DNA of 64,000 nucleotides from a virus (lineage: Duplodnaviria; Caudoviricetes), in IMG/VR virus record IMGVR_UViG_3300036770_004813, positions 1,482-65,481 of that record; one strand, given 5' to 3'. The notes beneath the pieces are model-generated. The model did not search any database and was not told the origin of the DNA. It saw nothing but the letters and a program-made list of their open reading frames with translations. This document shows positions 1 to 64,000 of this stretch, one piece after another. The translations under genes were made by a program, and so were the position numbers. Position 1 is the stretch's first letter. The number at the start of each line of letters is the position of its first letter.

Positions 1-305
1 TAGGGTGGCGGCTTGCGCGGCTGGTGTGCCACGTAGAGGCTTGGGAAGGATTTTGCCTGATGGGAGCTGGGCTGTCAGGTCACAGAGGGGGCCCAGTGCG
101 GTAGAGACCGCCGGCAGCCGTGCGGCTAGCAAAAGCGCTTCGGCGTCAGTCTCGGCAATTATGCGCATGTGGATGGATCGGGGCCCGGATTAGGGTAGGG
201 CACTCCTCTGTTACAGATTGCATTGGACGATGCCTTCAAAACGTGAACTGAGATGCTAAGGTCGGTCCAGGTCTGGAAACGGACCCGTCACCCAGCGAAA
301 ACACT

Positions 306-1532
306 ATGACCAGCACACTCGCCCCAAGGCAGCAGCGGGCATCCTTGCCGGTGGTCTCCAAGGAGGTCACTCAAGAGCTGGAAAGCTCAACCCGGCTGGC
401 AAGCGCCGCGTTCTCTGCTGCAACTGGCAGCAACTCGATCACCGCAGCCATTGAGCTTGCGCAAGGCATTGAAGAACTAAGGAACCTCTTCTCACGGCCT
501 GAGATCCAAGCCCGTGTCCAGGCCCTGCAGGATACGGCCCTTGGCTTTCGCACAGACAAGGATCCAAACGTCCTCAACAGAAAAACCAATCAGCCAAACA
601 AGCCTTATCCGTATGAGGTTGTCAAAGATGCCGTGATTGAGGCCCTCTTGCGTGGTCTGCAGTTAGTCGGCAATCAGTTCAACATCATCGCCGGACGCTT
701 CTACTGCACCAAGGAGGGTTTCGAGTCGCTCATTCGCTCCCAACCTGCCGTCACCAATTTTAAGCTCAAAATTGGCGTGCCACAGGCCAAAAACGGTGGT
801 GTTGTTGTGCAGTGCTCAGCAACCTGGAAGCAGGGTGGCGAGACCGCCGACCTTGAGGCAGAAATTCCAGTCAAGAGCAATGACAGCTCTACTGCTGATC
901 AGCTGATCGGTAAGGCAACACGGAAGTTTTTGTCCCGCTGCTATCAGCAGATGACAGGCAACACGATGCCTGATGGTGAGGCAGAGGCTGAGGTTTCTAC
1001 CGTCAGCGTGACTGGTGTTGCCATGGGAGCCCCGAGGATGGCCCCTGCCGCGATTGCCCCGGCTGCTGCAGTGCCTGTCCCGACCCTTACGACAGAGCAG
1101 CAAGAGCAGGTCTTGACGGCCATTGAACGGCAGCTCACACCCGTTGGCCAAGCTGCGTTTCTGGCGGATGTAGCTCAATGCTTTGGCGTCTCGGATCTGC
1201 CCGAAGTGCCAGCCGATCAATTTTCGGGAATCATGCAAGGCCTTGCCAATGCAGGAAGCCGCGAACGTTGGAATCGTGGTTGCGCATCGGGTGATGGCGA
1301 ACTGATCCTCTCTGATGAGGAAATCGCAGAACTGCAACCACCTGCAGAGCCCGAGGCGGCGCCCGAGCCTGAACCTGAGCCCGTACAGGAGGCCCCTGCC
1401 CTCACCCCAACCCGCACCGCAGCAGCACGGAATACGGTTGTACGCCGTACCCAAGCCGCTCAGCCCGCCCAGCCCGCAGCCGAGCCCCAAGGGGAAAACT
1501 CTGATGAGGCCCTGCAATCGGAGCTGGTCTGA
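306..1532 (+). CDS. Putative single-strand annealing recombinase (RecT/Redbeta-like) with Pro/Ala/Glu-rich C-terminal tail
   Basis: GLQLVGNQFNIIAGRFYCTKEGF resembles the RecT/Bet core; same operon as a RecE-like exonuclease; CACCCAGCGA leader at 289-298. Confidence 0.55.
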   Translation: MTSTLAPRQQRASLPVVSKEVTQELESSTRLASAAFSAATGSNSITAAIELAQGIEELRNLFSRPEIQARVQALQDTALGFRTDKDPNVLNRKTNQPNKPYPYEVVKDAVIEALLRGLQLVGNQFNIIAGRFYCTKEGFESLIRSQPAVTNFKLKIGVPQAKNGGVVVQCSATWKQGGETADLEAEIPVKSNDSSTADQLIGKATRKFLSRCYQQMTGNTMPDGEAEAEVSTVSVTGVAMGAPRMAPAAIAPAAAVPVPTLTTEQQEQVLTAIERQLTPVGQAAFLADVAQCFGVSDLPEVPADQFSGIMQGLANAGSRERWNRGCASGDGELILSDEEIAELQPPAEPEAAPEPEPEPVQEAPALTPTRTAAARNTVVRRTQAAQPAQPAAEPQGENSDEALQSELV

Positions 1533-1792
1533 TGATGTTGCTCACGATTGTTTTTGTAGGGCTGGCCGGCATCATTGCCGGTTACGCCCTAGCTCCTCAG
1601 GTCAGCAAAGCACTGTTGTTCAGGGCCTATTGCAAGGGCAAGCTCTCGGCACAGGCCCACCGTAACGATGAGATCGTTCAGTTACAGCGTAGGGTCTGGA
1701 GGTTGGAGGCCATCACCCGGCGCATAGGGCAACCCTCAACGCTTGGCTGCAGTGTTGGCGGCATAAAGCGTATTGAAGAGGACAAGGCATGA
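1532..1792 (+). CDS. Small membrane-anchored hypothetical protein
   Basis: N-terminal hydrophobic helix; start and stop overlap both neighbours. Confidence 0.6.
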   Translation: MMLLTIVFVGLAGIIAGYALAPQVSKALLFRAYCKGKLSAQAHRNDEIVQLQRRVWRLEAITRRIGQPSTLGCSVGGIKRIEEDKA

Positions 1793-2637
1793 TCAACAGT
1801 AGTGCCGTCGCCACAAATCAACCGCTCCCGTATAACCGGGAGCCCCTCCTAACAGCAGCAGAGGAAATCGAGCTGGCCAAGGCCATACAGATCGGGCAGG
1901 CAAAAGATGCCACCCCATTGCAAAAGCGAAGGGCTGAGCGTGCAAAGCGTCGCATGATCCGCGCAAATATGCGGCTCGTTATGGTCGTTGCCCACAAGCT
2001 TTGGCGCACGCATAAGTGCACATCCATGACCGTGGACGATCTTGTGCAAGAGGGAACATTTGGCCTCAAGCGTGCGGCTGAACTATTTGATCCGACACGA
2101 GGTTACAAGTTTTCAACTTATGCCTACGGATGGATTAATCAAGCCCTTAGACGTGCCATGAGCTGCCAGGATCGGGTTATCCGCTTGCCGCTTCATGTGC
2201 AGGATCAAATCTCCAGGTTTCGCCGTGTTTCACGGGAGATGGGCCCATCGGCTGACCCGGCTGATATTGCCAAGGCCGCAAACGCCAAACCCGAAACCCT
2301 TCAACTTGCTACATCATCCATCGGGTTGATTTCGCTTAATCAACTGCAAAGGGATATTTGCAAAGGCATTGAAATTGGCGATTCAGTAGCAGCACCTGAA
2401 GACACAAGCTATCTCGATGAGTTGGGATGGGACGAAGATGATATTAGGACACGGCTTTTGCCAGTCCTAAACGAAACAGAGCGTCAAGTTATTTGCTGGG
2501 TATTTGGTCTTAATGATGGCTCTGAAAAGAGTCTAGCGTTTGCAGCAAAGCAGCTTAACGTCAGTCGGCAGACAATACATACAACTATGCGCCGTGCAAT
2601 AAATAAACTAAAGCTAGTTGCACATCAGCAAAGGTGA
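1789..2637 (+). CDS. RNA polymerase sigma-70 factor, RpoD/group-2-like
   Basis: LLTAAEEIELA (region 1.2), ANMRLV, DLVQEGTFGLKRAAELFDPTRGYKFSTYAYGWINQA (2.2-2.4), IRLPLH, C-terminal HTH. Confidence 0.95.
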   Translation: MINSSAVATNQPLPYNREPLLTAAEEIELAKAIQIGQAKDATPLQKRRAERAKRRMIRANMRLVMVVAHKLWRTHKCTSMTVDDLVQEGTFGLKRAAELFDPTRGYKFSTYAYGWINQALRRAMSCQDRVIRLPLHVQDQISRFRRVSREMGPSADPADIAKAANAKPETLQLATSSIGLISLNQLQRDICKGIEIGDSVAAPEDTSYLDELGWDEDDIRTRLLPVLNETERQVICWVFGLNDGSEKSLAFAAKQLNVSRQTIHTTMRRAINKLKLVAHQQR

Positions 2638-3029
2638 TGGCTATGAAATTTCCTGTTATCACAGTTGCAACGCTTAGGGAAATTATAAATAGTTGGCCTG
2701 ATCACGGTTCAGGCAGTCCTAGCCTAGTGATGCTTGGCAGCACCCACTCTGATCTGGGAGAGGCTCCATTGCCTGCGGTTTCTGCAGCACCGTTGAACCT
2801 AGATGGTTCAGCAGAAGATCACCTGATGATCTTTCCTGCTAAAACGTGCATTGAAGTAAAGGGTGCTAATGATGATACTGATGTTTTAGATGTTGCCTTA
2901 GCAGCTCTTACTTATGGCCCATCATGCACGATAGATAGTTACGACCCATTCGTAGAGAATGCTTTGCGGATTCGTGCAGTAAATGCAATTATGGCAGCTC
3001 GATCCATAAAGCGGAAGTTTAGGCTATGA
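2634..3029 (+). CDS. Hypothetical protein
   Basis: 131-aa ORF overlapping the sigma-factor stop codon. Confidence 0.55.
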   Translation: MMAMKFPVITVATLREIINSWPDHGSGSPSLVMLGSTHSDLGEAPLPAVSAAPLNLDGSAEDHLMIFPAKTCIEVKGANDDTDVLDVALAALTYGPSCTIDSYDPFVENALRIRAVNAIMAARSIKRKFRL

Positions 3030-3076
3030 TCAGCCCAAGTCCAGACAAGGACTCATTCCACCCAGCGACTCCACCT

Positions 3077-3271
3077 ATGCCAACCGTTGAGCAAGCCGTA
3101 GCGCTTGACCTCCTAGCAGATGTTGAGCAGGTCGCACAAGAGGCAGAGCAGGCTTGCCTTTGGCTATCCCGTGCACGTCACGATCTCCAGCCCGACTCTG
3201 TTGCACGTTTGCAAACTGCCCTCTGCCGGCTCGAAACGGCAGCCACCCACCTTCACCACATCACCCGATGA
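3077..3271 (+). CDS. Hypothetical helical protein (start probably ATG 3077)
   Basis: TATGAT box, AGTCC/GGACT hairpin and CACCCAGCGA (3059-3068) precede ATG 3077; ATGA overlap with next gene. Confidence 0.55.
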   Translation: MPTVEQAVALDLLADVEQVAQEAEQACLWLSRARHDLQPDSVARLQTALCRLETAATHLHHITR

Positions 3272-4374
3272 CAGCCACCATTTCCGCTCCCTTGGCCACT
3301 GTTGCGCCACGGGCTCCAGGCCTTCTCACCGAATCCGAGTGGGAGGAAAAATACGGGCTAAAGCTCTCTGAGCATCCCCAGTGCTTTACCCGCCTTCCAC
3401 GGCAGGCTTACGACGATCTCCCCGGTATCAACGCTTCCCTCACAAAGGAAGTGGTGGACAAGACCGCAGCCCATGCCAAGGCCTTGTTTGATCCCGACCG
3501 TGAAAAGGTCGATAACGCAGCCTTTTTGCAGGGCAACCTTGCTCACTGCCAGACCCTCGAATGGGACTGTTATGAAGAGCGATACGTTGTCCTGCCAGAG
3601 GACGCACCAAAGAGGCCCACAGAGAAGCAGTTGACGCCTCCCAAGCCAGGCCGCAACGGTGAGATAAACACCGCCACCAAGGCGTATGACGCATGGGCGG
3701 AAGCCAAGCAACGCGAGGACTGGTGGTTGGAATTTGAGCAGCAATTCCCCTGTCAGGAGAAAATCTCTGCTACAGATCATGCAATCGGTCTAAAGCTGGC
3801 CAATGCAATCCTGCGGCACCCTGCACTAGGCCCACGGTTTGACCGTACAGACATCAACCGGGCAGGCAATGAGATCACCCTGACGTGGATCGACTCGCTC
3901 TCTGGTGCACGCCTCAAGGCTCGCCTAGACGCCGTGAGGTTTATGGGCGATCACATCTGGATAGGTGATGTGAAGACTGCGCAGGATGCTGGCCCAGGTC
4001 AAGATCATTTTGGCCGTGCTGCTGCAAACTTTGGTTACATCATTCAGGCTGCCTTCTATCGTGATGCGGTTTACTTTTGTAAGAGTGCTATTGCCCGTGC
4101 CCTTGGGCTGGATGAGATCAACCTGCTAGGGCTGCCCATTGTTTACGAATGGATTGCCGTAGAGAAAGCAGCGCCACGGCCTGAATTTATTGGTCGCTAC
4201 CTGCTCACTGAAGAGCAAGAAACGCTAGGCCGTCAGCTTGCACGGAAGGCCATTGATGCCATCGTTCAGGCGCAAGTGACCGGCTACTGGCCCGGTTATG
4301 ACACCGCAGCAACACCGCTGCAGATCCCTGGTTATGCCTATCAGAAGATGCTCCGCCAACTGGAGGAGACATGA
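3268..4374 (+). CDS. RecE/exonuclease VIII-like PD-(D/E)XK nuclease (DUF3799-like)
   Basis: GINAS, GNLAHC, E-ITLTW, KARLD...GDVKT, YIIQAAFY, WPGY motifs; ATG 3268 coupled to upstream stop. Confidence 0.85.
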   Translation: MTATISAPLATVAPRAPGLLTESEWEEKYGLKLSEHPQCFTRLPRQAYDDLPGINASLTKEVVDKTAAHAKALFDPDREKVDNAAFLQGNLAHCQTLEWDCYEERYVVLPEDAPKRPTEKQLTPPKPGRNGEINTATKAYDAWAEAKQREDWWLEFEQQFPCQEKISATDHAIGLKLANAILRHPALGPRFDRTDINRAGNEITLTWIDSLSGARLKARLDAVRFMGDHIWIGDVKTAQDAGPGQDHFGRAAANFGYIIQAAFYRDAVYFCKSAIARALGLDEINLLGLPIVYEWIAVEKAAPRPEFIGRYLLTEEQETLGRQLARKAIDAIVQAQVTGYWPGYDTAATPLQIPGYAYQKMLRQLEET

Positions 4375-4377
4375 CCA

Positions 4378-4590
4378 GTGCGCTCCCGATTCAGCCTAAC
4401 AAATGCCGAAATGGCGGCTGCATTAAGCATCAGCACCAAAACACTGAAGCGTATGCGGCAGGCTGGCTTCTTTAGGCCCGGTACTCATTTTGTGCTGGCT
4501 GGTTCGGGAGCAATTCGGCAAACCTATCGCTGGGATCCGCAAACTACAGTAGCGGCCCTAGAGATCAAAACTCGCAAACTTGTTCACTAA
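4378..4590 (+). CDS. Excisionase-like (MerR/Xis-type HTH) protein
   Basis: LTNAEMAAALSISTKTLKRMR...PGTHF...YRWD; small and basic; near the integrase. Confidence 0.7.
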   Translation: MRSRFSLTNAEMAAALSISTKTLKRMRQAGFFRPGTHFVLAGSGAIRQTYRWDPQTTVAALEIKTRKLVH

Positions 4591-4604
4591 TTTCTGGAGG
4601 TTTT

Positions 4605-5051
4605 ATGGCAACGGATGAGCAGTGGCGCCTCGTTGAATGGGATCAGGATGCGACAAGCTCTTGCATTCTGGAGCTTCGCGGCAGGGTCGAAGCGTTGGAG
4701 GCGAACATGAACGGCATCGCCTGGGCATTTGATCAACATGCCGCTAAGTGGCAACAGGATGCGGAATCTGAAAACCTGCGGCAGCAGGATGAGGATGTGG
4801 AGCGGGTCGCCAACTTCAAACCAACTCCCAATGATCTCGATCTCCAAATTAGGAGTTCAGCCCCTGCTGTTGGGCTGGTGGAGATGCTTGCAGATGTTTG
4901 GGTTGAAGGCAAGCCCTTGCGTCCTACCGCCCGTCGCGCAGCTATTCGCAAGGTGGCGAAGTGGTTGGAGCAGCAGCAGGAAGTGCCGATTGGAAGCACC
5001 GCCAGCGCCGACTACTTTGCCGCCATGCTGCGCGAGGAGGCCGACCAATGA
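4605..5051 (+). CDS. Hypothetical mosaic protein
   Basis: GGAGG RBS; ATGA-coupled to next ORF. Confidence 0.65.
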   Translation: MATDEQWRLVEWDQDATSSCILELRGRVEALEANMNGIAWAFDQHAAKWQQDAESENLRQQDEDVERVANFKPTPNDLDLQIRSSAPAVGLVEMLADVWVEGKPLRPTARRAAIRKVAKWLEQQQEVPIGSTASADYFAAMLREEADQ

Positions 5052-5197
5052 CCGATCGCATCTTCACAGCATCGCTCATCGCGCTTTTTGCCTTTGCTGC
5101 AGTGATCCTATGGGCCATGTTTCATACTGCCGCTGATTGCCACAGCACTGGCGGCACTGTCGTTCGTGGCATGTTCTGGCTGGAGTGCATTCGATGA
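5048..5197 (+). CDS. Small membrane protein
   Basis: MTDRIFTASLIALFAFAAVILWAMF; GAGG RBS; ATGA overlap. Confidence 0.55.
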   Translation: MTDRIFTASLIALFAFAAVILWAMFHTAADCHSTGGTVVRGMFWLECIR

Positions 5198-5297
5198 CAG
5201 ACCCCACAGCCTGCGCAAATAGCCAACTTTTTGCAGAAACAGTAAAAGTAATCGCATGGGCAGTCGTTGTTTGTTTCCTTGTTTGGAGACTTGCAAA

Positions 5298-5618
5298 ATG
5301 ATCACCGAAACCCACTACGAATGGGAGCTACAGCAGGAAGTGCCGATCGCGGCCACCCTATGGGACATCATTCCGAAACAAGCTGCGGAAGGAGGCCAAC
5401 CGATGAGCACCCTCTCCCCCGCCGATCAAATTATGATCGCCGTCGATCATGTCTACCAAGCCCACGGAGATGATCCCCCGACCCGTGCCGTAGCCGCTGC
5501 TGTCCTTGCGGCTGCAGCGGATCAGGTGGTGCCAGTTGATCGCCGTAGCCGTAGGCAATGCAATATCCGCTCCGGCTTCCTCGCCATCGCCGCCGAGCTG
5601 GGGGGGCAGCAACCATGA
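5298..5618 (+). CDS. Hypothetical protein (possible internal start at 5403)
   Basis: GGAG upstream of 5298, GGAGG upstream of 5403; ATGA overlap at the end. Confidence 0.55.
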   Translation: MITETHYEWELQQEVPIAATLWDIIPKQAAEGGQPMSTLSPADQIMIAVDHVYQAHGDDPPTRAVAAAVLAAAADQVVPVDRRSRRQCNIRSGFLAIAAELGGQQP

Positions 5619-5842
5619 CCGCTGCACCGCCTCCCGCTGATCGCTTCCGCCTTGGTGACATTTGGCGTTCTCCGAGAGGGAAGAATTGGAAGGTCGAAAA
5701 GATCCACCACGTAAAAGGTGCGTTTCTGCGGGCCATGCACAACCGCCACACAACTCAATGGCGCGATGAATGGGCAACCGGCGCTGACATGCTCAGCGCC
5801 TGGGAACGCACTTATTCGGGTTCACAGGAGCTAACACCATGA
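5615..5842 (+). CDS. Hypothetical protein
   Basis: ATGA-coupled on both sides. Confidence 0.55.
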   Translation: MTAAPPPADRFRLGDIWRSPRGKNWKVEKIHHVKGAFLRAMHNRHTTQWRDEWATGADMLSAWERTYSGSQELTP

Positions 5843-5967
5843 CCCCCCTCCACCTACAACACGAACTGGACCGTCGCCTGTCAAAAGCAAAGACAACAGA
5901 GGAGAGGGTCAAGGCCCTGGAATTTATCCTGCGACTTGCACTGAAAGAACTGGAGGCGAAACCATGA
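5839..5967 (+). CDS. Small hypothetical protein (42 aa, MTPLHLQHELDRRL...)
   Basis: Read by hand; CAGGAG RBS; ATGA overlaps on both sides. Confidence 0.5.
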   Translation: MTPLHLQHELDRRLSKAKTTEERVKALEFILRLALKELEAKP

Positions 5968-6653
5968 CTGATTGGCGAGCGCTGTGTGCTGAGCTGCTAG
6001 AAGCGTGGGATAGCTACGGCAGCGGCGGGGATGCTTGGGATCGAGCCCGCGCTGCCCTGGCCAAGCCTGAACCGGAGGGGCCGAGTGATGAAGTAAAGGG
6101 ATTGCATGGCAAGTTCATTATCCATAAAGCGAACGGCGAACCAGTCAAATATCCTTGCTTCGTGTTAAGAATTGACGGTAAAGACGCCGCAGCTATTTCA
6201 GCTTTTCGAGCTTATGCTATCGCCACAGAAGACACCAAGCTTAGGCAGGATATGCTTGAGTTGATCTCACCACTAGCCCAGCCCGAGCCGGAGGGGCCGA
6301 GTGATAAAGAACTAGATCATTGGATCATGGCTCAACCTCATCAGCAATGGGTCCCTAAAGCGACAGATCCAATCCGCTGTCATGAGTTAGATCAGCATGA
6401 ACTGCGAGATTTTGCCCGCGCCGTCCTCGCCCGCTGGGGCCGCCCCGCCATCCAGCCGGTGCCGGTTACTGAGCGACTGCCGGGGCCGGAGGATTGTGAT
6501 GAGGAGGGGAGGTGTTGGTGGGGATACACCGAAAGCGGGAATTGTGCTTACACCCAATGGCAGTTAAAACGGCAGGTGGACAGATGGGGTAGCGAATTGA
6601 CATGGCTCCCCCACCACGCCCTGCCGGTGCCCACCAGCCAGGAGGCACCATAA
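5964..6653 (+). CDS. Modular hypothetical protein (RALCAE / PEPEG / DFARAVLARW / WLPHHALPVP family)
   Basis: GGAGG RBS; shares blocks with 6650-7027 and 49216-49566. Confidence 0.75.
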   Translation: MTDWRALCAELLEAWDSYGSGGDAWDRARAALAKPEPEGPSDEVKGLHGKFIIHKANGEPVKYPCFVLRIDGKDAAAISAFRAYAIATEDTKLRQDMLELISPLAQPEPEGPSDKELDHWIMAQPHQQWVPKATDPIRCHELDQHELRDFARAVLARWGRPAIQPVPVTERLPGPEDCDEEGRCWWGYTESGNCAYTQWQLKRQVDRWGSELTWLPHHALPVPTSQEAP

Positions 6654-7022
6654 CCAATCCGAAGATGCCAACAGAGGACGATATGAACGACCTGGCAGAC
6701 GACCTGCTGGGGATCGTGCTGCCCGAGGGCTCCGGCGCCAGGCTGATTACGCGAGCCCTAGAGCTGTGGGGTCGCCCCGCCATCAAGCCGGTGCCGGTCG
6801 CTGAGCGACTGCCGGGGGTGGAGGATTGCTTTCCTGGCGATTGCGGGCAGCGTAGTTACAAGTGCTGGGCACAGCAATATCACACCGACAGCAATGGCGA
6901 GCCGTTGCAGACCGTAGCTGAGGCCTGGGATCTGGTCGATTACCGACTGCTGGCCAGGTGCCGCAGATGGTATTACGCATGGCTCCCCCACCACGCCCTG
7001 CCGGTGCCCACCAGCCAGGAGG
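6601..7022 (+). repeat. Exact 45-bp direct repeat (6601-6645 and 6978-7022), plus an imperfect ~63-bp repeat (about 6434-6496 and 6766-6828)
   Basis: CATGGCTCCCCCACCACGCCCTGCCGGTGCCCACCAGCCAGGAGG occurs twice. Confidence 0.95.
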
Positions 7023-7027
7023 ACTAA
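6650..7027 (+). CDS. Second modular-family protein (ATA 6650 or ATG 6665 start)
   Basis: WGRPAIKPVPVAERLPGVEDC...WLPHHALPVPTSQE. Confidence 0.65.
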   Translation: MTNPKMPTEDDMNDLADDLLGIVLPEGSGARLITRALELWGRPAIKPVPVAERLPGVEDCFPGDCGQRSYKCWAQQYHTDSNGEPLQTVAEAWDLVDYRLLARCRRWYYAWLPHHALPVPTSQED

Positions 7028-8223
7028 TCCAACCCCTGTAACCCCGCCACCTTCTCCAACAACTTCGGCTGATCCAACCGTCTGCCATAGGTGCTCAGAT
7101 GCACAGCAGGGCTATGACCCATCAGCTCGGCACATTCCCGCACCGATAAGCCCATCTCAATTCCGAGCCGTAGTGCAAAGGCATGGCGCAGGCCGTAGGG
7201 CACCAGCTCCGCCCTGAGCTTGCCCGTTGCATCCTTCTGGCCTTTCAGCCGTGCCAGTTGCTTCGCCAGGATCTCCCCAGGCGATTCAGCACCAACCACC
7301 GCTGCAGGCAACCCATATTCCTGCCACCGCAACAGCAGCCCATGGCAATCAGACGGCCATCCCCTAGGCGGCACTGCTGGCACCTGTCTACGGCCCACGC
7401 TGCCCCTTGAGCTGCGCTTCTCTCGTTGCACCGTGACCACCAGCAACCGGCCCTGCTGTGCAACCTGGAGGCCCTGCAGTTCAGCAGGCCGCAGGCCGAA
7501 CACAATCAAGCAATCCCAGGCCACTAGATCAGCAGCGGTGAGCCTGCTCCTGCTGATCCGCTCGCGCAGTTCCTCAATCTCCTCATCGGTGAAGGCCATC
7601 ACACCTTCAGGATGTGCAGCGGCCCTGCCATTCCCGCGCAGGGGAGCCAACCCATCGGGCCATGGCCAGCCAGCTTCTTTCCATAGCCTGCGGAAACGAT
7701 CGTGGGCCATCTGCCGTGCCCTGCTATTTGGCTCCCACTGCCGCAACGTGGTTGTCAGGAGCGTCAAGTCATCAGGCCAGGTCTGTTTGCCTGCCACCTT
7801 CTCCAGAGCCTTCAGATAGGGCAGATAGGTGCGCTCCCAGGTGCGCTCGCTGATCCGCTCACCAACAACAGCAAACCGCAGGTTCTCCCTCGCCCTCGCC
7901 AGCACCGCAGGAGACAACCGACCCGGATCCTCTGCTGAGGGTGCCAACGGATCAGGCCATTGCCAAGAGCCAGCTATCACGGCATCAAAGATCAGGCACG
8001 CCTCGGCCAGTGCTGCCGCTGCCGTGGATGGCCCTGGAGGGGTGCTGAGCAGCAGTGCCCTTTGAGCCGGTGCCCCCTTGCCCTCCCCAGGCCTTGGTGG
8101 CAGCTCAGATGAGAGGAGTTGCAGCCGATCACGCAATAGCCGCAGGAACCACCCAGGCCGCCCCTGGCGATGCCTCTTGAACTGCCTTGATAGGTCCGCT
8201 AACCAGTCCTGTCTTTTCGCCAT
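7024..8223 (-). CDS. int: Tyrosine recombinase / phage integrase
   Basis: FGLRPAEL (Arg), YGLRHAFA (H/Y-x-x-R box), MGHSPAVHLSTY (His, Tyr); adjacent tRNA-derived att core. Confidence 0.93.
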   Translation of the reverse strand: MAKRQDWLADLSRQFKRHRQGRPGWFLRLLRDRLQLLSSELPPRPGEGKGAPAQRALLLSTPPGPSTAAAALAEACLIFDAVIAGSWQWPDPLAPSAEDPGRLSPAVLARARENLRFAVVGERISERTWERTYLPYLKALEKVAGKQTWPDDLTLLTTTLRQWEPNSRARQMAHDRFRRLWKEAGWPWPDGLAPLRGNGRAAAHPEGVMAFTDEEIEELRERISRSRLTAADLVAWDCLIVFGLRPAELQGLQVAQQGRLLVVTVQREKRSSRGSVGRRQVPAVPPRGWPSDCHGLLLRWQEYGLPAAVVGAESPGEILAKQLARLKGQKDATGKLRAELVPYGLRHAFALRLGIEMGLSVRECAELMGHSPAVHLSTYGRRLDQPKLLEKVAGLQGLD

Positions 8224-8228
8224 GGGTT

Positions 8229-8508
8229 TTGACTCACCCGAGTCAAATTTGAGTCAAATCCTGACCCATCGTGGTCGTTTTTGACCCTTTTTGACCCATG
8301 TTTGCGTGATCCGGCAACCCTGCAGGGCAGCTCGAAACCCAGTCAGAACAGGGCTAAATCCCAGTGGTACTAGGGTTTTTGATTAACGCCCCCTGCTGGA
8401 TTCGAACCAGCGACCGGCTGCTTAGAAGGCTAAAGGTTTATGCCTGGAACCCTTGCACTGCAGTGCTTTTGAGGCTTGAGTCGAGGGAGGAAGTCAAAAG
8501 TGAGTCAA
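8229..8508. mobile_element. attP: core matches the 3' half of tRNA-Arg(UCU) (8387-8430, minus strand), flanked by arm-type repeats
   Basis: Minus strand GCCTTCTAAGCAGCCGGTCGCTGGTTCGAATCCAGCAGGGGGCG has a TCT anticodon loop, T-arm and acceptor 3' strand; (T)GAGTCAA/TTGACCC repeats at 8229-8297 and 8477-8508. Confidence 0.88.
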
Positions 8509-8519
8509 GCGAGCAACAA

Positions 8520-8756
8520 TTAAAGCTGTGACTGATTTTGCGCAGTTTCATTCTCTTTGCGCAATTTAGGATTATACGTTTCGTACCCCACCTTAAATCC
8601 ACCCCCTGCCGCGCCACCGATACCCATAATTGGCAGCCCAGTTAGCCAGCATTCTGTAGCCTTGTTACCCGATAAGCGACAGTCCAAGATGTAGCCAGCT
8701 CCTGCAAGTGCTGACATCATTGAAACGCTAAAAATTGCGGTGATAATAGGATTCAT
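8520..8756 (-). CDS. Small two-TM membrane protein (holin candidate)
   Basis: Two hydrophobic segments, charged C-terminus, end of late operon. Confidence 0.45.
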   Translation of the reverse strand: MNPIITAIFSVSMMSALAGAGYILDCRLSGNKATECWLTGLPIMGIGGAAGGGFKVGYETYNPKLRKENETAQNQSQL

Positions 8757-9175
8757 GGCTTAGCTTCCGTTTGCTGCCGGATTGTTTCTTGTATCACCTC
8801 ATTTCTGCCTAGGTTTGCATCAACTAATGCCAGAAGTGCGACCAATAATGCCAGATAAGGGACGAGGTTTGTGATGCTCCAGGTTGCTACATTTGTTGCG
8901 CCTTTACGGACGGCATCAGATGCTATTAGGGTATCAACCTTAACTGTTAGGGCAGCAAGATCGTCTTTTGTCATCATTCTGCTCTCTAGGTCAAATTGTC
9001 TCTTTTCTAATCCTTCAACTTTTGCAAGTGCGCTTGTCGTATATGTTTGACTATGTTTAAGATCATTTTGCATAGCAAGTAACATGCCGCGCATTTCTGC
9101 TACGCTCTCAACTATTGGCAGCAACTGCTTAAAGTCCACCTCGGCAGTCAAGGGAGTTTGAGTATCATCTATCAT
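8753..9175 (-). CDS. Coiled-coil protein with C-terminal TM helix (lysis-associated candidate)
   Basis: Heptad-rich N-terminus, LVPYLALLVALLALV; GGGAAAACT motif directly upstream. Confidence 0.5.
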   Translation of the reverse strand: MIDDTQTPLTAEVDFKQLLPIVESVAEMRGMLLAMQNDLKHSQTYTTSALAKVEGLEKRQFDLESRMMTKDDLAALTVKVDTLIASDAVRKGATNVATWSITNLVPYLALLVALLALVDANLGRNEVIQETIRQQTEAKP

Positions 9176-9282
9176 CAGTTTTCCCGTCTGGTGGGGTTAA
9201 GTTTTATGTGCGCCACCCCCGCCAGGCCATTGAGGCTGGTGACCAGGGCCTGGAGGATGTGCTCGCGGCGGGAGGTGGTCAT
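9175..9282 (-). pseudogene. Truncated 35-codon remnant resembling a tail-terminator N-terminus
   Basis: MTTSRREHILQALVTSLNGLAGV...; ATGA-coupled to the LamG gene; stops at the late motif. Confidence 0.4.
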
Positions 9283-10049
9283 GAGTCAGGGAAGGGGGCG
9301 GTGGGCAGCGCAAGGATGTTGGTCCCGGCGTGGACCATCTTTCCGGCATTTGCTCCGGTGCCTACTTCGTAGCGGGCGATTCCTTTTGTAACTCGAAATT
9401 CGTCTAAGTAGCCAATAAATGGTTCAATATTGGTATGCGTGTATCCACCAATGGTGGGATTTCGAGTCGTGTCGATCAGATTTTGATTGCAAGTTCCCGA
9501 TACCACCAAATCGCCCTGGGCGTAAATCTTTAGCCCATTTGTTAATGCATTTTCTCTAACGATCGCCACGAAAGCCCAGTCATTCAACGAAACATTCAGC
9601 GCAGGCGAAACAATAGGTGTGCCACCACCGCTAGGTGTTGAGATAAAGAAGGGTCGATTATCGGCGGTCAATCCCAGTATAAAGTAGTTTACACCGCTTT
9701 GCGATTGCGAGAAAAAGATTCCAGCTTGATTGTTGGTAGTAGTGCGATAGAGCCAACCTTCTACAGTAAACGGATCGAGGCCGTAGGCAAAACTTGAACT
9801 GGCAGATGTGAAGATTCTAGCCCCAGATCCATTGCCTGGAAAGAAAAGGGAGCTTCCGCCAAACCTTGATTGCGATGTGCTATTTACAGCGCTAAAAATT
9901 GATGTCAGCGAAAGTTTATTCGGGCTGCTGTCAATAATTGACGTGCTGCTGTTGGTGCCATTGCCATGCAGCAGGAGGGAAACATTCGAAAAGTAGGGAT
10001 CTTTTTCAACACCTCCAAACCTCCCCGAATCAATCCAGATCACTGCCAT
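9279..10049 (-). CDS. LamG/concanavalin-A-like lectin-domain virion protein
   Basis: DPYFSNVSLLLHGNG, FTVEGW, W-FVAIVR, GYLDEFRVTKGIARY, PTAPFP. Confidence 0.85.
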   Translation of the reverse strand: MAVIWIDSGRFGGVEKDPYFSNVSLLLHGNGTNSSTSIIDSSPNKLSLTSIFSAVNSTSQSRFGGSSLFFPGNGSGARIFTSASSSFAYGLDPFTVEGWLYRTTTNNQAGIFFSQSQSGVNYFILGLTADNRPFFISTPSGGGTPIVSPALNVSLNDWAFVAIVRENALTNGLKIYAQGDLVVSGTCNQNLIDTTRNPTIGGYTHTNIEPFIGYLDEFRVTKGIARYEVGTGANAGKMVHAGTNILALPTAPFPDS

Positions 10050-10717
10050 CAGACCTTCTCCCAGATCAACGATTCCCGCTCCTCAGTCTCGGGATCATCC
10101 GGCAGGAACTGGCCATCCTCGCCGCGAGCCTGAACCACCACCCACAGATCGCCGGCACCGTCCACCCACTCCTGTCCCAGATACTCAGCAGCAGGCCGCG
10201 CAGCGCCGCCCAGTGCCGCCACAAACACCTCGGGCAGGTGCAGGCTGATCGCCAGCATCCGCACCTCCTGAAGCAGCTCGGCGGACACCAATCCGCCACG
10301 ACGGAGCGCAATCCAAGCCGCCCGGAAATCGTCTACATCGCCACCGCCAGCAGCAGCCAGCAGTGTGGGGGGCAGGCTGATCGCTGCAGCCGGGGCCGTG
10401 CTCAGGCCGCCGCCCAGCAGGGCGTTGATCGCCGGATGGGCCAATAGGGTGCGTTTGAACATCCGCCAGTCGGCAGGCGGCACGGGTGGCGGCAGATCGA
10501 GCACGATCCACCCCCAGCGCCACTCCAGCGCCTCCAGGTCTACCGTGCGAGTCTGGCTCGCCTGCTGGCCAGGGCCGATCTCAGGCGCAGGCTCACGCAC
10601 CACCCGGAGCACGATGTAGCGGGAGTCCAGCTCTTGCACGGGCTCATCATCGGCCCTGGGGTAGTCTCGAATCTGGGCGGTTTCGGTGTCGTAAAGTACA
10701 AGATCTCTCATGATCAC
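10049..10717 (-). CDS. Tail-fibre-associated protein
   Basis: Between collagen-like fibre and LamG genes; ends in ARGEDGQFLPDDPET. Confidence 0.6.
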   Translation of the reverse strand: MIMRDLVLYDTETAQIRDYPRADDEPVQELDSRYIVLRVVREPAPEIGPGQQASQTRTVDLEALEWRWGWIVLDLPPPVPPADWRMFKRTLLAHPAINALLGGGLSTAPAAAISLPPTLLAAAGGGDVDDFRAAWIALRRGGLVSAELLQEVRMLAISLHLPEVFVAALGGAARPAAEYLGQEWVDGAGDLWVVVQARGEDGQFLPDDPETEERESLIWEKV

Positions 10718-11862
10718 GCCCTGCGCACGAATAGCGAAACCTTGAGGCCCGCTCCGGCCACCGTGCTGCCAATCTGGTCAATGTCGATGCTGATTTCAGC
10801 GTCGTCCGCCAGGCTGGAATCTGTGATCGTTGCGGCGCTGGCTGCTGTGGTGCTGGTAAACTCGCCGGCGTCAATGCTGAGTTTCGTACCTAGCACGCTG
10901 GTCCCTGCCTCGTTGATGTCAACGATCAGCGTGCTGCCGGTCGGCGCTGTGTTTACGCTGGCCCGCACTGCCAACAGGGTTGCGGCAAACGGCATCCTGA
11001 AGCTGATCCGATAAGTACCGGTTGTGAGTGCAGTGGTTTCATCGCCAACGGGTATCACGATCACATCCTGAGGGTATGCCCAGTTGGCATCGTCTCGCAG
11101 GAATTTCCCGCTCGAAGCGCCTGTCTGTGGCGCCAACCCCGCCGCCGATGTCGTCACCAGTGGCAGGGTTGCATCATCTCCCGTGCTGCTGGCAAGCGTG
11201 CGGGTTGCGTCGTCGTAGCTGAGGTTGGTGCCTGGCGCAGGATCGCCCTGAGGCCCTTGAGGCCCCTCTGGTCCTGTAGGTCCGGTAGCCCCAGCAGGTC
11301 CAATCAGGCTCACCCCACTCGGCCACACGCCATCAGTTTTAGGGCCGTAAATAATGGGCCCATTTGTATTGATGAAATAATCACCATTCGAGCCGGTGCC
11401 GCTACTTGGTGCAGTGGTGCCGCTCAGTATTGTTCTGCCATCACTTCCGGCTGGCCCAGAAGGACCAATCGGACCAGCGGGTCCAGCCTGCCCCTCTGCA
11501 ATGTTGAAAATTACACTGCCCCAACCGCTGCTAGTCTTCGGGCCATAAATATCTCCGTTGCTTGTATTTAGATAAAAGTCCCCGGTCTCGCCAACCCCAG
11601 ATCCCGGCACTCCTGCGCCCTGTTGCCATGCCACAGGATCGCCCTGATCTCCCTTATCTCCCTTGTCACCCTTCAGCAGGGTGCCTGCCCCCCAGGCCCC
11701 AGACATCTTGGGGCCATATAACCTGCTGGCCGTAAGATCAATATAAAACTCACCATCAGTACCTACGGCAACTGTTGGCGCCCCATTGCCCGAGAGAATG
11801 CTTTTCCCGGCAGGACCAACTAGCCCGATACCACAAACTTTGATAACTCTAGGGCAGCTCAT
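10714..11862 (-). CDS. Collagen-like fibre protein
   Basis: G-X-Y runs alternate with three G-x-x-G-x-F/Y-I/L...YGPK...W modules. Confidence 0.85.
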   Translation of the reverse strand: MSCPRVIKVCGIGLVGPAGKSILSGNGAPTVAVGTDGEFYIDLTASRLYGPKMSGAWGAGTLLKGDKGDKGDQGDPVAWQQGAGVPGSGVGETGDFYLNTSNGDIYGPKTSSGWGSVIFNIAEGQAGPAGPIGPSGPAGSDGRTILSGTTAPSSGTGSNGDYFINTNGPIIYGPKTDGVWPSGVSLIGPAGATGPTGPEGPQGPQGDPAPGTNLSYDDATRTLASSTGDDATLPLVTTSAAGLAPQTGASSGKFLRDDANWAYPQDVIVIPVGDETTALTTGTYRISFRMPFAATLLAVRASVNTAPTGSTLIVDINEAGTSVLGTKLSIDAGEFTSTTAASAATITDSSLADDAEISIDIDQIGSTVAGAGLKVSLFVRRA

Positions 11863-12221
11863 GGTTCATCCCTCCTGCTACTGCGAACCCCTACGGTTAC
11901 AGGGCCCGTCGCTAAAAAGTGATCATCAGCGTCTACATTTCCAGGGGCAATCAACAGCGCATCATATCGGTACGCTTTAGTAGTGCTGAGATTATTTACG
12001 AGATCCTCAGGGAAAATCAGTGTGATCTTCCCGTCGTTTGGTGATGTAACAGTTGTCACGGGGTAAATAGCGCGGGCTTTTGGATCAGATACAGAAGCAT
12101 TTACATCCCAACCAGTGAAGGGCCATTCTTGTGTCCCTTCATCATCGGAGTACAGCTCAAAAGAAAGGGCAGCATCTTTCCCCTGCTCCATCTCCCAAGT
12201 TTCATCCTCAACCCAAGCCAT
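11859..12221 (-). CDS. Virion structural protein (fibre/baseplate adaptor-like)
   Basis: EQG...F, G-ITL, YRYD beta-sandwich pattern; late motif upstream. Confidence 0.6.
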   Translation of the reverse strand: MAWVEDETWEMEQGKDAALSFELYSDDEGTQEWPFTGWDVNASVSDPKARAIYPVTTVTSPNDGKITLIFPEDLVNNLSTTKAYRYDALLIAPGNVDADDHFLATGPVTVGVRSSRRDEP

Positions 12222-12239
12222 AGCACTTGTGCTCTTGCC

Positions 12240-12497
12240 TTAGTTTTCCCGGTCTACTTCCACCCACGCTTCATCCACATCAGGCGTAGCGGGATCATCT
12301 GCTAGGAATTTGCCCTCTTCATCCCTCGCCCGTTCGGCTTCTACGGGGGCAGCTTTCTTGCTCGCCTTTTTCTTGCTCTCTACAGGAGCAGGAGCAGGAG
12401 CCACAGCCTCAGCAGCAGGGGGCTCAATGCCATGAAGAATCAGTGCCTGTTGCTGTTCAGGCGTAGAACCTGGGCTAAAGCTAAAGAGTTGAATCAT
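12240..12497 (-). CDS. Small virion-associated protein with RARDEEGKFLADDPATP motif
   Basis: ATG 12497 follows a terminator; low-complexity linker. Confidence 0.6.
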   Translation of the reverse strand: MIQLFSFSPGSTPEQQQALILHGIEPPAAEAVAPAPAPVESKKKASKKAAPVEAERARDEEGKFLADDPATPDVDEAWVEVDREN

Positions 12498-12517
12498 GAT
12501 CAGAAGGGAGGCGGATA

Positions 12518-12545
12518 AAAAGAAAGGGGAGGACAGGCCTCCCCT
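12518..12545 (-). terminator. Rho-independent terminator after the capsid operon
   Basis: AGGGGAGG-CCTGT-CCTCCCCT followed by TTCTTTT on the minus strand. Confidence 0.8.
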
Positions 12546-12565
12546 AGGGTCATCACAATCAGCGA

Positions 12566-13048
12566 TCAACCACGCTGGATGTGGATTGTGGCGCCAGTGG
12601 TGTTAGCAGGAACAACCAAGCCATTTTCGCCGGCACCCGTGCCAGTACCAGCCACCAACCGCAGGGCTACCACGCGGATTTCTCCGGTCAGCGAACCAGC
12701 AGCTTTCACCAGGGCTTCCACTTGTGCGCCAGTGAAACCAACTTCCGTTTGGGTCGTTCCATCGAAAACAATGGAGCCGATCCGGGCGTAGGTGGAAGCT
12801 GTGCCAACAGCAGCACCTTCTGCCACATGGGCCACTTCAATGAAGTAGCCTCCAGCAGCATCAGAGGCCGCACCCTGAGCAACAATTTTGAAAAAGTCGC
12901 AGGTGTTGAGTTTGAATGGCATCACCCGAGCTGCTCCCGTGCGGGATTCAGCGGCGACACCTTCTCCAGCTCGAACAGAACCGAAGATAACGGATTCGCG
13001 GTCAATAAATACCGCTTTCCGTGGAGCTAAACCAGTTGCCTTAGGCAT
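12566..13048 (-). CDS. Putative capsid decoration protein
   Basis: Immediately downstream of the major capsid gene; beta-rich and Ala/Gly-rich. Confidence 0.55.
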   Translation of the reverse strand: MPKATGLAPRKAVFIDRESVIFGSVRAGEGVAAESRTGAARVMPFKLNTCDFFKIVAQGAASDAAGGYFIEVAHVAEGAAVGTASTYARIGSIVFDGTTQTEVGFTGAQVEALVKAAGSLTGEIRVVALRLVAGTGTGAGENGLVVPANTTGATIHIQRG

Positions 13049-13088
13049 AATTCAGATGGGGAATGAAGAACGGAATAAGCGGTAAGAA

Positions 13089-14057
13089 TCAGGCCGTGAT
13101 CGCAGCGTTAGTGATGTTATACAGGCGAGCCGCAGCACGCTTGTTTTCAATCACCATGGCGGCGTGCCAAGAGATCCGGGTCAGACGGGTCGGGGTGGCG
13201 AAAGATTCACCCACGTCATAAACCACCAGGCCAGGCTGAGGATTGCCAGCTTGATCAAGGCTGGGGCCTTGAACACCACTCACCAGACCTTCGCCCATGC
13301 TGACGCAATAAACGGAAGCGGTGTTGGCACTGGAGCCCTCATCGAAGCCTTGAATGGCAACGTTGCGGGAATCCACGTCAGTTTTGATGATTTCTACGTC
13401 GCCGTAGAACATGGACTGACGACCGATTTCGTTCAGTTCAAAATTCACCGTGCCAGACACGCCAGTGGCGCGAGAGGCAGCAGCAAAGCGAACTGCGAGC
13501 TTTTTGCCCATGATCAGCCGCTTCTGGGAGTTAGGCCCATCCACAGCATCAATCAGGTCATCCAATGCAGCGAAGCTCAGGCCAGCACCAGTGGCATGGT
13601 TAGCAATCGCTTGGGAAGAACCGATGTTGATTTTGGTGCGCAGGCCATCCATTTCACGGCCAGCGGAAGAGGCGGAATTGCCCTTCACAAAGTCCCGCTC
13701 AATGCGCATGCGCAGGGCACGGGCAGAAGCCTCGATCTGACGAGCGTGAGCATTACGACCAAACAGCGCGATTTTCGAGCTGTCGGTTTTGATGTCCTTC
13801 CCGTAGATCTTCAGCACTTCAGCTTCAGTTACGGTCGAACCTTGGCTGTCATCATTGGCCTCATCCAGCAGACGAGGATCAGTGGAAGGCAGCTCATCAT
13901 CCATGGCATAGACGTAAGCGCCGCCATCAGTATTTACGAATGGGATGATGGGAGCCAGCTCGCCAGTGTTCAGAATGGCGCGAACGCCAAGTTCAAGGCC
14001 AGAAGCACCAGCGGTAGTGCGGAGGGCAAAAGCCTCCCAGAGAGTTGTAGAAGCCAC
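13089..14057 (-). CDS. Major capsid protein (HK97 fold; GTG start 14057)
   Basis: IPF, Y-Y...LP...R-L-E, FVKGNS...EMDGL, LDDLID-VD, TRISW, AAARL pattern; follows scaffold gene. Confidence 0.85.
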   Translation of the reverse strand: MASTTLWEAFALRTTAGASGLELGVRAILNTGELAPIIPFVNTDGGAYVYAMDDELPSTDPRLLDEANDDSQGSTVTEAEVLKIYGKDIKTDSSKIALFGRNAHARQIEASARALRMRIERDFVKGNSASSAGREMDGLRTKINIGSSQAIANHATGAGLSFAALDDLIDAVDGPNSQKRLIMGKKLAVRFAAASRATGVSGTVNFELNEIGRQSMFYGDVEIIKTDVDSRNVAIQGFDEGSSANTASVYCVSMGEGLVSGVQGPSLDQAGNPQPGLVVYDVGESFATPTRLTRISWHAAMVIENKRAAARLYNITNAAITA

Positions 14058-14102
14058 GATAGAAAGGGTTAAAGAGGGTTGGTGGATGCTGCGAAGTCGC
14101 CT

Positions 14103-14227
14103 GCCTGGGGGCATCGCACCGCCCGGCTATTGCTGCAGAAGTAGCTGAACCGCCTTACCCTTGAGGCATCGCGCCAAAAGGAAAGGTGACCTTCTGTCTT
14201 GGCATCGCGCCAATGAGAAGATCACCT
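14103..14227 (-). promoter_or_regulatory. Three tandem GCGAU-loop hairpins in the major capsid 5' leader
   Basis: Stems at 14103-14127, 14153-14186 and 14184-14227 all close a GCGAT loop on the minus strand. Confidence 0.75.
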
Positions 14228-14252
14228 AAAGTTTTCCCGGTCAGTTAGAAAA

Positions 14253-15050
14253 TCAGCTGCCGTAGTGTTCTGACAGGTAGCTAGAGCCGGATTTGGCCCT
14301 TGCTTCCTCGACCGATCGAACCTGAGTGGTTCTGACGCCACGGGCACCAACGAAACCGCCGGAACCTTCCCCGCCCTTAGGCTTAAAGAATGTGCCGATC
14401 ACAGGGGAGTTATCGGCTTGGGCATTTAGCCAAGCCACAGGATCAATGTCCCCGCTATCGGTTTTGATCCGATCGCCGTCAGCATCTACGACGTAGAGCT
14501 TGCCGGTGGCTTCATCAATCCTTAGGTGCCGCTTGCCCTGAAATTCCATCCAGGCATCGAAGAACGAAAGGCCTGAGCTGTCGGCACCATCGCGGCCCTC
14601 GGCAGCAGAGAAGATGCTGCGGGCAGCAGTTTTGATCTCTAAGGCGATTCGCTTCTCCTTTTCCCGTTGCGCAACATCATTAGCTTTGCGCACGTTCTCC
14701 TGTGCCTTGCTTTCGAGCCGCTGACGTTCAGCAGCAGTGAGCTGCTCACGTTCCCTAAGTTGCCGTTCCAATTCAGCGGCACGCTCCTGGGCAGCCTTGT
14801 AAGCCTCAGGGTTTAGATCCTTGACGGTGCTGAGCTGTGTCTCTAGGTTGGCCAGTTGCCTTTCCAGTTGCTTGCGGCGCTCCCGTTCAGTGCGCAAGGC
14901 TTTTTCGCCAGCTTCCCCGAGCGGTTCGCCATCAGGGCTTGGATCACTGCCGCCACCGTCGCCTTCATCTGAAGGGTCAGGATCGACAGAATTAAGGATC
15001 TCCCAGTCCCATGGCATCGTGAAGGGACTGAAAAATGAATTGATGTTCAT
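14253..15050 (-). CDS. Capsid scaffolding protein
   Basis: Acidic N-terminus, LGEAGEKALRTERERRK coiled coil, FKPKGGEGSG; directly upstream of major capsid gene. Confidence 0.8.
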   Translation of the reverse strand: MNINSFFSPFTMPWDWEILNSVDPDPSDEGDGGGSDPSPDGEPLGEAGEKALRTERERRKQLERQLANLETQLSTVKDLNPEAYKAAQERAAELERQLREREQLTAAERQRLESKAQENVRKANDVAQREKEKRIALEIKTAARSIFSAAEGRDGADSSGLSFFDAWMEFQGKRHLRIDEATGKLYVVDADGDRIKTDSGDIDPVAWLNAQADNSPVIGTFFKPKGGEGSGGFVGARGVRTTQVRSVEEARAKSGSSYLSEHYGS

Positions 15051-15089
15051 GCGTTGCCCGTGGATCGCCCATCGGGTGCAAGTTGCATG
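15048..15089 (-). promoter_or_regulatory. GCGAU-loop hairpin covering the scaffold start codon
   Basis: CATGC/GCATG, TTGC/GCAA, CCG/CGG and TGG/CCA stems around ATCGC. Confidence 0.7.
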
Positions 15090-15105
15090 ATTAGTTTTCC
15101 CGGTG

Positions 15106-15219
15106 CTATTGCCTAGCCTTTTGCACGGCAGTATTGATCACTCTTGTATTGTTCTCGCGGCGCTGCAACCGCTGGCGATTGGCGATCACAGCAAGGTCTG
15201 CTAGCTCGCTGTTTTCCAT
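15106..15219 (-). CDS. 37-aa peptide paralogous to a segment of the upstream tail protein
   Basis: MENSELADLAVIANRQRLQRRENNTRVINTAVQKARQ vs ANRERLDRRENENKVKAEAVQ. Confidence 0.45.
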   Translation of the reverse strand: MENSELADLAVIANRQRLQRRENNTRVINTAVQKARQ

Positions 15220-15257
15220 GCGGTCGGGGTCTTGGGTGTTGGGGTTGGAGCGTTCCA

Positions 15258-16562
15258 TCATTCTGCCCAGATTAGTTCGCCGTAGTCCTTGTCAGTGTAG
15301 ATAATTTCTACCTGATCGTAGAAGGTGCTATTTAGTGGATTCGGGAAACGGTTAACGTAAGTCAGGCTGACGGCTATATCAGCATATCGCTTTTTCTGAA
15401 TTGTAAAGTCGTAATACTCAAGCAATTCGGCTGGCGGTTCTTCGCTTAAAAGCCATTCTCCATCAAGAATAAGATCCAACCCAGGCCGCCTACTTTCAAT
15501 AATGTAGATACCGGTATCATTTCCGTCAATGTAAGACCTGACGCCTCCCTCGATTCTATGAGCACCCGGCCTGCCCCATTCAAAAGTACGCTTTTCAGTA
15601 GGTTGCCCAAAAGTATCTGTTGATATATTCATAAATATCTCTTTGATTTCCTTGGTAAGCTCGATCCGCTCAATATAAATCTTGCTTGGATCACCCGTGA
15701 CATGCTTAGGCTGTGGATATTTGGATTCAGGATCTAATCCGCCTAGCGTGTTAAATCCCTCCTCCACATTTCTTAGTTCAAATAGACTTGTTTCCAGCAA
15801 AGCTGGATTTCCCTTTTTTGCAAAGAAGTAAATATACGATGACTTGTTGACTTTTCTTGAGTCAAAGAACAAGCCAAGTTGCCAGCTGTATCTTTCTTCG
15901 TCAGTTGTAGTTGCATTCAAGGTGCCCGCGACTTCAAGGTAAAGCCTGTCTTTTGTGCTTTCAATAATTGACAAATGAATTAAGGAATCATTGCTTGGGA
16001 ACGAGCTTGCGGATTTATCAAAGGTAGTATGAGCTGGCAAAACGTAGGGCTCGCCAGATGCGGGCACAACAAAGAAGCGGTAAGTTTCATAAGCAGATGG
16101 AAGAGTCATAATGTTTCGCGAGGCCGTCAACTCGGATCCAAGAACACCTAGGCGGTTGCTAGCCGTACCTCTTTTTTCTTTAAGTTCTTGAATGATCCAA
16201 GAAAAGATTGCTTTATTATTTTTCCTTTTAGGCAGCACCGTTCTAGTTTTATTTTCCGGCACCCCGCGAGTAACCTCCTTTTTGTTTGCCTTTTGTTCCG
16301 CCTCTTCCTTCTTGATTTCCTGCACCGCCTCGGCTTTGACCTTGTTTTCATTCTCCCTGCGGTCTAGCCTCTCACGATTCGCCGCCTGAGCCGCCCTAGA
16401 CGTTTCAAGGATTGACGCCGAGGGCGTTACGGTGATCTGTGTAGAGGCTGGCGACCTTCGCCCTTGGCTATCTGCCTGCCATGTTGAATCAAAATATAGG
16501 CCATCTTTTTCTGATCTCCAATCATCAGTTGTAGCATTATCTTCAAAGCGTCGTGATGTCAT
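15258..16562 (-). CDS. Minor tail protein / receptor-binding candidate with AT-rich C-terminal part
   Basis: Position in tail module; coiled-coil neck followed by an AT-rich globular region. Confidence 0.6.
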   Translation of the reverse strand: MTSRRFEDNATTDDWRSEKDGLYFDSTWQADSQGRRSPASTQITVTPSASILETSRAAQAANRERLDRRENENKVKAEAVQEIKKEEAEQKANKKEVTRGVPENKTRTVLPKRKNNKAIFSWIIQELKEKRGTASNRLGVLGSELTASRNIMTLPSAYETYRFFVVPASGEPYVLPAHTTFDKSASSFPSNDSLIHLSIIESTKDRLYLEVAGTLNATTTDEERYSWQLGLFFDSRKVNKSSYIYFFAKKGNPALLETSLFELRNVEEGFNTLGGLDPESKYPQPKHVTGDPSKIYIERIELTKEIKEIFMNISTDTFGQPTEKRTFEWGRPGAHRIEGGVRSYIDGNDTGIYIIESRRPGLDLILDGEWLLSEEPPAELLEYYDFTIQKKRYADIAVSLTYVNRFPNPLNSTFYDQVEIIYTDKDYGELIWAE

Positions 16563-16980
16563 CGCAGACAAATCTTATGTTATATGCCCTGGGTTGCCCT
16601 GGTGCTAGAACAATGTTAGGCGCTTCAGTCCAGAGCCCTGCAATGTTTGTATCCCAGGTCGTGCCATTGCCCAGCACAAGATAAACAGAATCATAATTTA
16701 ATCCTGTTCCTGTTGTATTGGCTTGGAATGATGCGGTAACGATTGGCGTTTGAAATCTTTGGGTTGCAGAATCGTAACTACCTGCGGCTAAGGTGAAGGT
16801 ATAACGAGCGTAACCATTAGCAGCTTGGGCAGTGATCTCCGCAGCGTCCCACTGGGCTGTAGTTGAATTTAGGGTTAGGCCAGTGGTTGCATTAGCAAGG
16901 CATAGCCTGGCGTTACGGCCTAGATAAGCTGCAGCATATACCCTGGCTAATTCTGCGCTGGACCATTGAAATGCGGCCAT
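16543..16980 (-). CDS. Minor tail structural protein
   Basis: E-...NGYAR motif; similar in pattern to 17013-17444. Confidence 0.7.
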   Translation of the reverse strand: MAAFQWSSAELARVYAAAYLGRNARLCLANATTGLTLNSTTAQWDAAEITAQAANGYARYTFTLAAGSYDSATQRFQTPIVTASFQANTTGTGLNYDSVYLVLGNGTTWDTNIAGLWTEAPNIVLAPGQPRAYNIRFVCDDITTL

Positions 16981-17012
16981 GGATCAGGGCTCCTTTCTTT
17001 AGGGTTCGATGG

Positions 17013-17444
17013 TTAGGTGGTAGTGAAAGAAAGGATGCCATTTGCATTCCAGACAACCTTGAAAGGTGTGCCATCAGCAGCGGTTTGGCTGCCGTCGAAG
17101 TTGATGAAGAGTACGGGCGGGTCGTTGGTATCTGTGTCGTTGTAGAGGATGCCAAAGCTGGAAGTGATCGCCCCACCCGAAGCATTCCAGGTCACGTCAT
17201 CCGCGTCAAACATTGCATCATTGGTCGTTACCGTCGTCACGGCAACATTGGTCAGTGAAGCGCCGCCCGTGGTGTAACCACTCCCGTTTGCAACCTCCGT
17301 TCCACCTGTTGCCGCCAGGGTGGTGTGGGTTGCGTCGAACGTTGCAGCGGTGAGGAGTTTTAGCTTATAGGTGTCAGAAACGGAGTTTGCGCCTGATGCA
17401 AACCTAGAAACGGTGTGGTTGTAAAGGCTTACGGTTACTGCCAT
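17013..17444 (-). CDS. Minor tail structural protein
   Basis: DTYKLKLL...EVANGSGYTTGG...FDADDVTW...WNANGI; late motif upstream. Confidence 0.75.
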   Translation of the reverse strand: MAVTVSLYNHTVSRFASGANSVSDTYKLKLLTAATFDATHTTLAATGGTEVANGSGYTTGGASLTNVAVTTVTTNDAMFDADDVTWNASGGAITSSFGILYNDTDTNDPPVLFINFDGSQTAADGTPFKVVWNANGILSFTTT

Positions 17445-17482
17445 TCATAGTGAGGCTGTTCATGTTTAGTTTTCCCGGTTCA

Positions 17483-20400
17483 TTAGCCAAGGGGCCCTGT
17501 TGGCGTAAAGTTACCTGTGATCGTGCATTTTCCTTTTAATATCCTTAGGTCATCTATGTAGCCACTGAAGAAGCGATTTGGAGAGTGAGTAGAATCACCA
17601 ATGAAAGTTTGAGCGCTTGTGGAATTTATTGTCCCGGAAACTGTCGCAGAAGCAGATTCAACGCCATTGATATAAACCTTGGCGGTGGTTCCAATTCGGC
17701 ATACGGCTATATGATGCCAAGTCGATAACGCTAGACTCTGAATTGCCGTGACGGCTAATGCTGTAGTGGAATTTATGTAAACACCAGGGTTGCCTCCATG
17801 TCGAATCATGATGCCATTGGTGTACTGCCCTAACTCCAATAGGGTTGCAAAGCTTACATTTGTCTTGCTTGTCATCCAGAACCAGAGTTGTAATTCAAAA
17901 TCACCAGGGAAGCTAAGCAGGTTGGTTCCTGCAATTTGCAGCCTAACATTATTGCTTGTAAGCGAAGATAAGTAATCAAAGAAGCCAGCTTCAGCATATT
18001 TTGCTTGAGTATTGCTAACAACATAACGTGTTTGAGTTCCTTGGATTGTAACTGCTAAGTTATTGCCAGATAGATCTACAGGTGCTGTGTTGCTTCCAAC
18101 TGTGCCATCAAACGATAGGTAGAGGGATGCCCCCGTTGAAGTTGGGAACGGCCCGGTTGGTGGAGCATCAGTGCGTGCTACTCCCTTGGTAACGCGGAAG
18201 TTATCAATCTTCCCAAGCCATGTGTAGGCCGCTGAGAAGTACATCCCGACCGAGCATACGTTGCCAGTTAGGTTGGTTGTATTTGTGAGAGTGCTTCCAA
18301 CCTGTGCGTCATCAACAAACAACCTTAAGGAAGATCCCGTGCGAGTAACCCGAACAAACGCCCATGTGTTAGCCGCCATGTGTGGCCCCATTGGCGTGCC
18401 ACCGGAACCGGTGGTGCTTAGCCACCAGTACCCACTAAACACAGAGAGCGCTAACTGACCAAAGGTAAACAAGCCGTTATTGCTTGCAGAGGTAAACAAG
18501 CAATGGCATTCAACTGTGAAATCACCAGTACCAAAAGCGAATGCACTGTCTGCAGGAGTAGAGATGTAATCTCCAGCGTTTGCAAGTAACAGAGATCCTG
18601 TCCCGTACTTGGGATCTGTTGTTGAGATCACGGCATTGCCGAAACGTGTCATCGCAAAATTGTTACTACTTGCATCCGTAAATGTTGTGGAGTTATCTGC
18701 GCCGTCCAATGGCAGCAGCAAGGATACGTTTGCCATGAATGGATCACCAGGATTAACTTGTGGTACTTGCCCTGTCAACAGGATAGTTTCTGCTGTTGGC
18801 ACGTTGATCGTGAGTGCTTGGGCTACAACCTGCGGCGCAATAGCAGCAACATCTACCACCGCAGCAGGCACCAGCACCTTAGTGGCATCCTCTCCGGCCC
18901 GATCAGGTGCCACGGCAGCCACCTGAATTGTGGCCACTGGTACGGCAACAATCAGCGAGGCATCACCTGCCTTATCAGGTGCAATCGCTGCAACCTGCAC
19001 AATAGAGGTGGGAACATCAATAATCAAGGAAATATCACCCACTTTTTCAGGTATGTTTCCAGCAACATAAACAACAGTCGCGGGCACATTAACAGTCGTA
19101 AACTTATCAACTGTTGGCAACTCAGGCGCCACGGTTACGACGGCAGAAGGCACTGCAACAGCCCTGCCATTCAGCACGCTAGGTGCATTAGCAGTGATGC
19201 TGATTTCCTTGGTTGGTGCCAGCACAAGGTTATAGGCTTCCACCGAAGCACCAACTTTCAACCCAGCCTCAAGGTCCAGGGCCGTTGGAATCCATTCTTG
19301 AATATCAAATCCAGCCCCAACTTGTATCCCTGCTGTAAGCTCTACAGTTTCATGGTATGGAGGAATGATAACAGCAGGATTGATGATCTTTTGATAAACA
19401 GGCGCCGTCCCTGTAGGAAGAGAAGCAAACAAGCTAGTTAGGTCAGGATTCAAGGGATCGAATCCTGTTGGGATCGCAATAGCATTGGCAGGCATCGGAC
19501 TAGCGTTGGTCGTCACGGCTGCTGTAGCAGGTAGCACCGTGGCTCCTGGCGGCAGTGGGAACCAAGCGTTAGCCACGGTGCCATCTATTGCACCCCAGAA
19601 GAGACCATCAACAGTGCAGACAAAGCCTGTGGGGTTGATTGTCCATGTTGTGCCGTTGACCCTATACGCTGCCGTGCAACCGTTCAGCCGCACATAGAAC
19701 AGGTCAAATGGTTTGGGTGGTGTATCAATCGGCAGGAGCTGCAGGCCAGCGCCAGAGCGGTTCGCTAGCAGCAGTCTATTCTCTGTGCGTGCATAATTTA
19801 ATGCCTTCTGTGCAGCATCTGATTTTTGTACGGTATAGAGTCCAGGGCCTAGTTTGATGATCCTATCGTCGGACACATACGGTGGGCTAAGTTCTAATGC
19901 GGTTTGAGAAGTCGCAGAGCCTACAGCCCAGACTAACTCGCCTTGCTGTTCTACGCTTGGCGTCTTTTGGTCTTCTGCCTTGTTCCTTGCCTGCTGCCCT
20001 GGGCGTTTCTGCAGGCCATATTCTCTTTCTGTTCTGATGCGAACTTCGCTGCCGTATTCAACAAGGTATGAAGCACTATTGATGATGCCAGTCACCCTGC
20101 TTAGCCAGTTTATATCGCTACGATCTGGCAGCAGTTGCGCCTGCTTGGAAATCTCATCAGAGCCAAATGGGGTGGATACAAAAGGAACCTTGTTAGTTGT
20201 GATTGTTTTTGTTATCCCTGTATCCTCGTCCTTGAAGTATTCAACTGTGGTTTTTTGAGACTCTGCTACCGGAAGCGCCCTAAACGCTTCAATGGAACCA
20301 TCAAAGCCGCAACTGCTGGCAATGAGCCCCAGTGGCGAGGTTGTCACCGTATATTCAGCGGTTACTTCTGAAACATCTTCATTTGGATCGGGTGGAGTGA

Positions 20401-21430
20401 ATGGTAGTGGGTCACCATTCTCGTCAACTGGTGGCGCAACTAATACCCCTTTCTTAAATTCAAATTTAGTTATGGTGGTCGTTGTTCCCATCAAGTCAGT
20501 CCTAGTTGATTCGCGCTTTACAAGCCGATCTCTTAGGTCATAGGTCGATATGTTGACGGTCGTTATTTTAACTACGCCTTTTTGTTCTTTCTCTTCTCCA
20601 TCTTCATCCGTATACGAGTGTATATATTGCTCAGTAGAAAAGCTCTCATCCTTTTCCCAGTCTCTCTTTTGTCGTTTATCATCATCATTAGGGTCATTGG
20701 GGTCATTATCAGGTGGCTTTAGCTGCGTCGATTCATATTTGGCATACACCGTATCTGCCGGCAATTCACCTACGGTTTGAGGCGTTAAATCAATCAGATC
20801 ATTGTGTGCAATCAATGGGCCAGCAACAGGGCTGCTACCGTTCAGATTGATAAATTCAACCTGTTCATTTTCATTGATCCGGCAACGGTAGCACTCGGCC
20901 TCGGCAATCCTTGCCAGCTCCTGAACAAAGCCGGAAGACAAGTCCCACTCATCTGCAATCTTGCTATTGGTAAATGGAATGGTTGACGCAGCCGTTAACC
21001 CTAGTGAAGTTAGGATATTCTGTGCAACATAGGCCGCACTTATATTCTGTGCATAAGCTCTCCTTTCAACTTCAGGCACATCTGAATTAGCTTCTGCTTC
21101 AGTGATATTCTTAACAGGTGGTTTCCTATCTTGCATATAAGCAAACTTGCAACCCACCAGAACGCTTGTTACATCCTTCAACGGGTTAGCAAAACTATTC
21201 AGCACCCGCAGCCGACGCGTAACCCTTGCAATCCAGTTTTGACCATCGGAATAGGCCAGGTGCACATCCTGCCCTGGTGACAGCAGGTGAACGCCCTTTA
21301 GGTTGATTGTGCCCTTCGTGGTGATCACCCCACCGCCAGAACCCTGGAGGTACGAATCAGCAAACGTTGATGGTTCAACCGCTAGCGGCCCTAGGTTGCA
21401 CCATACCCTGTGTCTAGTATCTATTGTCAT
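17483..21430 (-). CDS. Large tail-tip/central fibre protein with VP-x-x-x-V-x-V-A repeats and two C-terminal LamG domains
   Basis: Follows tape measure and distal-tail-like gene; DFTVEC / IDNFRVTKG and DFELQLW / WHHIAV / GYIDDLRI. Confidence 0.8.
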   Translation of the reverse strand: MTIDTRHRVWCNLGPLAVEPSTFADSYLQGSGGGVITTKGTINLKGVHLLSPGQDVHLAYSDGQNWIARVTRRLRVLNSFANPLKDVTSVLVGCKFAYMQDRKPPVKNITEAEANSDVPEVERRAYAQNISAAYVAQNILTSLGLTAASTIPFTNSKIADEWDLSSGFVQELARIAEAECYRCRINENEQVEFINLNGSSPVAGPLIAHNDLIDLTPQTVGELPADTVYAKYESTQLKPPDNDPNDPNDDDKRQKRDWEKDESFSTEQYIHSYTDEDGEEKEQKGVVKITTVNISTYDLRDRLVKRESTRTDLMGTTTTITKFEFKKGVLVAPPVDENGDPLPFTPPDPNEDVSEVTAEYTVTTSPLGLIASSCGFDGSIEAFRALPVAESQKTTVEYFKDEDTGITKTITTNKVPFVSTPFGSDEISKQAQLLPDRSDINWLSRVTGIINSASYLVEYGSEVRIRTEREYGLQKRPGQQARNKAEDQKTPSVEQQGELVWAVGSATSQTALELSPPYVSDDRIIKLGPGLYTVQKSDAAQKALNYARTENRLLLANRSGAGLQLLPIDTPPKPFDLFYVRLNGCTAAYRVNGTTWTINPTGFVCTVDGLFWGAIDGTVANAWFPLPPGATVLPATAAVTTNASPMPANAIAIPTGFDPLNPDLTSLFASLPTGTAPVYQKIINPAVIIPPYHETVELTAGIQVGAGFDIQEWIPTALDLEAGLKVGASVEAYNLVLAPTKEISITANAPSVLNGRAVAVPSAVVTVAPELPTVDKFTTVNVPATVVYVAGNIPEKVGDISLIIDVPTSIVQVAAIAPDKAGDASLIVAVPVATIQVAAVAPDRAGEDATKVLVPAAVVDVAAIAPQVVAQALTINVPTAETILLTGQVPQVNPGDPFMANVSLLLPLDGADNSTTFTDASSNNFAMTRFGNAVISTTDPKYGTGSLLLANAGDYISTPADSAFAFGTGDFTVECHCLFTSASNNGLFTFGQLALSVFSGYWWLSTTGSGGTPMGPHMAANTWAFVRVTRTGSSLRLFVDDAQVGSTLTNTTNLTGNVCSVGMYFSAAYTWLGKIDNFRVTKGVARTDAPPTGPFPTSTGASLYLSFDGTVGSNTAPVDLSGNNLAVTIQGTQTRYVVSNTQAKYAEAGFFDYLSSLTSNNVRLQIAGTNLLSFPGDFELQLWFWMTSKTNVSFATLLELGQYTNGIMIRHGGNPGVYINSTTALAVTAIQSLALSTWHHIAVCRIGTTAKVYINGVESASATVSGTINSTSAQTFIGDSTHSPNRFFSGYIDDLRILKGKCTITGNFTPTGPLG

Positions 21431-22176
21431 CCTATTATTTTAATCAGTTGAAACTGAACGTCATACGTTAAACCTGTCTTTCGCACTTCTGCCTTAGGTT
21501 TGGTCCAGCTCACAGGGAACCAAGCATTAGCAACTGGCGTGGCTGCAATGGTTGTATTCAGCCAAGCCGTCAGCAGGGTAAGGTCAGTATCACTGACCCA
21601 TCCCTCCACCTCCTGCACTTCCACTAGCGATAATGCGCCTGAGATAACATGTGCCCCTGCAGGGTTGCGGTCTAACTGCGGCAGACTGGTATAGGTGTAT
21701 GGGTAGGTCTTTAGTGTGATCACAGCACCGCCGAGCGTTAAGGTGCCATGATCTATGCCATCCTCTTCGGCATCTTCCTTTTCCTCTAGCAGAATCTCTA
21801 GCGCTTGCGCAGCATCTACCAACTCAACGGAAACCTTCGCATAGATGCCAGCGTATGCAATATCAGGCGCCTTACTGAACCAGCATGGCTTATCCGTCCA
21901 GTTGAAACCTACATCCTCTCCACTGACCAATACCACGGCACCTTGCTGGCCGGTCTTTTCAGGATCCTCCTCTGGCAGCTTATCTGTACGCCATGCACGG
22001 TAAAGATCAATCAAGCTCTCAGCATCGGCTCTCATCAGGAGGCCTGTTACCTTAAGCATTTCAGCAGTGCGACCACGGCGCACATCTGAGCCATCAAAAC
22101 CAAAGGGCAGCTCTGCTGTCAGGCTGAGGTTTGGATAAATAAAGGTGTCGCCGTCGTAGCTGATCTCAATGCCCAT
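21427..22176 (-). CDS. Distal-tail-like protein
   Basis: Directly downstream of tape measure gene. Confidence 0.6.
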   Translation of the reverse strand: MGIEISYDGDTFIYPNLSLTAELPFGFDGSDVRRGRTAEMLKVTGLLMRADAESLIDLYRAWRTDKLPEEDPEKTGQQGAVVLVSGEDVGFNWTDKPCWFSKAPDIAYAGIYAKVSVELVDAAQALEILLEEKEDAEEDGIDHGTLTLGGAVITLKTYPYTYTSLPQLDRNPAGAHVISGALSLVEVQEVEGWVSDTDLTLLTAWLNTTIAATPVANAWFPVSWTKPKAEVRKTGLTYDVQFQLIKIIG

Positions 22177-22180
22177 GTCT

Positions 22181-25100
22181 TCAGAGCCCCTGCAGCGTGC
22201 GAATCAAGCCCGCATTTGATGGCGTGCGAACGTTTACGTTCCAATCTTTCCCGGCCAGAGTATCAATCGACTTTTGCAGCTTGCCAAGCTCAAGGGACTG
22301 CTTCCGCATGGCTAGCAACATGTTCCCATTCATATTCATGCTCACCGCCTGCGAAACCTGCTCCACGCGGGTCAGTGATCTCTTGCTGCGTTGCGGCACG
22401 CCAGGATGGGGTGGCAGTGCCCCGGCTTCCATCAACTGTTGTGAGAGCCCAGCGGGTAGCACGATGCCTCTTGCAGGAGGGCTCCAGGTGCCATAGGCCG
22501 GCTTATGGATCCATGAGATGGTGCCGGTGGCTGATAGGAAGCTCTCCATGCCAAGCTCGTTCACCGTATAGGCAAAGCGTGGATCAACGGGGCCACCAGC
22601 AAAGCGGCCTCCTAGGTTGATTAGTTCTGCATTCATTCGATTGCGCCTGGCCTGCTGATTCATGCTTAGGGTTTGCCTTTCTATTCTGTTTTGATCAACA
22701 AGGATTTTATATCTATCTTCCTCAAGTTTAACTCTTTCTTCAGCGAGCTTTATTCCTCCCCGCTGTAGCTTTATTTGTTCATCTAGCCCCTTGCGCTGAT
22801 CGCTTGTAAGGTTGGGATCCTTTCGCTTTACTTGCAATTCAATTAGCAACTGACGTTGCTTGTCAACGTTATATTTAGCGTCCATGATCCGCGCCTGCTG
22901 ATCAATTAAAGCCATGCGCTGCTTAAGATTCAGCGCTCTCCATTCGCCCGCTTCGACTTCCTCAAGGCCCTCAATCTCAGCTTTTTTGGCCGCAATTGCA
23001 ATTCTCTTTCCCTCTTCCTTTAGTCGATTTACTCGCTCCTCTTGACTTGCTATATCGCTCTTAGATGCCCCGCTCCCAGCTCTTTGCATTTGGGCAAGTC
23101 GAGCCTCTGCATTCATCACGGCACGATTGTTATATGCGCCTTCTAGTGCAAACTCTGATTGGATCAGCTCATTTCGTGCCCTTGTGTACTCAAGCAAGGC
23201 TTGCGCATATTGCAAGGCCGCTTCATAGGAAGACTTGAGGTTGTCACCAGCCTGCTTATTCAGGTCAACCTCTTGACCGATCAATTCAAGTTTCTGCCTC
23301 TGCAGCTCTACTTCTTCTACGGCTTTATCATAAGAGTTTTGTGCTACAGCCATCTTATTGTCCGATAGGTTCTTATCTATTCCTGCAATCTCTTGCCGAA
23401 GCCTTAGCGCCTCTTGTGATGTCTGATCACCGATCCCTCCTAGCTCCCGCTCCTTGACTGCCTTCTCCCGCTCCAGTGCAACACGCTGCAAGTACAAAAT
23501 CTCATTGTCATACTGATTCTTGGTGATTGCACCCGCAGCCCTTAATTTAGTCAGATACGCTTCATATTCAACCTTTGCCGTACCAATTAGGCTGATCTCA
23601 TTTTCTAGCGATTCCTCGCGCTGCTCAACTTGAACATTAGCCACATCACGGTCTATCGTTGCAATCTCATTGCGTAACTCAAGGCCTCGTCCTGTATTTT
23701 GATTGGCAACAGGAATGGCGGCAAGTTCCTTTAGCTTGAGTTGCTTTTCCTTCTCTAGTGTTATCAGCTTTTGCTGTCTCAGCTCTTCTGCGGCTTGTGA
23801 CTTAGTTTTGGTTCCTGCAGCAATTTCCTTAGCAATACGGGCCTCGGTTTCAGCAGACTGCGTTTTGAGAATTGCCGCCCTTTGGGCTTCTGTCAGAACG
23901 TTATCTTTGGCGATCGCAGCGCCCTTAGCCTGGCTTCCAATCAGCTCTTTTTGATTCCTGGCCTGGAGCAGAATCAACCGCTCCATTTCCTTGTCTAGGT
24001 TATTCATCTCTTCTTCACTTGCATTTCGCCTCACTGCATCAAATTTCTTTTTGGTTACTTCATCTATCTTCTCCTTGATGTCTTTCTGTTCAAGCTCTAG
24101 CCGTAGCTTAAGTTTCTTGTCATCTAATCGCTTTTGCAGCTCAGCAATCTGCTTATCAATCTGCTCACGTTCAGCCGTTGCCGTAAGGGGCAGGTTGACT
24201 TGTGTTTTCATCAGCTCAAAGATTTGATCAGACAATGCCCTCAGCTCCTTGCCACCCTCCCGCAGCGGCTCACTAAAGCTGTCCAGCCCTTGACCACTCT
24301 GCACAGCCCGTAGGAACTCCTCCCAGCCCTTAGCCGCTGCCGCCTGTGCTTCTGCTGCTGCCTTTCCGCCACCTTCTGCAGTCTTCTTGGCTTTCTCGCT
24401 TAGCTGATCATATTTTTTCTCAGCCTGATCAATTTCAATACTTAGCGCCAGTGGTTCAGATAGGCTAGCTTTCTTAGCCTCAAGTTCAGCCAACCTCTTC
24501 TCTGCTGCGTCTGTACTAATGCCCATCTCCTGCTGATCGGCAATCATCTTTTTCGTGGAATCAATCTCACTCTGTAGATTCTCTTGCTCCTTTGATAGCT
24601 CCTCTGTTGCCTGCCCTGATTCTTGAATCATGCCGTTCAATAGGGCGTAGGTCCCGGCGGCTGCTGTTGCAGCAAGGGCAACTTTTGCTAGACCAAGTTT
24701 GCCGCCTGTTAGCACAGCCAAAGCCGCCTGAGCACCGGCCAGAAGGGTTGTAGATTTCCTGAATGCGTCATAAGCCTGAATGATCCTAGTGATTATTGCC
24801 ACAACACCAGCCATTCCATACTGAATCGTATTTAAGGCAGCCTGGGCGATCGTTTGCCCTTTGGTTGCAATCGTCCATGCCTTCACGCTGGCCACAATGT
24901 ATTGAATGATTGTCGCAATGCCAGCCAGCTTAGAAACGCTGGCAATGCCGATAAATGTTAAATACGCCGCGCTAAGTGCTCCAATCGTTACGATAAGCTG
25001 CTTAGTTGTAGCGTCTACATTCTTAAACTGCCCTGTCATCAGGCCAACGGCTACGCCTATCCCGAGGATGACGGCAGTGGAAGCCGCAAAGGGGCCAACG

Positions 25101-26680
25101 ATTGCGGCGGCGGCTCCCATGACTGCATTTTTTATCGCAACAAAACCCACCTGAGCCAGGGTTAGCTTTAGTGCAGCCATCCCAACGCTTGCTGCTGCTG
25201 CCGCTGCACCCATGCCAATGAGCAGGCTTGCTGTCACCTTCACAGGCTCAGGAAGCTCAGATATTGCCCCAACTACCTGATTTGCAATGCCAAGCAATGG
25301 GCGAAGTGCAGTGGCAAACGTTTGCCCTACCTTGTTCCCAAGGCTATCTATCGTGCCCTGAAGCTGCTGCAATTCAAGGCCGAAACCTGCCATTGCATTT
25401 CGAGCTTCATCCGTTGCGCCAGTGCTATTCCTGATGTCAGAAAACATCTTTGTGATAGCAGTTGTGGTCTGATTAGTGATGGCAAGAATCTTGTTTCCCG
25501 CCTGATCACCAAACAGAATGTTTGCAAGTTGAACCTGATCACCTTGGCTCAGTTGCTCCAGGCTGCCTTTTAGCTTGAGGAAAACCTGATCTAATGGCAG
25601 CAGCTTGCCTTGGGTATCAATGATGGAGATACCCAGCTTTTGCATAACGGCCTGCAATCGTTCCTGTCCCTGGGAGAGGCCTAGCACCTCGGGAGATGCC
25701 CCACCCGCCGCCTGCTGCAATTTGGTCAGGGCCTCCCTTAGGCCCGTGCCCGCCACGCTGCCTTGAATGCCTGCGTTGGCCATGAGGCCCGTTGCTGCCG
25801 CCACATCCTCTAGGCTCACCCCAAGGGCCTTGGCGATCGGTGCGGTGTATTCAAACGTATATCCCAGGCCCTCAATGCTGGCGTTACTGCTGTTCGCCGT
25901 GTTGGTCAGAATATCTACAACATCCGCAGTCTTTTCTACATCTAACCCGAAGCCTCTCAGTGTATTGCCGACAATATCCCCGAACTGTTGAAAGCCGGTC
26001 CCTGTTGCCTCAGCACCTCGAACAACTCCAGGCAATGCCGCCTCGACTTCCTTAACACTAAAACCAGCTCTAACAAGGCTGGTGGCAAGCTCTGCCACCT
26101 GTTTGCCCGTGCCAGCAGCGTCAATGCCAACCTTCTCTACAACAGCGCTCAGCCGTTCATAGCCTCCAGTTTCACCCGCAGCCGCAGCAGCTAAACGCAG
26201 CTCACCATCTAGCTCAATGAAGCCCGACACCATGCCCTTAAGGCTGCCCAGGGCCGAGCCGAGCCCATTGGTGAGCGTATTGGCGAGGCTAAAGGCGACG
26301 CCTTGAACCGCACCCTCCAGCAGGTTGAAACTTGATGTGCTTTGGCGAGCCGTAGCCTGTACGGCACTCTTAAAAGCATCGACTGCCTTCCTGGCCTCAT
26401 CTAGCCCCTTGACCGTCTTGCCAATGGATGCCAAGGCCTGGGGCGGAACAATGTCACCCTTGACCGTCTCAAACTGCAGTTTCTGACGGTTGAACCTCAG
26501 CCCAGCTTCCTTGGCTGCCTTATCTGCCGCGCTGACTAGATCATCAAAGGCCTTCCTGGTGCCCTCGTTAAGCCCCTTGCCGAAGTCCCTACCCGCTAGG
26601 CCACCAGCTCTCTCTAGTTCCTTGGCGACGTCAGCGACGTTTTCCAGCAGAAACCCTAGTGAAACCTGAAGATCCGCCAC
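22181..26680 (-). CDS. Tail tape measure protein (TP901-family core)
   Basis: 1499 aa; AAATGLMANAGIQGSVAGTGLR, LANILFG, hydrophobic middle, coiled coil, FAGGPV...YTVNELGMESF. Confidence 0.95.
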   Translation of the reverse strand: MADLQVSLGFLLENVADVAKELERAGGLAGRDFGKGLNEGTRKAFDDLVSAADKAAKEAGLRFNRQKLQFETVKGDIVPPQALASIGKTVKGLDEARKAVDAFKSAVQATARQSTSSFNLLEGAVQGVAFSLANTLTNGLGSALGSLKGMVSGFIELDGELRLAAAAAGETGGYERLSAVVEKVGIDAAGTGKQVAELATSLVRAGFSVKEVEAALPGVVRGAEATGTGFQQFGDIVGNTLRGFGLDVEKTADVVDILTNTANSSNASIEGLGYTFEYTAPIAKALGVSLEDVAAATGLMANAGIQGSVAGTGLREALTKLQQAAGGASPEVLGLSQGQERLQAVMQKLGISIIDTQGKLLPLDQVFLKLKGSLEQLSQGDQVQLANILFGDQAGNKILAITNQTTTAITKMFSDIRNSTGATDEARNAMAGFGLELQQLQGTIDSLGNKVGQTFATALRPLLGIANQVVGAISELPEPVKVTASLLIGMGAAAAAASVGMAALKLTLAQVGFVAIKNAVMGAAAAIVGPFAASTAVILGIGVAVGLMTGQFKNVDATTKQLIVTIGALSAAYLTFIGIASVSKLAGIATIIQYIVASVKAWTIATKGQTIAQAALNTIQYGMAGVVAIITRIIQAYDAFRKSTTLLAGAQAALAVLTGGKLGLAKVALAATAAAGTYALLNGMIQESGQATEELSKEQENLQSEIDSTKKMIADQQEMGISTDAAEKRLAELEAKKASLSEPLALSIEIDQAEKKYDQLSEKAKKTAEGGGKAAAEAQAAAAKGWEEFLRAVQSGQGLDSFSEPLREGGKELRALSDQIFELMKTQVNLPLTATAEREQIDKQIAELQKRLDDKKLKLRLELEQKDIKEKIDEVTKKKFDAVRRNASEEEMNNLDKEMERLILLQARNQKELIGSQAKGAAIAKDNVLTEAQRAAILKTQSAETEARIAKEIAAGTKTKSQAAEELRQQKLITLEKEKQLKLKELAAIPVANQNTGRGLELRNEIATIDRDVANVQVEQREESLENEISLIGTAKVEYEAYLTKLRAAGAITKNQYDNEILYLQRVALEREKAVKERELGGIGDQTSQEALRLRQEIAGIDKNLSDNKMAVAQNSYDKAVEEVELQRQKLELIGQEVDLNKQAGDNLKSSYEAALQYAQALLEYTRARNELIQSEFALEGAYNNRAVMNAEARLAQMQRAGSGASKSDIASQEERVNRLKEEGKRIAIAAKKAEIEGLEEVEAGEWRALNLKQRMALIDQQARIMDAKYNVDKQRQLLIELQVKRKDPNLTSDQRKGLDEQIKLQRGGIKLAEERVKLEEDRYKILVDQNRIERQTLSMNQQARRNRMNAELINLGGRFAGGPVDPRFAYTVNELGMESFLSATGTISWIHKPAYGTWSPPARGIVLPAGLSQQLMEAGALPPHPGVPQRSKRSLTRVEQVSQAVSMNMNGNMLLAMRKQSLELGKLQKSIDTLAGKDWNVNVRTPSNAGLIRTLQGL

Positions 26681-26721
26681 CTATTGCCTGTCGCTAAAAT
26701 CAGTTTTCCCGGTTCCCCTGA

Positions 26722-27441
26722 ATGGATCCTCGCTTTAAGGTTGAACTGATCGCACAGACACCCAACCCACAACAGGTGATCTGGGCTGCCATGCACCAGG
26801 ATTACAGCGAGCATTTTGTGGCCCATGAGGAGCGGCCCGATGAGACGACAGCCGGTGAGATATGCGTTAAGAGGCTACTTGCTGGGGAACGTGGGCACTT
26901 CGGCCCCCTAGAGAACGTCCATATTGTTCTAAACGTAGGCTGGTTTCCGCACTCTGTAATGCAGCAGGCAAGGACTCACAGGGTAGGAGTGAGTTTTGAT
27001 GTGCAAAGCATGAGATATACGGGACAACGAATCTGCGATGCTGCAGAGGGAAGGCTAGAGATTGAAGATGTATTCTACCTTCGGCCTGTTGGTGATTATG
27101 CAGATCGTCAGGGCAAAAAGTACACCTATACCGCAGAGCAGCGAGCGATCGACCTAAACACCTGCCACCTTGCCGCCGAGCGTTATCGGGATTTGATGGC
27201 AGCCGGGTTTGCGGAGGAGCACGCTCGCGGCATCCTGCCCTTCGACTACCGGCAACATTTCGTGGTGAGTTTCAGCCTGCGGGCCTTCCTGCACTTCCTA
27301 GACCTACGGGCGAAGCTCGATGCACAGGAGGAGATCCGCGCCCTATGTGATCTGATGTGGCCCCACCTGCAGGCATGGGTGCCAGAGATCGCGGCATGGT
27401 ACGAAAAGACCCGGCTTCATAGGGCACGGCTGGCACCCTAG
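26722..27441 (+). CDS. thyX: FAD-dependent thymidylate synthase
   Basis: GHFGPLE, QQARTHRVGVSFDVQSMRY signature, EHARGILP, LDLRAKLDAQEEI. Confidence 0.97.
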   Translation: MDPRFKVELIAQTPNPQQVIWAAMHQDYSEHFVAHEERPDETTAGEICVKRLLAGERGHFGPLENVHIVLNVGWFPHSVMQQARTHRVGVSFDVQSMRYTGQRICDAAEGRLEIEDVFYLRPVGDYADRQGKKYTYTAEQRAIDLNTCHLAAERYRDLMAAGFAEEHARGILPFDYRQHFVVSFSLRAFLHFLDLRAKLDAQEEIRALCDLMWPHLQAWVPEIAAWYEKTRLHRARLAP

Positions 27442-27866
27442 GCAGGTTGCAACACAGCCACCGGGCAGGTCCAAGTGATCGTGTGCTGCTGTAAGCCGGT
27501 GGTGAGCCCATCAATGGTCACGTCTGCCGCATTGGCCCCTGGCAGCAGTTGCAAGATTCGATCAATCACGGCCTGATGGTTCAGCGTCCCGGTTGCAGGC
27601 TCCCACTGCGTCACGGTGATGCGATAGGTGGGCCGCACGTCAACTTCCCCGGTCTCTGCGGGCCTTGAGGCTGTGCCCATAGGTGAGCGCCAGACAACCA
27701 CCTCAACGCCTTCAGGAACTGCCGTGGGTTCAATCGCCTCCGATGGCCAGAAGTGCGCCAGGGCTGGCCTGGTGCTAGTGCCGATGCGATGCACACCGAT
27801 CAGGCCCATCAAAGTGGTGTCACCCTCCAGTAGGTCGAAGATAGCCAGGCTTGTGGTGGGCAGCAT
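27438..27866 (-). CDS. Putative tail completion/terminator protein
   Basis: Size, pattern (AIFDLL-GD-TL-GLIG) and tail context. Confidence 0.5.
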   Translation of the reverse strand: MLPTTSLAIFDLLEGDTTLMGLIGVHRIGTSTRPALAHFWPSEAIEPTAVPEGVEVVVWRSPMGTASRPAETGEVDVRPTYRITVTQWEPATGTLNHQAVIDRILQLLPGANAADVTIDGLTTGLQQHTITWTCPVAVLQPA

Positions 27867-27932
27867 TGTGGATCTGTACTGGGACTGGGAAAACTCTAAC
27901 TGTCCAGACCCACACTAAGGTATCCTTACGGC

Positions 27933-28151
27933 ATGCCAGCGACGCCCAGCGACATTCCAGCCGTACCCGATTGGGAGCCAATGCAGCTCTCAGTAGGGCA
28001 ACAGTTTGAGATTGAGCGGCATAGCCGGCTTTTGGATGAAGTTGAAGACGTGAAAACCCTGCGAAACCTGGCGAAACAACTACTCCACTTGTGGGTAGGA
28101 CAAAAGGCCGCAACTAACTGGGTCATGTCACAGGGAGGCCTGAGACGATGA
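27933..28151 (+). CDS. nblA: Phycobilisome degradation adaptor NblA
   Basis: LSVGQQFEIERHSRLLDEVEDVKTLRNLAKQLLHLWVGQKAATNWVM matches the NblA L-S-x-x-Q-Q-F helix-hairpin pattern. Confidence 0.88.
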   Translation: MPATPSDIPAVPDWEPMQLSVGQQFEIERHSRLLDEVEDVKTLRNLAKQLLHLWVGQKAATNWVMSQGGLRR

Positions 28152-28312
28152 CCTGCGGTTGGGTGCGCCTGATCTGTGAGGAACCTCAATCCCCGCCAGC
28201 AGGACAGGAAGGGCAGCCCGTCGTTATTGATGTCCAGCCTGAAATCGTTGACCGGACGCTTGAGCGGCTTCAGGCCAACGGTTGGCAAGTTATCTCCCAA
28301 TGGAACCTATGA
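28148..28312 (+). CDS. Small hypothetical protein (54 aa, MTCGWVRLICEE...)
   Basis: Read by hand; ATGA overlaps with nblA and the endolysin. Confidence 0.55.
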   Translation: MTCGWVRLICEEPQSPPAGQEGQPVVIDVQPEIVDRTLERLQANGWQVISQWNL

Positions 28313-29382
28313 GCACCACTAGCCCCGCATGGCTTAACCATGCCCGCCTCATTGTCTCCGAGTTTGAAGGTTGTAGCCTCATCTCCTATCCCGATCCTGG
28401 CAGCGGAGCTGATCCGTGGACTATTGGGTGGGGTCACACAGGCCCTGGCATCAAACAGAACACCCGTATCAGCCAGGCCATGGCTGATGGCTTTCTGATC
28501 ATTGATCTAAAAGAGATGGCGGATCATCTCTTCACGATCCTCCCGCAGGCTGCCGACTATTCCCCTCAGCAGCAAGCCGCGCTGGTTTCCTTTGTCTACA
28601 GCATTGGCCCTGGTGCCCTCGCGGAATCCACCCTTAAGGAACGGCTCGATAACGGCGAAGATCCTCTGACGGTCGTATCTGAAGAGCTGCCACGGTGGAA
28701 CAAGGCCAGCGGAAAGGTGCTGGCAGGCCTGACCCGTCGCCGCAAGGCTGAGGTCGAACTTTTCAAAAAGGGCACAGTCCCTGTCAAGACCGCCACCACG
28801 GAGCCCACAAGCAAACAAGAGGCCGCACCCCAGGCCCCACCCCCACCCGCGCCCGTCTGGCCCGCTGGCATGGTTGGCCCCAAGAAAAGGCCAGACCTTA
28901 AGCCCGGTGATCACCACATCCTTGCCAATGACATAGCCGAGGTGATGACGGCCTTCACCCATGACGGCAAAAAGCTCTGGCAGATTCCCTGTCTCTGCCG
29001 TGGGCAAGGCAAAGAAGCTGAATGGTCCCGCACTGGGGAAGACACGCCACCCGGTCTATACCTTGTAGGCAAGGTCTACCGGGACTATGAAGATGATCCA
29101 TCAGAGACCTTCTCTGCCGATCGTCGCGCCTATGGCTGGTACAGCTTCGACCTCATCGGGCAGGAAGGGCAGGAGGGGCCAGACAGTAAGCCGTATCGGG
29201 ATGGGATCATGATTCATGGTGGCGGCAGTGCCTGCGGCTGGCCCGGTGCATGGGAGCCTCGGCAGCCACTGCACAGCACCCTAGGCTGTATCAGGCTTCA
29301 TAACCAGGACTTGAAAGAGCGCCTGCTGCCCCTGCTAGGCCTTGGGCGGATCTGGGTTTCAGTGTTGCAGGAGGCAAAATGA
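28309..29382 (+). CDS. Endolysin: GH24 lysozyme + Pro-rich linker + L,D-transpeptidase (YkuD)-like domain
   Basis: EFEG...YPDP...WTIGWGHT, ALVSFVY, GLTRRRKAE; TPPGLY...IMIHGG...TLGCIRLHN. Confidence 0.9.
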   Translation: MSTTSPAWLNHARLIVSEFEGCSLISYPDPGSGADPWTIGWGHTGPGIKQNTRISQAMADGFLIIDLKEMADHLFTILPQAADYSPQQQAALVSFVYSIGPGALAESTLKERLDNGEDPLTVVSEELPRWNKASGKVLAGLTRRRKAEVELFKKGTVPVKTATTEPTSKQEAAPQAPPPPAPVWPAGMVGPKKRPDLKPGDHHILANDIAEVMTAFTHDGKKLWQIPCLCRGQGKEAEWSRTGEDTPPGLYLVGKVYRDYEDDPSETFSADRRAYGWYSFDLIGQEGQEGPDSKPYRDGIMIHGGGSACGWPGAWEPRQPLHSTLGCIRLHNQDLKERLLPLLGLGRIWVSVLQEAK

Positions 29383-29726
29383 GGCGGGATCTACCTGTTG
29401 AACACGTTCGGCTAATTCTTACCTCTGCCGAAGGTCACACACAGCTAGGAAAAAAACTTGGCTGCTCACGCGAACTCGTCAGGCAAATACGGAATGGAAC
29501 ACTCTATAAAGAGGTTCTCCCAGATATTCCACGCAGGGAATACAGGATGGCGCTCTGTCATAACTGCCATTTCTACGACCACAAAAGAAAGGCTTGTGAT
29601 CTTGGCTTTCCTGAGGCCGAAAATGATGTCAACCTTCCAGGTTATGACTTCAGGGAAACAGGCCTGAACTATGCCAAGCGCTGTGCAACCTACCTCCCAG
29701 CAACAGAACAGGCAGCCGTAGCGTAG
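29379..29726 (+). CDS. HTH + Cys-cluster hypothetical protein
   Basis: LGKKLGCSRELVRQIRNG; CHNCHF...C...C. Confidence 0.6.
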   Translation: MRRDLPVEHVRLILTSAEGHTQLGKKLGCSRELVRQIRNGTLYKEVLPDIPRREYRMALCHNCHFYDHKRKACDLGFPEAENDVNLPGYDFRETGLNYAKRCATYLPATEQAAVA

Positions 29727-29780
29727 CCCCTATCAGGACAGGCAACAGTGCTACAGTGCAGGGGTGGACTTCGGGTAAGG

Positions 29781-29817
29781 GGCCCAGGGGATTAAGGCAC
29801 CCTGGGTCTTTTTTTTG
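29781..29817 (+). terminator. Rho-independent terminator
   Basis: GGCCCAGGG...CCCTGGGTC followed by a T run. Confidence 0.85.
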
Positions 29818-29884
29818 TTTGCTGTGTCCTAAATACAGACGTGTTCGCAAAAGATACGGACGTGTCCGAAAATGTCCGTAAAGC

Positions 29885-29908
29885 AAAAAGCCCAGGACTA
29901 GCCTGGGC
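29885..29908 (-). terminator. Rho-independent terminator after the tail tube gene
   Basis: GCCCAGG-CTAGT-CCTGGGC-TTTTT on the minus strand. Confidence 0.8.
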
Positions 29909-29930
29909 CATTTGATCTCTACCCGATGGA

Positions 29931-30557
29931 TCAGGCGTTATCGAAGATGGTGTAGACCTCGCCCAGTACGTTCATGGTGAAACCGTACTTAGTCAGTGCA
30001 CCGGCATCGCCCTCTTCAGACTTGCTCGCCAGGCGGCCATAGCAGAGCTTTTTCTCAGTCGTTCCACCAGGGCCAACCCGCAGCCACTTAAAGCCGAGGT
30101 TCTGAGAAACGGAATACTCCTGAAGAACCGTGAGCACCTTGTGATCTACGGACTTGTGGACCGTCATCCCCTTGTACGCAATGCTGTGGGTATTGCTCAC
30201 ACCAACGGTGATGGTGGCGCCACGATTGACAGCATCATGGGTGATAACTGTTTCATCGTTGGTCTGCGAGCTGAGGGGGGAGCCCGTGACGTTCAGCAGT
30301 TGGATCGGGTCGCCGGTTCCATCCAATGGATAAGCGGTGGTCCCGATTGTTAATTCCAGAAGGCCTGATGTGGCATTGATGTCGGTGGAAACAACGGCAT
30401 TCCCGCTGATTGCTGCCGATGCATCCAGCCACGCAGTAAGGGCCGTGCCGCCTGCTGCAGCGGTCTGGGCATCTTCCAACACGATCTCATTCATGAACAT
30501 CGGCACGAGGTAGTGTTGAATCGAGACCTGCGCTGTGTAAGCAACAGTGGTAGTCAT
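29931..30557 (-). CDS. Major tail tube protein
   Basis: 208 aa, Thr/Ala-rich, own late motif and terminator, adjacent to tail chaperones. Confidence 0.75.
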   Translation of the reverse strand: MTTTVAYTAQVSIQHYLVPMFMNEIVLEDAQTAAAGGTALTAWLDASAAISGNAVVSTDINATSGLLELTIGTTAYPLDGTGDPIQLLNVTGSPLSSQTNDETVITHDAVNRGATITVGVSNTHSIAYKGMTVHKSVDHKVLTVLQEYSVSQNLGFKWLRVGPGGTTEKKLCYGRLASKSEEGDAGALTKYGFTMNVLGEVYTIFDNA

Positions 30558-30595
30558 GGTCCGTTGAATTTGTTTCTACCGTCAGTTTTCCCGGC

Positions 30596-31261
30596 TTAGT
30601 TCATAATGGTCAGCACAGCAGCAGCCCTGGCACCCGCAAAGGCCCTGCCAGATATGATTTCATCAGGAACCCTTAGCGTAACGGCCTGACCTTGCTCTGA
30701 ATGAAACTCAAGGGTTTTGCCAGCAGCTGAGGCCTTAGCAATTAGGAAGCCTGCCCAGTGCTCCCGATCTTCTCGATAAGGTGCCAGAAGGATTGCATCA
30801 TCACAAGCGAAGCACAAGCGCTCTGGCGGCTTCTGCCCTCGGCCTTGCATCTCCAGATCAGCAAGCCATGGGCCATCCATCACAAAGGGTGGCAATAAAT
30901 TGCGCTCTAGCAGTTCAAGCATTGCAGCACCCGCAGCGCTCGGCGGCTTGGGCTTCTCTGCTACATCTGCCCAGAAGGTAAAGTCGTAGAGGCTGAAGGG
31001 TTCAGGATTCTTGCTTGGATCACGATTCGATTCAACTTGCAATAGGGCAAGCTGAGAGATGCCTAGCTCTTCCCTATGGAGCCTTTCCCGTTCCGCTTGG
31101 TAGCCCGCTTCAAGGGCAGCGAGGACGAAAGGGCCAGGGAGCTTGCCGAAGTTTTCCCTACTGAACTCTCTTGCGCCTGGCCAGAGCCTGCGACATTCCC
31201 AGAAGGCGCGGGGCCAATCTGGCCTGTCACAGTTGATTTCACCTCCTGCCGCAACTTTCCC
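30596..31261 (-). CDS. Tail assembly chaperone T-part, reached by -1 frameshift
   Basis: The -1 frame from G GGA AAG (31261-31255) is open without a stop into ORF 30596-31042. Confidence 0.8.
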   Translation of the reverse strand, partial: GKVAAGGEINCDRPDWPRAFWECRRLWPGAREFSRENFGKLPGPFVLAALEAGYQAERERLHREELGISQLALLQVESNRDPSKNPEPFSLYDFTFWADVAEKPKPPSAAGAAMLELLERNLLPPFVMDGPWLADLEMQGRGQKPPERLCFACDDAILLAPYREDREHWAGFLIAKASAAGKTLEFHSEQGQAVTLRVPDEIISGRAFAGARAAAVLTIMN

Positions 31262-31848
31262 AGCGTTTCCTCTAGCTCTCTCACTTGCTCTTCTGGATCC
31301 TCTGGCTTCCCGCCCGATTCTTCATCTTGATAGAACTTGTAAATCTGACTGAACAATGGTGGTGGTAGCTTTTGTGTTTGCTCATCCGTCCAGCCTGGCC
31401 TAATGCGTTGCAGAATCACAGTGGCGCCCCTGATTGGCACCCGGTCTGATGCTTCTTTTGCCTCCTCAAGGAATGGGCTGATCATTTCCCAGAAGTCAAT
31501 CTGCAGCGCCTGCTCTTGCTCGTTCACGGTGATCGGTGCGCCCATCTGACGTGCCACAAGGCGACTAAGAAAGCCAAAGCACTGCGCAGGGTTCATAACT
31601 GTATGGGCATAAGCATTCTCATTTTCATTGGCACGCTTCTGCAGGGCTTTGCTTAATGCAACTGCTGCTTTTGATGTGACACGATAAAGCACGTTCGATG
31701 GATCTACCTGTCGGACCTTGTTCAGCTCATTAACCTCTAAGAATCCGTATTTTGGAATTGTAAAGCTACCACCGTTCCATTCTGCGGTGAAGATTGATTC
31801 TTCTGCCGCTTCTGGTAACTGCTCCCAAGGGATAAGGTCAAGCGACAT
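31063..31848 (-). CDS. Tail assembly chaperone (lambda gpG-like)
   Basis: Contains the lambda-type slippery heptamer in the correct frame (L-G-K). Confidence 0.75.
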   Translation of the reverse strand: MSLDLIPWEQLPEAAEESIFTAEWNGGSFTIPKYGFLEVNELNKVRQVDPSNVLYRVTSKAAVALSKALQKRANENENAYAHTVMNPAQCFGFLSRLVARQMGAPITVNEQEQALQIDFWEMISPFLEEAKEASDRVPIRGATVILQRIRPGWTDEQTQKLPPPLFSQIYKFYQDEESGGKPEDPEEQVRELEETLGKLRQEVKSTVTGQIGPAPSGNVAGSGQAQESSVGKTSASSLALSSSLPLKRATKRNGKGSIGKS

Positions 31849-31880
31849 GTTCTAACCTGCCGTACCAAGATTGTGCTTCA

Positions 31881-32384
31881 TCATTTTATCTTATTCCACT
31901 CTCTGATGAATGCCCTATTGAAAGCGCCGTTGTAGTCATACTCTTCGATGTCAGAGATCTTCACAACACCTAGGACAGCCGAAGTCCATGGCCTAGCGGG
32001 AAGGTTTACCTTTGGCCGGTCCTTATCGCCCCATGGGTGGATATTGGCGCCATAGTGCACAGCCGTGGCATAACCGACAGACCATTTGAAGGTCGCTGTC
32101 AGGCCGTTTACGGTGAAGCTATTGGAGGCCCTTAAGGTGCCATTGTCCACGATGTTTCGAGGGCTGCCCACTTCTTTGCCCTTAGTTCGGGAGCCGTCAC
32201 GGCGATAGGTTCCACCGCGATAAGTGGTCCGTGGCCAATCCCAGACGGGAGCATTTATGGCCGCCTGAAACGCAGAATTCAATTCAGGAAAAACACTCCT
32301 CGCCGCTGCCTCTGCAGCCTGCGTCGTTCGACTGGTGAACCCAGTCGCTAGCTTAACGCCCGTGACTTTGACGCCTACTCTCAT
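31881..32384 (-). CDS. Neck/tail-completion protein (HK97 gp10-like)
   Basis: PRNIVDNGTLRAS...YATAVHYG...PARPW. Confidence 0.75.
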   Translation of the reverse strand: MRVGVKVTGVKLATGFTSRTTQAAEAAARSVFPELNSAFQAAINAPVWDWPRTTYRGGTYRRDGSRTKGKEVGSPRNIVDNGTLRASNSFTVNGLTATFKWSVGYATAVHYGANIHPWGDKDRPKVNLPARPWTSAVLGVVKISDIEEYDYNGAFNRAFIREWNKIK

Positions 32385-32851
32385 CTTCCTGCCGCAAAGG
32401 TGCCGGTAAATTCATCGCCGGCTTCAACCCTGACCAGCGCATCAATCCCGCCCACGGACGAGAGGGTGGCAATCGTCACATAGCCGCGCTCACCATCAGT
32501 CACCGCAGGCAGGGCAGATAGATTGCCCATGAAGGCCTCTAACTTCTGCCCCCTCGGTAGACCCGTGGGCTTTAGCCCCGTGTCATCCCATGCCCAGGCT
32601 GCACCAGCATCTAGCCAGTTCCCACCAGAAGGAACCACGGCCCATCTGGTGACATTTCCCTCAATGCTCGCCGCGCCAATATCACGGCCTCCAGAAGATT
32701 GCTCCCCTGAAGGCCCGGATAATTCCGCAAAGGCTTCAATCACCACCGCTTCAGTGTTAGGCCTGATGCCTTCCCTAAGAGAAGTGATCGAAGCCGTAGG
32801 GCGATGCCACAGCATCCGCAGGCTGGCAAAATCAGCAAAGGGTGTGGCCAT
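32381..32851 (-). CDS. Putative head-closure protein
   Basis: Position; late motif 5 nt upstream of ATG. Confidence 0.55.
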   Translation of the reverse strand: MATPFADFASLRMLWHRPTASITSLREGIRPNTEAVVIEAFAELSGPSGEQSSGGRDIGAASIEGNVTRWAVVPSGGNWLDAGAAWAWDDTGLKPTGLPRGQKLEAFMGNLSALPAVTDGERGYVTIATLSSVGGIDALVRVEAGDEFTGTFAAGR

Positions 32852-32865
32852 GCCCTAGTTTTCCC

Positions 32866-33990
32866 CTACCACGGCAGCAGTTGACTAGGTTCGCTAGCAA
32901 TGATGCCCAGCTTGTCATCACCCGGCATCATGTCGATTCCATCCTCATTGCGCTGCCTGAAGTATCCCCTGATCTGATCCCTTAGCCGTATCTTGTTTCC
33001 AGTCAACCTATACAGGCCCCGCGTATCACGGTAAATATCTGCATCGGGATTAAACTGATTCTCGATGAGGATCTTCCAGCGATCAACATAACGCCTGTTT
33101 ACCTTTGACCCGTGCCAATAGTGCAGGATGGTGCCATCAATAAAACCGATATTCTTTTTGATGTGCTCATCTGCCCTATGCTGCCAAGCTAAAACACGAT
33201 TGCGGTAAGAGGGGTGCATCTGACGATGGACGCTATCTTGCCCCTTCCCGATCAATGCCTTAGCCATGTGATGATCACCAGCTCCAAGGATTGCAAAATC
33301 CATGAAGCCTCCCACGGCATCTAGCGCATCCCGCCTGGCAGCCCAGGCGTAACCCGTATGCCATTTGTTGACGATTGAAGCGGGCTTATCCTGTGTGCCG
33401 TAGTAAACATCAGTTGCCGGTGGCTCCTGCCCCTGCTGCCAGCTATAGACAAACCCATGATGGGCAGCGATGGGTTCATAGGTTGGCGAGAGGTCTAGCG
33501 CAATGCTGAACATCTGAACAAAGTGATAATGCTGCAGCTTATGCAGGGTTTCACTTACCCAATCTGGCCGAGCAAAGATCAGGTCAGCATCAATCCAGGC
33601 AACATACTTCCAATCAGCGGGAAGATGCTGCAGGGCAATGTTAAGCAGGCATTCTTTTGTCCATATCTCTTGCAGGTGATCAACGCGAACCTTTATGTAA
33701 TCCTGCTTTAGCCTATTGGCTGGCAGCTTCGCAGCAAGCGGCACTGGGGCGGGGCCATGGGAGGTGTAGGTCGGCTCTTCTGTGGGGATCGGGACAGGGA
33801 CTGACCAATCGTCAGTAGCAGAGGTGCGCTCGCCAAAGCTACATTCCACTGTTAGCAAGATGGCGCCAGCATCGCGCACCATCTTCTGGAAATCTGTATA
33901 AAGTTTCCAGCGACGCTTAAAGCGTTGTGGGTTAAAAACTGGAGTGATCACATACAGCGGTTGCTGTACGTTATCCTTTGGATAGTGCAT
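32866..33990 (-). CDS. GT-A-fold glycosyltransferase-like protein
   Basis: KECLLNIA, YVAWIDAD (DxD), GGFMDFAILGAGD, HYWHG. Confidence 0.7.
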   Translation of the reverse strand: MHYPKDNVQQPLYVITPVFNPQRFKRRWKLYTDFQKMVRDAGAILLTVECSFGERTSATDDWSVPVPIPTEEPTYTSHGPAPVPLAAKLPANRLKQDYIKVRVDHLQEIWTKECLLNIALQHLPADWKYVAWIDADLIFARPDWVSETLHKLQHYHFVQMFSIALDLSPTYEPIAAHHGFVYSWQQGQEPPATDVYYGTQDKPASIVNKWHTGYAWAARRDALDAVGGFMDFAILGAGDHHMAKALIGKGQDSVHRQMHPSYRNRVLAWQHRADEHIKKNIGFIDGTILHYWHGSKVNRRYVDRWKILIENQFNPDADIYRDTRGLYRLTGNKIRLRDQIRGYFRQRNEDGIDMMPGDDKLGIIASEPSQLLPW

Positions 33991-33992
33991 GA

Positions 33993-34307
33993 TCAGTTAC
34001 CTCCGTTGAGTGCTTCCCTGAAACGCTTACGCAGCTCTCCGCGCTTCACCTTGTTTCCGATCTGGGCAACATGCGGGTTCAGCATGAGATAACCATTGCT
34101 CAGCTTGACCGCAAACCCTAAAGATATGATCCTGCTCAGGTTCTCTTCTGAATACTGATCAGGGTCTAGCATTCCATTCTGATCAGCACGGCGAAGCATC
34201 CGAGCAAATGATGCTGCTTCCTCTGGGGTGATGCCACCAGATTTGATCTGATAGAGCAGTTCGCCGGATGCCCTTAGGGTTGGGTCCGCTGGGTGTTGTG
34301 AAGACAT
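33993..34307 (-). CDS. Hypothetical protein (winged-helix-like)
   Basis: LSRIISLGFAVK...YLMLNP. Confidence 0.45.
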   Translation of the reverse strand: MSSQHPADPTLRASGELLYQIKSGGITPEEAASFARMLRRADQNGMLDPDQYSEENLSRIISLGFAVKLSNGYLMLNPHVAQIGNKVKRGELRKRFREALNGGN

Positions 34308-34361
34308 GATGCAACGGCTTTTGGTGGAGGAGTGCCGCCAGGTTCAGCTTATCCAACCTGC

Positions 34362-34874
34362 TTAGCTTCTGATCAGCATTCCACTACTTCCAGCCGACAC
34401 CCTAGGCCGTGGTTGAACATTAAGAGCGGATGCAATCCTTGCTACCAAAAGGTTAATGCGCTCATCACGTTGCCCCTGTGCGCTGGCCCTGGCGCCAGTG
34501 CCGAATCTATAGCGGGCCTTAAGTAGGCTTGTGTCCCATGTCAACTTGCCCGCCTGGCTGAGCTGCTGCGCCCGTGTTGGCGTGGTGCCGGGTATCGGCC
34601 CTTCATACTCTTCTGCATTGCCAAGGTGCGCCGTGCCATCGCTCACCGCGTCAGCCTGGGTTTCCTCTAGCTCCTCGATTTCATCTACCCAACCCTGAAC
34701 CTGCGTCACGGTGGCAGGAGAATTTTTGGCGACAGCATTGAGCTGCTGTATCAATTCAGTCAGGCTGCCATCGCTCGCGGGCCAGTTGACATACGTTCGG
34801 ATCAACGCAAGATCATTGACAGTGGCAGAGCTGCTATTGGGCCGCCAGAGGGGATCTACGGTGGGGAGGGTCAT
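34362..34874 (-). CDS. Putative head-tail adaptor
   Basis: Helical 170-aa protein ending LIRS, in the structural strand. Confidence 0.55.
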   Translation of the reverse strand: MTLPTVDPLWRPNSSSATVNDLALIRTYVNWPASDGSLTELIQQLNAVAKNSPATVTQVQGWVDEIEELEETQADAVSDGTAHLGNAEEYEGPIPGTTPTRAQQLSQAGKLTWDTSLLKARYRFGTGARASAQGQRDERINLLVARIASALNVQPRPRVSAGSSGMLIRS

Positions 34875-35122
34875 TCTGTAGCGGCGCTATCCTCTCCTTT
34901 AGCTTTCCCGCGTTTTACCCTTTCCCCATGAAGGCTCCCGAACCAAAAGCGATCCTGAGGTGACATGCTGCGAATCAGTAGCCTCAGGATGTCTTGCCCT
35001 TCATGTTCATCCGCAATCTCTGTTAAGACTTTGATACCTTGCCTTGCGCCCTCCTCATCCCGCAGGAGCACACAGACCGATAGGCCTTGAAACAATCGAA
35101 GGGAGGGCACGCGGGAATCCAT
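34871..35122 (-). CDS. Hypothetical protein
   Basis: ATGA-coupled to 34362-34874. Confidence 0.5.
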   Translation of the reverse strand: MDSRVPSLRLFQGLSVCVLLRDEEGARQGIKVLTEIADEHEGQDILRLLIRSMSPQDRFWFGSLHGERVKRGKAKGEDSAATE

Positions 35123-35361
35123 ACAGGGATTCTATCGGCTCTCCTAATCTGTATGCTATGTCAGCGCTTTCTACCAAGCATGCAGCAGCACGATCCCAAT
35201 TACAGCCGTCGGTATGACTATTTACAATCTCTTCGCCTGGAAATCGCCTTGCGCAATCCGGCTGCCTTGACCTACATCCCGCGTGAGGCGTTGCCAGGCC
35301 GCACGTTGGGCGGCGGTCACGGAATGATGACGGATTAACCAGGTCATTTGCTCAGGCTTTA

Positions 35362-35388
35362 CCCCTTCCCTTGGGGAGGGGTTTTTTA
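35362..35388 (+). terminator. Rho-independent terminator
   Basis: CCCCTTCC-CTTG-GGGAGGGG followed by T7. Confidence 0.8.
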
Positions 35389-35458
35389 TGCGATGAGACC
35401 CAATGCCCCTGTCCGGCTTTGCATCAATTTGTAAACTGTCCAGTTCTGGGATGGATGA

Positions 35459-35521
35459 GCGCAACGGCAGGCGCTACTATTTGGATATGGAGGCAAGACC
35501 TTCAACCCACCCAGCGATCCC
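35459..35521 (+). promoter_or_regulatory. Cassette header 1 (promoter, 5' hairpin, CACCCAGCGA)
   Basis: CGCAACGGCAGGCGCTACTAT...GGAGG-CAAGA-CCTTC...CACCCAGCGA-ATG. Confidence 0.75.
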
Positions 35522-35914
35522 ATGAAAGCCCTCTACATCACTGACGAGATTGACACCTGCGACTGTTGCGGTCGCACTGATCTGAAGGCCACAGTCGCCA
35601 TGCAGCTCAGTGACGGTGGCATCCTTCACTACGGACGCACTTGCGCTGCTCGCAATAGTGGTAAGGATCAACGCCAGATCAAACAAGAAATTGCCGACAA
35701 CAAGCAAGCTCGGATTGATGCCGCCTTTGATGAGCTTCGGGAAACTCCAGCGATGCAGGCTTGGTACGGCAAGCGCATTGAGCTTTATGCCAAGTACAAA
35801 GGTCGCCTCAGCAGCGCTGAATGGGCACGGATGATTGCGCCCGAAGCAGACGCAGTTGAGCAGGTCAAACAACAAATTGCTCAAAAGCACGGAATTTCAG
35901 CCTGCTGCCTCTGA
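35522..35914 (+). CDS. Zn-finger hypothetical protein
   Basis: CDCCGR...HYGRTCA; cassette header upstream. Confidence 0.75.
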   Translation: MKALYITDEIDTCDCCGRTDLKATVAMQLSDGGILHYGRTCAARNSGKDQRQIKQEIADNKQARIDAAFDELRETPAMQAWYGKRIELYAKYKGRLSSAEWARMIAPEADAVEQVKQQIAQKHGISACCL

Positions 35915-35947
35915 CCCCCGCCCCACCGGCCACACGCCACCCGCACC

Positions 35948-36127
35948 ATGGAACACAACACCGCTACAGACGCAGCCGCACTGCTGGCCGAAATCGACAC
36001 CGCGATGGCGGCATATACCGCCTCGATTGATCGGGGCCTGGCACTGGCCGCAGAGATGCGCCAGATGGCCAACACCATCGACAGCGGCATGGCCGATGCG
36101 CGGGCTGAGTTTGATGAGTGGTGGTGA
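35948..36127 (+). CDS. Small helical protein (59 aa)
   Basis: Read by hand (MEHNTATDAAALLAEID...); C-rich leader. Confidence 0.55.
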   Translation: MEHNTATDAAALLAEIDTAMAAYTASIDRGLALAAEMRQMANTIDSGMADARAEFDEWW

Positions 36128-36129
36128 GC

Positions 36130-36456
36130 ATGAATCACCCACGCATCCCCACCTTTAACCATCTTCCACAGCCTCCGATTGATTGTGAACACCTCTTCGC
36201 GGTCTGGCCACCCTTAGTTTTGCCAGATGGCCTAACTGCTGATCACGTTGTTGCCGGCATCCCTATGGAGTCATGGATGGGCCCCGACTACGGCATCCAA
36301 GTCTTTGCGTCTGACGCCTACGGTCGAGTGATCGACTGGCTGCCCGTCTGGGACACGCATGACGGCATTGATTTATCACCAGTTGACTGGCCCGCTAACT
36401 GGGTTGACGTGGTGTGCGGTGCTTTCCAAGTACTGCTGCCGAAATCCGATGCCTGA
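36130..36456 (+). CDS. Hypothetical protein
   Basis: ORF in the plus-strand cassette. Confidence 0.55.
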   Translation: MNHPRIPTFNHLPQPPIDCEHLFAVWPPLVLPDGLTADHVVAGIPMESWMGPDYGIQVFASDAYGRVIDWLPVWDTHDGIDLSPVDWPANWVDVVCGAFQVLLPKSDA

Positions 36457-36512
36457 CCCCCACGGCCCGCCGGGAGCCTATCCCGGCAATCCATCCCACT
36501 GCACCACACGCC

Positions 36513-36764
36513 ATGACCGATCCTTTTCTCTCCAATGTCACCCCGCTTGTCCAGTTTGGTGAGCAATCAATGCAATTTCCGCCACACCCTTTGCCGCCAG
36601 ATCAAATTACGCTTCCTGTTGTTCAGGCTATCAAGGCTTCCATACCTTCCGGTCTAAAGCCCGGATGGCATACAGCAACAATCACTTTCAAGCTAAACGA
36701 AGAGGGAGGCCTAACGCAAATTGATGAGTACAAAGTTTCCAGCTTTGGTAATGACAAGCCATGA
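36513..36764 (+). CDS. Hypothetical protein
   Basis: C-rich leader before ATG 36513. Confidence 0.5.
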   Translation: MTDPFLSNVTPLVQFGEQSMQFPPHPLPPDQITLPVVQAIKASIPSGLKPGWHTATITFKLNEEGGLTQIDEYKVSSFGNDKP

Positions 36765-36921
36765 TCCACCCCTACGAAATCCACCTGCAAGCCCCCTCCG
36801 GCCAGCGCCGCACCCTGCACCTGCAGGCCCAGTCCCCAACCCATGCCATGGCGTCAGCAATCGAGCTGGCAGGCCTCGGTCCCAAGGCAACGGTGATCCG
36901 CTGTTATCGCCTAGGGGACTG

Positions 36922-37224
36922 GTGAGCGATCCCACCAACGCCGAACGCTCCCGCCGCTGGCGTGCCAGGAAGGCCGGAAAGATCCCACCAGCAGAGCGGT
37001 TGATCTGCTCAGCCTGCGGCAAGGGTCGCAGCGGACGCTATGGGGAAATCTGCCGCCGTTGCTGGGAGAGGGTCACGCCAGAAGGGAGGGCAGCAAAGGC
37101 TAAGAGGGTGGCGAAGACTAGGGGAAAACATGCCGACGCCGCCGATCCCTTTGCTCTTCTATCGGAAGCAGAGGCGAGAGCGCAAATCAAAGCAAACGCA
37201 AAAAAATGGCGTGACAGATTGTGA
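36922..37224 (+). CDS. Basic Zn-ribbon protein
   Basis: DPTNAERSRRWRAR...CSACG...CRRCW. Confidence 0.6.
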   Translation: MSDPTNAERSRRWRARKAGKIPPAERLICSACGKGRSGRYGEICRRCWERVTPEGRAAKAKRVAKTRGKHADAADPFALLSEAEARAQIKANAKKWRDRL

Positions 37225-37249
37225 ACAGGCCCGCCGGATGCACGGCAAC

Positions 37250-37312
37250 CGCAACGGTAGGCGCTACATTATGTGCATCGGAGGGGAGGCCCTCCACCAC
37301 CCACGACAGACA
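37250..37312 (+). promoter_or_regulatory. Cassette header 2
   Basis: CGCAACGGTAGGCGCTACATT...GGAGGG-GAGG-CCCTCC...CACCCACGA. Confidence 0.7.
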
Positions 37313-37513
37313 ATGACCCTTCCTCTCCTGGCAATGCTTCCCTCCAGCCCCACCAACATGGCGGTGCGCTGCCAGTGGCATTGCATCGCTTTAGTTGGGT
37401 CCGACATGGAGGGTTACAGGCACTGGGACGGCAATTTGGTCCGCTGGATGGCCCATCCTCAATTTGATATGGCGGAGTTCAACCGCCTCTGTCGGCACTA
37501 CAAGCTCGACTGA
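37313..37513 (+). CDS. Hypothetical protein
   Basis: Between cassette header and terminator. Confidence 0.65.
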   Translation: MTLPLLAMLPSSPTNMAVRCQWHCIALVGSDMEGYRHWDGNLVRWMAHPQFDMAEFNRLCRHYKLD

Positions 37514-37524
37514 GCATCACCACC

Positions 37525-37548
37525 GCCCCGGCCACCCGGGGCTTTTTT
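37525..37548 (+). terminator. Rho-independent terminator
   Basis: GCCCCGG-CCAC-CCGGGGC-TTTTTT. Confidence 0.85.
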
Positions 37549-37566
37549 CATGCCCTACTCTCAGCA

Positions 37567-37650
37567 AGCCCGGTCGGCCCATCATCCGCAAGGGGGGCGC
37601 GGTGGTTGCTTTCGTTGGGGGCAGCCTGAAACCGTACCGAAGGCCGGGTT
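37567..37650 (+). ncRNA. Candidate multi-stem structured RNA (~84 nt)
   Basis: Closing stem AGCCCGGTC/GGCCGGGTT, GCAA-tetraloop hairpin, GCGGT/ACCGT and GGTTGCTTT/GGGGCAGCC stems; G-U pairs favour the + strand. Confidence 0.55.
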
Positions 37651-37704
37651 AAACTAACCCCAACACCCTCCAAGCCTCTCAGCGATGCTCAAACAGGAGG
37701 GTCA

Positions 37705-37833
37705 CTATTTAGCAGGCTTTTTTGCCATCTTCTTTCCAGCCTTGGCAGGAGCCTTAGCCCCACCCTTGGCGGGCTTCATCAGGAAGGCGGGGAGCTTGCC
37801 CTTTTTGTCGCCTTTGCCTTTTTCGTAGGACAT
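37705..37833 (-). CDS. 42-aa Lys/Ala/Pro-rich histone-H1-like peptide
   Basis: MSYEKGKGDKKGKLPAFLMKPAKGGAKAPAKAGKKMAKKPAK; own GGGAAAACT motif at 37858-37866. Confidence 0.6.
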   Translation of the reverse strand: MSYEKGKGDKKGKLPAFLMKPAKGGAKAPAKAGKKMAKKPAK

Positions 37834-37916
37834 GCCCGTTTGGTGAGGTTCTGGTTTAGTTTTCCCTGTCCGGCGGTGGTGACGACTTATTAACGCTCTT
37901 GCGCTGCCTTGCCAGG

Positions 37917-37981
37917 CGCAACGCTAGGCGCTACAATGAAAGGACAGCAGGGGGAACTCTGCTCACACCCAGCGACTTCAA
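37917..37981 (+). promoter_or_regulatory. Cassette header 3
   Basis: CGCAACGCTAGGCGCTACAAT...GCAGGG-GGAA-CTCTGC...CACCCAGCGA. Confidence 0.8.
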
Positions 37982-38242
37982 ATGACCGTCATGACTACCA
38001 CGCTTCCCGAAACGCTGCTTGATATGGGCCCTTGGGGCGTCTGCATTTTTGCGACTCCTCAAGCTGCCACCGCAATGGCAGCCGAACTTGGATGGGATAC
38101 TGGCGAGTTGGATCGCCTGCATTTAAATCCATCTGGTGATGCCTACTTGTTCCATGAAACTCAGGGAGGTCGCACTCATACTCAGGTGATTCGTGTCAAA
38201 CCTGGAACCGCCGATGGCGAATTTATCGCCAGTGACGACTAA
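37982..38242 (+). CDS. Hypothetical protein
   Basis: Header upstream; TTCCCCGC/GCGGGGAA hairpin downstream. Confidence 0.7.
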   Translation: MTVMTTTLPETLLDMGPWGVCIFATPQAATAMAAELGWDTGELDRLHLNPSGDAYLFHETQGGRTHTQVIRVKPGTADGEFIASDD

Positions 38243-38302
38243 ACACGCTAGTGTTGAATTTCCCCGCAAAGGCGGGGAAGACTTTTCCTTAACAGTTTGT
38301 GG

Positions 38303-39070
38303 TTAGTCTTTGCCGCCCGACTTTTTCCGTTTGCCTGGCCTCAGCAACGTTCTAACTGCTTGCCGACGCACGGTGGTTTTTAAGGCCTTTTCAACTTTTT
38401 GATCAAGACCTCCAAAGGCACTTATGCCCTCAAGCCTTACCTTAATCTTTTTAGAGGGCACGTCAAAAAATACTTTTGATGTTGAGGCCAGTGATTTGAT
38501 GCGCCCTGCAGTCCCCTTGCTTATGTCATCGCCCTTAAAGATATAGTTCTTGCCGCTGCCTCTATTTGGTGCAATTCCTATTCTCTCCGATTGATTGTTA
38601 AAGTATATCCTGTCCATGCCGTTCTTTTGCCAGCGGCTACCACCAGCGTTTTCCATCATTTTGGCAGTTAGCTTAGGAGAAAATCGCCCTGCCTGCTTTG
38701 GGAGAGATTTAGCTTTGGCGCCAATTTGATAATCCCATCCGTCTTTCTTTCTGATTGCCCGACCCTCTTGCGTTACGGGAGATGTGGCCATGGATTTCTT
38801 GCCCCCTTTGCCCATTATCCCAGCCCTTCCGCCTGAGATGTTCGCCACCTGCCTAGCCCTCAACTTCCCGCTAGCTGTCTTGAGCCTCCCACCTCTGACC
38901 GTGGCGCCATCTCCCCCCACGCTGGTGATCTTGCCGCTGTTATCTCGCGTCAGGCGGTTAGGCCCCTTCGCCACACGCTTAGCCGCTGGCCTCTTGCTGC
39001 CCCCTCCACCAGTCGAGGCAAAGCGCCCGTTTGCGTCACGCTTATAGGTGCGCCCCGCCTTGCCAGCCAT
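38303..39070 (-). CDS. Highly basic late protein A (shared ~90-aa N-terminus with RDxxGRF)
   Basis: MAGKAGRTYKRDANGRFAST...; late motif 39092-39100. Confidence 0.75.
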   Translation of the reverse strand: MAGKAGRTYKRDANGRFASTGGGGSKRPAAKRVAKGPNRLTRDNSGKITSVGGDGATVRGGRLKTASGKLRARQVANISGGRAGIMGKGGKKSMATSPVTQEGRAIRKKDGWDYQIGAKAKSLPKQAGRFSPKLTAKMMENAGGSRWQKNGMDRIYFNNQSERIGIAPNRGSGKNYIFKGDDISKGTAGRIKSLASTSKVFFDVPSKKIKVRLEGISAFGGLDQKVEKALKTTVRRQAVRTLLRPGKRKKSGGKD

Positions 39071-39106
39071 CGAAGATCAGTTGCTACCTGTAGTTTTCCC
39101 GCAGGA

Positions 39107-40174
39107 TCAGACCACAGGCTCCGGTGCCCTGGTGATGCCTGGATATTGTCTACGTTCTGATGGCGAGGGCTTCAATACAGCTTCCTCTAGCTTTTTTGAT
39201 GCCTTTTCAAATGGCCATCCCTTAGAGTCTCCAAACTCTTTCCATACTTTTTCACGTTCCTTTTCCCAGAAGTCTTCGCGTAGTAGTTCCCGCCTAAGTT
39301 CTGGGTCATTCTCTTCTACTGCTTCTGAAGATACGGGAGATAGACTGCAACGACACCTTGGATGAAGCGCACCTATCATCTCATCTAATCGGTAAATCTT
39401 TCCATGCCTGCTAGCACAAACCACACACGTCCTTTCATCCTGCGTTGCAATCCACCGCCCATAGACGTAGCCATTGCGAGCCGCTGAGGCCTTCTGTGCT
39501 GCCACATAAGCATTAGCCAGCTCAGAGCGTGCGATCAGCTCAGCACGTTGCTTTAGCCCCATCCGAGCATTGAGGCCTTGTGGATCCTTGGCACCGAGTA
39601 GGGCAGTCCTGATCTCACGCTCCAACACCCTGGGCCCTTTGCCGCGCCCGATGCCATCAGTAACGATTCTTGCAATGTTGTCACGGAACGACTCGATTTC
39701 GCCACGGATATAGGCTGAGGCTGTTTTAGCAGCAGCTTCTACGGCAGCCCTGCTAGCGCCAACAAAGGGTCCATCTGCGTTTTCTTCTACGGTGGAAGCT
39801 AGCTTCTGTCCTAGCTCCCCACCGAGGGCAACAGCTTCCTCAAAGTCTTTTTTATATTGCCTTTCGATGGCTTTAATCATCGGCTCTGGCATGTACTCCT
39901 GAGCCAGTTGAATTAGTTTCTTATATTTAGCAGAACCATCAGAAATGCTATAACTGCCAGGTCTACGGATAACACCATCGCCAGAAGGTGTGGCCAGCAG
40001 GTCAGGATCAATGAATTGGGCATAATACTTTCTGAGATCACGGAGGGTGCGGAGGAGGGCACGGGTTAAGGATGCTGTGGTGTTGCTGACGCTACGGTTG
40101 GAGAGGGTGTCTAGGGCTTTGGCATAGTCGTCGGCTAGGTCTAGCTGCTGGTTTCCTATGATTTTGGTGGGCAT
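39107..40174 (-). CDS. Minor head morphogenesis protein (SPP1 gp7 / Mu gpF family)
   Basis: RAELIARSE...WIATQDERTCVVCASRHG...HPRCRC. Confidence 0.93.
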   Translation of the reverse strand: MPTKIIGNQQLDLADDYAKALDTLSNRSVSNTTASLTRALLRTLRDLRKYYAQFIDPDLLATPSGDGVIRRPGSYSISDGSAKYKKLIQLAQEYMPEPMIKAIERQYKKDFEEAVALGGELGQKLASTVEENADGPFVGASRAAVEAAAKTASAYIRGEIESFRDNIARIVTDGIGRGKGPRVLEREIRTALLGAKDPQGLNARMGLKQRAELIARSELANAYVAAQKASAARNGYVYGRWIATQDERTCVVCASRHGKIYRLDEMIGALHPRCRCSLSPVSSEAVEENDPELRRELLREDFWEKEREKVWKEFGDSKGWPFEKASKKLEEAVLKPSPSERRQYPGITRAPEPVV

Positions 40175-40267
40175 GGGCAGACAGGCTTATCCAAGTGCTC
40201 TTGCTGTTTCTAGTTTTCCCGCTTTCAAGGTTACGAGTGGTCAACTTTCACCCCTGCCCTTGTCAAG

Positions 40268-40331
40268 CGCAACGCTAGGCGCTACAGTATGGAGACAGCA
40301 GGGGGAACCCTGCGTACACCCAGCGAATCCC
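40268..40331 (+). promoter_or_regulatory. Cassette header 4
   Basis: CGCAACGCTAGGCGCTACAGT...GCAGGG-GGAA-CCCTGC...CACCCAGCGA. Confidence 0.8.
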
Positions 40332-40562
40332 ATGAACACCTTCATCCTTGAGCGCGACGAAACCCAGCAGACACCTGCCGCTCGTTGCACATTCAAGCCG
40401 TACACCTCGGAATCGGGTAAACAATGGGTTGAAGTAACAATGCTCCATCTAACAAACATGGGATGGGGCGGCACGATGGGCAAGGGCGACGGCCACATGA
40501 ATGTCAAGCACGCCAGAGAGTTCTACGCCAGCCTTCTTGGGAGAGGGTTTAGGCCTGCCTGA
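40332..40562 (+). CDS. Hypothetical protein
   Basis: Header upstream; terminator GCCCCTCC/GGAGGGGC-CTTTT at 40571-40594. Confidence 0.7.
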   Translation: MNTFILERDETQQTPAARCTFKPYTSESGKQWVEVTMLHLTNMGWGGTMGKGDGHMNVKHAREFYASLLGRGFRPA

Positions 40563-40592
40563 TTAACACCGCCCCTCCCTCGGAGGGGCCTT

Positions 40593-41738
40593 TTAGTTCC
40601 CCTTCTGTTTTTTCAGAGCTGCAATCGCCCATGGGTCGCCAGCGGCAGCTCTTCTTTGTGTTTCTTTCCGTCCAGACTTGCTGTTAGGTAGCGGCCTTGG
40701 CTTGCTTGGCTTAAACACACGGCCACTTCCGGTCATTGTGCCGACCTCCTTAAACCTGCCGGCCCCCATGGTCTTAACTCCACCGGTAAGCGTGAACTGT
40801 TTGATCTTTTTGCGACCAACAACGATTCTTGGCGCGGAGTCAGCAAAGGTCTGCCGCTTGGCTACAGCTTCATTAAAGCCCTTGCTTGCCGCTGCTTTTT
40901 TGCCAAGTTCATTCCTGCGGAATCTTTGTGCCGCTGCCGCCTGCTTCCGCGACCTGACCTGAACAGGCAACCCAGCAAACCCCTTCAGGTTGTTTTTCAA
41001 TGCGCTGCCGACGTTCTTCAGCGGCTTCCGTCGTCCTGTTGCGGCTGGCAGTTGAGCAGGTTTGGGATTAGCCGCTGGCCGCACCTTTCCGCGTGCGCTT
41101 AGCCCCTTCCCTCCAGGCAGCTTAGGCGTCGAGTTCCGAACGATTTCCGCCATCCCACGCATGGTCCTGGCGTCTGATTGAGCAAGCTCACGGAGGCCAG
41201 CCCTGAGCGTTTGCGAAACGCTCTTACTGCCTGCCCCTGTGGCCTTCACGCGATTGCTTGCAGCAGTGCCTACGTTGCTCCTGGTGGCCCGTACCTTCTG
41301 CCCGGTGATGGCCTCCACCTCCCTGATGCGCTTCGCATCCTGCTTCGCCAGGCTGCCCATGACGCTGCGCAGCGTGTTGGTCATGGAGCCAGGCCGCTGG
41401 GAGGCGGGGACGCGACTGCTGTCAGTGAGCCTGGTGGTTGGCAGCACCTTCGAGCCTTTCAGCTTTCCACCCTTGCCGACCATGCCAGCCCTGCCGCCAG
41501 CAATGCGCGTGGTCTGCGTTGCCCTGAGATTGCCTGCTGCTGTTCTGAGCCTGCCGCCTCTTGCTGTTGCCCCATCCCCTCCAACTGAAGTGATCTTGCC
41601 AGCGTTATCCCGCGTCAGTTTATTAACGCCCTTTGCCACGGTCTTGGCAGGTGGCCTTGATTTCTTCCCGCTGGTTCCAGTGCTGGCAAACCTGCCGCGC
41701 CCATCTCTCTTATAGGTGCGTCCTGCTCTGCCAGCCAC
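40593..41738 (-). CDS. Highly basic late protein B (paralog of protein A)
   Basis: MAGRAGRTYKRDGRGRFAST...; internal LR...LA-x-x-DA repeat; late motif 41765-41773. Confidence 0.75.
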   Translation of the reverse strand: MAGRAGRTYKRDGRGRFASTGTSGKKSRPPAKTVAKGVNKLTRDNAGKITSVGGDGATARGGRLRTAAGNLRATQTTRIAGGRAGMVGKGGKLKGSKVLPTTRLTDSSRVPASQRPGSMTNTLRSVMGSLAKQDAKRIREVEAITGQKVRATRSNVGTAASNRVKATGAGSKSVSQTLRAGLRELAQSDARTMRGMAEIVRNSTPKLPGGKGLSARGKVRPAANPKPAQLPAATGRRKPLKNVGSALKNNLKGFAGLPVQVRSRKQAAAAQRFRRNELGKKAAASKGFNEAVAKRQTFADSAPRIVVGRKKIKQFTLTGGVKTMGAGRFKEVGTMTGSGRVFKPSKPRPLPNSKSGRKETQRRAAAGDPWAIAALKKQKGN

Positions 41739-41812
41739 GGTGTTCTAAAGCCCTGTCTGGCTTTAGTTTTCCCGTGATAGATTGCCATTACGGTGCTTCC
41801 GCTTCTGCTTAA

Positions 41813-42067
41813 GTGATGAACTATCCAAGATGGACCGCAAGCGAGGACAAGCAAGCCCTCATGTTAAGAAGTCAAGGCTTGTCATGGAATCAAGTTGCAA
41901 AGGAGTTGGGTCGCACCAAGGCCGCAGTAGTTTCCAGGTTTGCTCCCGAGGCGTTTGGAAGGCCCTTGCCATCAGTCGCGCCAAAAGCCGACATACTAAA
42001 GCCAAGTGAAGTTGCAAGCATAAATGAATATGAAGACATGCCCTTGTCGTGGCTGTCATCTGATTAA
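41813..42067 (+). CDS. Myb/GcrA-like HTH protein
   Basis: WTASED...LRSQGLSWNQVAKELGRTKAAV. Confidence 0.7.
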   Translation: MMNYPRWTASEDKQALMLRSQGLSWNQVAKELGRTKAAVVSRFAPEAFGRPLPSVAPKADILKPSEVASINEYEDMPLSWLSSD

Positions 42068-42073
42068 CAGGAT

Positions 42074-42262
42074 CTAACTCAGCAGCAGCCGCACCCTATA
42101 GCGCGAGACTCCAAGGTGTTCAGCAATCCTGCGCTGTGACCAGCCGGACCGCCTGAGCCGTTGGGCACGTTGTTGGCTGGATTCTGTGAGCCACCCCAGC
42201 AACAGCAGGGGCAGCATGAGAAGCATGGCGACCCAAAACAGGCCGCAAGCGATAGTGGTCAT
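42074..42262 (-). CDS. Membrane-anchored HTH protein
   Basis: Hydrophobic N-terminus followed by LRRSGWSQRRIAEHLGVSRYRVR. Confidence 0.65.
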   Translation of the reverse strand: MTTIACGLFWVAMLLMLPLLLLGWLTESSQQRAQRLRRSGWSQRRIAEHLGVSRYRVRLLLS

Positions 42263-42381
42263 TTGAATGGTGTTGGCAGGTGATGCGTGCGATCGAACCT
42301 GACCCCTGCACTATACACACACCACGAGGGTGGGTGGGGATGTATCAGCAGGTATTTGCAAAAGTTTGTGGTGGTTGAATA

Positions 42382-43275
42382 TCAGGTTGCAGGCTCTAGC
42401 GATACCGTAACGCCATGATCAGCGGGCTTCAGTTTTAGCCAGACACCTCCCAAGCTCTTGGGCATCACTATTTTTTCCACTGCCCAACCACCGCCACCTT
42501 CAAACTCCTCCTTATAGGTGCCTGTCTGAACGTGCCAGCGTTGGGCGATACGCTGCTGACCGCTACCGCTAACCCGGAAGCAAGGGTGGCTCACGATTGT
42601 CCTTTCGTGGTTGTGGCCATTGATCAGGATGTCGGCCTCTGGCGCGATGCTGGCATAACGACCACCTCCCATGGTCCCCTTCGTCACTACGCCACCCCAT
42701 GCCCCATGGTGGAAGAACAGTGCACAGCGCCTAGTGCGTGAAGATCGGTTAGCACCAGGCTGGTGGAACGTAAACCACACCCAACCCTGATACGGCAGGT
42801 GTTCTACAGGCGAGTCGTAACGATCACGCATGAGCCGGACAACATTTCCTAAGGGGTTGATCTCTTGACTGCTAATGACTGCCGTTTCGTGGTTCCCATC
42901 GCTCATCATTAAGATAGTGCTGGCGAACGGTGCAAACCATTCAGCAGTCTCGGAAAACACCAGATCGAAATAGTTGCTGCCTAAGTGCTCAGGCCTAATT
43001 GCACCTTTCGAGCCCCTACGATCCTTCTTGCCTTGCATGAGGCAGAGCACATCACCAAAAAACAAGGCATGGCCACCGCGCCCCTGTATTTGCTTTAGGT
43101 GACTCTTCAATAGATTTCTATCACATTTGGGATTGTCAAGGTGAATATCAGACGCCAACAGAAACTCATGTGGCTGCTCCCTTCCTGTGTAGGGTATTCG
43201 GATCTCTAAGACTTGAGGGGAGCGGCGAATCAGCCTTAGTTTGTCGTCCACAAGGGTGCAAGATGCTGACCACAC
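42382..43275 (-). CDS. Calcineurin-like metallophosphoesterase
   Basis: SDIH, GD, GNHE, HHG, GHNH motifs. Confidence 0.88.
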   Translation of the reverse strand: MWSASCTLVDDKLRLIRRSPQVLEIRIPYTGREQPHEFLLASDIHLDNPKCDRNLLKSHLKQIQGRGGHALFFGDVLCLMQGKKDRRGSKGAIRPEHLGSNYFDLVFSETAEWFAPFASTILMMSDGNHETAVISSQEINPLGNVVRLMRDRYDSPVEHLPYQGWVWFTFHQPGANRSSRTRRCALFFHHGAWGGVVTKGTMGGGRYASIAPEADILINGHNHERTIVSHPCFRVSGSGQQRIAQRWHVQTGTYKEEFEGGGGWAVEKIVMPKSLGGVWLKLKPADHGVTVSLEPAT

Positions 43276-43325
43276 CCTAGTTTTCCCGCGTTGATGTCTA
43301 TTCTGTTACATTTCAGGGGATATGC

Positions 43326-44846
43326 TTATTGCTCTTCGTCGTCTATCGGATCCTCTTCTACCTGATCCTCTTCATCATCCCCTGCCAGATCATTAGGGCC
43401 AGGAACGGGAGGATTCAGCAAGGCATTCTGCTTCTCATCCTCCTCCGCGAGTTGAGCCGCTTCATCCTCACCGTTGATACCAGGCCGCAGCATCCCGCGC
43501 CTCTGAGCCAGGTTGGTCACGGTTTCACGCATCAGGAGGCCCTTGTCATAGAGGGTGCCTGCCAGCGTCAACAGGGCATCATCCACCGGCTTATCGGTGA
43601 TGCCAGGCAACAGGTCGATCCCTGCCCCAACCTCTGGCAGGTCCCCGGTGAAGGTGCCCCATAGATCAAAGAGCGATTGCCAGCAGGAGCTTTTGGCTTC
43701 TGCCAAGCTGGTGATGCTCGCCTGAAGTTGTGCGCTTTCTAGCTCAGCCTGTGTTGCAGTGCGCTGCCCTGAGCCTGAACTAAACAAAAAGCTAAGGGTG
43801 CTACGGTCAATTAACTTCTCAATTTCTGCAAGATGTTGCAGGTGTTTGTCTAGGCTAGATCCTGTAGGTTCAGCAAAGGTAAGGCTACCGTTCGGATCCT
43901 TGATTTCAACTAGGCTATTCGGCCCCAGTGTTAGCGGTGTGCCCTCCACCCTGCCGGCATCTTTGAGCACCGTCACGGGCAATGCGCAGCGGTGGAGCAG
44001 CTCTTTCAAGTCGCTGTATTCCCTGAACCAATCAAGGGTCAGGTTCGCCAGGCTGAGCAGCATTGGAGCGCCAGAGCCGAATCCATCTCGTGGTGGGCCA
44101 TACCAAATGACAGGCGGATATTCCAGCTCCCTGCCGCCTGCACCGATGAACCTATCCTCGTCCAGAACCTCAATCGTTCCCTCGCCGTTATCTTTGCTTT
44201 TGTCGCCACCATGGATCTTAATTAGCTGCCAGGTGCCGCCGCGCATGACGCGATAGCGCGGCTCTAGCTTGATGCCAAAATCATCATCATCTACCTCATG
44301 CCATTCGAGCACGGTAACAGCGATCGGCACATGCTTACGCCCAATCTTTTTTAGCTTCCAGTTCAGGACATTGCTGCGCTCGGCAATACTGAAGACAGGC
44401 CGCCTGCCCTGGGCAATCTCAGCAGCCCTGGATTCTGCTGTGCCCTGCGGCATGTCGCACATCAGGAGGCAACCGCCATCCCTCAGCACCAGGCTATCGG
44501 CCACCATGCCCCAGGCCTTCAGAGAGTCGCCCTCACCATTGATGTCAGACTGCGCTTCGATCAGGCTCTGCTGCACCCCGCGCAGTTCATAACGGCTGAG
44601 CACACCAGCAAAAGCCGTGATGCCATCCCTGAAGAATGACGGATAGGAAGAGCGTCTGACCCTTCCCTCATAAGCCTGCTCTGGCTCCCCTTGTTCTTTC
44701 GGAAGATGCCTCTTTTTTGCTTCGCCCCTCAGTAGATCCCAGCAATCTGCAACCAGTTCTAATTCTGTGCGAACCTCAGCCAGCTTCGGGTGATGAAAAC
44801 TAGGTAGTTTCCCGTTCGTTGTCGAATGGCTGATCTGCTGCCGCAC
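43326..44846 (-). CDS. Portal protein (DUF4055-like)
   Basis: HLPKEQGEP...Y..R, P.LL.LANL...Y.D...LH, TATQA; downstream of terL. Confidence 0.85.
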   Translation of the reverse strand: MRQQISHSTTNGKLPSFHHPKLAEVRTELELVADCWDLLRGEAKKRHLPKEQGEPEQAYEGRVRRSSYPSFFRDGITAFAGVLSRYELRGVQQSLIEAQSDINGEGDSLKAWGMVADSLVLRDGGCLLMCDMPQGTAESRAAEIAQGRRPVFSIAERSNVLNWKLKKIGRKHVPIAVTVLEWHEVDDDDFGIKLEPRYRVMRGGTWQLIKIHGGDKSKDNGEGTIEVLDEDRFIGAGGRELEYPPVIWYGPPRDGFGSGAPMLLSLANLTLDWFREYSDLKELLHRCALPVTVLKDAGRVEGTPLTLGPNSLVEIKDPNGSLTFAEPTGSSLDKHLQHLAEIEKLIDRSTLSFLFSSGSGQRTATQAELESAQLQASITSLAEAKSSCWQSLFDLWGTFTGDLPEVGAGIDLLPGITDKPVDDALLTLAGTLYDKGLLMRETVTNLAQRRGMLRPGINGEDEAAQLAEEDEKQNALLNPPVPGPNDLAGDDEEDQVEEDPIDDEEQ

Positions 44847-45762
44847 CGCTCACTTTTTTATCTTCTGTTTGAGTTTTCCCCCTCTGAACAAAAATCCCGA
44901 GCTGTTGGATGATTTCCACAGGGTTGGACGTTGCCTTAGGCTGCCGTGTCCCCCTCTTTCTTGCCCCTGAAGCTGGCACACACAGGCTCAGATCATTTTG
45001 CGTCTGTATCGGCTCGCGGCGAATGATGCTTTGCGCACGGCCTAGGAATTGTTGGTGCGATAGGGAGGCCAGTTTGCGTTTCTTTTTGCCTGTCCATGCC
45101 GCCTTAATCATCTCCTGATCAGCCCATGGCAAGGCCTCCCAGGCACGGTCAGCAATCGTGAGGGCATCCGCCAGCTCATCGAATGTTTCAGCGTCGTCTA
45201 GCGCGTCAGAGTGGGCAGAGCGGTAAGCATCAGGATCTAGCTGGGAGGTGGTCTGCTGTGCCTGAAGGATGGCCTCGATGTCTTCTGGCTTGAGGCCCGT
45301 AGCTTGCTCCACTGCTGCCATGGTGGCCCCTGCTGCTGCCATCCGGCGCACGGTGGGGGCAGTGTCGCGCCAGAGATCAGGGAACCGCACACCAGAGCTG
45401 TGGCCCCGATCCCTTAGCCATTGGTGCATGGCGCCCTGGATGCACGGGACCACATAGGTGCTCAGCCTGAAGGGTTTGCCCGTGTCTGGGTTGCTCAGTG
45501 TGGGGTCATACCTTCTGCAACCCTTGAGGAGGCCCTGGGCTGCCACCAAATACAGATCCTCGAAGGGCAACTTAGTGCGAAACGCCAAACGGCTTGCCAT
45601 TGCTGCCGCCAATTTCAGATTCTCTGCTGCAAGCTGTTCAGACCACTCTGTAGGAGGTGGAAACGATCCAAGTTTGCTGGCCTCTATGTCCACATCAGGA
45701 CACGGGCGCACCTTGGTCGAGCGCGCTGATCGTGGGCGACCCTTGGCAGGTTTCGTCGTCAC
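44800..45762 (-). CDS. Second sigma factor, SigB/SigF-like, with degenerate region 4
   Basis: ENLKLA..MA, EDLYLVAAQGLLKGCRRYDP, LSTYVVPCIQGAMHQWLRD. Confidence 0.85.
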   Translation of the reverse strand: MTTKPAKGRPRSARSTKVRPCPDVDIEASKLGSFPPPTEWSEQLAAENLKLAAAMASRLAFRTKLPFEDLYLVAAQGLLKGCRRYDPTLSNPDTGKPFRLSTYVVPCIQGAMHQWLRDRGHSSGVRFPDLWRDTAPTVRRMAAAGATMAAVEQATGLKPEDIEAILQAQQTTSQLDPDAYRSAHSDALDDAETFDELADALTIADRAWEALPWADQEMIKAAWTGKKKRKLASLSHQQFLGRAQSIIRREPIQTQNDLSLCVPASGARKRGTRQPKATSNPVEIIQQLGIFVQRGKTQTEDKKVSGAAADQPFDNERETT

Positions 45763-47384
45763 TTGCGCCGCACCATGCCAGACTGTAAAGCAATTATTGC
45801 ATTTTCTGACCAGCCATCTCTCCTAAGACTGTCTACATCTGGTGTGCGTTGCGCTACGCCATGGCCGAAATGAACGGTGGAGACTGACATGGGCCCTGTG
45901 CCCTCTAGCCCGTTGATTAGCTGAGTCGTCTGGTCCACTTGGTCATCGAAGCTGCCTGACGGGAATTGCAGCAACTGCTTTTCGTAGGCTGGCAACCATG
46001 GCGCCCACCGTGGGAAAAATACCCGCCCAGCCTTAAACGTAATACTGGCAGCATTTGCGCGGGCTACCTTTCCTCCGAGAGGCTTCACTTCATGAATGAT
46101 GAACCCTGCCGCTTCACTGCGAAGCATGGCGATTACAGCGGAGCCGTTAGCCTTGTCCTCCACAAATAGCTCAGTAAATCCCCAGGCCGGATGTAACGCT
46201 TTCACGGTGCCAAGCGTGGTTGGGAAATCCATGCGCTGATCAATCACGTCAAGCAACCAATAGCCGCTCGGATCCTGACCCCATAGACCCAGGCCGACCA
46301 TATCCGTACCGGCTGAATCCTTAAAGGTGCAATCAAGGCTGGCGACAACACGATTAAACCTGCCAGGCATCCTGATGTCACCCGCCAACAGCTCTTCCCC
46401 CTCGCGGGCAAAGTAGCGGAAGGTATCACGCAAAAAAACAGAGCCCGTGCCTGCTGATGGCCTCTGCTGATAGATCGCCTCCCAGTCACGGTCAGGAGTG
46501 TTCGCCTTTGTCTTTTCAATCCACTCCTCATCGTATCGAGTAGGGTCCAGAGCCTCTCCAGGCTTGCGCTCATCAGGCTCTTTGGTGACTGTTCGTGGTA
46601 GGGCAATCTGTAGCGGCTCAGCTTCAATGGGCAGGATGATCACATGCCACTTTTCTGCCAGCCTTTCTAGACCTTGTGCTTCTAACTCTTCTACCTTGCT
46701 AAGTTTATATCCAATGGCGTCTAATTCGTGCCATCGTGTATGGATATAGAGCTGCCAGGCATCAGGCTCTAAGCGTGTGGACAATACGCCATCAATCCAG
46801 TTATGAAGCTGCCTACGGTGCGCTGCAGAATCGGCCTCCTCCCTGCCCTTTGTAGGGTCATCCACGATCAGGCCATTAGCAGGTAGACCCGTGCCCTTGC
46901 CCACACCAGCGGCCCACATCCCGCCGATGTCTCCTGCTGTCTTCCAGTATTCTTTCCCGCTTGTGGAAGAGCTTACGATCCCTCCAGAGCCCAGGTAGTA
47001 ACCCCTGGCAGCCTCTGAAAACTCATTGGCTAGCGTTTGCGTGTGAGCACCTAACCCGATCGTGTGCGATGGGTTATGGCGCACATAACAGCTCGGTAGC
47101 AACCTCGAAAACACGGTGCTCTTGTAATGCCTTGGCGGCAGCATCACCAGGCCACGTTTCAGCTTGCCATCTAGTACACGCTGGCCAATTTCAATTAGTC
47201 TCTCTGTGTGCCTTGTGAAGGGGAATCCAGGGCAGACGCTGGCGATATGGTCACCAAAGCTCAGTTCATACCTGCCAACCACCGTGGCAGGCTTAGCCAT
47301 ATCCGCCTTCCAGCCAGCCTGCACAGCCCTCCAGGCAGAGCCTGCCTCAGTGCTAGCGGTCAGCATGTCAAGGCGGGTGGGCAT
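45759..47384 (-). CDS. terL: Terminase large subunit
   Basis: LPPRHYKS (Walker A), LIVDDP (Walker B), TRWHELD, YQQRP, EDKANG, FPSGSFDDQVD. Confidence 0.96.
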   Translation of the reverse strand: MPTRLDMLTASTEAGSAWRAVQAGWKADMAKPATVVGRYELSFGDHIASVCPGFPFTRHTERLIEIGQRVLDGKLKRGLVMLPPRHYKSTVFSRLLPSCYVRHNPSHTIGLGAHTQTLANEFSEAARGYYLGSGGIVSSSTSGKEYWKTAGDIGGMWAAGVGKGTGLPANGLIVDDPTKGREEADSAAHRRQLHNWIDGVLSTRLEPDAWQLYIHTRWHELDAIGYKLSKVEELEAQGLERLAEKWHVIILPIEAEPLQIALPRTVTKEPDERKPGEALDPTRYDEEWIEKTKANTPDRDWEAIYQQRPSAGTGSVFLRDTFRYFAREGEELLAGDIRMPGRFNRVVASLDCTFKDSAGTDMVGLGLWGQDPSGYWLLDVIDQRMDFPTTLGTVKALHPAWGFTELFVEDKANGSAVIAMLRSEAAGFIIHEVKPLGGKVARANAASITFKAGRVFFPRWAPWLPAYEKQLLQFPSGSFDDQVDQTTQLINGLEGTGPMSVSTVHFGHGVAQRTPDVDSLRRDGWSENAIIALQSGMVRRK

Positions 47385-47389
47385 GGCTG

Positions 47390-47986
47390 CTAGACCCTTG
47401 CCAGCGTTACAGCTTCGGGCTGGTTCTGATATTTGCCCTTGCGGTCTTCATAGCTGGTCAGGCACGGTTCACCTGGCAAGAACAGGGCTTGCACGATTCC
47501 CTCGTTTGCATAGATCCTGCAATCTGCGCCAGAGGAATTGCTAAACTCTAAAGTCAAGTGCCCCTTCCATCCCGCTTCTCCGGGCGTAAGATTTGCGATG
47601 ACACCTAGCCTGGCGTAGGTACTCTTTCCGATGAATTGGCAGGTTATATCGGCAGGAATCTCTAGCCTTTCAAGGGCCACCCCCAGTCCATAAGAATGAG
47701 CCGGAAGGATAAAGAAATCCCCACTGTGATCACTTTGCAGCTCTGCAGGTTCTAGGTTGCGTGGATTGAAATTTTTAGGATCCATCACGGTGCCTGGCAC
47801 ATGACGGAAGAGCAAAAATTCCTTGGGTGACAGCCTGAGGTCATAGCCGTAGGAGGATTGACCGTAGGAGATCACAGACCGTGCTGATGTTTGCATTTCT
47901 GCAATACGAATCAGCTTGGGTTCATAGGGTCTGATCATGCCCTGAGCGGCCAGGGCGGCAATCTGTCGATCGTTCAGGAGCATTGG
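47390..47986 (-). CDS. dcd: dCTP deaminase
   Basis: ISYGQSSYGYD, GKSTYARLG, TPGEAGWKGHLTLE, YANEGIVQ, GKYQNQ. Confidence 0.96.
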   Translation of the reverse strand, partial: PMLLNDRQIAALAAQGMIRPYEPKLIRIAEMQTSARSVISYGQSSYGYDLRLSPKEFLLFRHVPGTVMDPKNFNPRNLEPAELQSDHSGDFFILPAHSYGLGVALERLEIPADITCQFIGKSTYARLGVIANLTPGEAGWKGHLTLEFSNSSGADCRIYANEGIVQALFLPGEPCLTSYEDRKGKYQNQPEAVTLARV

Positions 47987-48115
47987 GGTTATTCCCACCA
48001 GGGGCAGAAGAGAAGGGAGAAGATCAGTGCGGCTACGGCCATGGCGAACATGCCTAGGTTGTTGCCGGTAAAGGCAAGGAAACAGGCGCCAAATGCAAGT
48101 AGAAGTGCAATGAGT

Positions 48116-51100
48116 TCAGACAACACTTGCCTTCGGCTCCTTAGCGTGCTCACGGTGGAAGGTCTCCAGCATTATCAGTAATTGATCTGATTCTGCAATG
48201 CGCTGGTTTATGTCATTCACCAAATCTTGCAACGCCTGATGCTTGTTCTTCAATTTTGCACGTTCTTGATACGCTGTAACCGTGAATTCGTTAAGGTAGA
48301 CACGATCAATAGCTAAGCGATTCCAGTCAGGTCCTAAGCTCATGGCTTACCAATCCTCCTGAAACACTTCGGCCCAACAAGCTGCGGACATCTTGAATGG
48401 GTTGTAGTTTTTCGCATGTGCTAGGTAGTAGTGATTCAATTCTTCCAATGCTTTGTCTTGCTCGGCAATGCTTGCCTTTAGGCTTTCCACTTCGCTTTCC
48501 ATTCTTTTTAGTTCATCCCACATAAGTGCGCGTTTAGTATAAATATCACTTGTATACTTTTCAAGGGCGGCCTTGTCCGAATACAATGCCATTTGTATTT
48601 CCTTTTCCTGCGTGAGTTTTGGATCGGTGGCTGCGTTTGTCATGGCTTACGAATCCTCCTGATACGCCCTGCAACCTTCTGAGCCAGGTGACGTGTGGTG
48701 AGCTTGCTCCATATCTGACGTGGATTATCAGCCACAGGCTCGGCACTTTGGCGGATCACCAACGGGCGACCAATGGAGGACAGGGTAGGGATAATTCTGA
48801 GCCGTGTCGGGGCTTCAGTGTTGTTTGGCATCTTGATCAGGACAGGGATCACCTTCAGTATAGATGAAGCGCCCCTTAAATTGTGCCACCTGTTGTAGGT
48901 CAAGCCAGAAGGGTGCTTCATGGCCCTCAGGGCAGATCAGGGCTTGTGGGATACCTTCATTGCTTACTCTTGTTTCGATGATCTTGGTCACTAAACCCCA
49001 GCCGGGAACTTTCTTGGTCAACCCTTTCAGCCCTTGCCAAGTAGTTTTCCCGTCAGGGATCAATCCTATATTCACACTCGAACACAATAATGGGCGGTGG
49101 TTCCATGTTGCTGGTGCCGCCAGGAGAAGTGCGGCGTAAGCAATCTTCACAGCCCTCGCGCCAATAGAAACCGTCATCCTCTTCGTAGCCGACGCCTTGG
49201 CAGCGGGCGATGTCATCAGGAAGGGTCATTGTTTGTAGAGCAGCCGCAGCAGCGGGCAAGGACAGCACGGGCAAAATCAACTGGCTGAACGGGCTCGTAA
49301 CCGACAATTTCTTCATCGCCGCCAGGCGTCAACCTTTCAATAATCGGCACCCGAATAGAGTTGAAAAGCTCTTGTGCTTCCTGTTTTGTCAGCCCCTGCG
49401 GCTCAGGCTGGGCCAGGGCGGACTTCAGCCGTTGCCTAATGTCCCGCCAAGCATCAAAGGCAGCATTATCCCTGTCATAAGGTTTCAGGCCAGAAAAATT
49501 GTAAAGACCTTCTCCATTGTTAAATGCCAGGACTTCGGCGCACAGAGCACGAAAAGTGCCAGTCATTGTTCTTCGCCCTCCTCGAAAAGCACGTTTGATT
49601 CGTTCATGATGTCTACCCAGCCAATGTAAACATCAGCTTCATCATAAATAGCCAAGTTACCCACGCCATTCGGGTAGACACGCGAGCCAGGCGGAAGCGC
49701 TAGCAACAGCTCCGCAAGTTTCTCGGGTTTGATCCATTTGCCGGTGTCGTCTCTCATTTTGCTGGCCTCACTGACAAGGGGGCGGGGTGTTGTTCTGCCA
49801 CATGGCTGAAGTAGGGATATTCTGAATCTGGAAAGCAATCACTATTCGGATCTTCAGCATAAATAAGAACCTCACCCGTTGAAACACAAACGGAAACAGG
49901 GTTTCTTATTCGTCTACCATTCGCATCAAACACATGCAAAGGCCCCCAGTTTTCTAGTGATTCCTCAGCGGTGACATGGCGATGGGTTGGGAAGCCTGCG
50001 GGGATGTCGAATGTCATAGTTCTGCCCTGACTTTGATAAAGTATTTCCATTCGCCTGAATTGAACCTAAAAACTTCATCAATGTCTATATCTGATATCGC
50101 AAAACCCGTGTCCTTTGTAAACTGTGCCATAAGGCAACCAATTTCAGATTCCAACTTTGCCTTGGCAGCTTTAGCGTCTTGAATGCTCATTGCCCGCCCA
50201 CCTCCGCCGATGCTTTCCTCAGGTCTTCCATGCGGATATGGGTTTCCACTAGCCTTAAGAGTTGTTCTAGCGTTTGCTTCATGGCTTTACGGTGGATCGC
50301 CGGGGAAAACAGAGAGTCATCCACCTTGGCTGCCAGATCCCTTGCTGCAAACATTTCGTTCAGGATGCAAGTTGCTTGCTCCTGAAGATGCTGCAATAGG
50401 TCTTCGCTGGTGTTTTGCTGAAACCATTGTTGTATTTCCTTATCCCTTTGTTGCTGGCCCCATTGTGCAGCCTTGGCGGCAAATAGGGTTGCATAAAGAG
50501 ATGTTCCAGATTCTGTGGCATATTTTGAAGTGTCGCACCACTCCTTAACCAGCTCATCCGGTGGGTGGGGCATGATCTTAAAAATGCTTTCGGAGTTAGT
50601 CATGTCGATACAACCAATCAGGAACAACGTTTGCGATGCGGTCAACGCGAGCCAATAGCCACCGCCCTACAGCGATAGCTACGGGCTTCACCAGGGCTTC
50701 CATGATCACCAGGGCAGCGAAGGCGTCTGCGACCATGTGCAGGTCTGAAGGGTTGAGGGTCATGGGGCCTCTAGCTCGTTAGAGGGGCTTAGCCATCGTG
50801 TCTACTCATTGAGAGGATGTGATTGTTGTACTGCTCAACCGCAAAACGCAGTTCCTTTATGCGGTCGGAGAAATCATCCGGGTGCGCTGGTGGAATCATG
50901 CCATTCAGGCCTTGGCCACCAACTAACCGCATGGCTCGATCAGCCATCAACCCGGCATGGAGCAGGGCCTGATCAGAGGGGGATAAGGGTTTACTCATCG
51001 GGAAGCAGCTCCAAGGCTTTACGGATGGTGAAAAAGGGTTTGCCATCAAACATGCCCACCTGCTTTGACATCAAGAGGCTGAGATCGTTCAGCGCCTGCT

Positions 51101-52421
51101 CCTTCAGGCTCGGTGGCTTAGGGCGTCGTGCGGCGCGGAGATCGTCAAGCACAGTTGGGTGATGTGCTCTGCGCTCCAGATGTCGAATACACGCCTCCAG
51201 CTCCTGGTCCGCGCCCCATTGGGCTGATTTGTCAATCAGGAAGTCGGAATTACTGTTGCCTGGAGCCTCGTAAAGCCACTCGTCTCGCAGCTTCCGTGGC
51301 GGGCTGATCGGATGCTGGCTAGGCGGATTGCGATCGCTGTTGCCTTCACTGCAGTACGGAACAGCCATCACGCCACCCCTCCCAGCTTCTCAGCCTCAGG
51401 CCAGCGGTAGCCGCCTAACAACCGAGTTGCCGCCTGCTCCCGCCAATAACGGCGCCGTGCGGCAAGTTCTAGTGATACTGAATGACCGATCAGTTTCGGA
51501 TCTGCATTAGCCTTAAATAAGGCTTCAGATTCTGTCTGATGATTCATGGATTCTGCTCCGTAGATGTGTGAACGTGCGATTGCACATTGAGAGACATTAA
51601 GGCGAAGCTCATTCTTCATTGCCTATTCCTCATCTGCCCCATTGCCCACAGCGCAACCATGGCACCTAAGATTCCAGAAGGACCAAAAACAGGTACTGGA
51701 ATTGGCTTAACTTTTGATGGTTCAGGTGGCGGCTCAGGTTGAGCGATTGAATAGTTGTACGTTGGCACGGTAGCCCCTGGTAAGGATGGATACTTTTTGT
51801 CTGGTGGGTGATACTGGCTGCACCCTGTCAGCAACAGTAAGCATAGCAGAGTGCGGGTCTGGATAGGGGTCATTTATTACGCCCTCTCATCGCTGCTTTC
51901 CTCCATCATTCGAGCGATGCACAAGGGATAGCCCGCAGCATCTAGCCAGTGATCTCGCAACTGCGAATCGCCTGAAAGAATCCGAGCAACTTTGTGCATC
52001 ATCATGTCAAGAGCCTCGCGCTGTGCAGGTGTCAGCCGATGCCAGTTGCAACCAGCCCTAATGCAGCCCTTTAGGTTCTGGCTGATATGCCCCACGGCTT
52101 CAATGCCGCCGTGTTGCTTGTCTCTGTTGGGGATGTTTGGATCATTCATTGTTAAGAGAATTGCAGGGAAATGATCTAGCGGAAAGAGCCTTAAACTTTT
52201 TGCCAGCTCCTAAGTTTGAGCTTCCAACCAACCGCCTCGAAAGGCTCGCTCCATTCTGGTTTCTTGTAACTGCGGCAGCGTGCACGCCAAACCGCCTCTT
52301 GCTCTCCTATCCATAGCAGCGTTAGCTGTGCATCATGCCAGCCACTAGGCCACTCTTCCCTACCCTGAATTGTGTCCCCAACCTTTAGACACATCTTGCG
52401 GCAGTATTCAGCGGGGCTCAT
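48116..52421 (-). other. Cluster of about 16 small, mostly overlapping hypothetical ORFs (e.g. 48116-48343, 48347-48643, 48640-48921, 49053-49229, 49563-49757, 49754-50017, 50187-50603, 50789-50998, 50991-51371, 51368-51619, 51616-51873, 51877-52149, 52191-52421)
   Basis: Consecutive start/stop overlaps on the minus strand; no function recognised. Confidence 0.6.
49216..49566 (-). CDS. Third modular-family protein
   Basis: MTGTFRALCAE...ALAQPEPQG...DFARAVLAR, blocks shared with 5964-6653. Confidence 0.7.
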   Translation of the reverse strand: MTGTFRALCAEVLAFNNGEGLYNFSGLKPYDRDNAAFDAWRDIRQRLKSALAQPEPQGLTKQEAQELFNSIRVPIIERLTPGGDEEIVGYEPVQPVDFARAVLARCCGCSTNNDPS

Positions 52422-53392
52422 GCGCAGACCTCCGTAAAGAGGGAAGACTGCTCCGCATCACCTTCAATTTCACCAGCTAGTTCCAGGTTCCGAACAGCTT
52501 GCCGGTAGTAGCTAGGCTTAAGCTCGATGCCGATTCCACGACGGCCAGCCTTCACCGCTCCGTAGACCTCGCTGCCAACACCCATGAAGGGCGTTAGCAC
52601 GGTCTCTCCTGGGTTGCTCCACATCACAACCGCTCTGTCAATCACATCCAACTGCAGCGGGTGAACGTGCTTTTCATCTTCGCCATCCTTGGCGCTGCGA
52701 AACTGCAACACATTATCAATCCTGATGTCATCCCACACACTGGAGGCGTATTGCCGCCAGATCCATTGACTGTACTGATTCTTTTTTTGGTCTCCTTTCA
52801 TGCCACGAAACCCGTTTAGATCGGCTGGCACAGTGCGCTCACCGCTGTAGTGCATAAGACCAACTTCATGCACAACCGGCACGGGATTTTCACCTTTACG
52901 GCGAAACATCAAAAGATAATCAGCGTTAGCGATACTGTTGCGGGTTGAGTCTTCGCACAGTGTCTTGTGATGCAAGCTCTTCATCATGGTGCGATTGCGA
53001 ACCATTAGCGGCTCCTTCCAGATCACCCGCCGGCCACCATAGGCAAACCCTCTGGCTTCATGCTCACGGATGATCCTGCCAGGTAGATCAAACATGGCAT
53101 CACAGCCGGAATTGCTTAGCGGAATGTCCATGCAATGCACTGCAGAAATCCTGCCAGGCATTGTCACCCGCTCAATTTCATCCAAACAAAAACCGTAATG
53201 AGTAAAGAACTCGTCATAGTCTAGGCAGTTAGACATGTCCCGATCATCACTGCTGTATTGATACAAGCCAGCAAACGGCGGAGAGTAGACAGTGAGATGA
53301 ACTGACGCATCAGGAAGTTTTTGCATAACCTCGATGCAGTCCCCATTGTAAACCGCAAAGCTATCAGTGATTAACTGCTCTTTTACAGCCAT
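52418..53392 (-). CDS. Beta-class N4-C/N6-A DNA methyltransferase
   Basis: GDCIEVM, SPPF (motif IV), HVHPLQ, VLTPFMGVGS (motif I), GIELK. Confidence 0.92.
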   Translation of the reverse strand: MAVKEQLITDSFAVYNGDCIEVMQKLPDASVHLTVYSPPFAGLYQYSSDDRDMSNCLDYDEFFTHYGFCLDEIERVTMPGRISAVHCMDIPLSNSGCDAMFDLPGRIIREHEARGFAYGGRRVIWKEPLMVRNRTMMKSLHHKTLCEDSTRNSIANADYLLMFRRKGENPVPVVHEVGLMHYSGERTVPADLNGFRGMKGDQKKNQYSQWIWRQYASSVWDDIRIDNVLQFRSAKDGEDEKHVHPLQLDVIDRAVVMWSNPGETVLTPFMGVGSEVYGAVKAGRRGIGIELKPSYYRQAVRNLELAGEIEGDAEQSSLFTEVCA

Positions 53393-54834
53393 TGTGGAAT
53401 CCTCGGAGTAGTGGTGTAGAGATTCGTCCGTTTAATAGTTGTTGCATTATTCATCTGTGCCACCAGTTCCTCAAACATGGCAGTAGCCCGTTCAGCTTTG
53501 TTGCGCATGTTGGCCAGCACCCTGGCCTCGCCTTCGGTGGCAATAACGTCAAGGTGAACCGTGCTTTGCTGGCCGAATCGCCAGCAGCGGCGAACAGATT
53601 GGTAATACTGCTCATAGCTGTGGCTGGCAAAGGTCACAACATGAGCGCAGTGCTGCCAGTTCAGGCCCCAAGCACCAATTTTGGGCTTGATCACCAGCAC
53701 TCGCTGACGACCATCGGAGAAGGCCTCATACAGCTCTATCTTTCGATCGTCTGGCGTGCGGCCAGCAATCTGAGCGGCATCAGGGATTAACTGCTCTAGC
53801 AAGTCGCCCTCGGCGTTGGTGTGGCACCAGATCACGGCAGGACGATCGTGTTCCACCAGCTGAGCGGCAAACTCACAACGCTCCTGCATGGTGCGCTTTC
53901 GCTCTTCTCGTTCTTCTGCCAACCCAAAGGCAGGCATTGCAAACAACATCCCCTCAGGAGGAGTTGCCGGGGAGATGATGTGATCACGCTCCACCAGTGG
54001 CGGAAGCACAAAGCCATCATTTGCAAAGCCCAGATCGAATGGCATCCGGCAGGCCCTAGCCCAGCTCGCTACCCACCGCCAGAAGTGCTCGCGGGCGTGA
54101 TGCTTGAGGCGCCACTGCCCAATGGTCTGCGAAACTCTAAACGCCAGCTTTTTGTAATAGTTAGCGTTGGCGTTGATCATCGCCTCTGCCGACTCTTGCA
54201 AACGCTCTTCGCGCTTCTGGCCTTTGTCGTCTAGCTGAGCAAAGAAACGGCGCAGCATGTCGCTGTAGCTCAGCTCCCCCAGGGCCTCGGATGAGTTGCC
54301 CAGCTCGGTGTAGTCATTTGGCGCTGCCGTTGCAGTGCAAAGCAACCTGTACGGCATTTTGGCCATAAAGCGAGTAATCGCCTTCCTGGTGTGACCGTTG
54401 AACGACTTCAGGATGCTCGACTCATCGCAAACCACTGCGCCAAAATCACTCGAATTAAACAGGTGGAGCCTGTCGTAGTTGGTGATCACAACCCGCCCCG
54501 GCACGCTGCCATCACTGGAGCGGTGGCATTCGATGCCGAACTTTTCACCCTCCCGCACAGACTGCGCAGCCACAGCAAGCGGCGTCAGGATCAGCACCGG
54601 CTTGCCGGTGTGCTGCGCCACGTTCTGAGCCCAGGTGAGCTGCATTGCAGTTTTGCCTAGGCCGCAATCAGCAAAGATCGCAGCGCGACCCTTGCGCACG
54701 GCCCACTCAACTAACGCCTGTTGAAAGTCAAACAACTGCGGCGGCATAAAGACCGGCTCAAAGCCATGATCTGCTCCGGTGTGCAGCTTGCGATCCAGGA
54801 ACGACTCATAAGAGCGCTCAAGTGTTGCTGTCAT
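53383..54834 (-). CDS. SNF2-like superfamily-2 helicase
   Basis: LFDFQ, DCGLGKT, DESS, TATAAPND, GLNWQ, YQSVRRCWRFGQ. Confidence 0.92.
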   Translation of the reverse strand: MTATLERSYESFLDRKLHTGADHGFEPVFMPPQLFDFQQALVEWAVRKGRAAIFADCGLGKTAMQLTWAQNVAQHTGKPVLILTPLAVAAQSVREGEKFGIECHRSSDGSVPGRVVITNYDRLHLFNSSDFGAVVCDESSILKSFNGHTRKAITRFMAKMPYRLLCTATAAPNDYTELGNSSEALGELSYSDMLRRFFAQLDDKGQKREERLQESAEAMINANANYYKKLAFRVSQTIGQWRLKHHAREHFWRWVASWARACRMPFDLGFANDGFVLPPLVERDHIISPATPPEGMLFAMPAFGLAEEREERKRTMQERCEFAAQLVEHDRPAVIWCHTNAEGDLLEQLIPDAAQIAGRTPDDRKIELYEAFSDGRQRVLVIKPKIGAWGLNWQHCAHVVTFASHSYEQYYQSVRRCWRFGQQSTVHLDVIATEGEARVLANMRNKAERATAMFEELVAQMNNATTIKRTNLYTTTPRIPQWL

Positions 54835-55153
54835 CCCACTACCTCCAGAACGCGAATCGCGCTGAAAGTACAAAGATCAAAGCTCATAATGATCCTCACA
54901 ACCAAGAGCGATGCAAAGACCACCAGCAATACCGAAAAGGAGCTGCAAGGTCCATGGGGTTACTAGAAATCCCATGAGGATTAACCCGACACCAATAACA
55001 ATCAATGGAATATCGCTATCCATCACCTCCGCTCCATCAGCGAAGGGGACCGCTGCTCAGCCGTCAGCGAAGGGTCAGGCTCTTCACGCTCGCCTTCATC
55101 CTCGCGGTCTTCCATTCGGCACCAGAAATCGTCGATGCCTGCAAAGTCGAGAG

Positions 55154-55303
55154 TCACTTGCACACCTCCACGATGGTGAGCTGGCCACAAGCCCTGATCT
55201 GTGCATCTCGCGCCATCCACATCCCGACAGGGATGACAATGAGCGCAAAGCCTAGGACGTGCTGCCAGGTGATCTGGCGCACCTCCATCAAAAATCTGTT
55301 CAT
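55154..55303 (-). CDS. Small membrane protein (49 aa)
   Basis: TTGCCC...TAGGAT promoter-like boxes and CACCCAGCGA upstream of ATG 55303. Confidence 0.55.
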   Translation of the reverse strand: MNRFLMEVRQITWQHVLGFALIVIPVGMWMARDAQIRACGQLTIVEVCK

Positions 55304-55370
55304 GGGTCGCTGGGTGATGAACTCCGCAATCCTACCCTAACTGGTCCAGACTTGGGCAAGTCTTAACAAT

Positions 55371-56129
55371 TCAATCCTGACCGGCCTCCATCTTCCGGCT
55401 TGCCTCCATCTGCTGGTACATCTGTTTTAGCATTTGATTTACGCCTAAAGCATCGCCCCAGCAGGCCCTAGCGGCTTCGGCCTGTTTGCTCATGGTGTCG
55501 CACAGCTTGGTGAAGCTCAGCACCATCGCATTTACAGATTGCATCTGCGCACTGGCCGCCACATAGTCCTGGGCCTGCATCGCCCTTTCGTGGCCCTTCA
55601 ACGTTCGCTCTATGTTGCCCTGCATGATGCCCACAATCCCATCAATAGCCACGGCTCGCAGGCCCATGGCCTTACCGACAACGTGCATAACCTGCCGATA
55701 TTCCAGCAGCTCACCCGTCAGCCGATCACTGCCCGCTTTCTCCATTGCAGCACCGATCACCTCAGGCTCTAACGCTGAATCCTGCTGGTAAATCTCAGGT
55801 GGAGCGGTGGGGACTGCAACCTTTTTGGTCTTTGCTTGCTTAATCGCCTCCTCAGTTGGGCTCAGCTTTCGTTGCGGCTTTTTCCCCTCCTCCGGTAGAT
55901 CCTCTGGAGGCCTCCCCGCTGCTAACCATTCGTCGTAAGCCTCCGCGCGTTCTAGCCAGTTGAAACGCTTTGCACGGTCGTAAACATTGGGTGCCACAAG
56001 CCCACGATCTTTGGCAAAACGGTGCACGCCTCGATCAGGGCCAGACTCCAGAAACTCAACAAAAAGGCTGTAGGCAGCTGCAGTTTCGCGGCCTTTGTGT
56101 CCTGAATTTTGCTTCCAGATCCACTGCAC
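55371..56129 (-). CDS. Putative terminase small subunit
   Basis: ETAAAYSLF..FLESGPDR...RFNWLERAEAYD HTH pattern followed by a helical oligomerisation region. Confidence 0.6.
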   Translation of the reverse strand: MQWIWKQNSGHKGRETAAAYSLFVEFLESGPDRGVHRFAKDRGLVAPNVYDRAKRFNWLERAEAYDEWLAAGRPPEDLPEEGKKPQRKLSPTEEAIKQAKTKKVAVPTAPPEIYQQDSALEPEVIGAAMEKAGSDRLTGELLEYRQVMHVVGKAMGLRAVAIDGIVGIMQGNIERTLKGHERAMQAQDYVAASAQMQSVNAMVLSFTKLCDTMSKQAEAARACWGDALGVNQMLKQMYQQMEASRKMEAGQD

Positions 56130-56200
56130 GCGAGTTACAAGAAAGCCATATTGTAACTTTAAAGAATTATTGTAACGGCAGCTTGGCGGTCGCCCAACGC

Positions 56201-56345
56201 AAAAGGGCCCCTAAGGACCCTTAAGCGTTTGAACGGACGGCCAGGTCTGAACCCTGCGATCATCCCAATCCAAACGAGGGGCAAGCTTCATAGCTTCGGC
56301 AATCAAGGGTTCAGACCTTGGCCGAAGCTCCACCCGCCCAGACCA
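56201..56345 (-). ncRNA. Candidate structured RNA with alternative pairings, ending in a terminator
   Basis: 18-bp inverted repeat 56238-56255/56306-56324; second inverted repeat 56292-56300/56321-56329; terminator 56201-56222; TAAACT box at 56350-56355. Confidence 0.5.
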
Positions 56346-56818
56346 TCAAAGTTTAGATCGTCCTACCGCTTCCGATCCCGAATCGGGCTAGGCGAAAGCT
56401 GCAGTTGGCTAACGATCCATCGAGTGTCCATGGTTGGGCTAGCAACTTCATAGTGCGGAGCGATGGGCAGCCCTGCAGAGATGGCAGAGGCGCAGGCTTC
56501 ATGCAGGGTGAGACCTTTGCTTTTGAAGTAGCCCGCGAGGTCTGACGGGGCTAATACCTGCGAGACACGGTAGGAGTATTCCTGCGGGCGATTCCGTATG
56601 AAAACTTCATCATCAACCTTGAACAGGGTGTTGGAGGGGGTCACTGGGTGGGTGGTCTGAACACGGACCAAGAGTAGCAAGGCCATCCTGATCTGGGCAA
56701 AAGGTAGTAGGCTGTGCAAACAGAAGCCCCACCGTTTGGCGGGGCTCTGCTGATCGCCTTCCCGAGCTTCCCGGCAGAAGAAAAGCGATCTTTGTTCCTT
56801 ACCACCCCATGATTCTAC

Positions 56819-57100
56819 ATGAACCAAACGCAAAAAGAAGAAGCCACCGTCCAGATTCCAATGAAGTTGGTCGAGGAGTGTGTGGAATACAAGGAGGCCC
56901 TGTTTGTTTACGGTTGGCTCACTGCTCATGAGTGCGATGCGGTTTCACTGGAAATCGTGGCAGCTCATTGCGGCATAAGTTTCATAGAGGCCTTTAGAAG
57001 CATTGCTTGGCTTGAGGCAAGGGGCTGGATTGAGTTGTATGAAGATCCAGGGAAAACTTCCCCTTGCCCGGTCGTCACCGCTTCCAGCGAGAGAACCTGA
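56819..57100 (+). CDS. Winged-HTH protein
   Basis: SLEIVAAHCGIS...RSIAWLEARGWI. Confidence 0.6.
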   Translation: MNQTQKEEATVQIPMKLVEECVEYKEALFVYGWLTAHECDAVSLEIVAAHCGISFIEAFRSIAWLEARGWIELYEDPGKTSPCPVVTASSERT

Positions 57101-57103
57101 AAA

Positions 57104-58249
57104 ATGACAACTTCATACGCGGGACAGGGCTACACATTTACGGCCCTTCCGACATGGCTCAGGGGCCAGGCGACGCCTTGGGAGGGATGGGTGATGTGGG
57201 TTTTGCAAAGCCACTACCCAACGATCAAACCAAGCCTTTCGCTACTGGAGAAGGAAACGGGCATCAGCCGCTCGAAGCTCTGCCAGGTGCTGGCGGACAT
57301 GGAACGCAAGGGCTGGCTGACGAGGGAACAGGTTTTTTCGTCAAACGGCAGGAAGGCAAACACGATCTATCGGCTGAGCGTGTGGGAGGAAAACCGGGAT
57401 GGAATCGGTAGTGCGCGTGGCGGACTAGTGCGTGAGACGGACTATCAGGGTAGTGCGCAGGACGGACTAGGGATAGTGCGCCACACGGACTACCCTAGTG
57501 CGCCACACGCACTTAAAGAAAAACAAGTTAAGAAGATCAAGAAATCCAAGAAAACAGCCAAAGAACCCCCCTTTGTGTTTCCCCCCGCTGGGGAAAGCGC
57601 CGGGCAAGCCGTCGCTACACACATCCACTCGGACCCGTATCCAGACCCGCTCGAAGACCAAGACCCAAACCCACTTCCTGAACATCCTGATCCATGTCCG
57701 CACAAAGAAACCCACCAGAGGCCCCTGGAAGCCGCTGTGAGCGTCGAAAACCCTCTTGAGGCATCTTTCCCCGATCAGCCCCAGCAAGGGGCCTTAGAGG
57801 CGCTTCCAGAGGCCCCTGACGAAAACACCTCTGCCAAGGGCAAAAAAGCCAGCTTTCAGCCAACAAAGGCTGATATACCCGCCATTTTACTGCCAGTTGC
57901 CCCGGAAATACTGGGTTTCTGGAAGGCAAAGGCAGGGAAGAAAACTTCCGAGGCTTGGAATGGCCTGCTGGCAAACCTCCACAAAATCTGGGACGACCCT
58001 GCCGGTGGAACGGACGTTCTGCGGCAGCAGCTTGAGGCAGGCATTGAAGCTAAAACTTACGGCAAAGGTTGGCAGTCGATTACTTATGCCAACTGGTCAA
58101 AATATGGCAAGGAATGGCATAGGTCAAATAATCAGCCACGGCTAACAGAAAACCAAAAAACAAGCCTGCTTGCTGTTGCCAAGATCCGCGCAATGGAAGC
58201 AGCAAAGAATCAAACAACTAACCCAATCCTCGAAGGAGCTTCACTGTGA
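57104..58249 (+). CDS. Replication initiator (lambda O-like, N-terminal wHTH)
   Basis: PSLSLLEKETGISRSKL...MERKGWL; internal iterons followed by an A-rich tract. Confidence 0.85.
   Translation: MTTSYAGQGYTFTALPTWLRGQATPWEGWVMWVLQSHYPTIKPSLSLLEKETGISRSKLCQVLADMERKGWLTREQVFSSNGRKANTIYRLSVWEENRDGIGSARGGLVRETDYQGSAQDGLGIVRHTDYPSAPHALKEKQVKKIKKSKKTAKEPPFVFPPAGESAGQAVATHIHSDPYPDPLEDQDPNPLPEHPDPCPHKETHQRPLEAAVSVENPLEASFPDQPQQGALEALPEAPDENTSAKGKKASFQPTKADIPAILLPVAPEILGFWKAKAGKKTSEAWNGLLANLHKIWDDPAGGTDVLRQQLEAGIEAKTYGKGWQSITYANWSKYGKEWHRSNNQPRLTENQKTSLLAVAKIRAMEAAKNQTTNPILEGASL
57409..57514. repeat. Origin iterons: five 19-bp TAGTGCG-N5-CGGACTA units
   Basis: 57409-57427, 57426-57444, 57451-57469, 57474-57492, 57496-57514; A-rich tract follows. 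Confidence 0.9.
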
Positions 58250-59148
58250 TTAACGACATGATCTTTATCGAGACGATGACCTACCTGCTGGAGCTGCTGC
58301 CCATGCAGAAGGCATTAAGCGAAGATGGCAAGGTTATGCTTTGGCAGACCTTTCCTGCTACAGCAAAATTAGACTTAACGCGAGAATCATTGCAATACGC
58401 AGCGGGTCAAAGAATGCTAGACCCCGAACCACCTAAGGAGATTCCGCTACATCTTTCCCTGTTACGTTACCTATATCCATTGGAGAACAATAGGGGCGCT
58501 GTTGAACGTGGCTTACGGCCTGATTTAGCCGAGCGGATGAAACGGCCTGAGGTGTTTCATGATCCACAACCGGTCAGACATGAGCAAAAGTTAGCGCATG
58601 AACTGAGAAGGATTGCCCCTAGCGGTTATTGGACGCCCAGCATGATGAGCGATGAACAGAAACAAAATCACCTAGAAGCTATTAAGCGGCAGGTAGAGGA
58701 ACTAGACCTAGATCCCACAAGTGATCCGCTGACTATTCAGCAGTTGATTGAAGGCAAAAAGTGGTTCAAGGATGCCCTGAAGGGCTATTGGACCTTAAAG
58801 GCTGATGCGGGCGGCATTGCAAAGGGCTGGGTTGCCAGGAACCGCAGGGAGTCCATGAGGCTGATCCATGAAGCCATGGGGCTAGAGGTTCCCACGGAGG
58901 AGCAACAGGAGCAGACCACGGCAAGGGCTGCCTTTAGAGACGGCAGGGATCAGCGTGCATGGATGATTGCGGAGCTTGCACGGCAACGGGAGAACGATCA
59001 GGGAGGTTATGGCGGGCCTTTGGTGGTTGAGCTGCCGCCACCGATAGAAGAGCCCGCAGCGGCAGAGATGACCGTCACGGTGGAGGTGACCACCCCTTCT
59101 GAACCACCGTTGCTGTCGGCAGGTATTGGCGAGGTGGAGGCATGGTGA
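58246..59148 (+). CDS. Replication accessory protein (helicase-loader position)
   Basis: GTGA-coupled downstream of the initiator. Confidence 0.5.
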   Translation: MINDMIFIETMTYLLELLPMQKALSEDGKVMLWQTFPATAKLDLTRESLQYAAGQRMLDPEPPKEIPLHLSLLRYLYPLENNRGAVERGLRPDLAERMKRPEVFHDPQPVRHEQKLAHELRRIAPSGYWTPSMMSDEQKQNHLEAIKRQVEELDLDPTSDPLTIQQLIEGKKWFKDALKGYWTLKADAGGIAKGWVARNRRESMRLIHEAMGLEVPTEEQQEQTTARAAFRDGRDQRAWMIAELARQRENDQGGYGGPLVVELPPPIEEPAAAEMTVTVEVTTPSEPPLLSAGIGEVEAW

Positions 59149-59741
59149 ACCTCAAAAGCGATTGCACCCCAGAGCCTGCGGAGGGCATCTTCTGGCACCC
59201 TGGCCCACCTGATGGAAAAATCCTGATGCCTGCTGCCGTGGTGGTTGCTGGTGGGTTCCCGAGCGATCCTGCAGCGCCACCACGATGCAAAGCGCTACGG
59301 ATGGCCATGATCGGTAGGGCACGGGACAAGGGTTACAAGCCGAAGCCTGGTAACCCTGCTGTCGAGGCCCTGCTTTCGGATGGATTTTGGGATCGAATCA
59401 CAATCGAAGCCACGGTGCTACATCTTGCGCTGACGCGGAATGATGCTGCCGTTACGGTTGACGTGGTTGCACGGTTTAGAGATGGCAAGTTGGCATTCCT
59501 TGCCGTCTGGCCAGAGGATAAGGATGGGTTGATTCATCCCAGTGCGCCATGGGCTGAGCTGGGGGCTGGTGTTGCTGCCGCCGCTGATCGTGGTGTGATG
59601 GTTGATAAGGTCGGCCTGATCTGGGCAGGGGAGAAGGTCAAACTTGAGGCGGCAGATCCCAATAAGGCACTAGGTTTATGGTGTGACGCGGTGGATTTGC
59701 ATCGGTTTTATGAGAGGCGGAAGCTGGCGGTGGCGGCTTAA
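59142..59741 (+). CDS. Hypothetical protein, possibly a degenerate PD-(D/E)XK fold
   Basis: IEATV...TVDVVARFRDGKLAFL, but no D-x-K catalytic motif. Confidence 0.4.
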   Translation: MVNLKSDCTPEPAEGIFWHPGPPDGKILMPAAVVVAGGFPSDPAAPPRCKALRMAMIGRARDKGYKPKPGNPAVEALLSDGFWDRITIEATVLHLALTRNDAAVTVDVVARFRDGKLAFLAVWPEDKDGLIHPSAPWAELGAGVAAAADRGVMVDKVGLIWAGEKVKLEAADPNKALGLWCDAVDLHRFYERRKLAVAA

Positions 59742-59819
59742 ACCACAAAAAGCCCAGCAATGCTGAGCCTTTGCAGGGTTTCATGGGGACCGCTTGCCCC
59801 CAGATGCTTTAAGCCTAGC

Positions 59820-60026
59820 TCAGCAGCCTTTCAGCTTGCGGATTAATTCTTCCATCTCTAGCTGCTTTTCTTTTATTTTTAAGATTTCTTCCTCTATCTT
59901 TGAACATTCTTTTGTGATGTTTAAGGACTCTTCTTCCATGCTTTTCAGATTGTTTATGATCTCTGATCTTTGTTTTGCTATTTTTGAGAAGCCGTTTAAT
60001 GATGCTAAGAGTTCAAGGAGTTTCAT
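59820..60026 (-). CDS. AT-rich coiled-coil protein
   Basis: E/K-rich heptads. Confidence 0.45.
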   Translation of the reverse strand: MKLLELLASLNGFSKIAKQRSEIINNLKSMEEESLNITKECSKIEEEILKIKEKQLEMEELIRKLKGC

Positions 60027-60062
60027 AAGGGTTGGGTGATTGGCGGCTTAACTTAAAGGGGA

Positions 60063-60218
60063 TTAAGTTGAGGCGTCTTGCAAGTGGTTTTTAATTGCTT
60101 CGCGCACGAAGACGCTAACGGGAATATCTATCTTTTTGCAGTGCTCATAAAGTTTAGAATGTAGATCAGCTTGCATTGTGACTGAAATCACTTGGCGACC
60201 GTTGGGACGCTTTGTCAT
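60063..60218 (-). CDS. Ribbon-helix-helix regulator
   Basis: VISVTMQADLHSKL...IPVSVFVREAI; ATGA-coupled to the ParB-DUF5131 gene. Confidence 0.75.
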   Translation of the reverse strand: MTKRPNGRQVISVTMQADLHSKLYEHCKKIDIPVSVFVREAIKNHLQDAST

Positions 60219-61726
60219 TGTGGAACCTCTCGCAGCAGCTTCATGCCGGGCATGCTTCCCGAAGGTCTGCCTAGCAGATTGTTTTTCATCCAAACTTTAC
60301 AGCCATCGCGTCGAGCGGTTGCTACTAAGTCGGCTACCCACTCAAACGGTGGAGAAAATGATGGATTTTGACCGATATTCTCTGACTGCGCCCCTATAAC
60401 AATCCAATCAATACCTTCTAAGCTGGAAAACTTGATCGGCTCTAGCAGTGGCTCTAGGGAGAGCCACTTAACTTTGACGCCTGACACTTTGCGCATAGCG
60501 GCCAAGGTCGGCTCGGCACGATGCTGTTCATCCACCGACGCACCAATCCAGCCACTAGCAGGAAGTTGCAGACGGTCGTAACGCTGCGGAAATTTTGTGA
60601 GATACAGGTACTCCCACTGTGGGTTGGCCACCGTAGAAGCTACCACTTGATCTATCCATTCCTGAGGCACCCAGGCGCCAAACAGATCCGCCATTGAGCA
60701 GACGAAAACACGGCCAAACGCTGGATCTTCTAGGGCACGCTGTGGAACTGGCGTGTTCCGTGGTGCTTCTAGCCGCTCATGGTGAAACAACGGAGTGAAA
60801 CCTGCTGGATAGTACGGCTTCATTTCAGGCTTAAGGGCCAACGATCTGGCGTAGCAATATGTACATGTGTGCTTGCAGCCTGTTACGGGATTCCATGAGT
60901 GCATGGCCCAGCCAATTTCGTCGTCCGTCTGTTGGTTGAATGTTGCTTTGCTTTTTGGTTTTGGGTATTCATAGGAATTACCTTTGTCATCAATAAGTGT
61001 GATGATTTCCCTGTCGCTAACCTTGGGTCGCTCTGGTTGGGGTTGGCTGGCGGCTTGCTCTCGCTGACGCTGCTGCGCTTCGCGGTGCGCCTTGTCCAGC
61101 GCCATGGTGCCGGCCTGCACCTGGGGCAGCAGGTCGGGTGCGACCTTGGCCACGCGTGCGGCCTGTTCAACGGCGCGGGGGCTTGCTCCTACGGCTTTGG
61201 CGGCTTGGGCTGCTGTTTCCCGTTCCTTGCGACGATACTCTTGCCGTTGCTGATCCGCCTGCCAAAGCGCTGAATTGTCCATCACTGGGCGGCTAACCTC
61301 CCGCAGATCTGCGGGAGGTTTCTCAGAGGGCCTCCCAGGAGCCGAAGACCTGCCAGCTTCAGCCAGTCGTTCCTTGGCCGCAGGCTGCAGCAACTCCCGC
61401 ACCTTCAGCGCCACAACAGCACGCTGACCCGCGTTCAGATGCCGCCGATGCAGGTTTGCGCTCAGGCTGAACTGCACAGGGTCGTCCCCGTCGTAACGCT
61501 CTAGCACCACTTCTTGGTTAGTGCGGTAACAGGCAACCAGTCGATTCCGACCATCCAGCAGCGTGCCATCACGCCATACGATTATTGGCTGCTGCAATCC
61601 TCGTTCTTTGATGTCGGCGCACAGCTCGCGCAGCTCTTCACCTTCAACCATCGGAAACAGATCCGCTGCAGGATGAAGGCCGGTGATTTCGTCATAGTGC
61701 CTGAGAATTTCGTTCCAATCCATCAC
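60215..61726 (-). CDS. ParB-like N-domain fused to DUF5131 (gp37/gp68, three-Cys radical-SAM-like) domain
   Basis: HPAADLFP...GLQQPI...LDGRNR; WNPVTGCKHTCTYCYA, RVFVCSMADLF, LTKFPQR, WLSLEPLL, DWIVIG. Confidence 0.9.
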   Translation of the reverse strand: MMDWNEILRHYDEITGLHPAADLFPMVEGEELRELCADIKERGLQQPIIVWRDGTLLDGRNRLVACYRTNQEVVLERYDGDDPVQFSLSANLHRRHLNAGQRAVVALKVRELLQPAAKERLAEAGRSSAPGRPSEKPPADLREVSRPVMDNSALWQADQQRQEYRRKERETAAQAAKAVGASPRAVEQAARVAKVAPDLLPQVQAGTMALDKAHREAQQRQREQAASQPQPERPKVSDREIITLIDDKGNSYEYPKPKSKATFNQQTDDEIGWAMHSWNPVTGCKHTCTYCYARSLALKPEMKPYYPAGFTPLFHHERLEAPRNTPVPQRALEDPAFGRVFVCSMADLFGAWVPQEWIDQVVASTVANPQWEYLYLTKFPQRYDRLQLPASGWIGASVDEQHRAEPTLAAMRKVSGVKVKWLSLEPLLEPIKFSSLEGIDWIVIGAQSENIGQNPSFSPPFEWVADLVATARRDGCKVWMKNNLLGRPSGSMPGMKLLREVPQ

Positions 61727-62667
61727 AGTTGCACTCCACGGCTAAATTCATCACGAGTCAGAAACAGGAATCGCTGCAGCTCATAAAACGCGGCAGGATC
61801 TTCCTTGCGCCAAACCACCTGGGGGGGTGCTGTGATCTTTTTTTCTAGTTTCTGAGCAGCCTGCAGGCATTCGGTCGTTATATCTTTGCGCCACTTGGCA
61901 GGGGCCGTAATCAGATATGCCCACTGATCGGCGCCACCAACAGAAAACAAGCAGGCATCGTGCCAGTTCTGCAACAGCGACTCACACAAGATCTCAACAC
62001 GCATAAACCACTCGCGGCGCTTCTCCTCTTCAATACGCTTTAAGCCGCCAACATTGCAGCCAAGCGTAGACAGTGAAGTGGTGAACTTTGGAAAGTTGCG
62101 GACAAATTCAGGAGTTAGGCTCCAGTCTTCAATATGGTTTGGGTCGTTGTAAATAAAAGATGCAGCGTTGCGGGTTATCAGTGGAGGCTGCAGTTCTTGA
62201 GAGTTTGCATGTAAATAACGCACTTCACCCCACCCCTTTTGATGCACGCCACGAGAAAGCTCTGACCATCCATTCAAGGCAAGCCACCGATTGGTATTCT
62301 TGATTAGCTCAGCATGGGTGATGGCTTGTTTTTCGCAACCAATCAACTGAACTGGAATCATCCATCGACTTACTAGCCAGTCGGCATGACGGAGGAAGAT
62401 ACCCGGAGAGCATCCATCGACAAAAGCAGCCTCAGGCAGGAGTTCACCCTGTTCTGCCGAAATGTATGGGACTCCATCGCCAGCCGTGAGGTCATAGAGC
62501 AGGACCTCTTTGACTGGAGGCGTTCCACGGCTCAGGACCCCCATTTCCCGGCCAAGCAGTCGATTGAGTAAAAAGTGCTTGCACGGCGTGATGCCCGACT
62601 TTCCAGGTGCTTCGCCCTTGCTGCGTTTAGGCGCAGATCCAAATCCAACAACTGATGCAACGCCCAT
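61723..62667 (-). CDS. TcmP-like (three-Cys-motif partner) SAM-binding-fold protein
   Basis: KHFLL, LLYDLTAGDG, GCSP, FIYNDPN; coupled to the DUF5131 gene. Confidence 0.65.
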   Translation of the reverse strand: MGVASVVGFGSAPKRSKGEAPGKSGITPCKHFLLNRLLGREMGVLSRGTPPVKEVLLYDLTAGDGVPYISAEQGELLPEAAFVDGCSPGIFLRHADWLVSRWMIPVQLIGCEKQAITHAELIKNTNRWLALNGWSELSRGVHQKGWGEVRYLHANSQELQPPLITRNAASFIYNDPNHIEDWSLTPEFVRNFPKFTTSLSTLGCNVGGLKRIEEEKRREWFMRVEILCESLLQNWHDACLFSVGGADQWAYLITAPAKWRKDITTECLQAAQKLEKKITAPPQVVWRKEDPAAFYELQRFLFLTRDEFSRGVQL

Positions 62668-62707
62668 TGCCGGCTTACTCAGAACACGCTTAGATCATAT
62701 ATGATCC

Positions 62708-63157
62708 GTGTCCGGACCCGTACTGTTGCAATGCGTGCAATCCTCCATCACCTTCACCGTCCAAGGCATGGCGCCAGCGCCGCAGGGGAGCAAACGGGCC
62801 TTGGGTAACGGGCGCATGATCGAATCCTGCAAAAACGTGAAGCCCTGGCGGATGCTGGTGGCCGAGGCTGCCCTGGCCACCGGAGCCCCACTGATCAAAA
62901 CCCCTGTCAGGCTATCAATAGTATTTCTGTTCTTGCGACCAAAAGGCCACTACGGGAAAAAAGGCCTTAAGCCATCGGCGCCCGCCCATCACCACACCAG
63001 GCCAGACGTAGACAAGCTCCAAAGGTCTACGTTTGATGCCTTAACGGGAACACTAATCCATGATGATTCGCTGATTGTCGGCTGTGCTGCAGAGAAGCGA
63101 TATTGCGTTGGAGACGAGAGGCCCGGTGCCATTATTACGCTGATTCCATTGCATTAA
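62708..63157 (+). CDS. rusA: RusA-family Holliday junction resolvase
   Basis: PAPQGSKR...RPDVDKLQRSTFDALTG..IHDDSLIV...K.Y. Confidence 0.92.
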   Translation: MSGPVLLQCVQSSITFTVQGMAPAPQGSKRALGNGRMIESCKNVKPWRMLVAEAALATGAPLIKTPVRLSIVFLFLRPKGHYGKKGLKPSAPAHHHTRPDVDKLQRSTFDALTGTLIHDDSLIVGCAAEKRYCVGDERPGAIITLIPLH

Positions 63158-63178
63158 AAAGGGGCCCGCAGGCCCCTC
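63157..63178. terminator. Terminator between convergent genes
   Basis: AAAAGGGGCC-CGCA-GGCCCCT. Confidence 0.7.
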
Positions 63179-63196
63179 ATGACAGCCGCCTGGAGG

Positions 63197-63550
63197 CTAG
63201 TTCAGAACGATTGGATCGGTAAAGATGGCTGTGTTCGTATCCTGATCTTCAGAGTCGTCTGACTCCTCTTGAAACTCAGCAAACATCAGGTTTTCTTGTG
63301 CAACCCGTAGCCGTGTGATAGTTTCGATGGAGGTAACGTCAGGCTCGTTATCAATGAGCATTTCCACGAGAGAATCAATGATCAGGCTGGCCAAATCCTG
63401 AAATTCCGTTGCATCAAAATCCTGCTCTGCCAGGGCCAGCATGGCATCAGCAGACCGCTGGGAGACAACAGGCTCATCGTCTAGCAGCTCATCCTCCTCC
63501 ACTGCGTTTGGATCTTCGAGGGGAGGAAAGCCGTTCACGCTGAGCGACAT
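63197..63550 (-). CDS. Highly acidic hypothetical protein
   Basis: D/E-rich 117-aa ORF. Confidence 0.6.
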   Translation of the reverse strand: MSLSVNGFPPLEDPNAVEEDELLDDEPVVSQRSADAMLALAEQDFDATEFQDLASLIIDSLVEMLIDNEPDVTSIETITRLRVAQENLMFAEFQEESDDSEDQDTNTAIFTDPIVLN

Positions 63551-63908
63551 GGCGATGCTGGATGGGTGCGGCCCAGTTTATCGCTGTCCTGATCGGGGCT
63601 GCTGCCAGTTGTAGCCCTCAAGACAGGGGGCAGCGTTTGCGCGTTTCGCATCATGGCCCTGCCGAATCCGGTAGTTACCACCTGCCAGGGTGGGCAACCA
63701 TGGGGAGCCCATAGCGATAGCATCTTGCAATTTTCAATCGACTTCACCCCATTAGTGCAGCGGCTGGCACCGTTACTGCAGGAACTTGAACGGATTGAAC
63801 AGTTGGCCGCCGAGCCTGACGGTAACCCAAATTCTGAAGAATCAGAACACGGCATAGACGAGGGATCCTAGTTTGCACTAAGGTGCACCTTGCGTCCAAC
63901 AAATTTAG

Positions 63909-64000
63909 ATGACGATTTCTGTTTCTCCGGCTCCCACCATGCTGACCGGCGCCGATCTGCTGGCCAGGGTGAAAGAGCTGGGCGATGCCTCCAAATCTGA
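63909..64000 (+). CDS. Cyanobacterial AbrB-like (cyAbrB) regulator, N-terminus only (runs off the window)
   Basis: MLTGADLLARVKELGDASKS matches the cyAbrB N-terminal pattern (LTG-x-x-LL-x-K/R-VKEL-x-x-x-SKS). Confidence 0.7.
   Translation, partial: MTISVSPAPTMLTGADLLARVKELGDASKS

Follow-up and report, generated by a model that had tools for sequence, protein, structure and literature searches.

Phage regulatory RNAs are known, to our knowledge, from a handful of model enterobacterial phages. The C4 RNA of phages P1 and P7 shares an operon with its target and is matured by RNase P, and the heteroimmunity of the two phages works via matched changes in RNA and target. The CI RNA of phage P4 is a small processed phage RNA that confers immunity by pairing with phage transcripts; it acts by premature transcription termination at sites inside the leader. 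Part of a published account states that full ant repression needs the C4 antisense RNA, which has a binding site in the operon (PMC8198154).

Here we describe a locus on the plus strand of a complete phage genome that probably encodes a regulatory RNA of ~82 nt (37568-37649), the variable seed of which would pair with leader sites adjacent to start codons, a reading to which we give a probability of roughly two in three. Comparison supports the view that this element would work like P1/P7 C4, the described system closest to it in logic, but that it is not a member of that family: the C4 model (RF01695) has no match in positions 37400-37900 even at E values up to 10, and there is no detectable sequence relation. 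Like C4, the element appears to be a short structured phage RNA with a loop that pairs, here in silico, with the translation-initiation region of phage genes. In two of its relatives, L146 and L157, the best target gene directly follows the RNA gene, just as icd/ant follows c4, and this order of RNA gene and target gene is compatible with a C4-like shared operon. A further parallel with C4 is that RNA and target have changed in step between related phages, as in L146 and L157. Unlike C4, which serves one operon, the element has six to seven dispersed target leaders on both strands, and these targets are without a Shine-Dalgarno sequence. It differs from P4 CI in the position of the sites, which lie inside the leader for CI whereas those of the element abut start codons.

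The window, by which we mean the whole stretch of DNA analyzed (64,000 nucleotides), comprises bases 1482-65481 of a 65,481-bp IMG/VR virus record that has direct terminal repeats and is rated 100% complete. By terminase, the nearest named relatives of the phage are cyanobacterial siphoviruses: its large terminase shares 34-36% identity with those of PSS2, S-CBS2, S-CRES1-3, and MinS1, and all of these phages share a sigma-70-type factor gene beside the terminase gene. On the basis of these two features, a cyanobacterium is a reasonable guess for the host. A blastn search of positions 36500-39000 against 50,697 GenBank phage records gave zero matches, and Pfam and PHROGs returned nothing useful for the target and neighboring proteins; the 66-codon ORF upstream of the RNA gene is among those without a family match in either collection. 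ARAGORN detected no tRNA or tmRNA genes in the window. An integrase-like ORF is present at 7024-8223, with a Pfam score under the cut-off. The features of the locus and the leader sites are listed in Table 1; the ggggcuuuuucaugcc context at the terminator-like hairpin is found again in relatives.

Table 1. Coordinates of the proposed RNA gene, its neighbors, and the leader sites in the window (position 1 is the first base of the window).
Feature	Position	Strand	Remarks
Leader site CACCCAGCGA	289..298	+	7 nt before ATG 306 (408-aa ORF); -16.2 kcal/mol with own loop
Leader site CACCCAGCGA	3059..3068	+	8 nt before ATG 3077 (64 codons)
Leader site CACCCAGCGA	35508..35517	+	4 nt before ATG 35522 (130-aa ORF); class A box 35471-35480
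Class A box GCGCTACATT and leader hairpin with GGAGG	37261..37312	+	Phage-specific, promoter-like; in front of ATG 37313
Seventh, variant site CACCCACGAC	37298-37307	+	Same cassette, before ATG 37313
66-codon ORF	37313..37513	+	Read from class A promoter-like box; RNA gene downstream of ORF
Terminator-like hairpin and T-run	37525..37548	+	Hairpin 37525-37542; separates upstream small gene from RNA gene
Putative structured small RNA gene, three-way junction	37568..37649	+	~82 nt; covariance model R1 103.3 bits
Closing stem P1	37568-37575 with 37642-37649	+	From the sequence
Hairpin P2	37577-37598	+	AUCA bulge; GCAA tetraloop at 37588-37591
Long hairpin P3	37599-37635	+	UGAA bulge 37627-37630
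Apical segment UUUCGUUGGGG, proposed seed for leader sites	37610-37620	+	Tip of P3
Invariant junction ACCGAA	37636-37641	+	From the sequence and family consensus
16-nt spacer UAAACUAACCCCAACA	37650..37665	+	5' flank of abiF module
abiF-motif RNA hairpin (RF03085)	37666..37702	+	52.9 bits versus gathering 37; model positions 1-37, full length
Convergent lysine-rich 42-codon ORF	37705..37833	-	Kept in L025 and L215
GGGAAAACT box	37858-37866 (plus-strand coordinates)		Upstream of 42-codon ORF 37705..37833
Leader site CACCCAGCGA	37966..37975	+	6 nt before ATG 37982 (86-aa ORF); promoter TTGCCA-17-TACAAT at 37909-37937
Leader site CACCCAGCGA	40317..40326	+	5 nt before ATG 40332 (76 codons); class A box 40279-40288
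Leader site CACCCAGCGA	55307..55316	-	3 nt before ATG 55303 (49-codon ORF with hydrophobic stretch)

The first-pass annotation of this DNA had described a multi-stem fold, with a closing stem, a GCAA hairpin, and a UGAA-bulged stem, between a terminator and a convergent ORF, and the sequence agrees with that description. The cmscan search against Rfam that it had proposed identified no family matching the element, either at gathering scores over the window or at E values up to 10 over positions 37400-37900. The minimum free energy of 37567-37665 is -41.1 kcal/mol (z -0.64; 53 of 200 shuffles fold equally well). Neither strand beats its shuffles when folded as a single sequence, the minus strand folding worse, and such statistics are useless here as evidence either way. 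Folded in isolation, the apex is predicted to be mostly paired via U-G wobbles, with an opening cost of 4.8 kcal/mol, which weighs against its role as a seed. Our covariance model, R1, finds a single copy of the element in the whole 65.5-kb genome.

The conserved structure is instead apparent from homologues. A 20-nt pattern from the invariant hairpin recovered 25 viral loci, which together with the window make 17 distinct sequences. Their MAFFT alignment, which is independent of R1, folds into the annotated structure with 30 pairs, 12 of them changed on both sides; 97.6% of cells are paired, as against 86.9 ± 0.9% in shuffles and at most 58% in a control in which the 3' partners were slid by 1-3 columns. 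A pattern scan of metagenomes yielded 65 stretches that were scored with R1 together with the viral loci, and R1 confirms 56 copies, 44 of which are distinct. In the alignment of these 44 sequences, which was fitted to the R1 model itself, 98.0% of cells are paired (86.0% in shuffles, 56% or less in slid controls). The homologue collection and covariation check suggested at the outset could thus be carried through on 44 distinct homologues, with compensatory changes in 19 of the 30 pairs. Conserved G-U and U-G pairs in the alignment indicate that the RNA is encoded on the plus strand. Three parts of the scaffold are nearly invariant, namely GGUCG, the junction GUAYCGAAGGCC, and hairpin 2 (CCCAUCAUCCGYAAGGGGGG). 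In hairpin 3, the upper stem is free to vary, its changes being compensated, and the apex differs in sequence from copy to copy.

Judged from sequence, the element is a previously uncatalogued RNA family, so far found only on phage-type contigs, its carriers being uncultured phages of freshwater type. Two other phages carry a second, diverged copy. A pattern scan of species-representative genomes produced four matches, two of them on short binned contigs resembling phage DNA and two rejected as coding coincidences. One cyanobacterial bin, G056, carries the element, and R1 found no copy in 150 further genomes of its phylum, few candidates being scored per genome. An R1 search of five cultured cyanobacterial siphoviruses (S-CBS2, PSS2, S-CRES1, S-CRES3, and MinS1) likewise yielded nothing convincing; a 19-bit match in MinS1 was rejected, the invariant parts being missing.

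The neighbors of the element vary widely and include a tRNA gene, RtcB, the abiF hairpin, convergent terminators, and the 5' UTR of a gene. A small Arg-rich zinc-ribbon ORF lies near the element in 8 of the 17 representative loci, and a serine recombinase lies within 1-3 kb in some relatives. The window and at least six relatives have the element 3' of a terminator, and a tRNA gene follows it in L143, L162, and L165 (the only tRNA-model matches). Such positions are what would be expected of a cis-acting 3' element of the upstream operon, or of a 5' processing signal for tRNAs or for the abiF hairpin, with no targets in trans. We consider this very unlikely, as the neighbors differ widely while the element itself stays constant, and a role in cis does not account for an apex that changes along with leader sites located in other parts of the genome. 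Three phages have an extended -10-like box directly at the 5' end of the element and a tRNA gene after it, an arrangement compatible with a stand-alone RNA gene, and we infer that a discrete RNA is made. In the window, the RNA gene is preceded by a terminator and has no recognizable promoter.

Six leaders with a shared motif had been reported by the first-pass annotation, and CACCCAGCGA was found exactly six times in the window, five times on the plus strand and once on the minus strand, each copy ending 3-8 nt before an ATG (Table 1). Among 10-mers, only the GGGAAAACT family is more frequent. The sites at 35508, 37966, and 40317, together with the variant CACCCACGAC, stand behind a conserved box GCGCTACNNT and a GGAGG-containing leader hairpin; the remaining three exact copies stand behind another conserved sequence, AAGTCYRGAC. 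A Shine-Dalgarno sequence at the usual distance is absent from all of these leaders. The genes that follow are small (49-130 codons, and one of 408) and have no Pfam or PHROG family match.

The loop sequence UCGUUGGG pairs over 8 bp, one of them G-U, with CCCAGCGA, and the duplex reaches 10 bp at site 289 and 9 bp at 40317. Taking the apical segment against CCCAGCGA(AA), the pairing comprises 8-10 bp with duplex energies of -14 to -16 kcal/mol, so the complementarity of 8-10 nt with one G-U previously noted at the six leaders is present. The accompanying caution that it could be due to chance was right within a single genome: 27 sites on both strands of the window pair with the motif over at least 8 bp (6 of the 27 being its own antisense), and an 8-bp match between loop and leader inside this window alone is at chance level. 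It is only because of the homologues that the pairing is lifted above chance. The variant site CACCCACGAC needs one bulged base to pair with the loop (-9.6 kcal/mol), and a foreign loop does no worse. The idea that the loop is a mimic of 16S rRNA was dropped because the loop varies between phages.

Many relatives carry the same promoter-hairpin-leader cassettes, and their sites follow their own loop. Loop UCGUUGGG pairs with CCCAGCGA or CCCAACG, UCGAUGGG with CC(C)AUCG(A), and CUCGUGGG with CCCACGAG. Set out by position, UCG-U-UGGG stands opposite CCCA-G-CGA in the window, L180, and L025 and opposite CCCA-A-CG in L152, L192, L211, and L188, and UCG-A-UGGG stands opposite CC(C)A-U-CG(A) in L215, L150, L183, L181, L142, L225, L191, and L175. 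Further combinations are UUUGUUGG with CCAACAA (L182), CUCGUGGG with CCCACGAG (L236, L185, and L228), GUGGUGG with CCACCGC (L210), UGUUGGGG with CCCCAACA (L193), and UGGGUGG with CCACCCA (L165, which has one 7-nt site matching its own loop). The leader base opposite the loop U is a purine (G or A) and that opposite the loop A is U, which as a sequence pattern is one of RNA pairing and not of DNA identity. Among leaders from phages with UCG-U-UGGG or UCG-A-UGGG loops, 28 of 29 pair better with their own type.

The same trend is seen when leaders are picked only by their promoter box. In 15 phages the cognate duplex energies sum to -175.8, compared with -146.4 ± 7.6 for permuted loops, and none of 20,000 permutations is as low as the cognate; before this count L190 and L162 were dropped, L227 was merged into L152, and L219 into L210. 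A broader box, giving 15 loop groups and 61 leaders, returns -159.1 versus -135.0 ± 5.2, with none of 50,000 permutations as low, although all of these permutation counts overstate independence because the phages are related. The clearest case of co-variation is a double swap between L146 and L157, which are 91-95% identical. Over 380 nt surrounding the element, the differences between them form two clusters, one at the apex and one at the site of the downstream small gene: the apex is GUUGCUGUGAGC versus GUUUCUACGGGC, the site just upstream of the next ATG is UUCACAGU versus UCCGUAGA, and each apex pairs over 8 bp with its own partner site. L215 shares the exact layout of the window, including the junction with the abiF hairpin, but has an A-type loop, and its leaders are of the corresponding U-containing kind. 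Co-variation of loop and leader motif across phages, a check that had been proposed for this locus, is therefore borne out, with exceptions and with a weak result in a blind test.

The exceptions are as follows. L156 combines a loop with U and the leader CCCAUCAG, one U-loop group holds a CCAUCGA leader, another holds two CCCAUCGC leaders, and the window has its own seventh leader, CACCCACGAC. Seven or more contiguous pairs with the own loop are reached by only 27 of the 61 promoter-defined leaders, versus 216 of 854 non-cognate combinations. The blind test, run over every ORF-opening ATG, is weak, with 48 cognate matches versus 34.6 ± 8.7 and 1,480 of 20,000 permutations as high. A contrast between nearest relatives favors cognate pairing in five of seven pairs, of which one has identical loops and one rests on L190 and L162 leaders that were judged chance matches to the promoter pattern. 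The complete genomes of the tRNA type, G003 and G005, have no CACCCANCGA leaders, and a scan with their own loops shows no repeated target.

Could the shared sequence be a DNA site, either a recombination core or an operator bound by a phage protein, that occurs in the leaders and in inverted form inside the RNA gene, with all sites co-varying to fit one protein? The repeat is exact over 10 nt and exceeds the pairing by two bases, the recombinase gene mentioned above lies nearby in some relatives, and in phages with loop UCGAUGGG the leader sites match the complement of the loop letter for letter as DNA. The leaders of the window, L180, and L025, however, all have G where the loop complement has A, a difference that is a G-U pair in RNA and a mismatch for a common DNA site. 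Since G opposite the loop U is tolerated in RNA, the DNA-site reading fits worse. Moreover, the position of the inverted copy coincides exactly, in every case, with the apex of an RNA hairpin that covaries, and the sites always lie between leader hairpin and ATG, on the coding strand. We regard a DNA site as a highly improbable explanation.

A weightier alternative, though one that we still think unlikely, is that the structured RNA acts mainly via its invariant scaffold, in protein binding, as a decoy for a host factor, or in processing or stability, and that the complementarity reflects ancestry together with G-rich loops meeting C-rich leaders. It is the scaffold, with its nearly invariant hairpin 2 and junction, that is most conserved and not the apex, and CCACCACCCA is common to all leaders and pairs with any G-run, such that the GUGGUGG loop binds nearly every leader well. 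The low proportion of leaders reaching 7 bp and the blind test point the same way. So does the company of the element, which lies beside an antitoxin-type RNA, in L025 beside the gene for the RNA ligase RtcB, and in 8 of the 17 representative loci near the zinc-ribbon ORF. Against this, the position-specific switch between U-type and A-type loops holds in all but one of the leaders compared, the double patch swap in L146 and L157 is hard to obtain from ancestry or composition alone, and the further genomes of the G056 phylum revealed no host RNA that the element might mimic.

The proposal of the first-pass annotation that this is a short structured phage RNA acting through apical-loop pairing is supported by the conserved fold, the co-variation, and the L146/L157 swap. 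As the tip changes together with the leader sites, the RNA most likely switches those genes by pairing. A rigid conserved scaffold, made up of the closing stem, the invariant bulged GNRA hairpin, and the invariant junction, would present the variable apical segment, which would form 7-10 base pairs with a C/A-rich site located 3-8 nt ahead of the start codon. This site would occupy the Shine-Dalgarno position where no Shine-Dalgarno sequence exists, in the leaders of several small genes with phage-specific promoters and a leader hairpin before each site. Pairing in vivo would then occlude the ribosome landing site, most likely by blocking 30S binding, and would repress rather than activate a small regulon, made up of early or moron-like genes and taking in the very operon in which the RNA gene lies. 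Feedback is likely, since the RNA gene lies downstream of one leader cassette. The outcome may be an early-to-late switch or immunity of the prophage type. Seed and sites would be matched to each other and together set the specificity, as a pair that related phages can exchange.

The family has 44 distinct members from uncultured aquatic phages, with clear structural covariation and with in-genome targets readable from sequence, and the matched swaps of seed and site can serve as natural "compensatory mutants." It provides a case in which gene control by RNA, and possibly immunity specificity coded in RNA, can be tested in a group that initiates translation without a Shine-Dalgarno sequence.

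The proposed RNA gene is followed by a second RNA element, an abiF-motif hairpin (Table 1), which the first-pass annotation missed. The two are, from their distribution in sequence, separable modules. No abiF-model match falls within 37567-37665, the sole match starting at 37666, and blastn break-points against L025 place the junction of the modules at ~37646-37649, the same as in L215. In L025, a 420-codon RtcB gene (E 2.4e-133) lies between the element and the abiF hairpin, and R1 did not find the element in any of 98 other loci that carry abiF. An extra pairing of the GUUGGGG loop with a downstream CCCCAAC was also part of the original description; CCCCAAC is present at 37658-37664 but is the 5' flank of the abiF hairpin, and this pairing was rejected. 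In L215 the loop has changed and the flank has not, and in L025 the flank goes with the abiF hairpin, ~1.3 kb from the element. Viral abiF hairpins share a CAACA/UAACA flank. The next plus-strand gene after the hairpin has its own promoter 200 nt away.

The abiF core is present in at least 117 viral contigs, and in most of those sampled it is not accompanied by an AbiF protein gene. The complete phage genome described here has no Abi_2 gene at E values up to 1, and 47 of 50 other motif-bearing viral records, chosen for length, have none at E values up to 0.001 (11 of 13 in the subset that is at least 90% complete). Among sampled genomes of the G056 phylum, 16 of 201 have Abi_2 genes, and the abiF hairpin reaches the gathering score in 2 of 12 loci fetched; the invariant AAGCCUCU...GCUCAAA is common to the phage hairpin and to hairpins upstream of Abi_2 genes in these genomes.

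AbiF is a toxin-antitoxin ancestor of Cas13. Parts of three published accounts describe the abiF RNA of AbiF systems as an antitoxin, which binds to the HEPN RNase and blocks it (PMC12373285; PMC12737573; PMC13064643), and according to a part of the first of these the RNA RCd22 neutralizes AbiF in trans by direct binding (PMC12373285). The phage copy differs from the RNA antitoxin of the type III toxin-antitoxin system AbiF (AbiFr, RCd22) in having one hairpin, where RCd22 has two, and in being without an AbiF gene. The simplest reading is that the phage hairpin is a candidate decoy that would keep a host AbiF RNase silent. The pseudo-ToxI of phage PhiTE is a phage RNA mimic directed against an RNA-dependent defense. 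RNA anti-CRISPRs (Racrs) are likewise described, in part of the publication on them, as phage RNA mimics against RNA-dependent defenses (PMC10651486). The present hairpin resembles both in being a solitary phage-borne copy of the RNA partner of a host defense, the protein gene being absent. The available portion of the paper on cyanophage S-CREM1 notes an abiF sRNA and assigns it no role (PMC9964418). A literature search, which excluded supplements and the primary AbiF structure paper, returned no paper proposing a decoy role for abiF hairpins. If the decoy reading is true, RNA mimicry of the kind seen in pseudo-ToxI and RNA anti-CRISPRs would extend to another defense family.

We suggest, tentatively and as the less probable outcome, that the two modules could make up an all-RNA control and counter-defense island. 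One half would be a programmable regulatory RNA with swappable seed and sites, that is, an RNA immunity or incompatibility code controlling a genome-wide regulon in phages without Shine-Dalgarno-led initiation. Fused to it, the solitary AbiF-antitoxin hairpin might belong to a widespread undescribed class of RNA anti-defense decoys against the Cas13 ancestor, often traveling with RNA-repair-type genes (RtcB, metallophosphoesterase). A metallophosphoesterase-type ORF follows the abiF hairpin in 21 loci.

The complete phage genome of the window carries, as a separate module directly 3′ of the small-RNA gene, the abiF motif, the RNA antitoxin of the AbiF toxin (Pfam Abi_2), and lacks an AbiF gene. 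The Abi_2 gene is likewise absent from 47 of the 50 other viral records with this motif that we examined, and among the matches listed (L002–L118) only two of the clustered ORFs 3′ of abiF hairpins are AbiF-like. As a candidate RNA decoy, the hairpin would act against AbiF toxin–antitoxin defence. Among the same matches, a calcineurin-like metallophosphoesterase ORF (~180–210 aa) starts within 600 nt 3′ of the hairpin at 21 loci; at one locus its start lies 9 nt ahead of the end of the abiF core match. In L025, a close relative of the window, an RtcB RNA ligase gene sits exactly at the boundary separating the small-RNA module from the abiF module, at a junction marked by short ggcc(n)ggg repeats, and this gene is absent there from the window and from the related locus L215.

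Features of the window and related loci (L-numbers)
Feature	Location	Strand	Basis
abiF-motif RNA (RF03085), full-length	window 37666–37702	+	Rfam model match
Small RNA, including a second, diverged copy	L147/L236 3300–3391 and 6727–6818		
Second small-RNA copy, diverged	L210/L219 1633–1735		
GGGAAAACT(A), example copy	window 37858–37866	motif read on −	9-mer count
Sigma-70-family ORF	window 44800–45762	−	Sigma70_r2, E 1.4e-5
AAGTCYRGAC, second conserved upstream sequence, partly palindromic	window about 250–285, 3020–3055, 55320–55360 (−)		
Small Arg-rich zinc-ribbon ORF (CxxC...CxxC)	window 36721–37224	+	
42-codon lysine-rich ORF	window 37705–37833	−	
RtcB RNA ligase gene	L025 4598–5860	−	Pfam E 2.4e-133

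No other protein neighbour of the small-RNA gene is as constant as the Arg-rich zinc-ribbon ORF, which is present in the window and 8 of the 17 representative related loci and, in L167, lies immediately 3′ of the element. Comparison with Pfam and PHROG gave no family for this ORF apart from a weak zinc-ribbon hit. The lysine-rich ORF is conserved in L025, where ~90% of its nucleotides are identical, and L215 carries it too; its product may be a small, basic protein, either of the virion or DNA-binding.

The most frequent 9-mer in the genome is GGGAAAACT(A), with 19 copies in the window and 7 in the related genome G003; the one copy inspected lies ~25–30 nt 5′ of a minus-strand gene start. It may be a promoter recognised by a phage-encoded sigma factor. 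The sigma-70-family ORF adjoins the large terminase gene, an arrangement shared with cyanophages PSS2, S-CRES1, and S-CRES3. AAGTCYRGAC was found 5′ of the three leaders without a GCGCTAC box and, in the near-identical phages L146 and L157, 5′ of the small-RNA gene itself.

In AT-richer relatives (L143, L162, and L165, from the G003 and G005 phages), the 5′ end of the small-RNA gene bears a box resembling an extended −10 element, TGATAAAAT or TGATACAAT; 3′ of the gene come a hairpin and a tRNA gene. A second small-RNA copy, diverged and differing in its apical segment, occurs in some phages; L210 and L219 have it in tandem, ~40 nt 3′ of the first.
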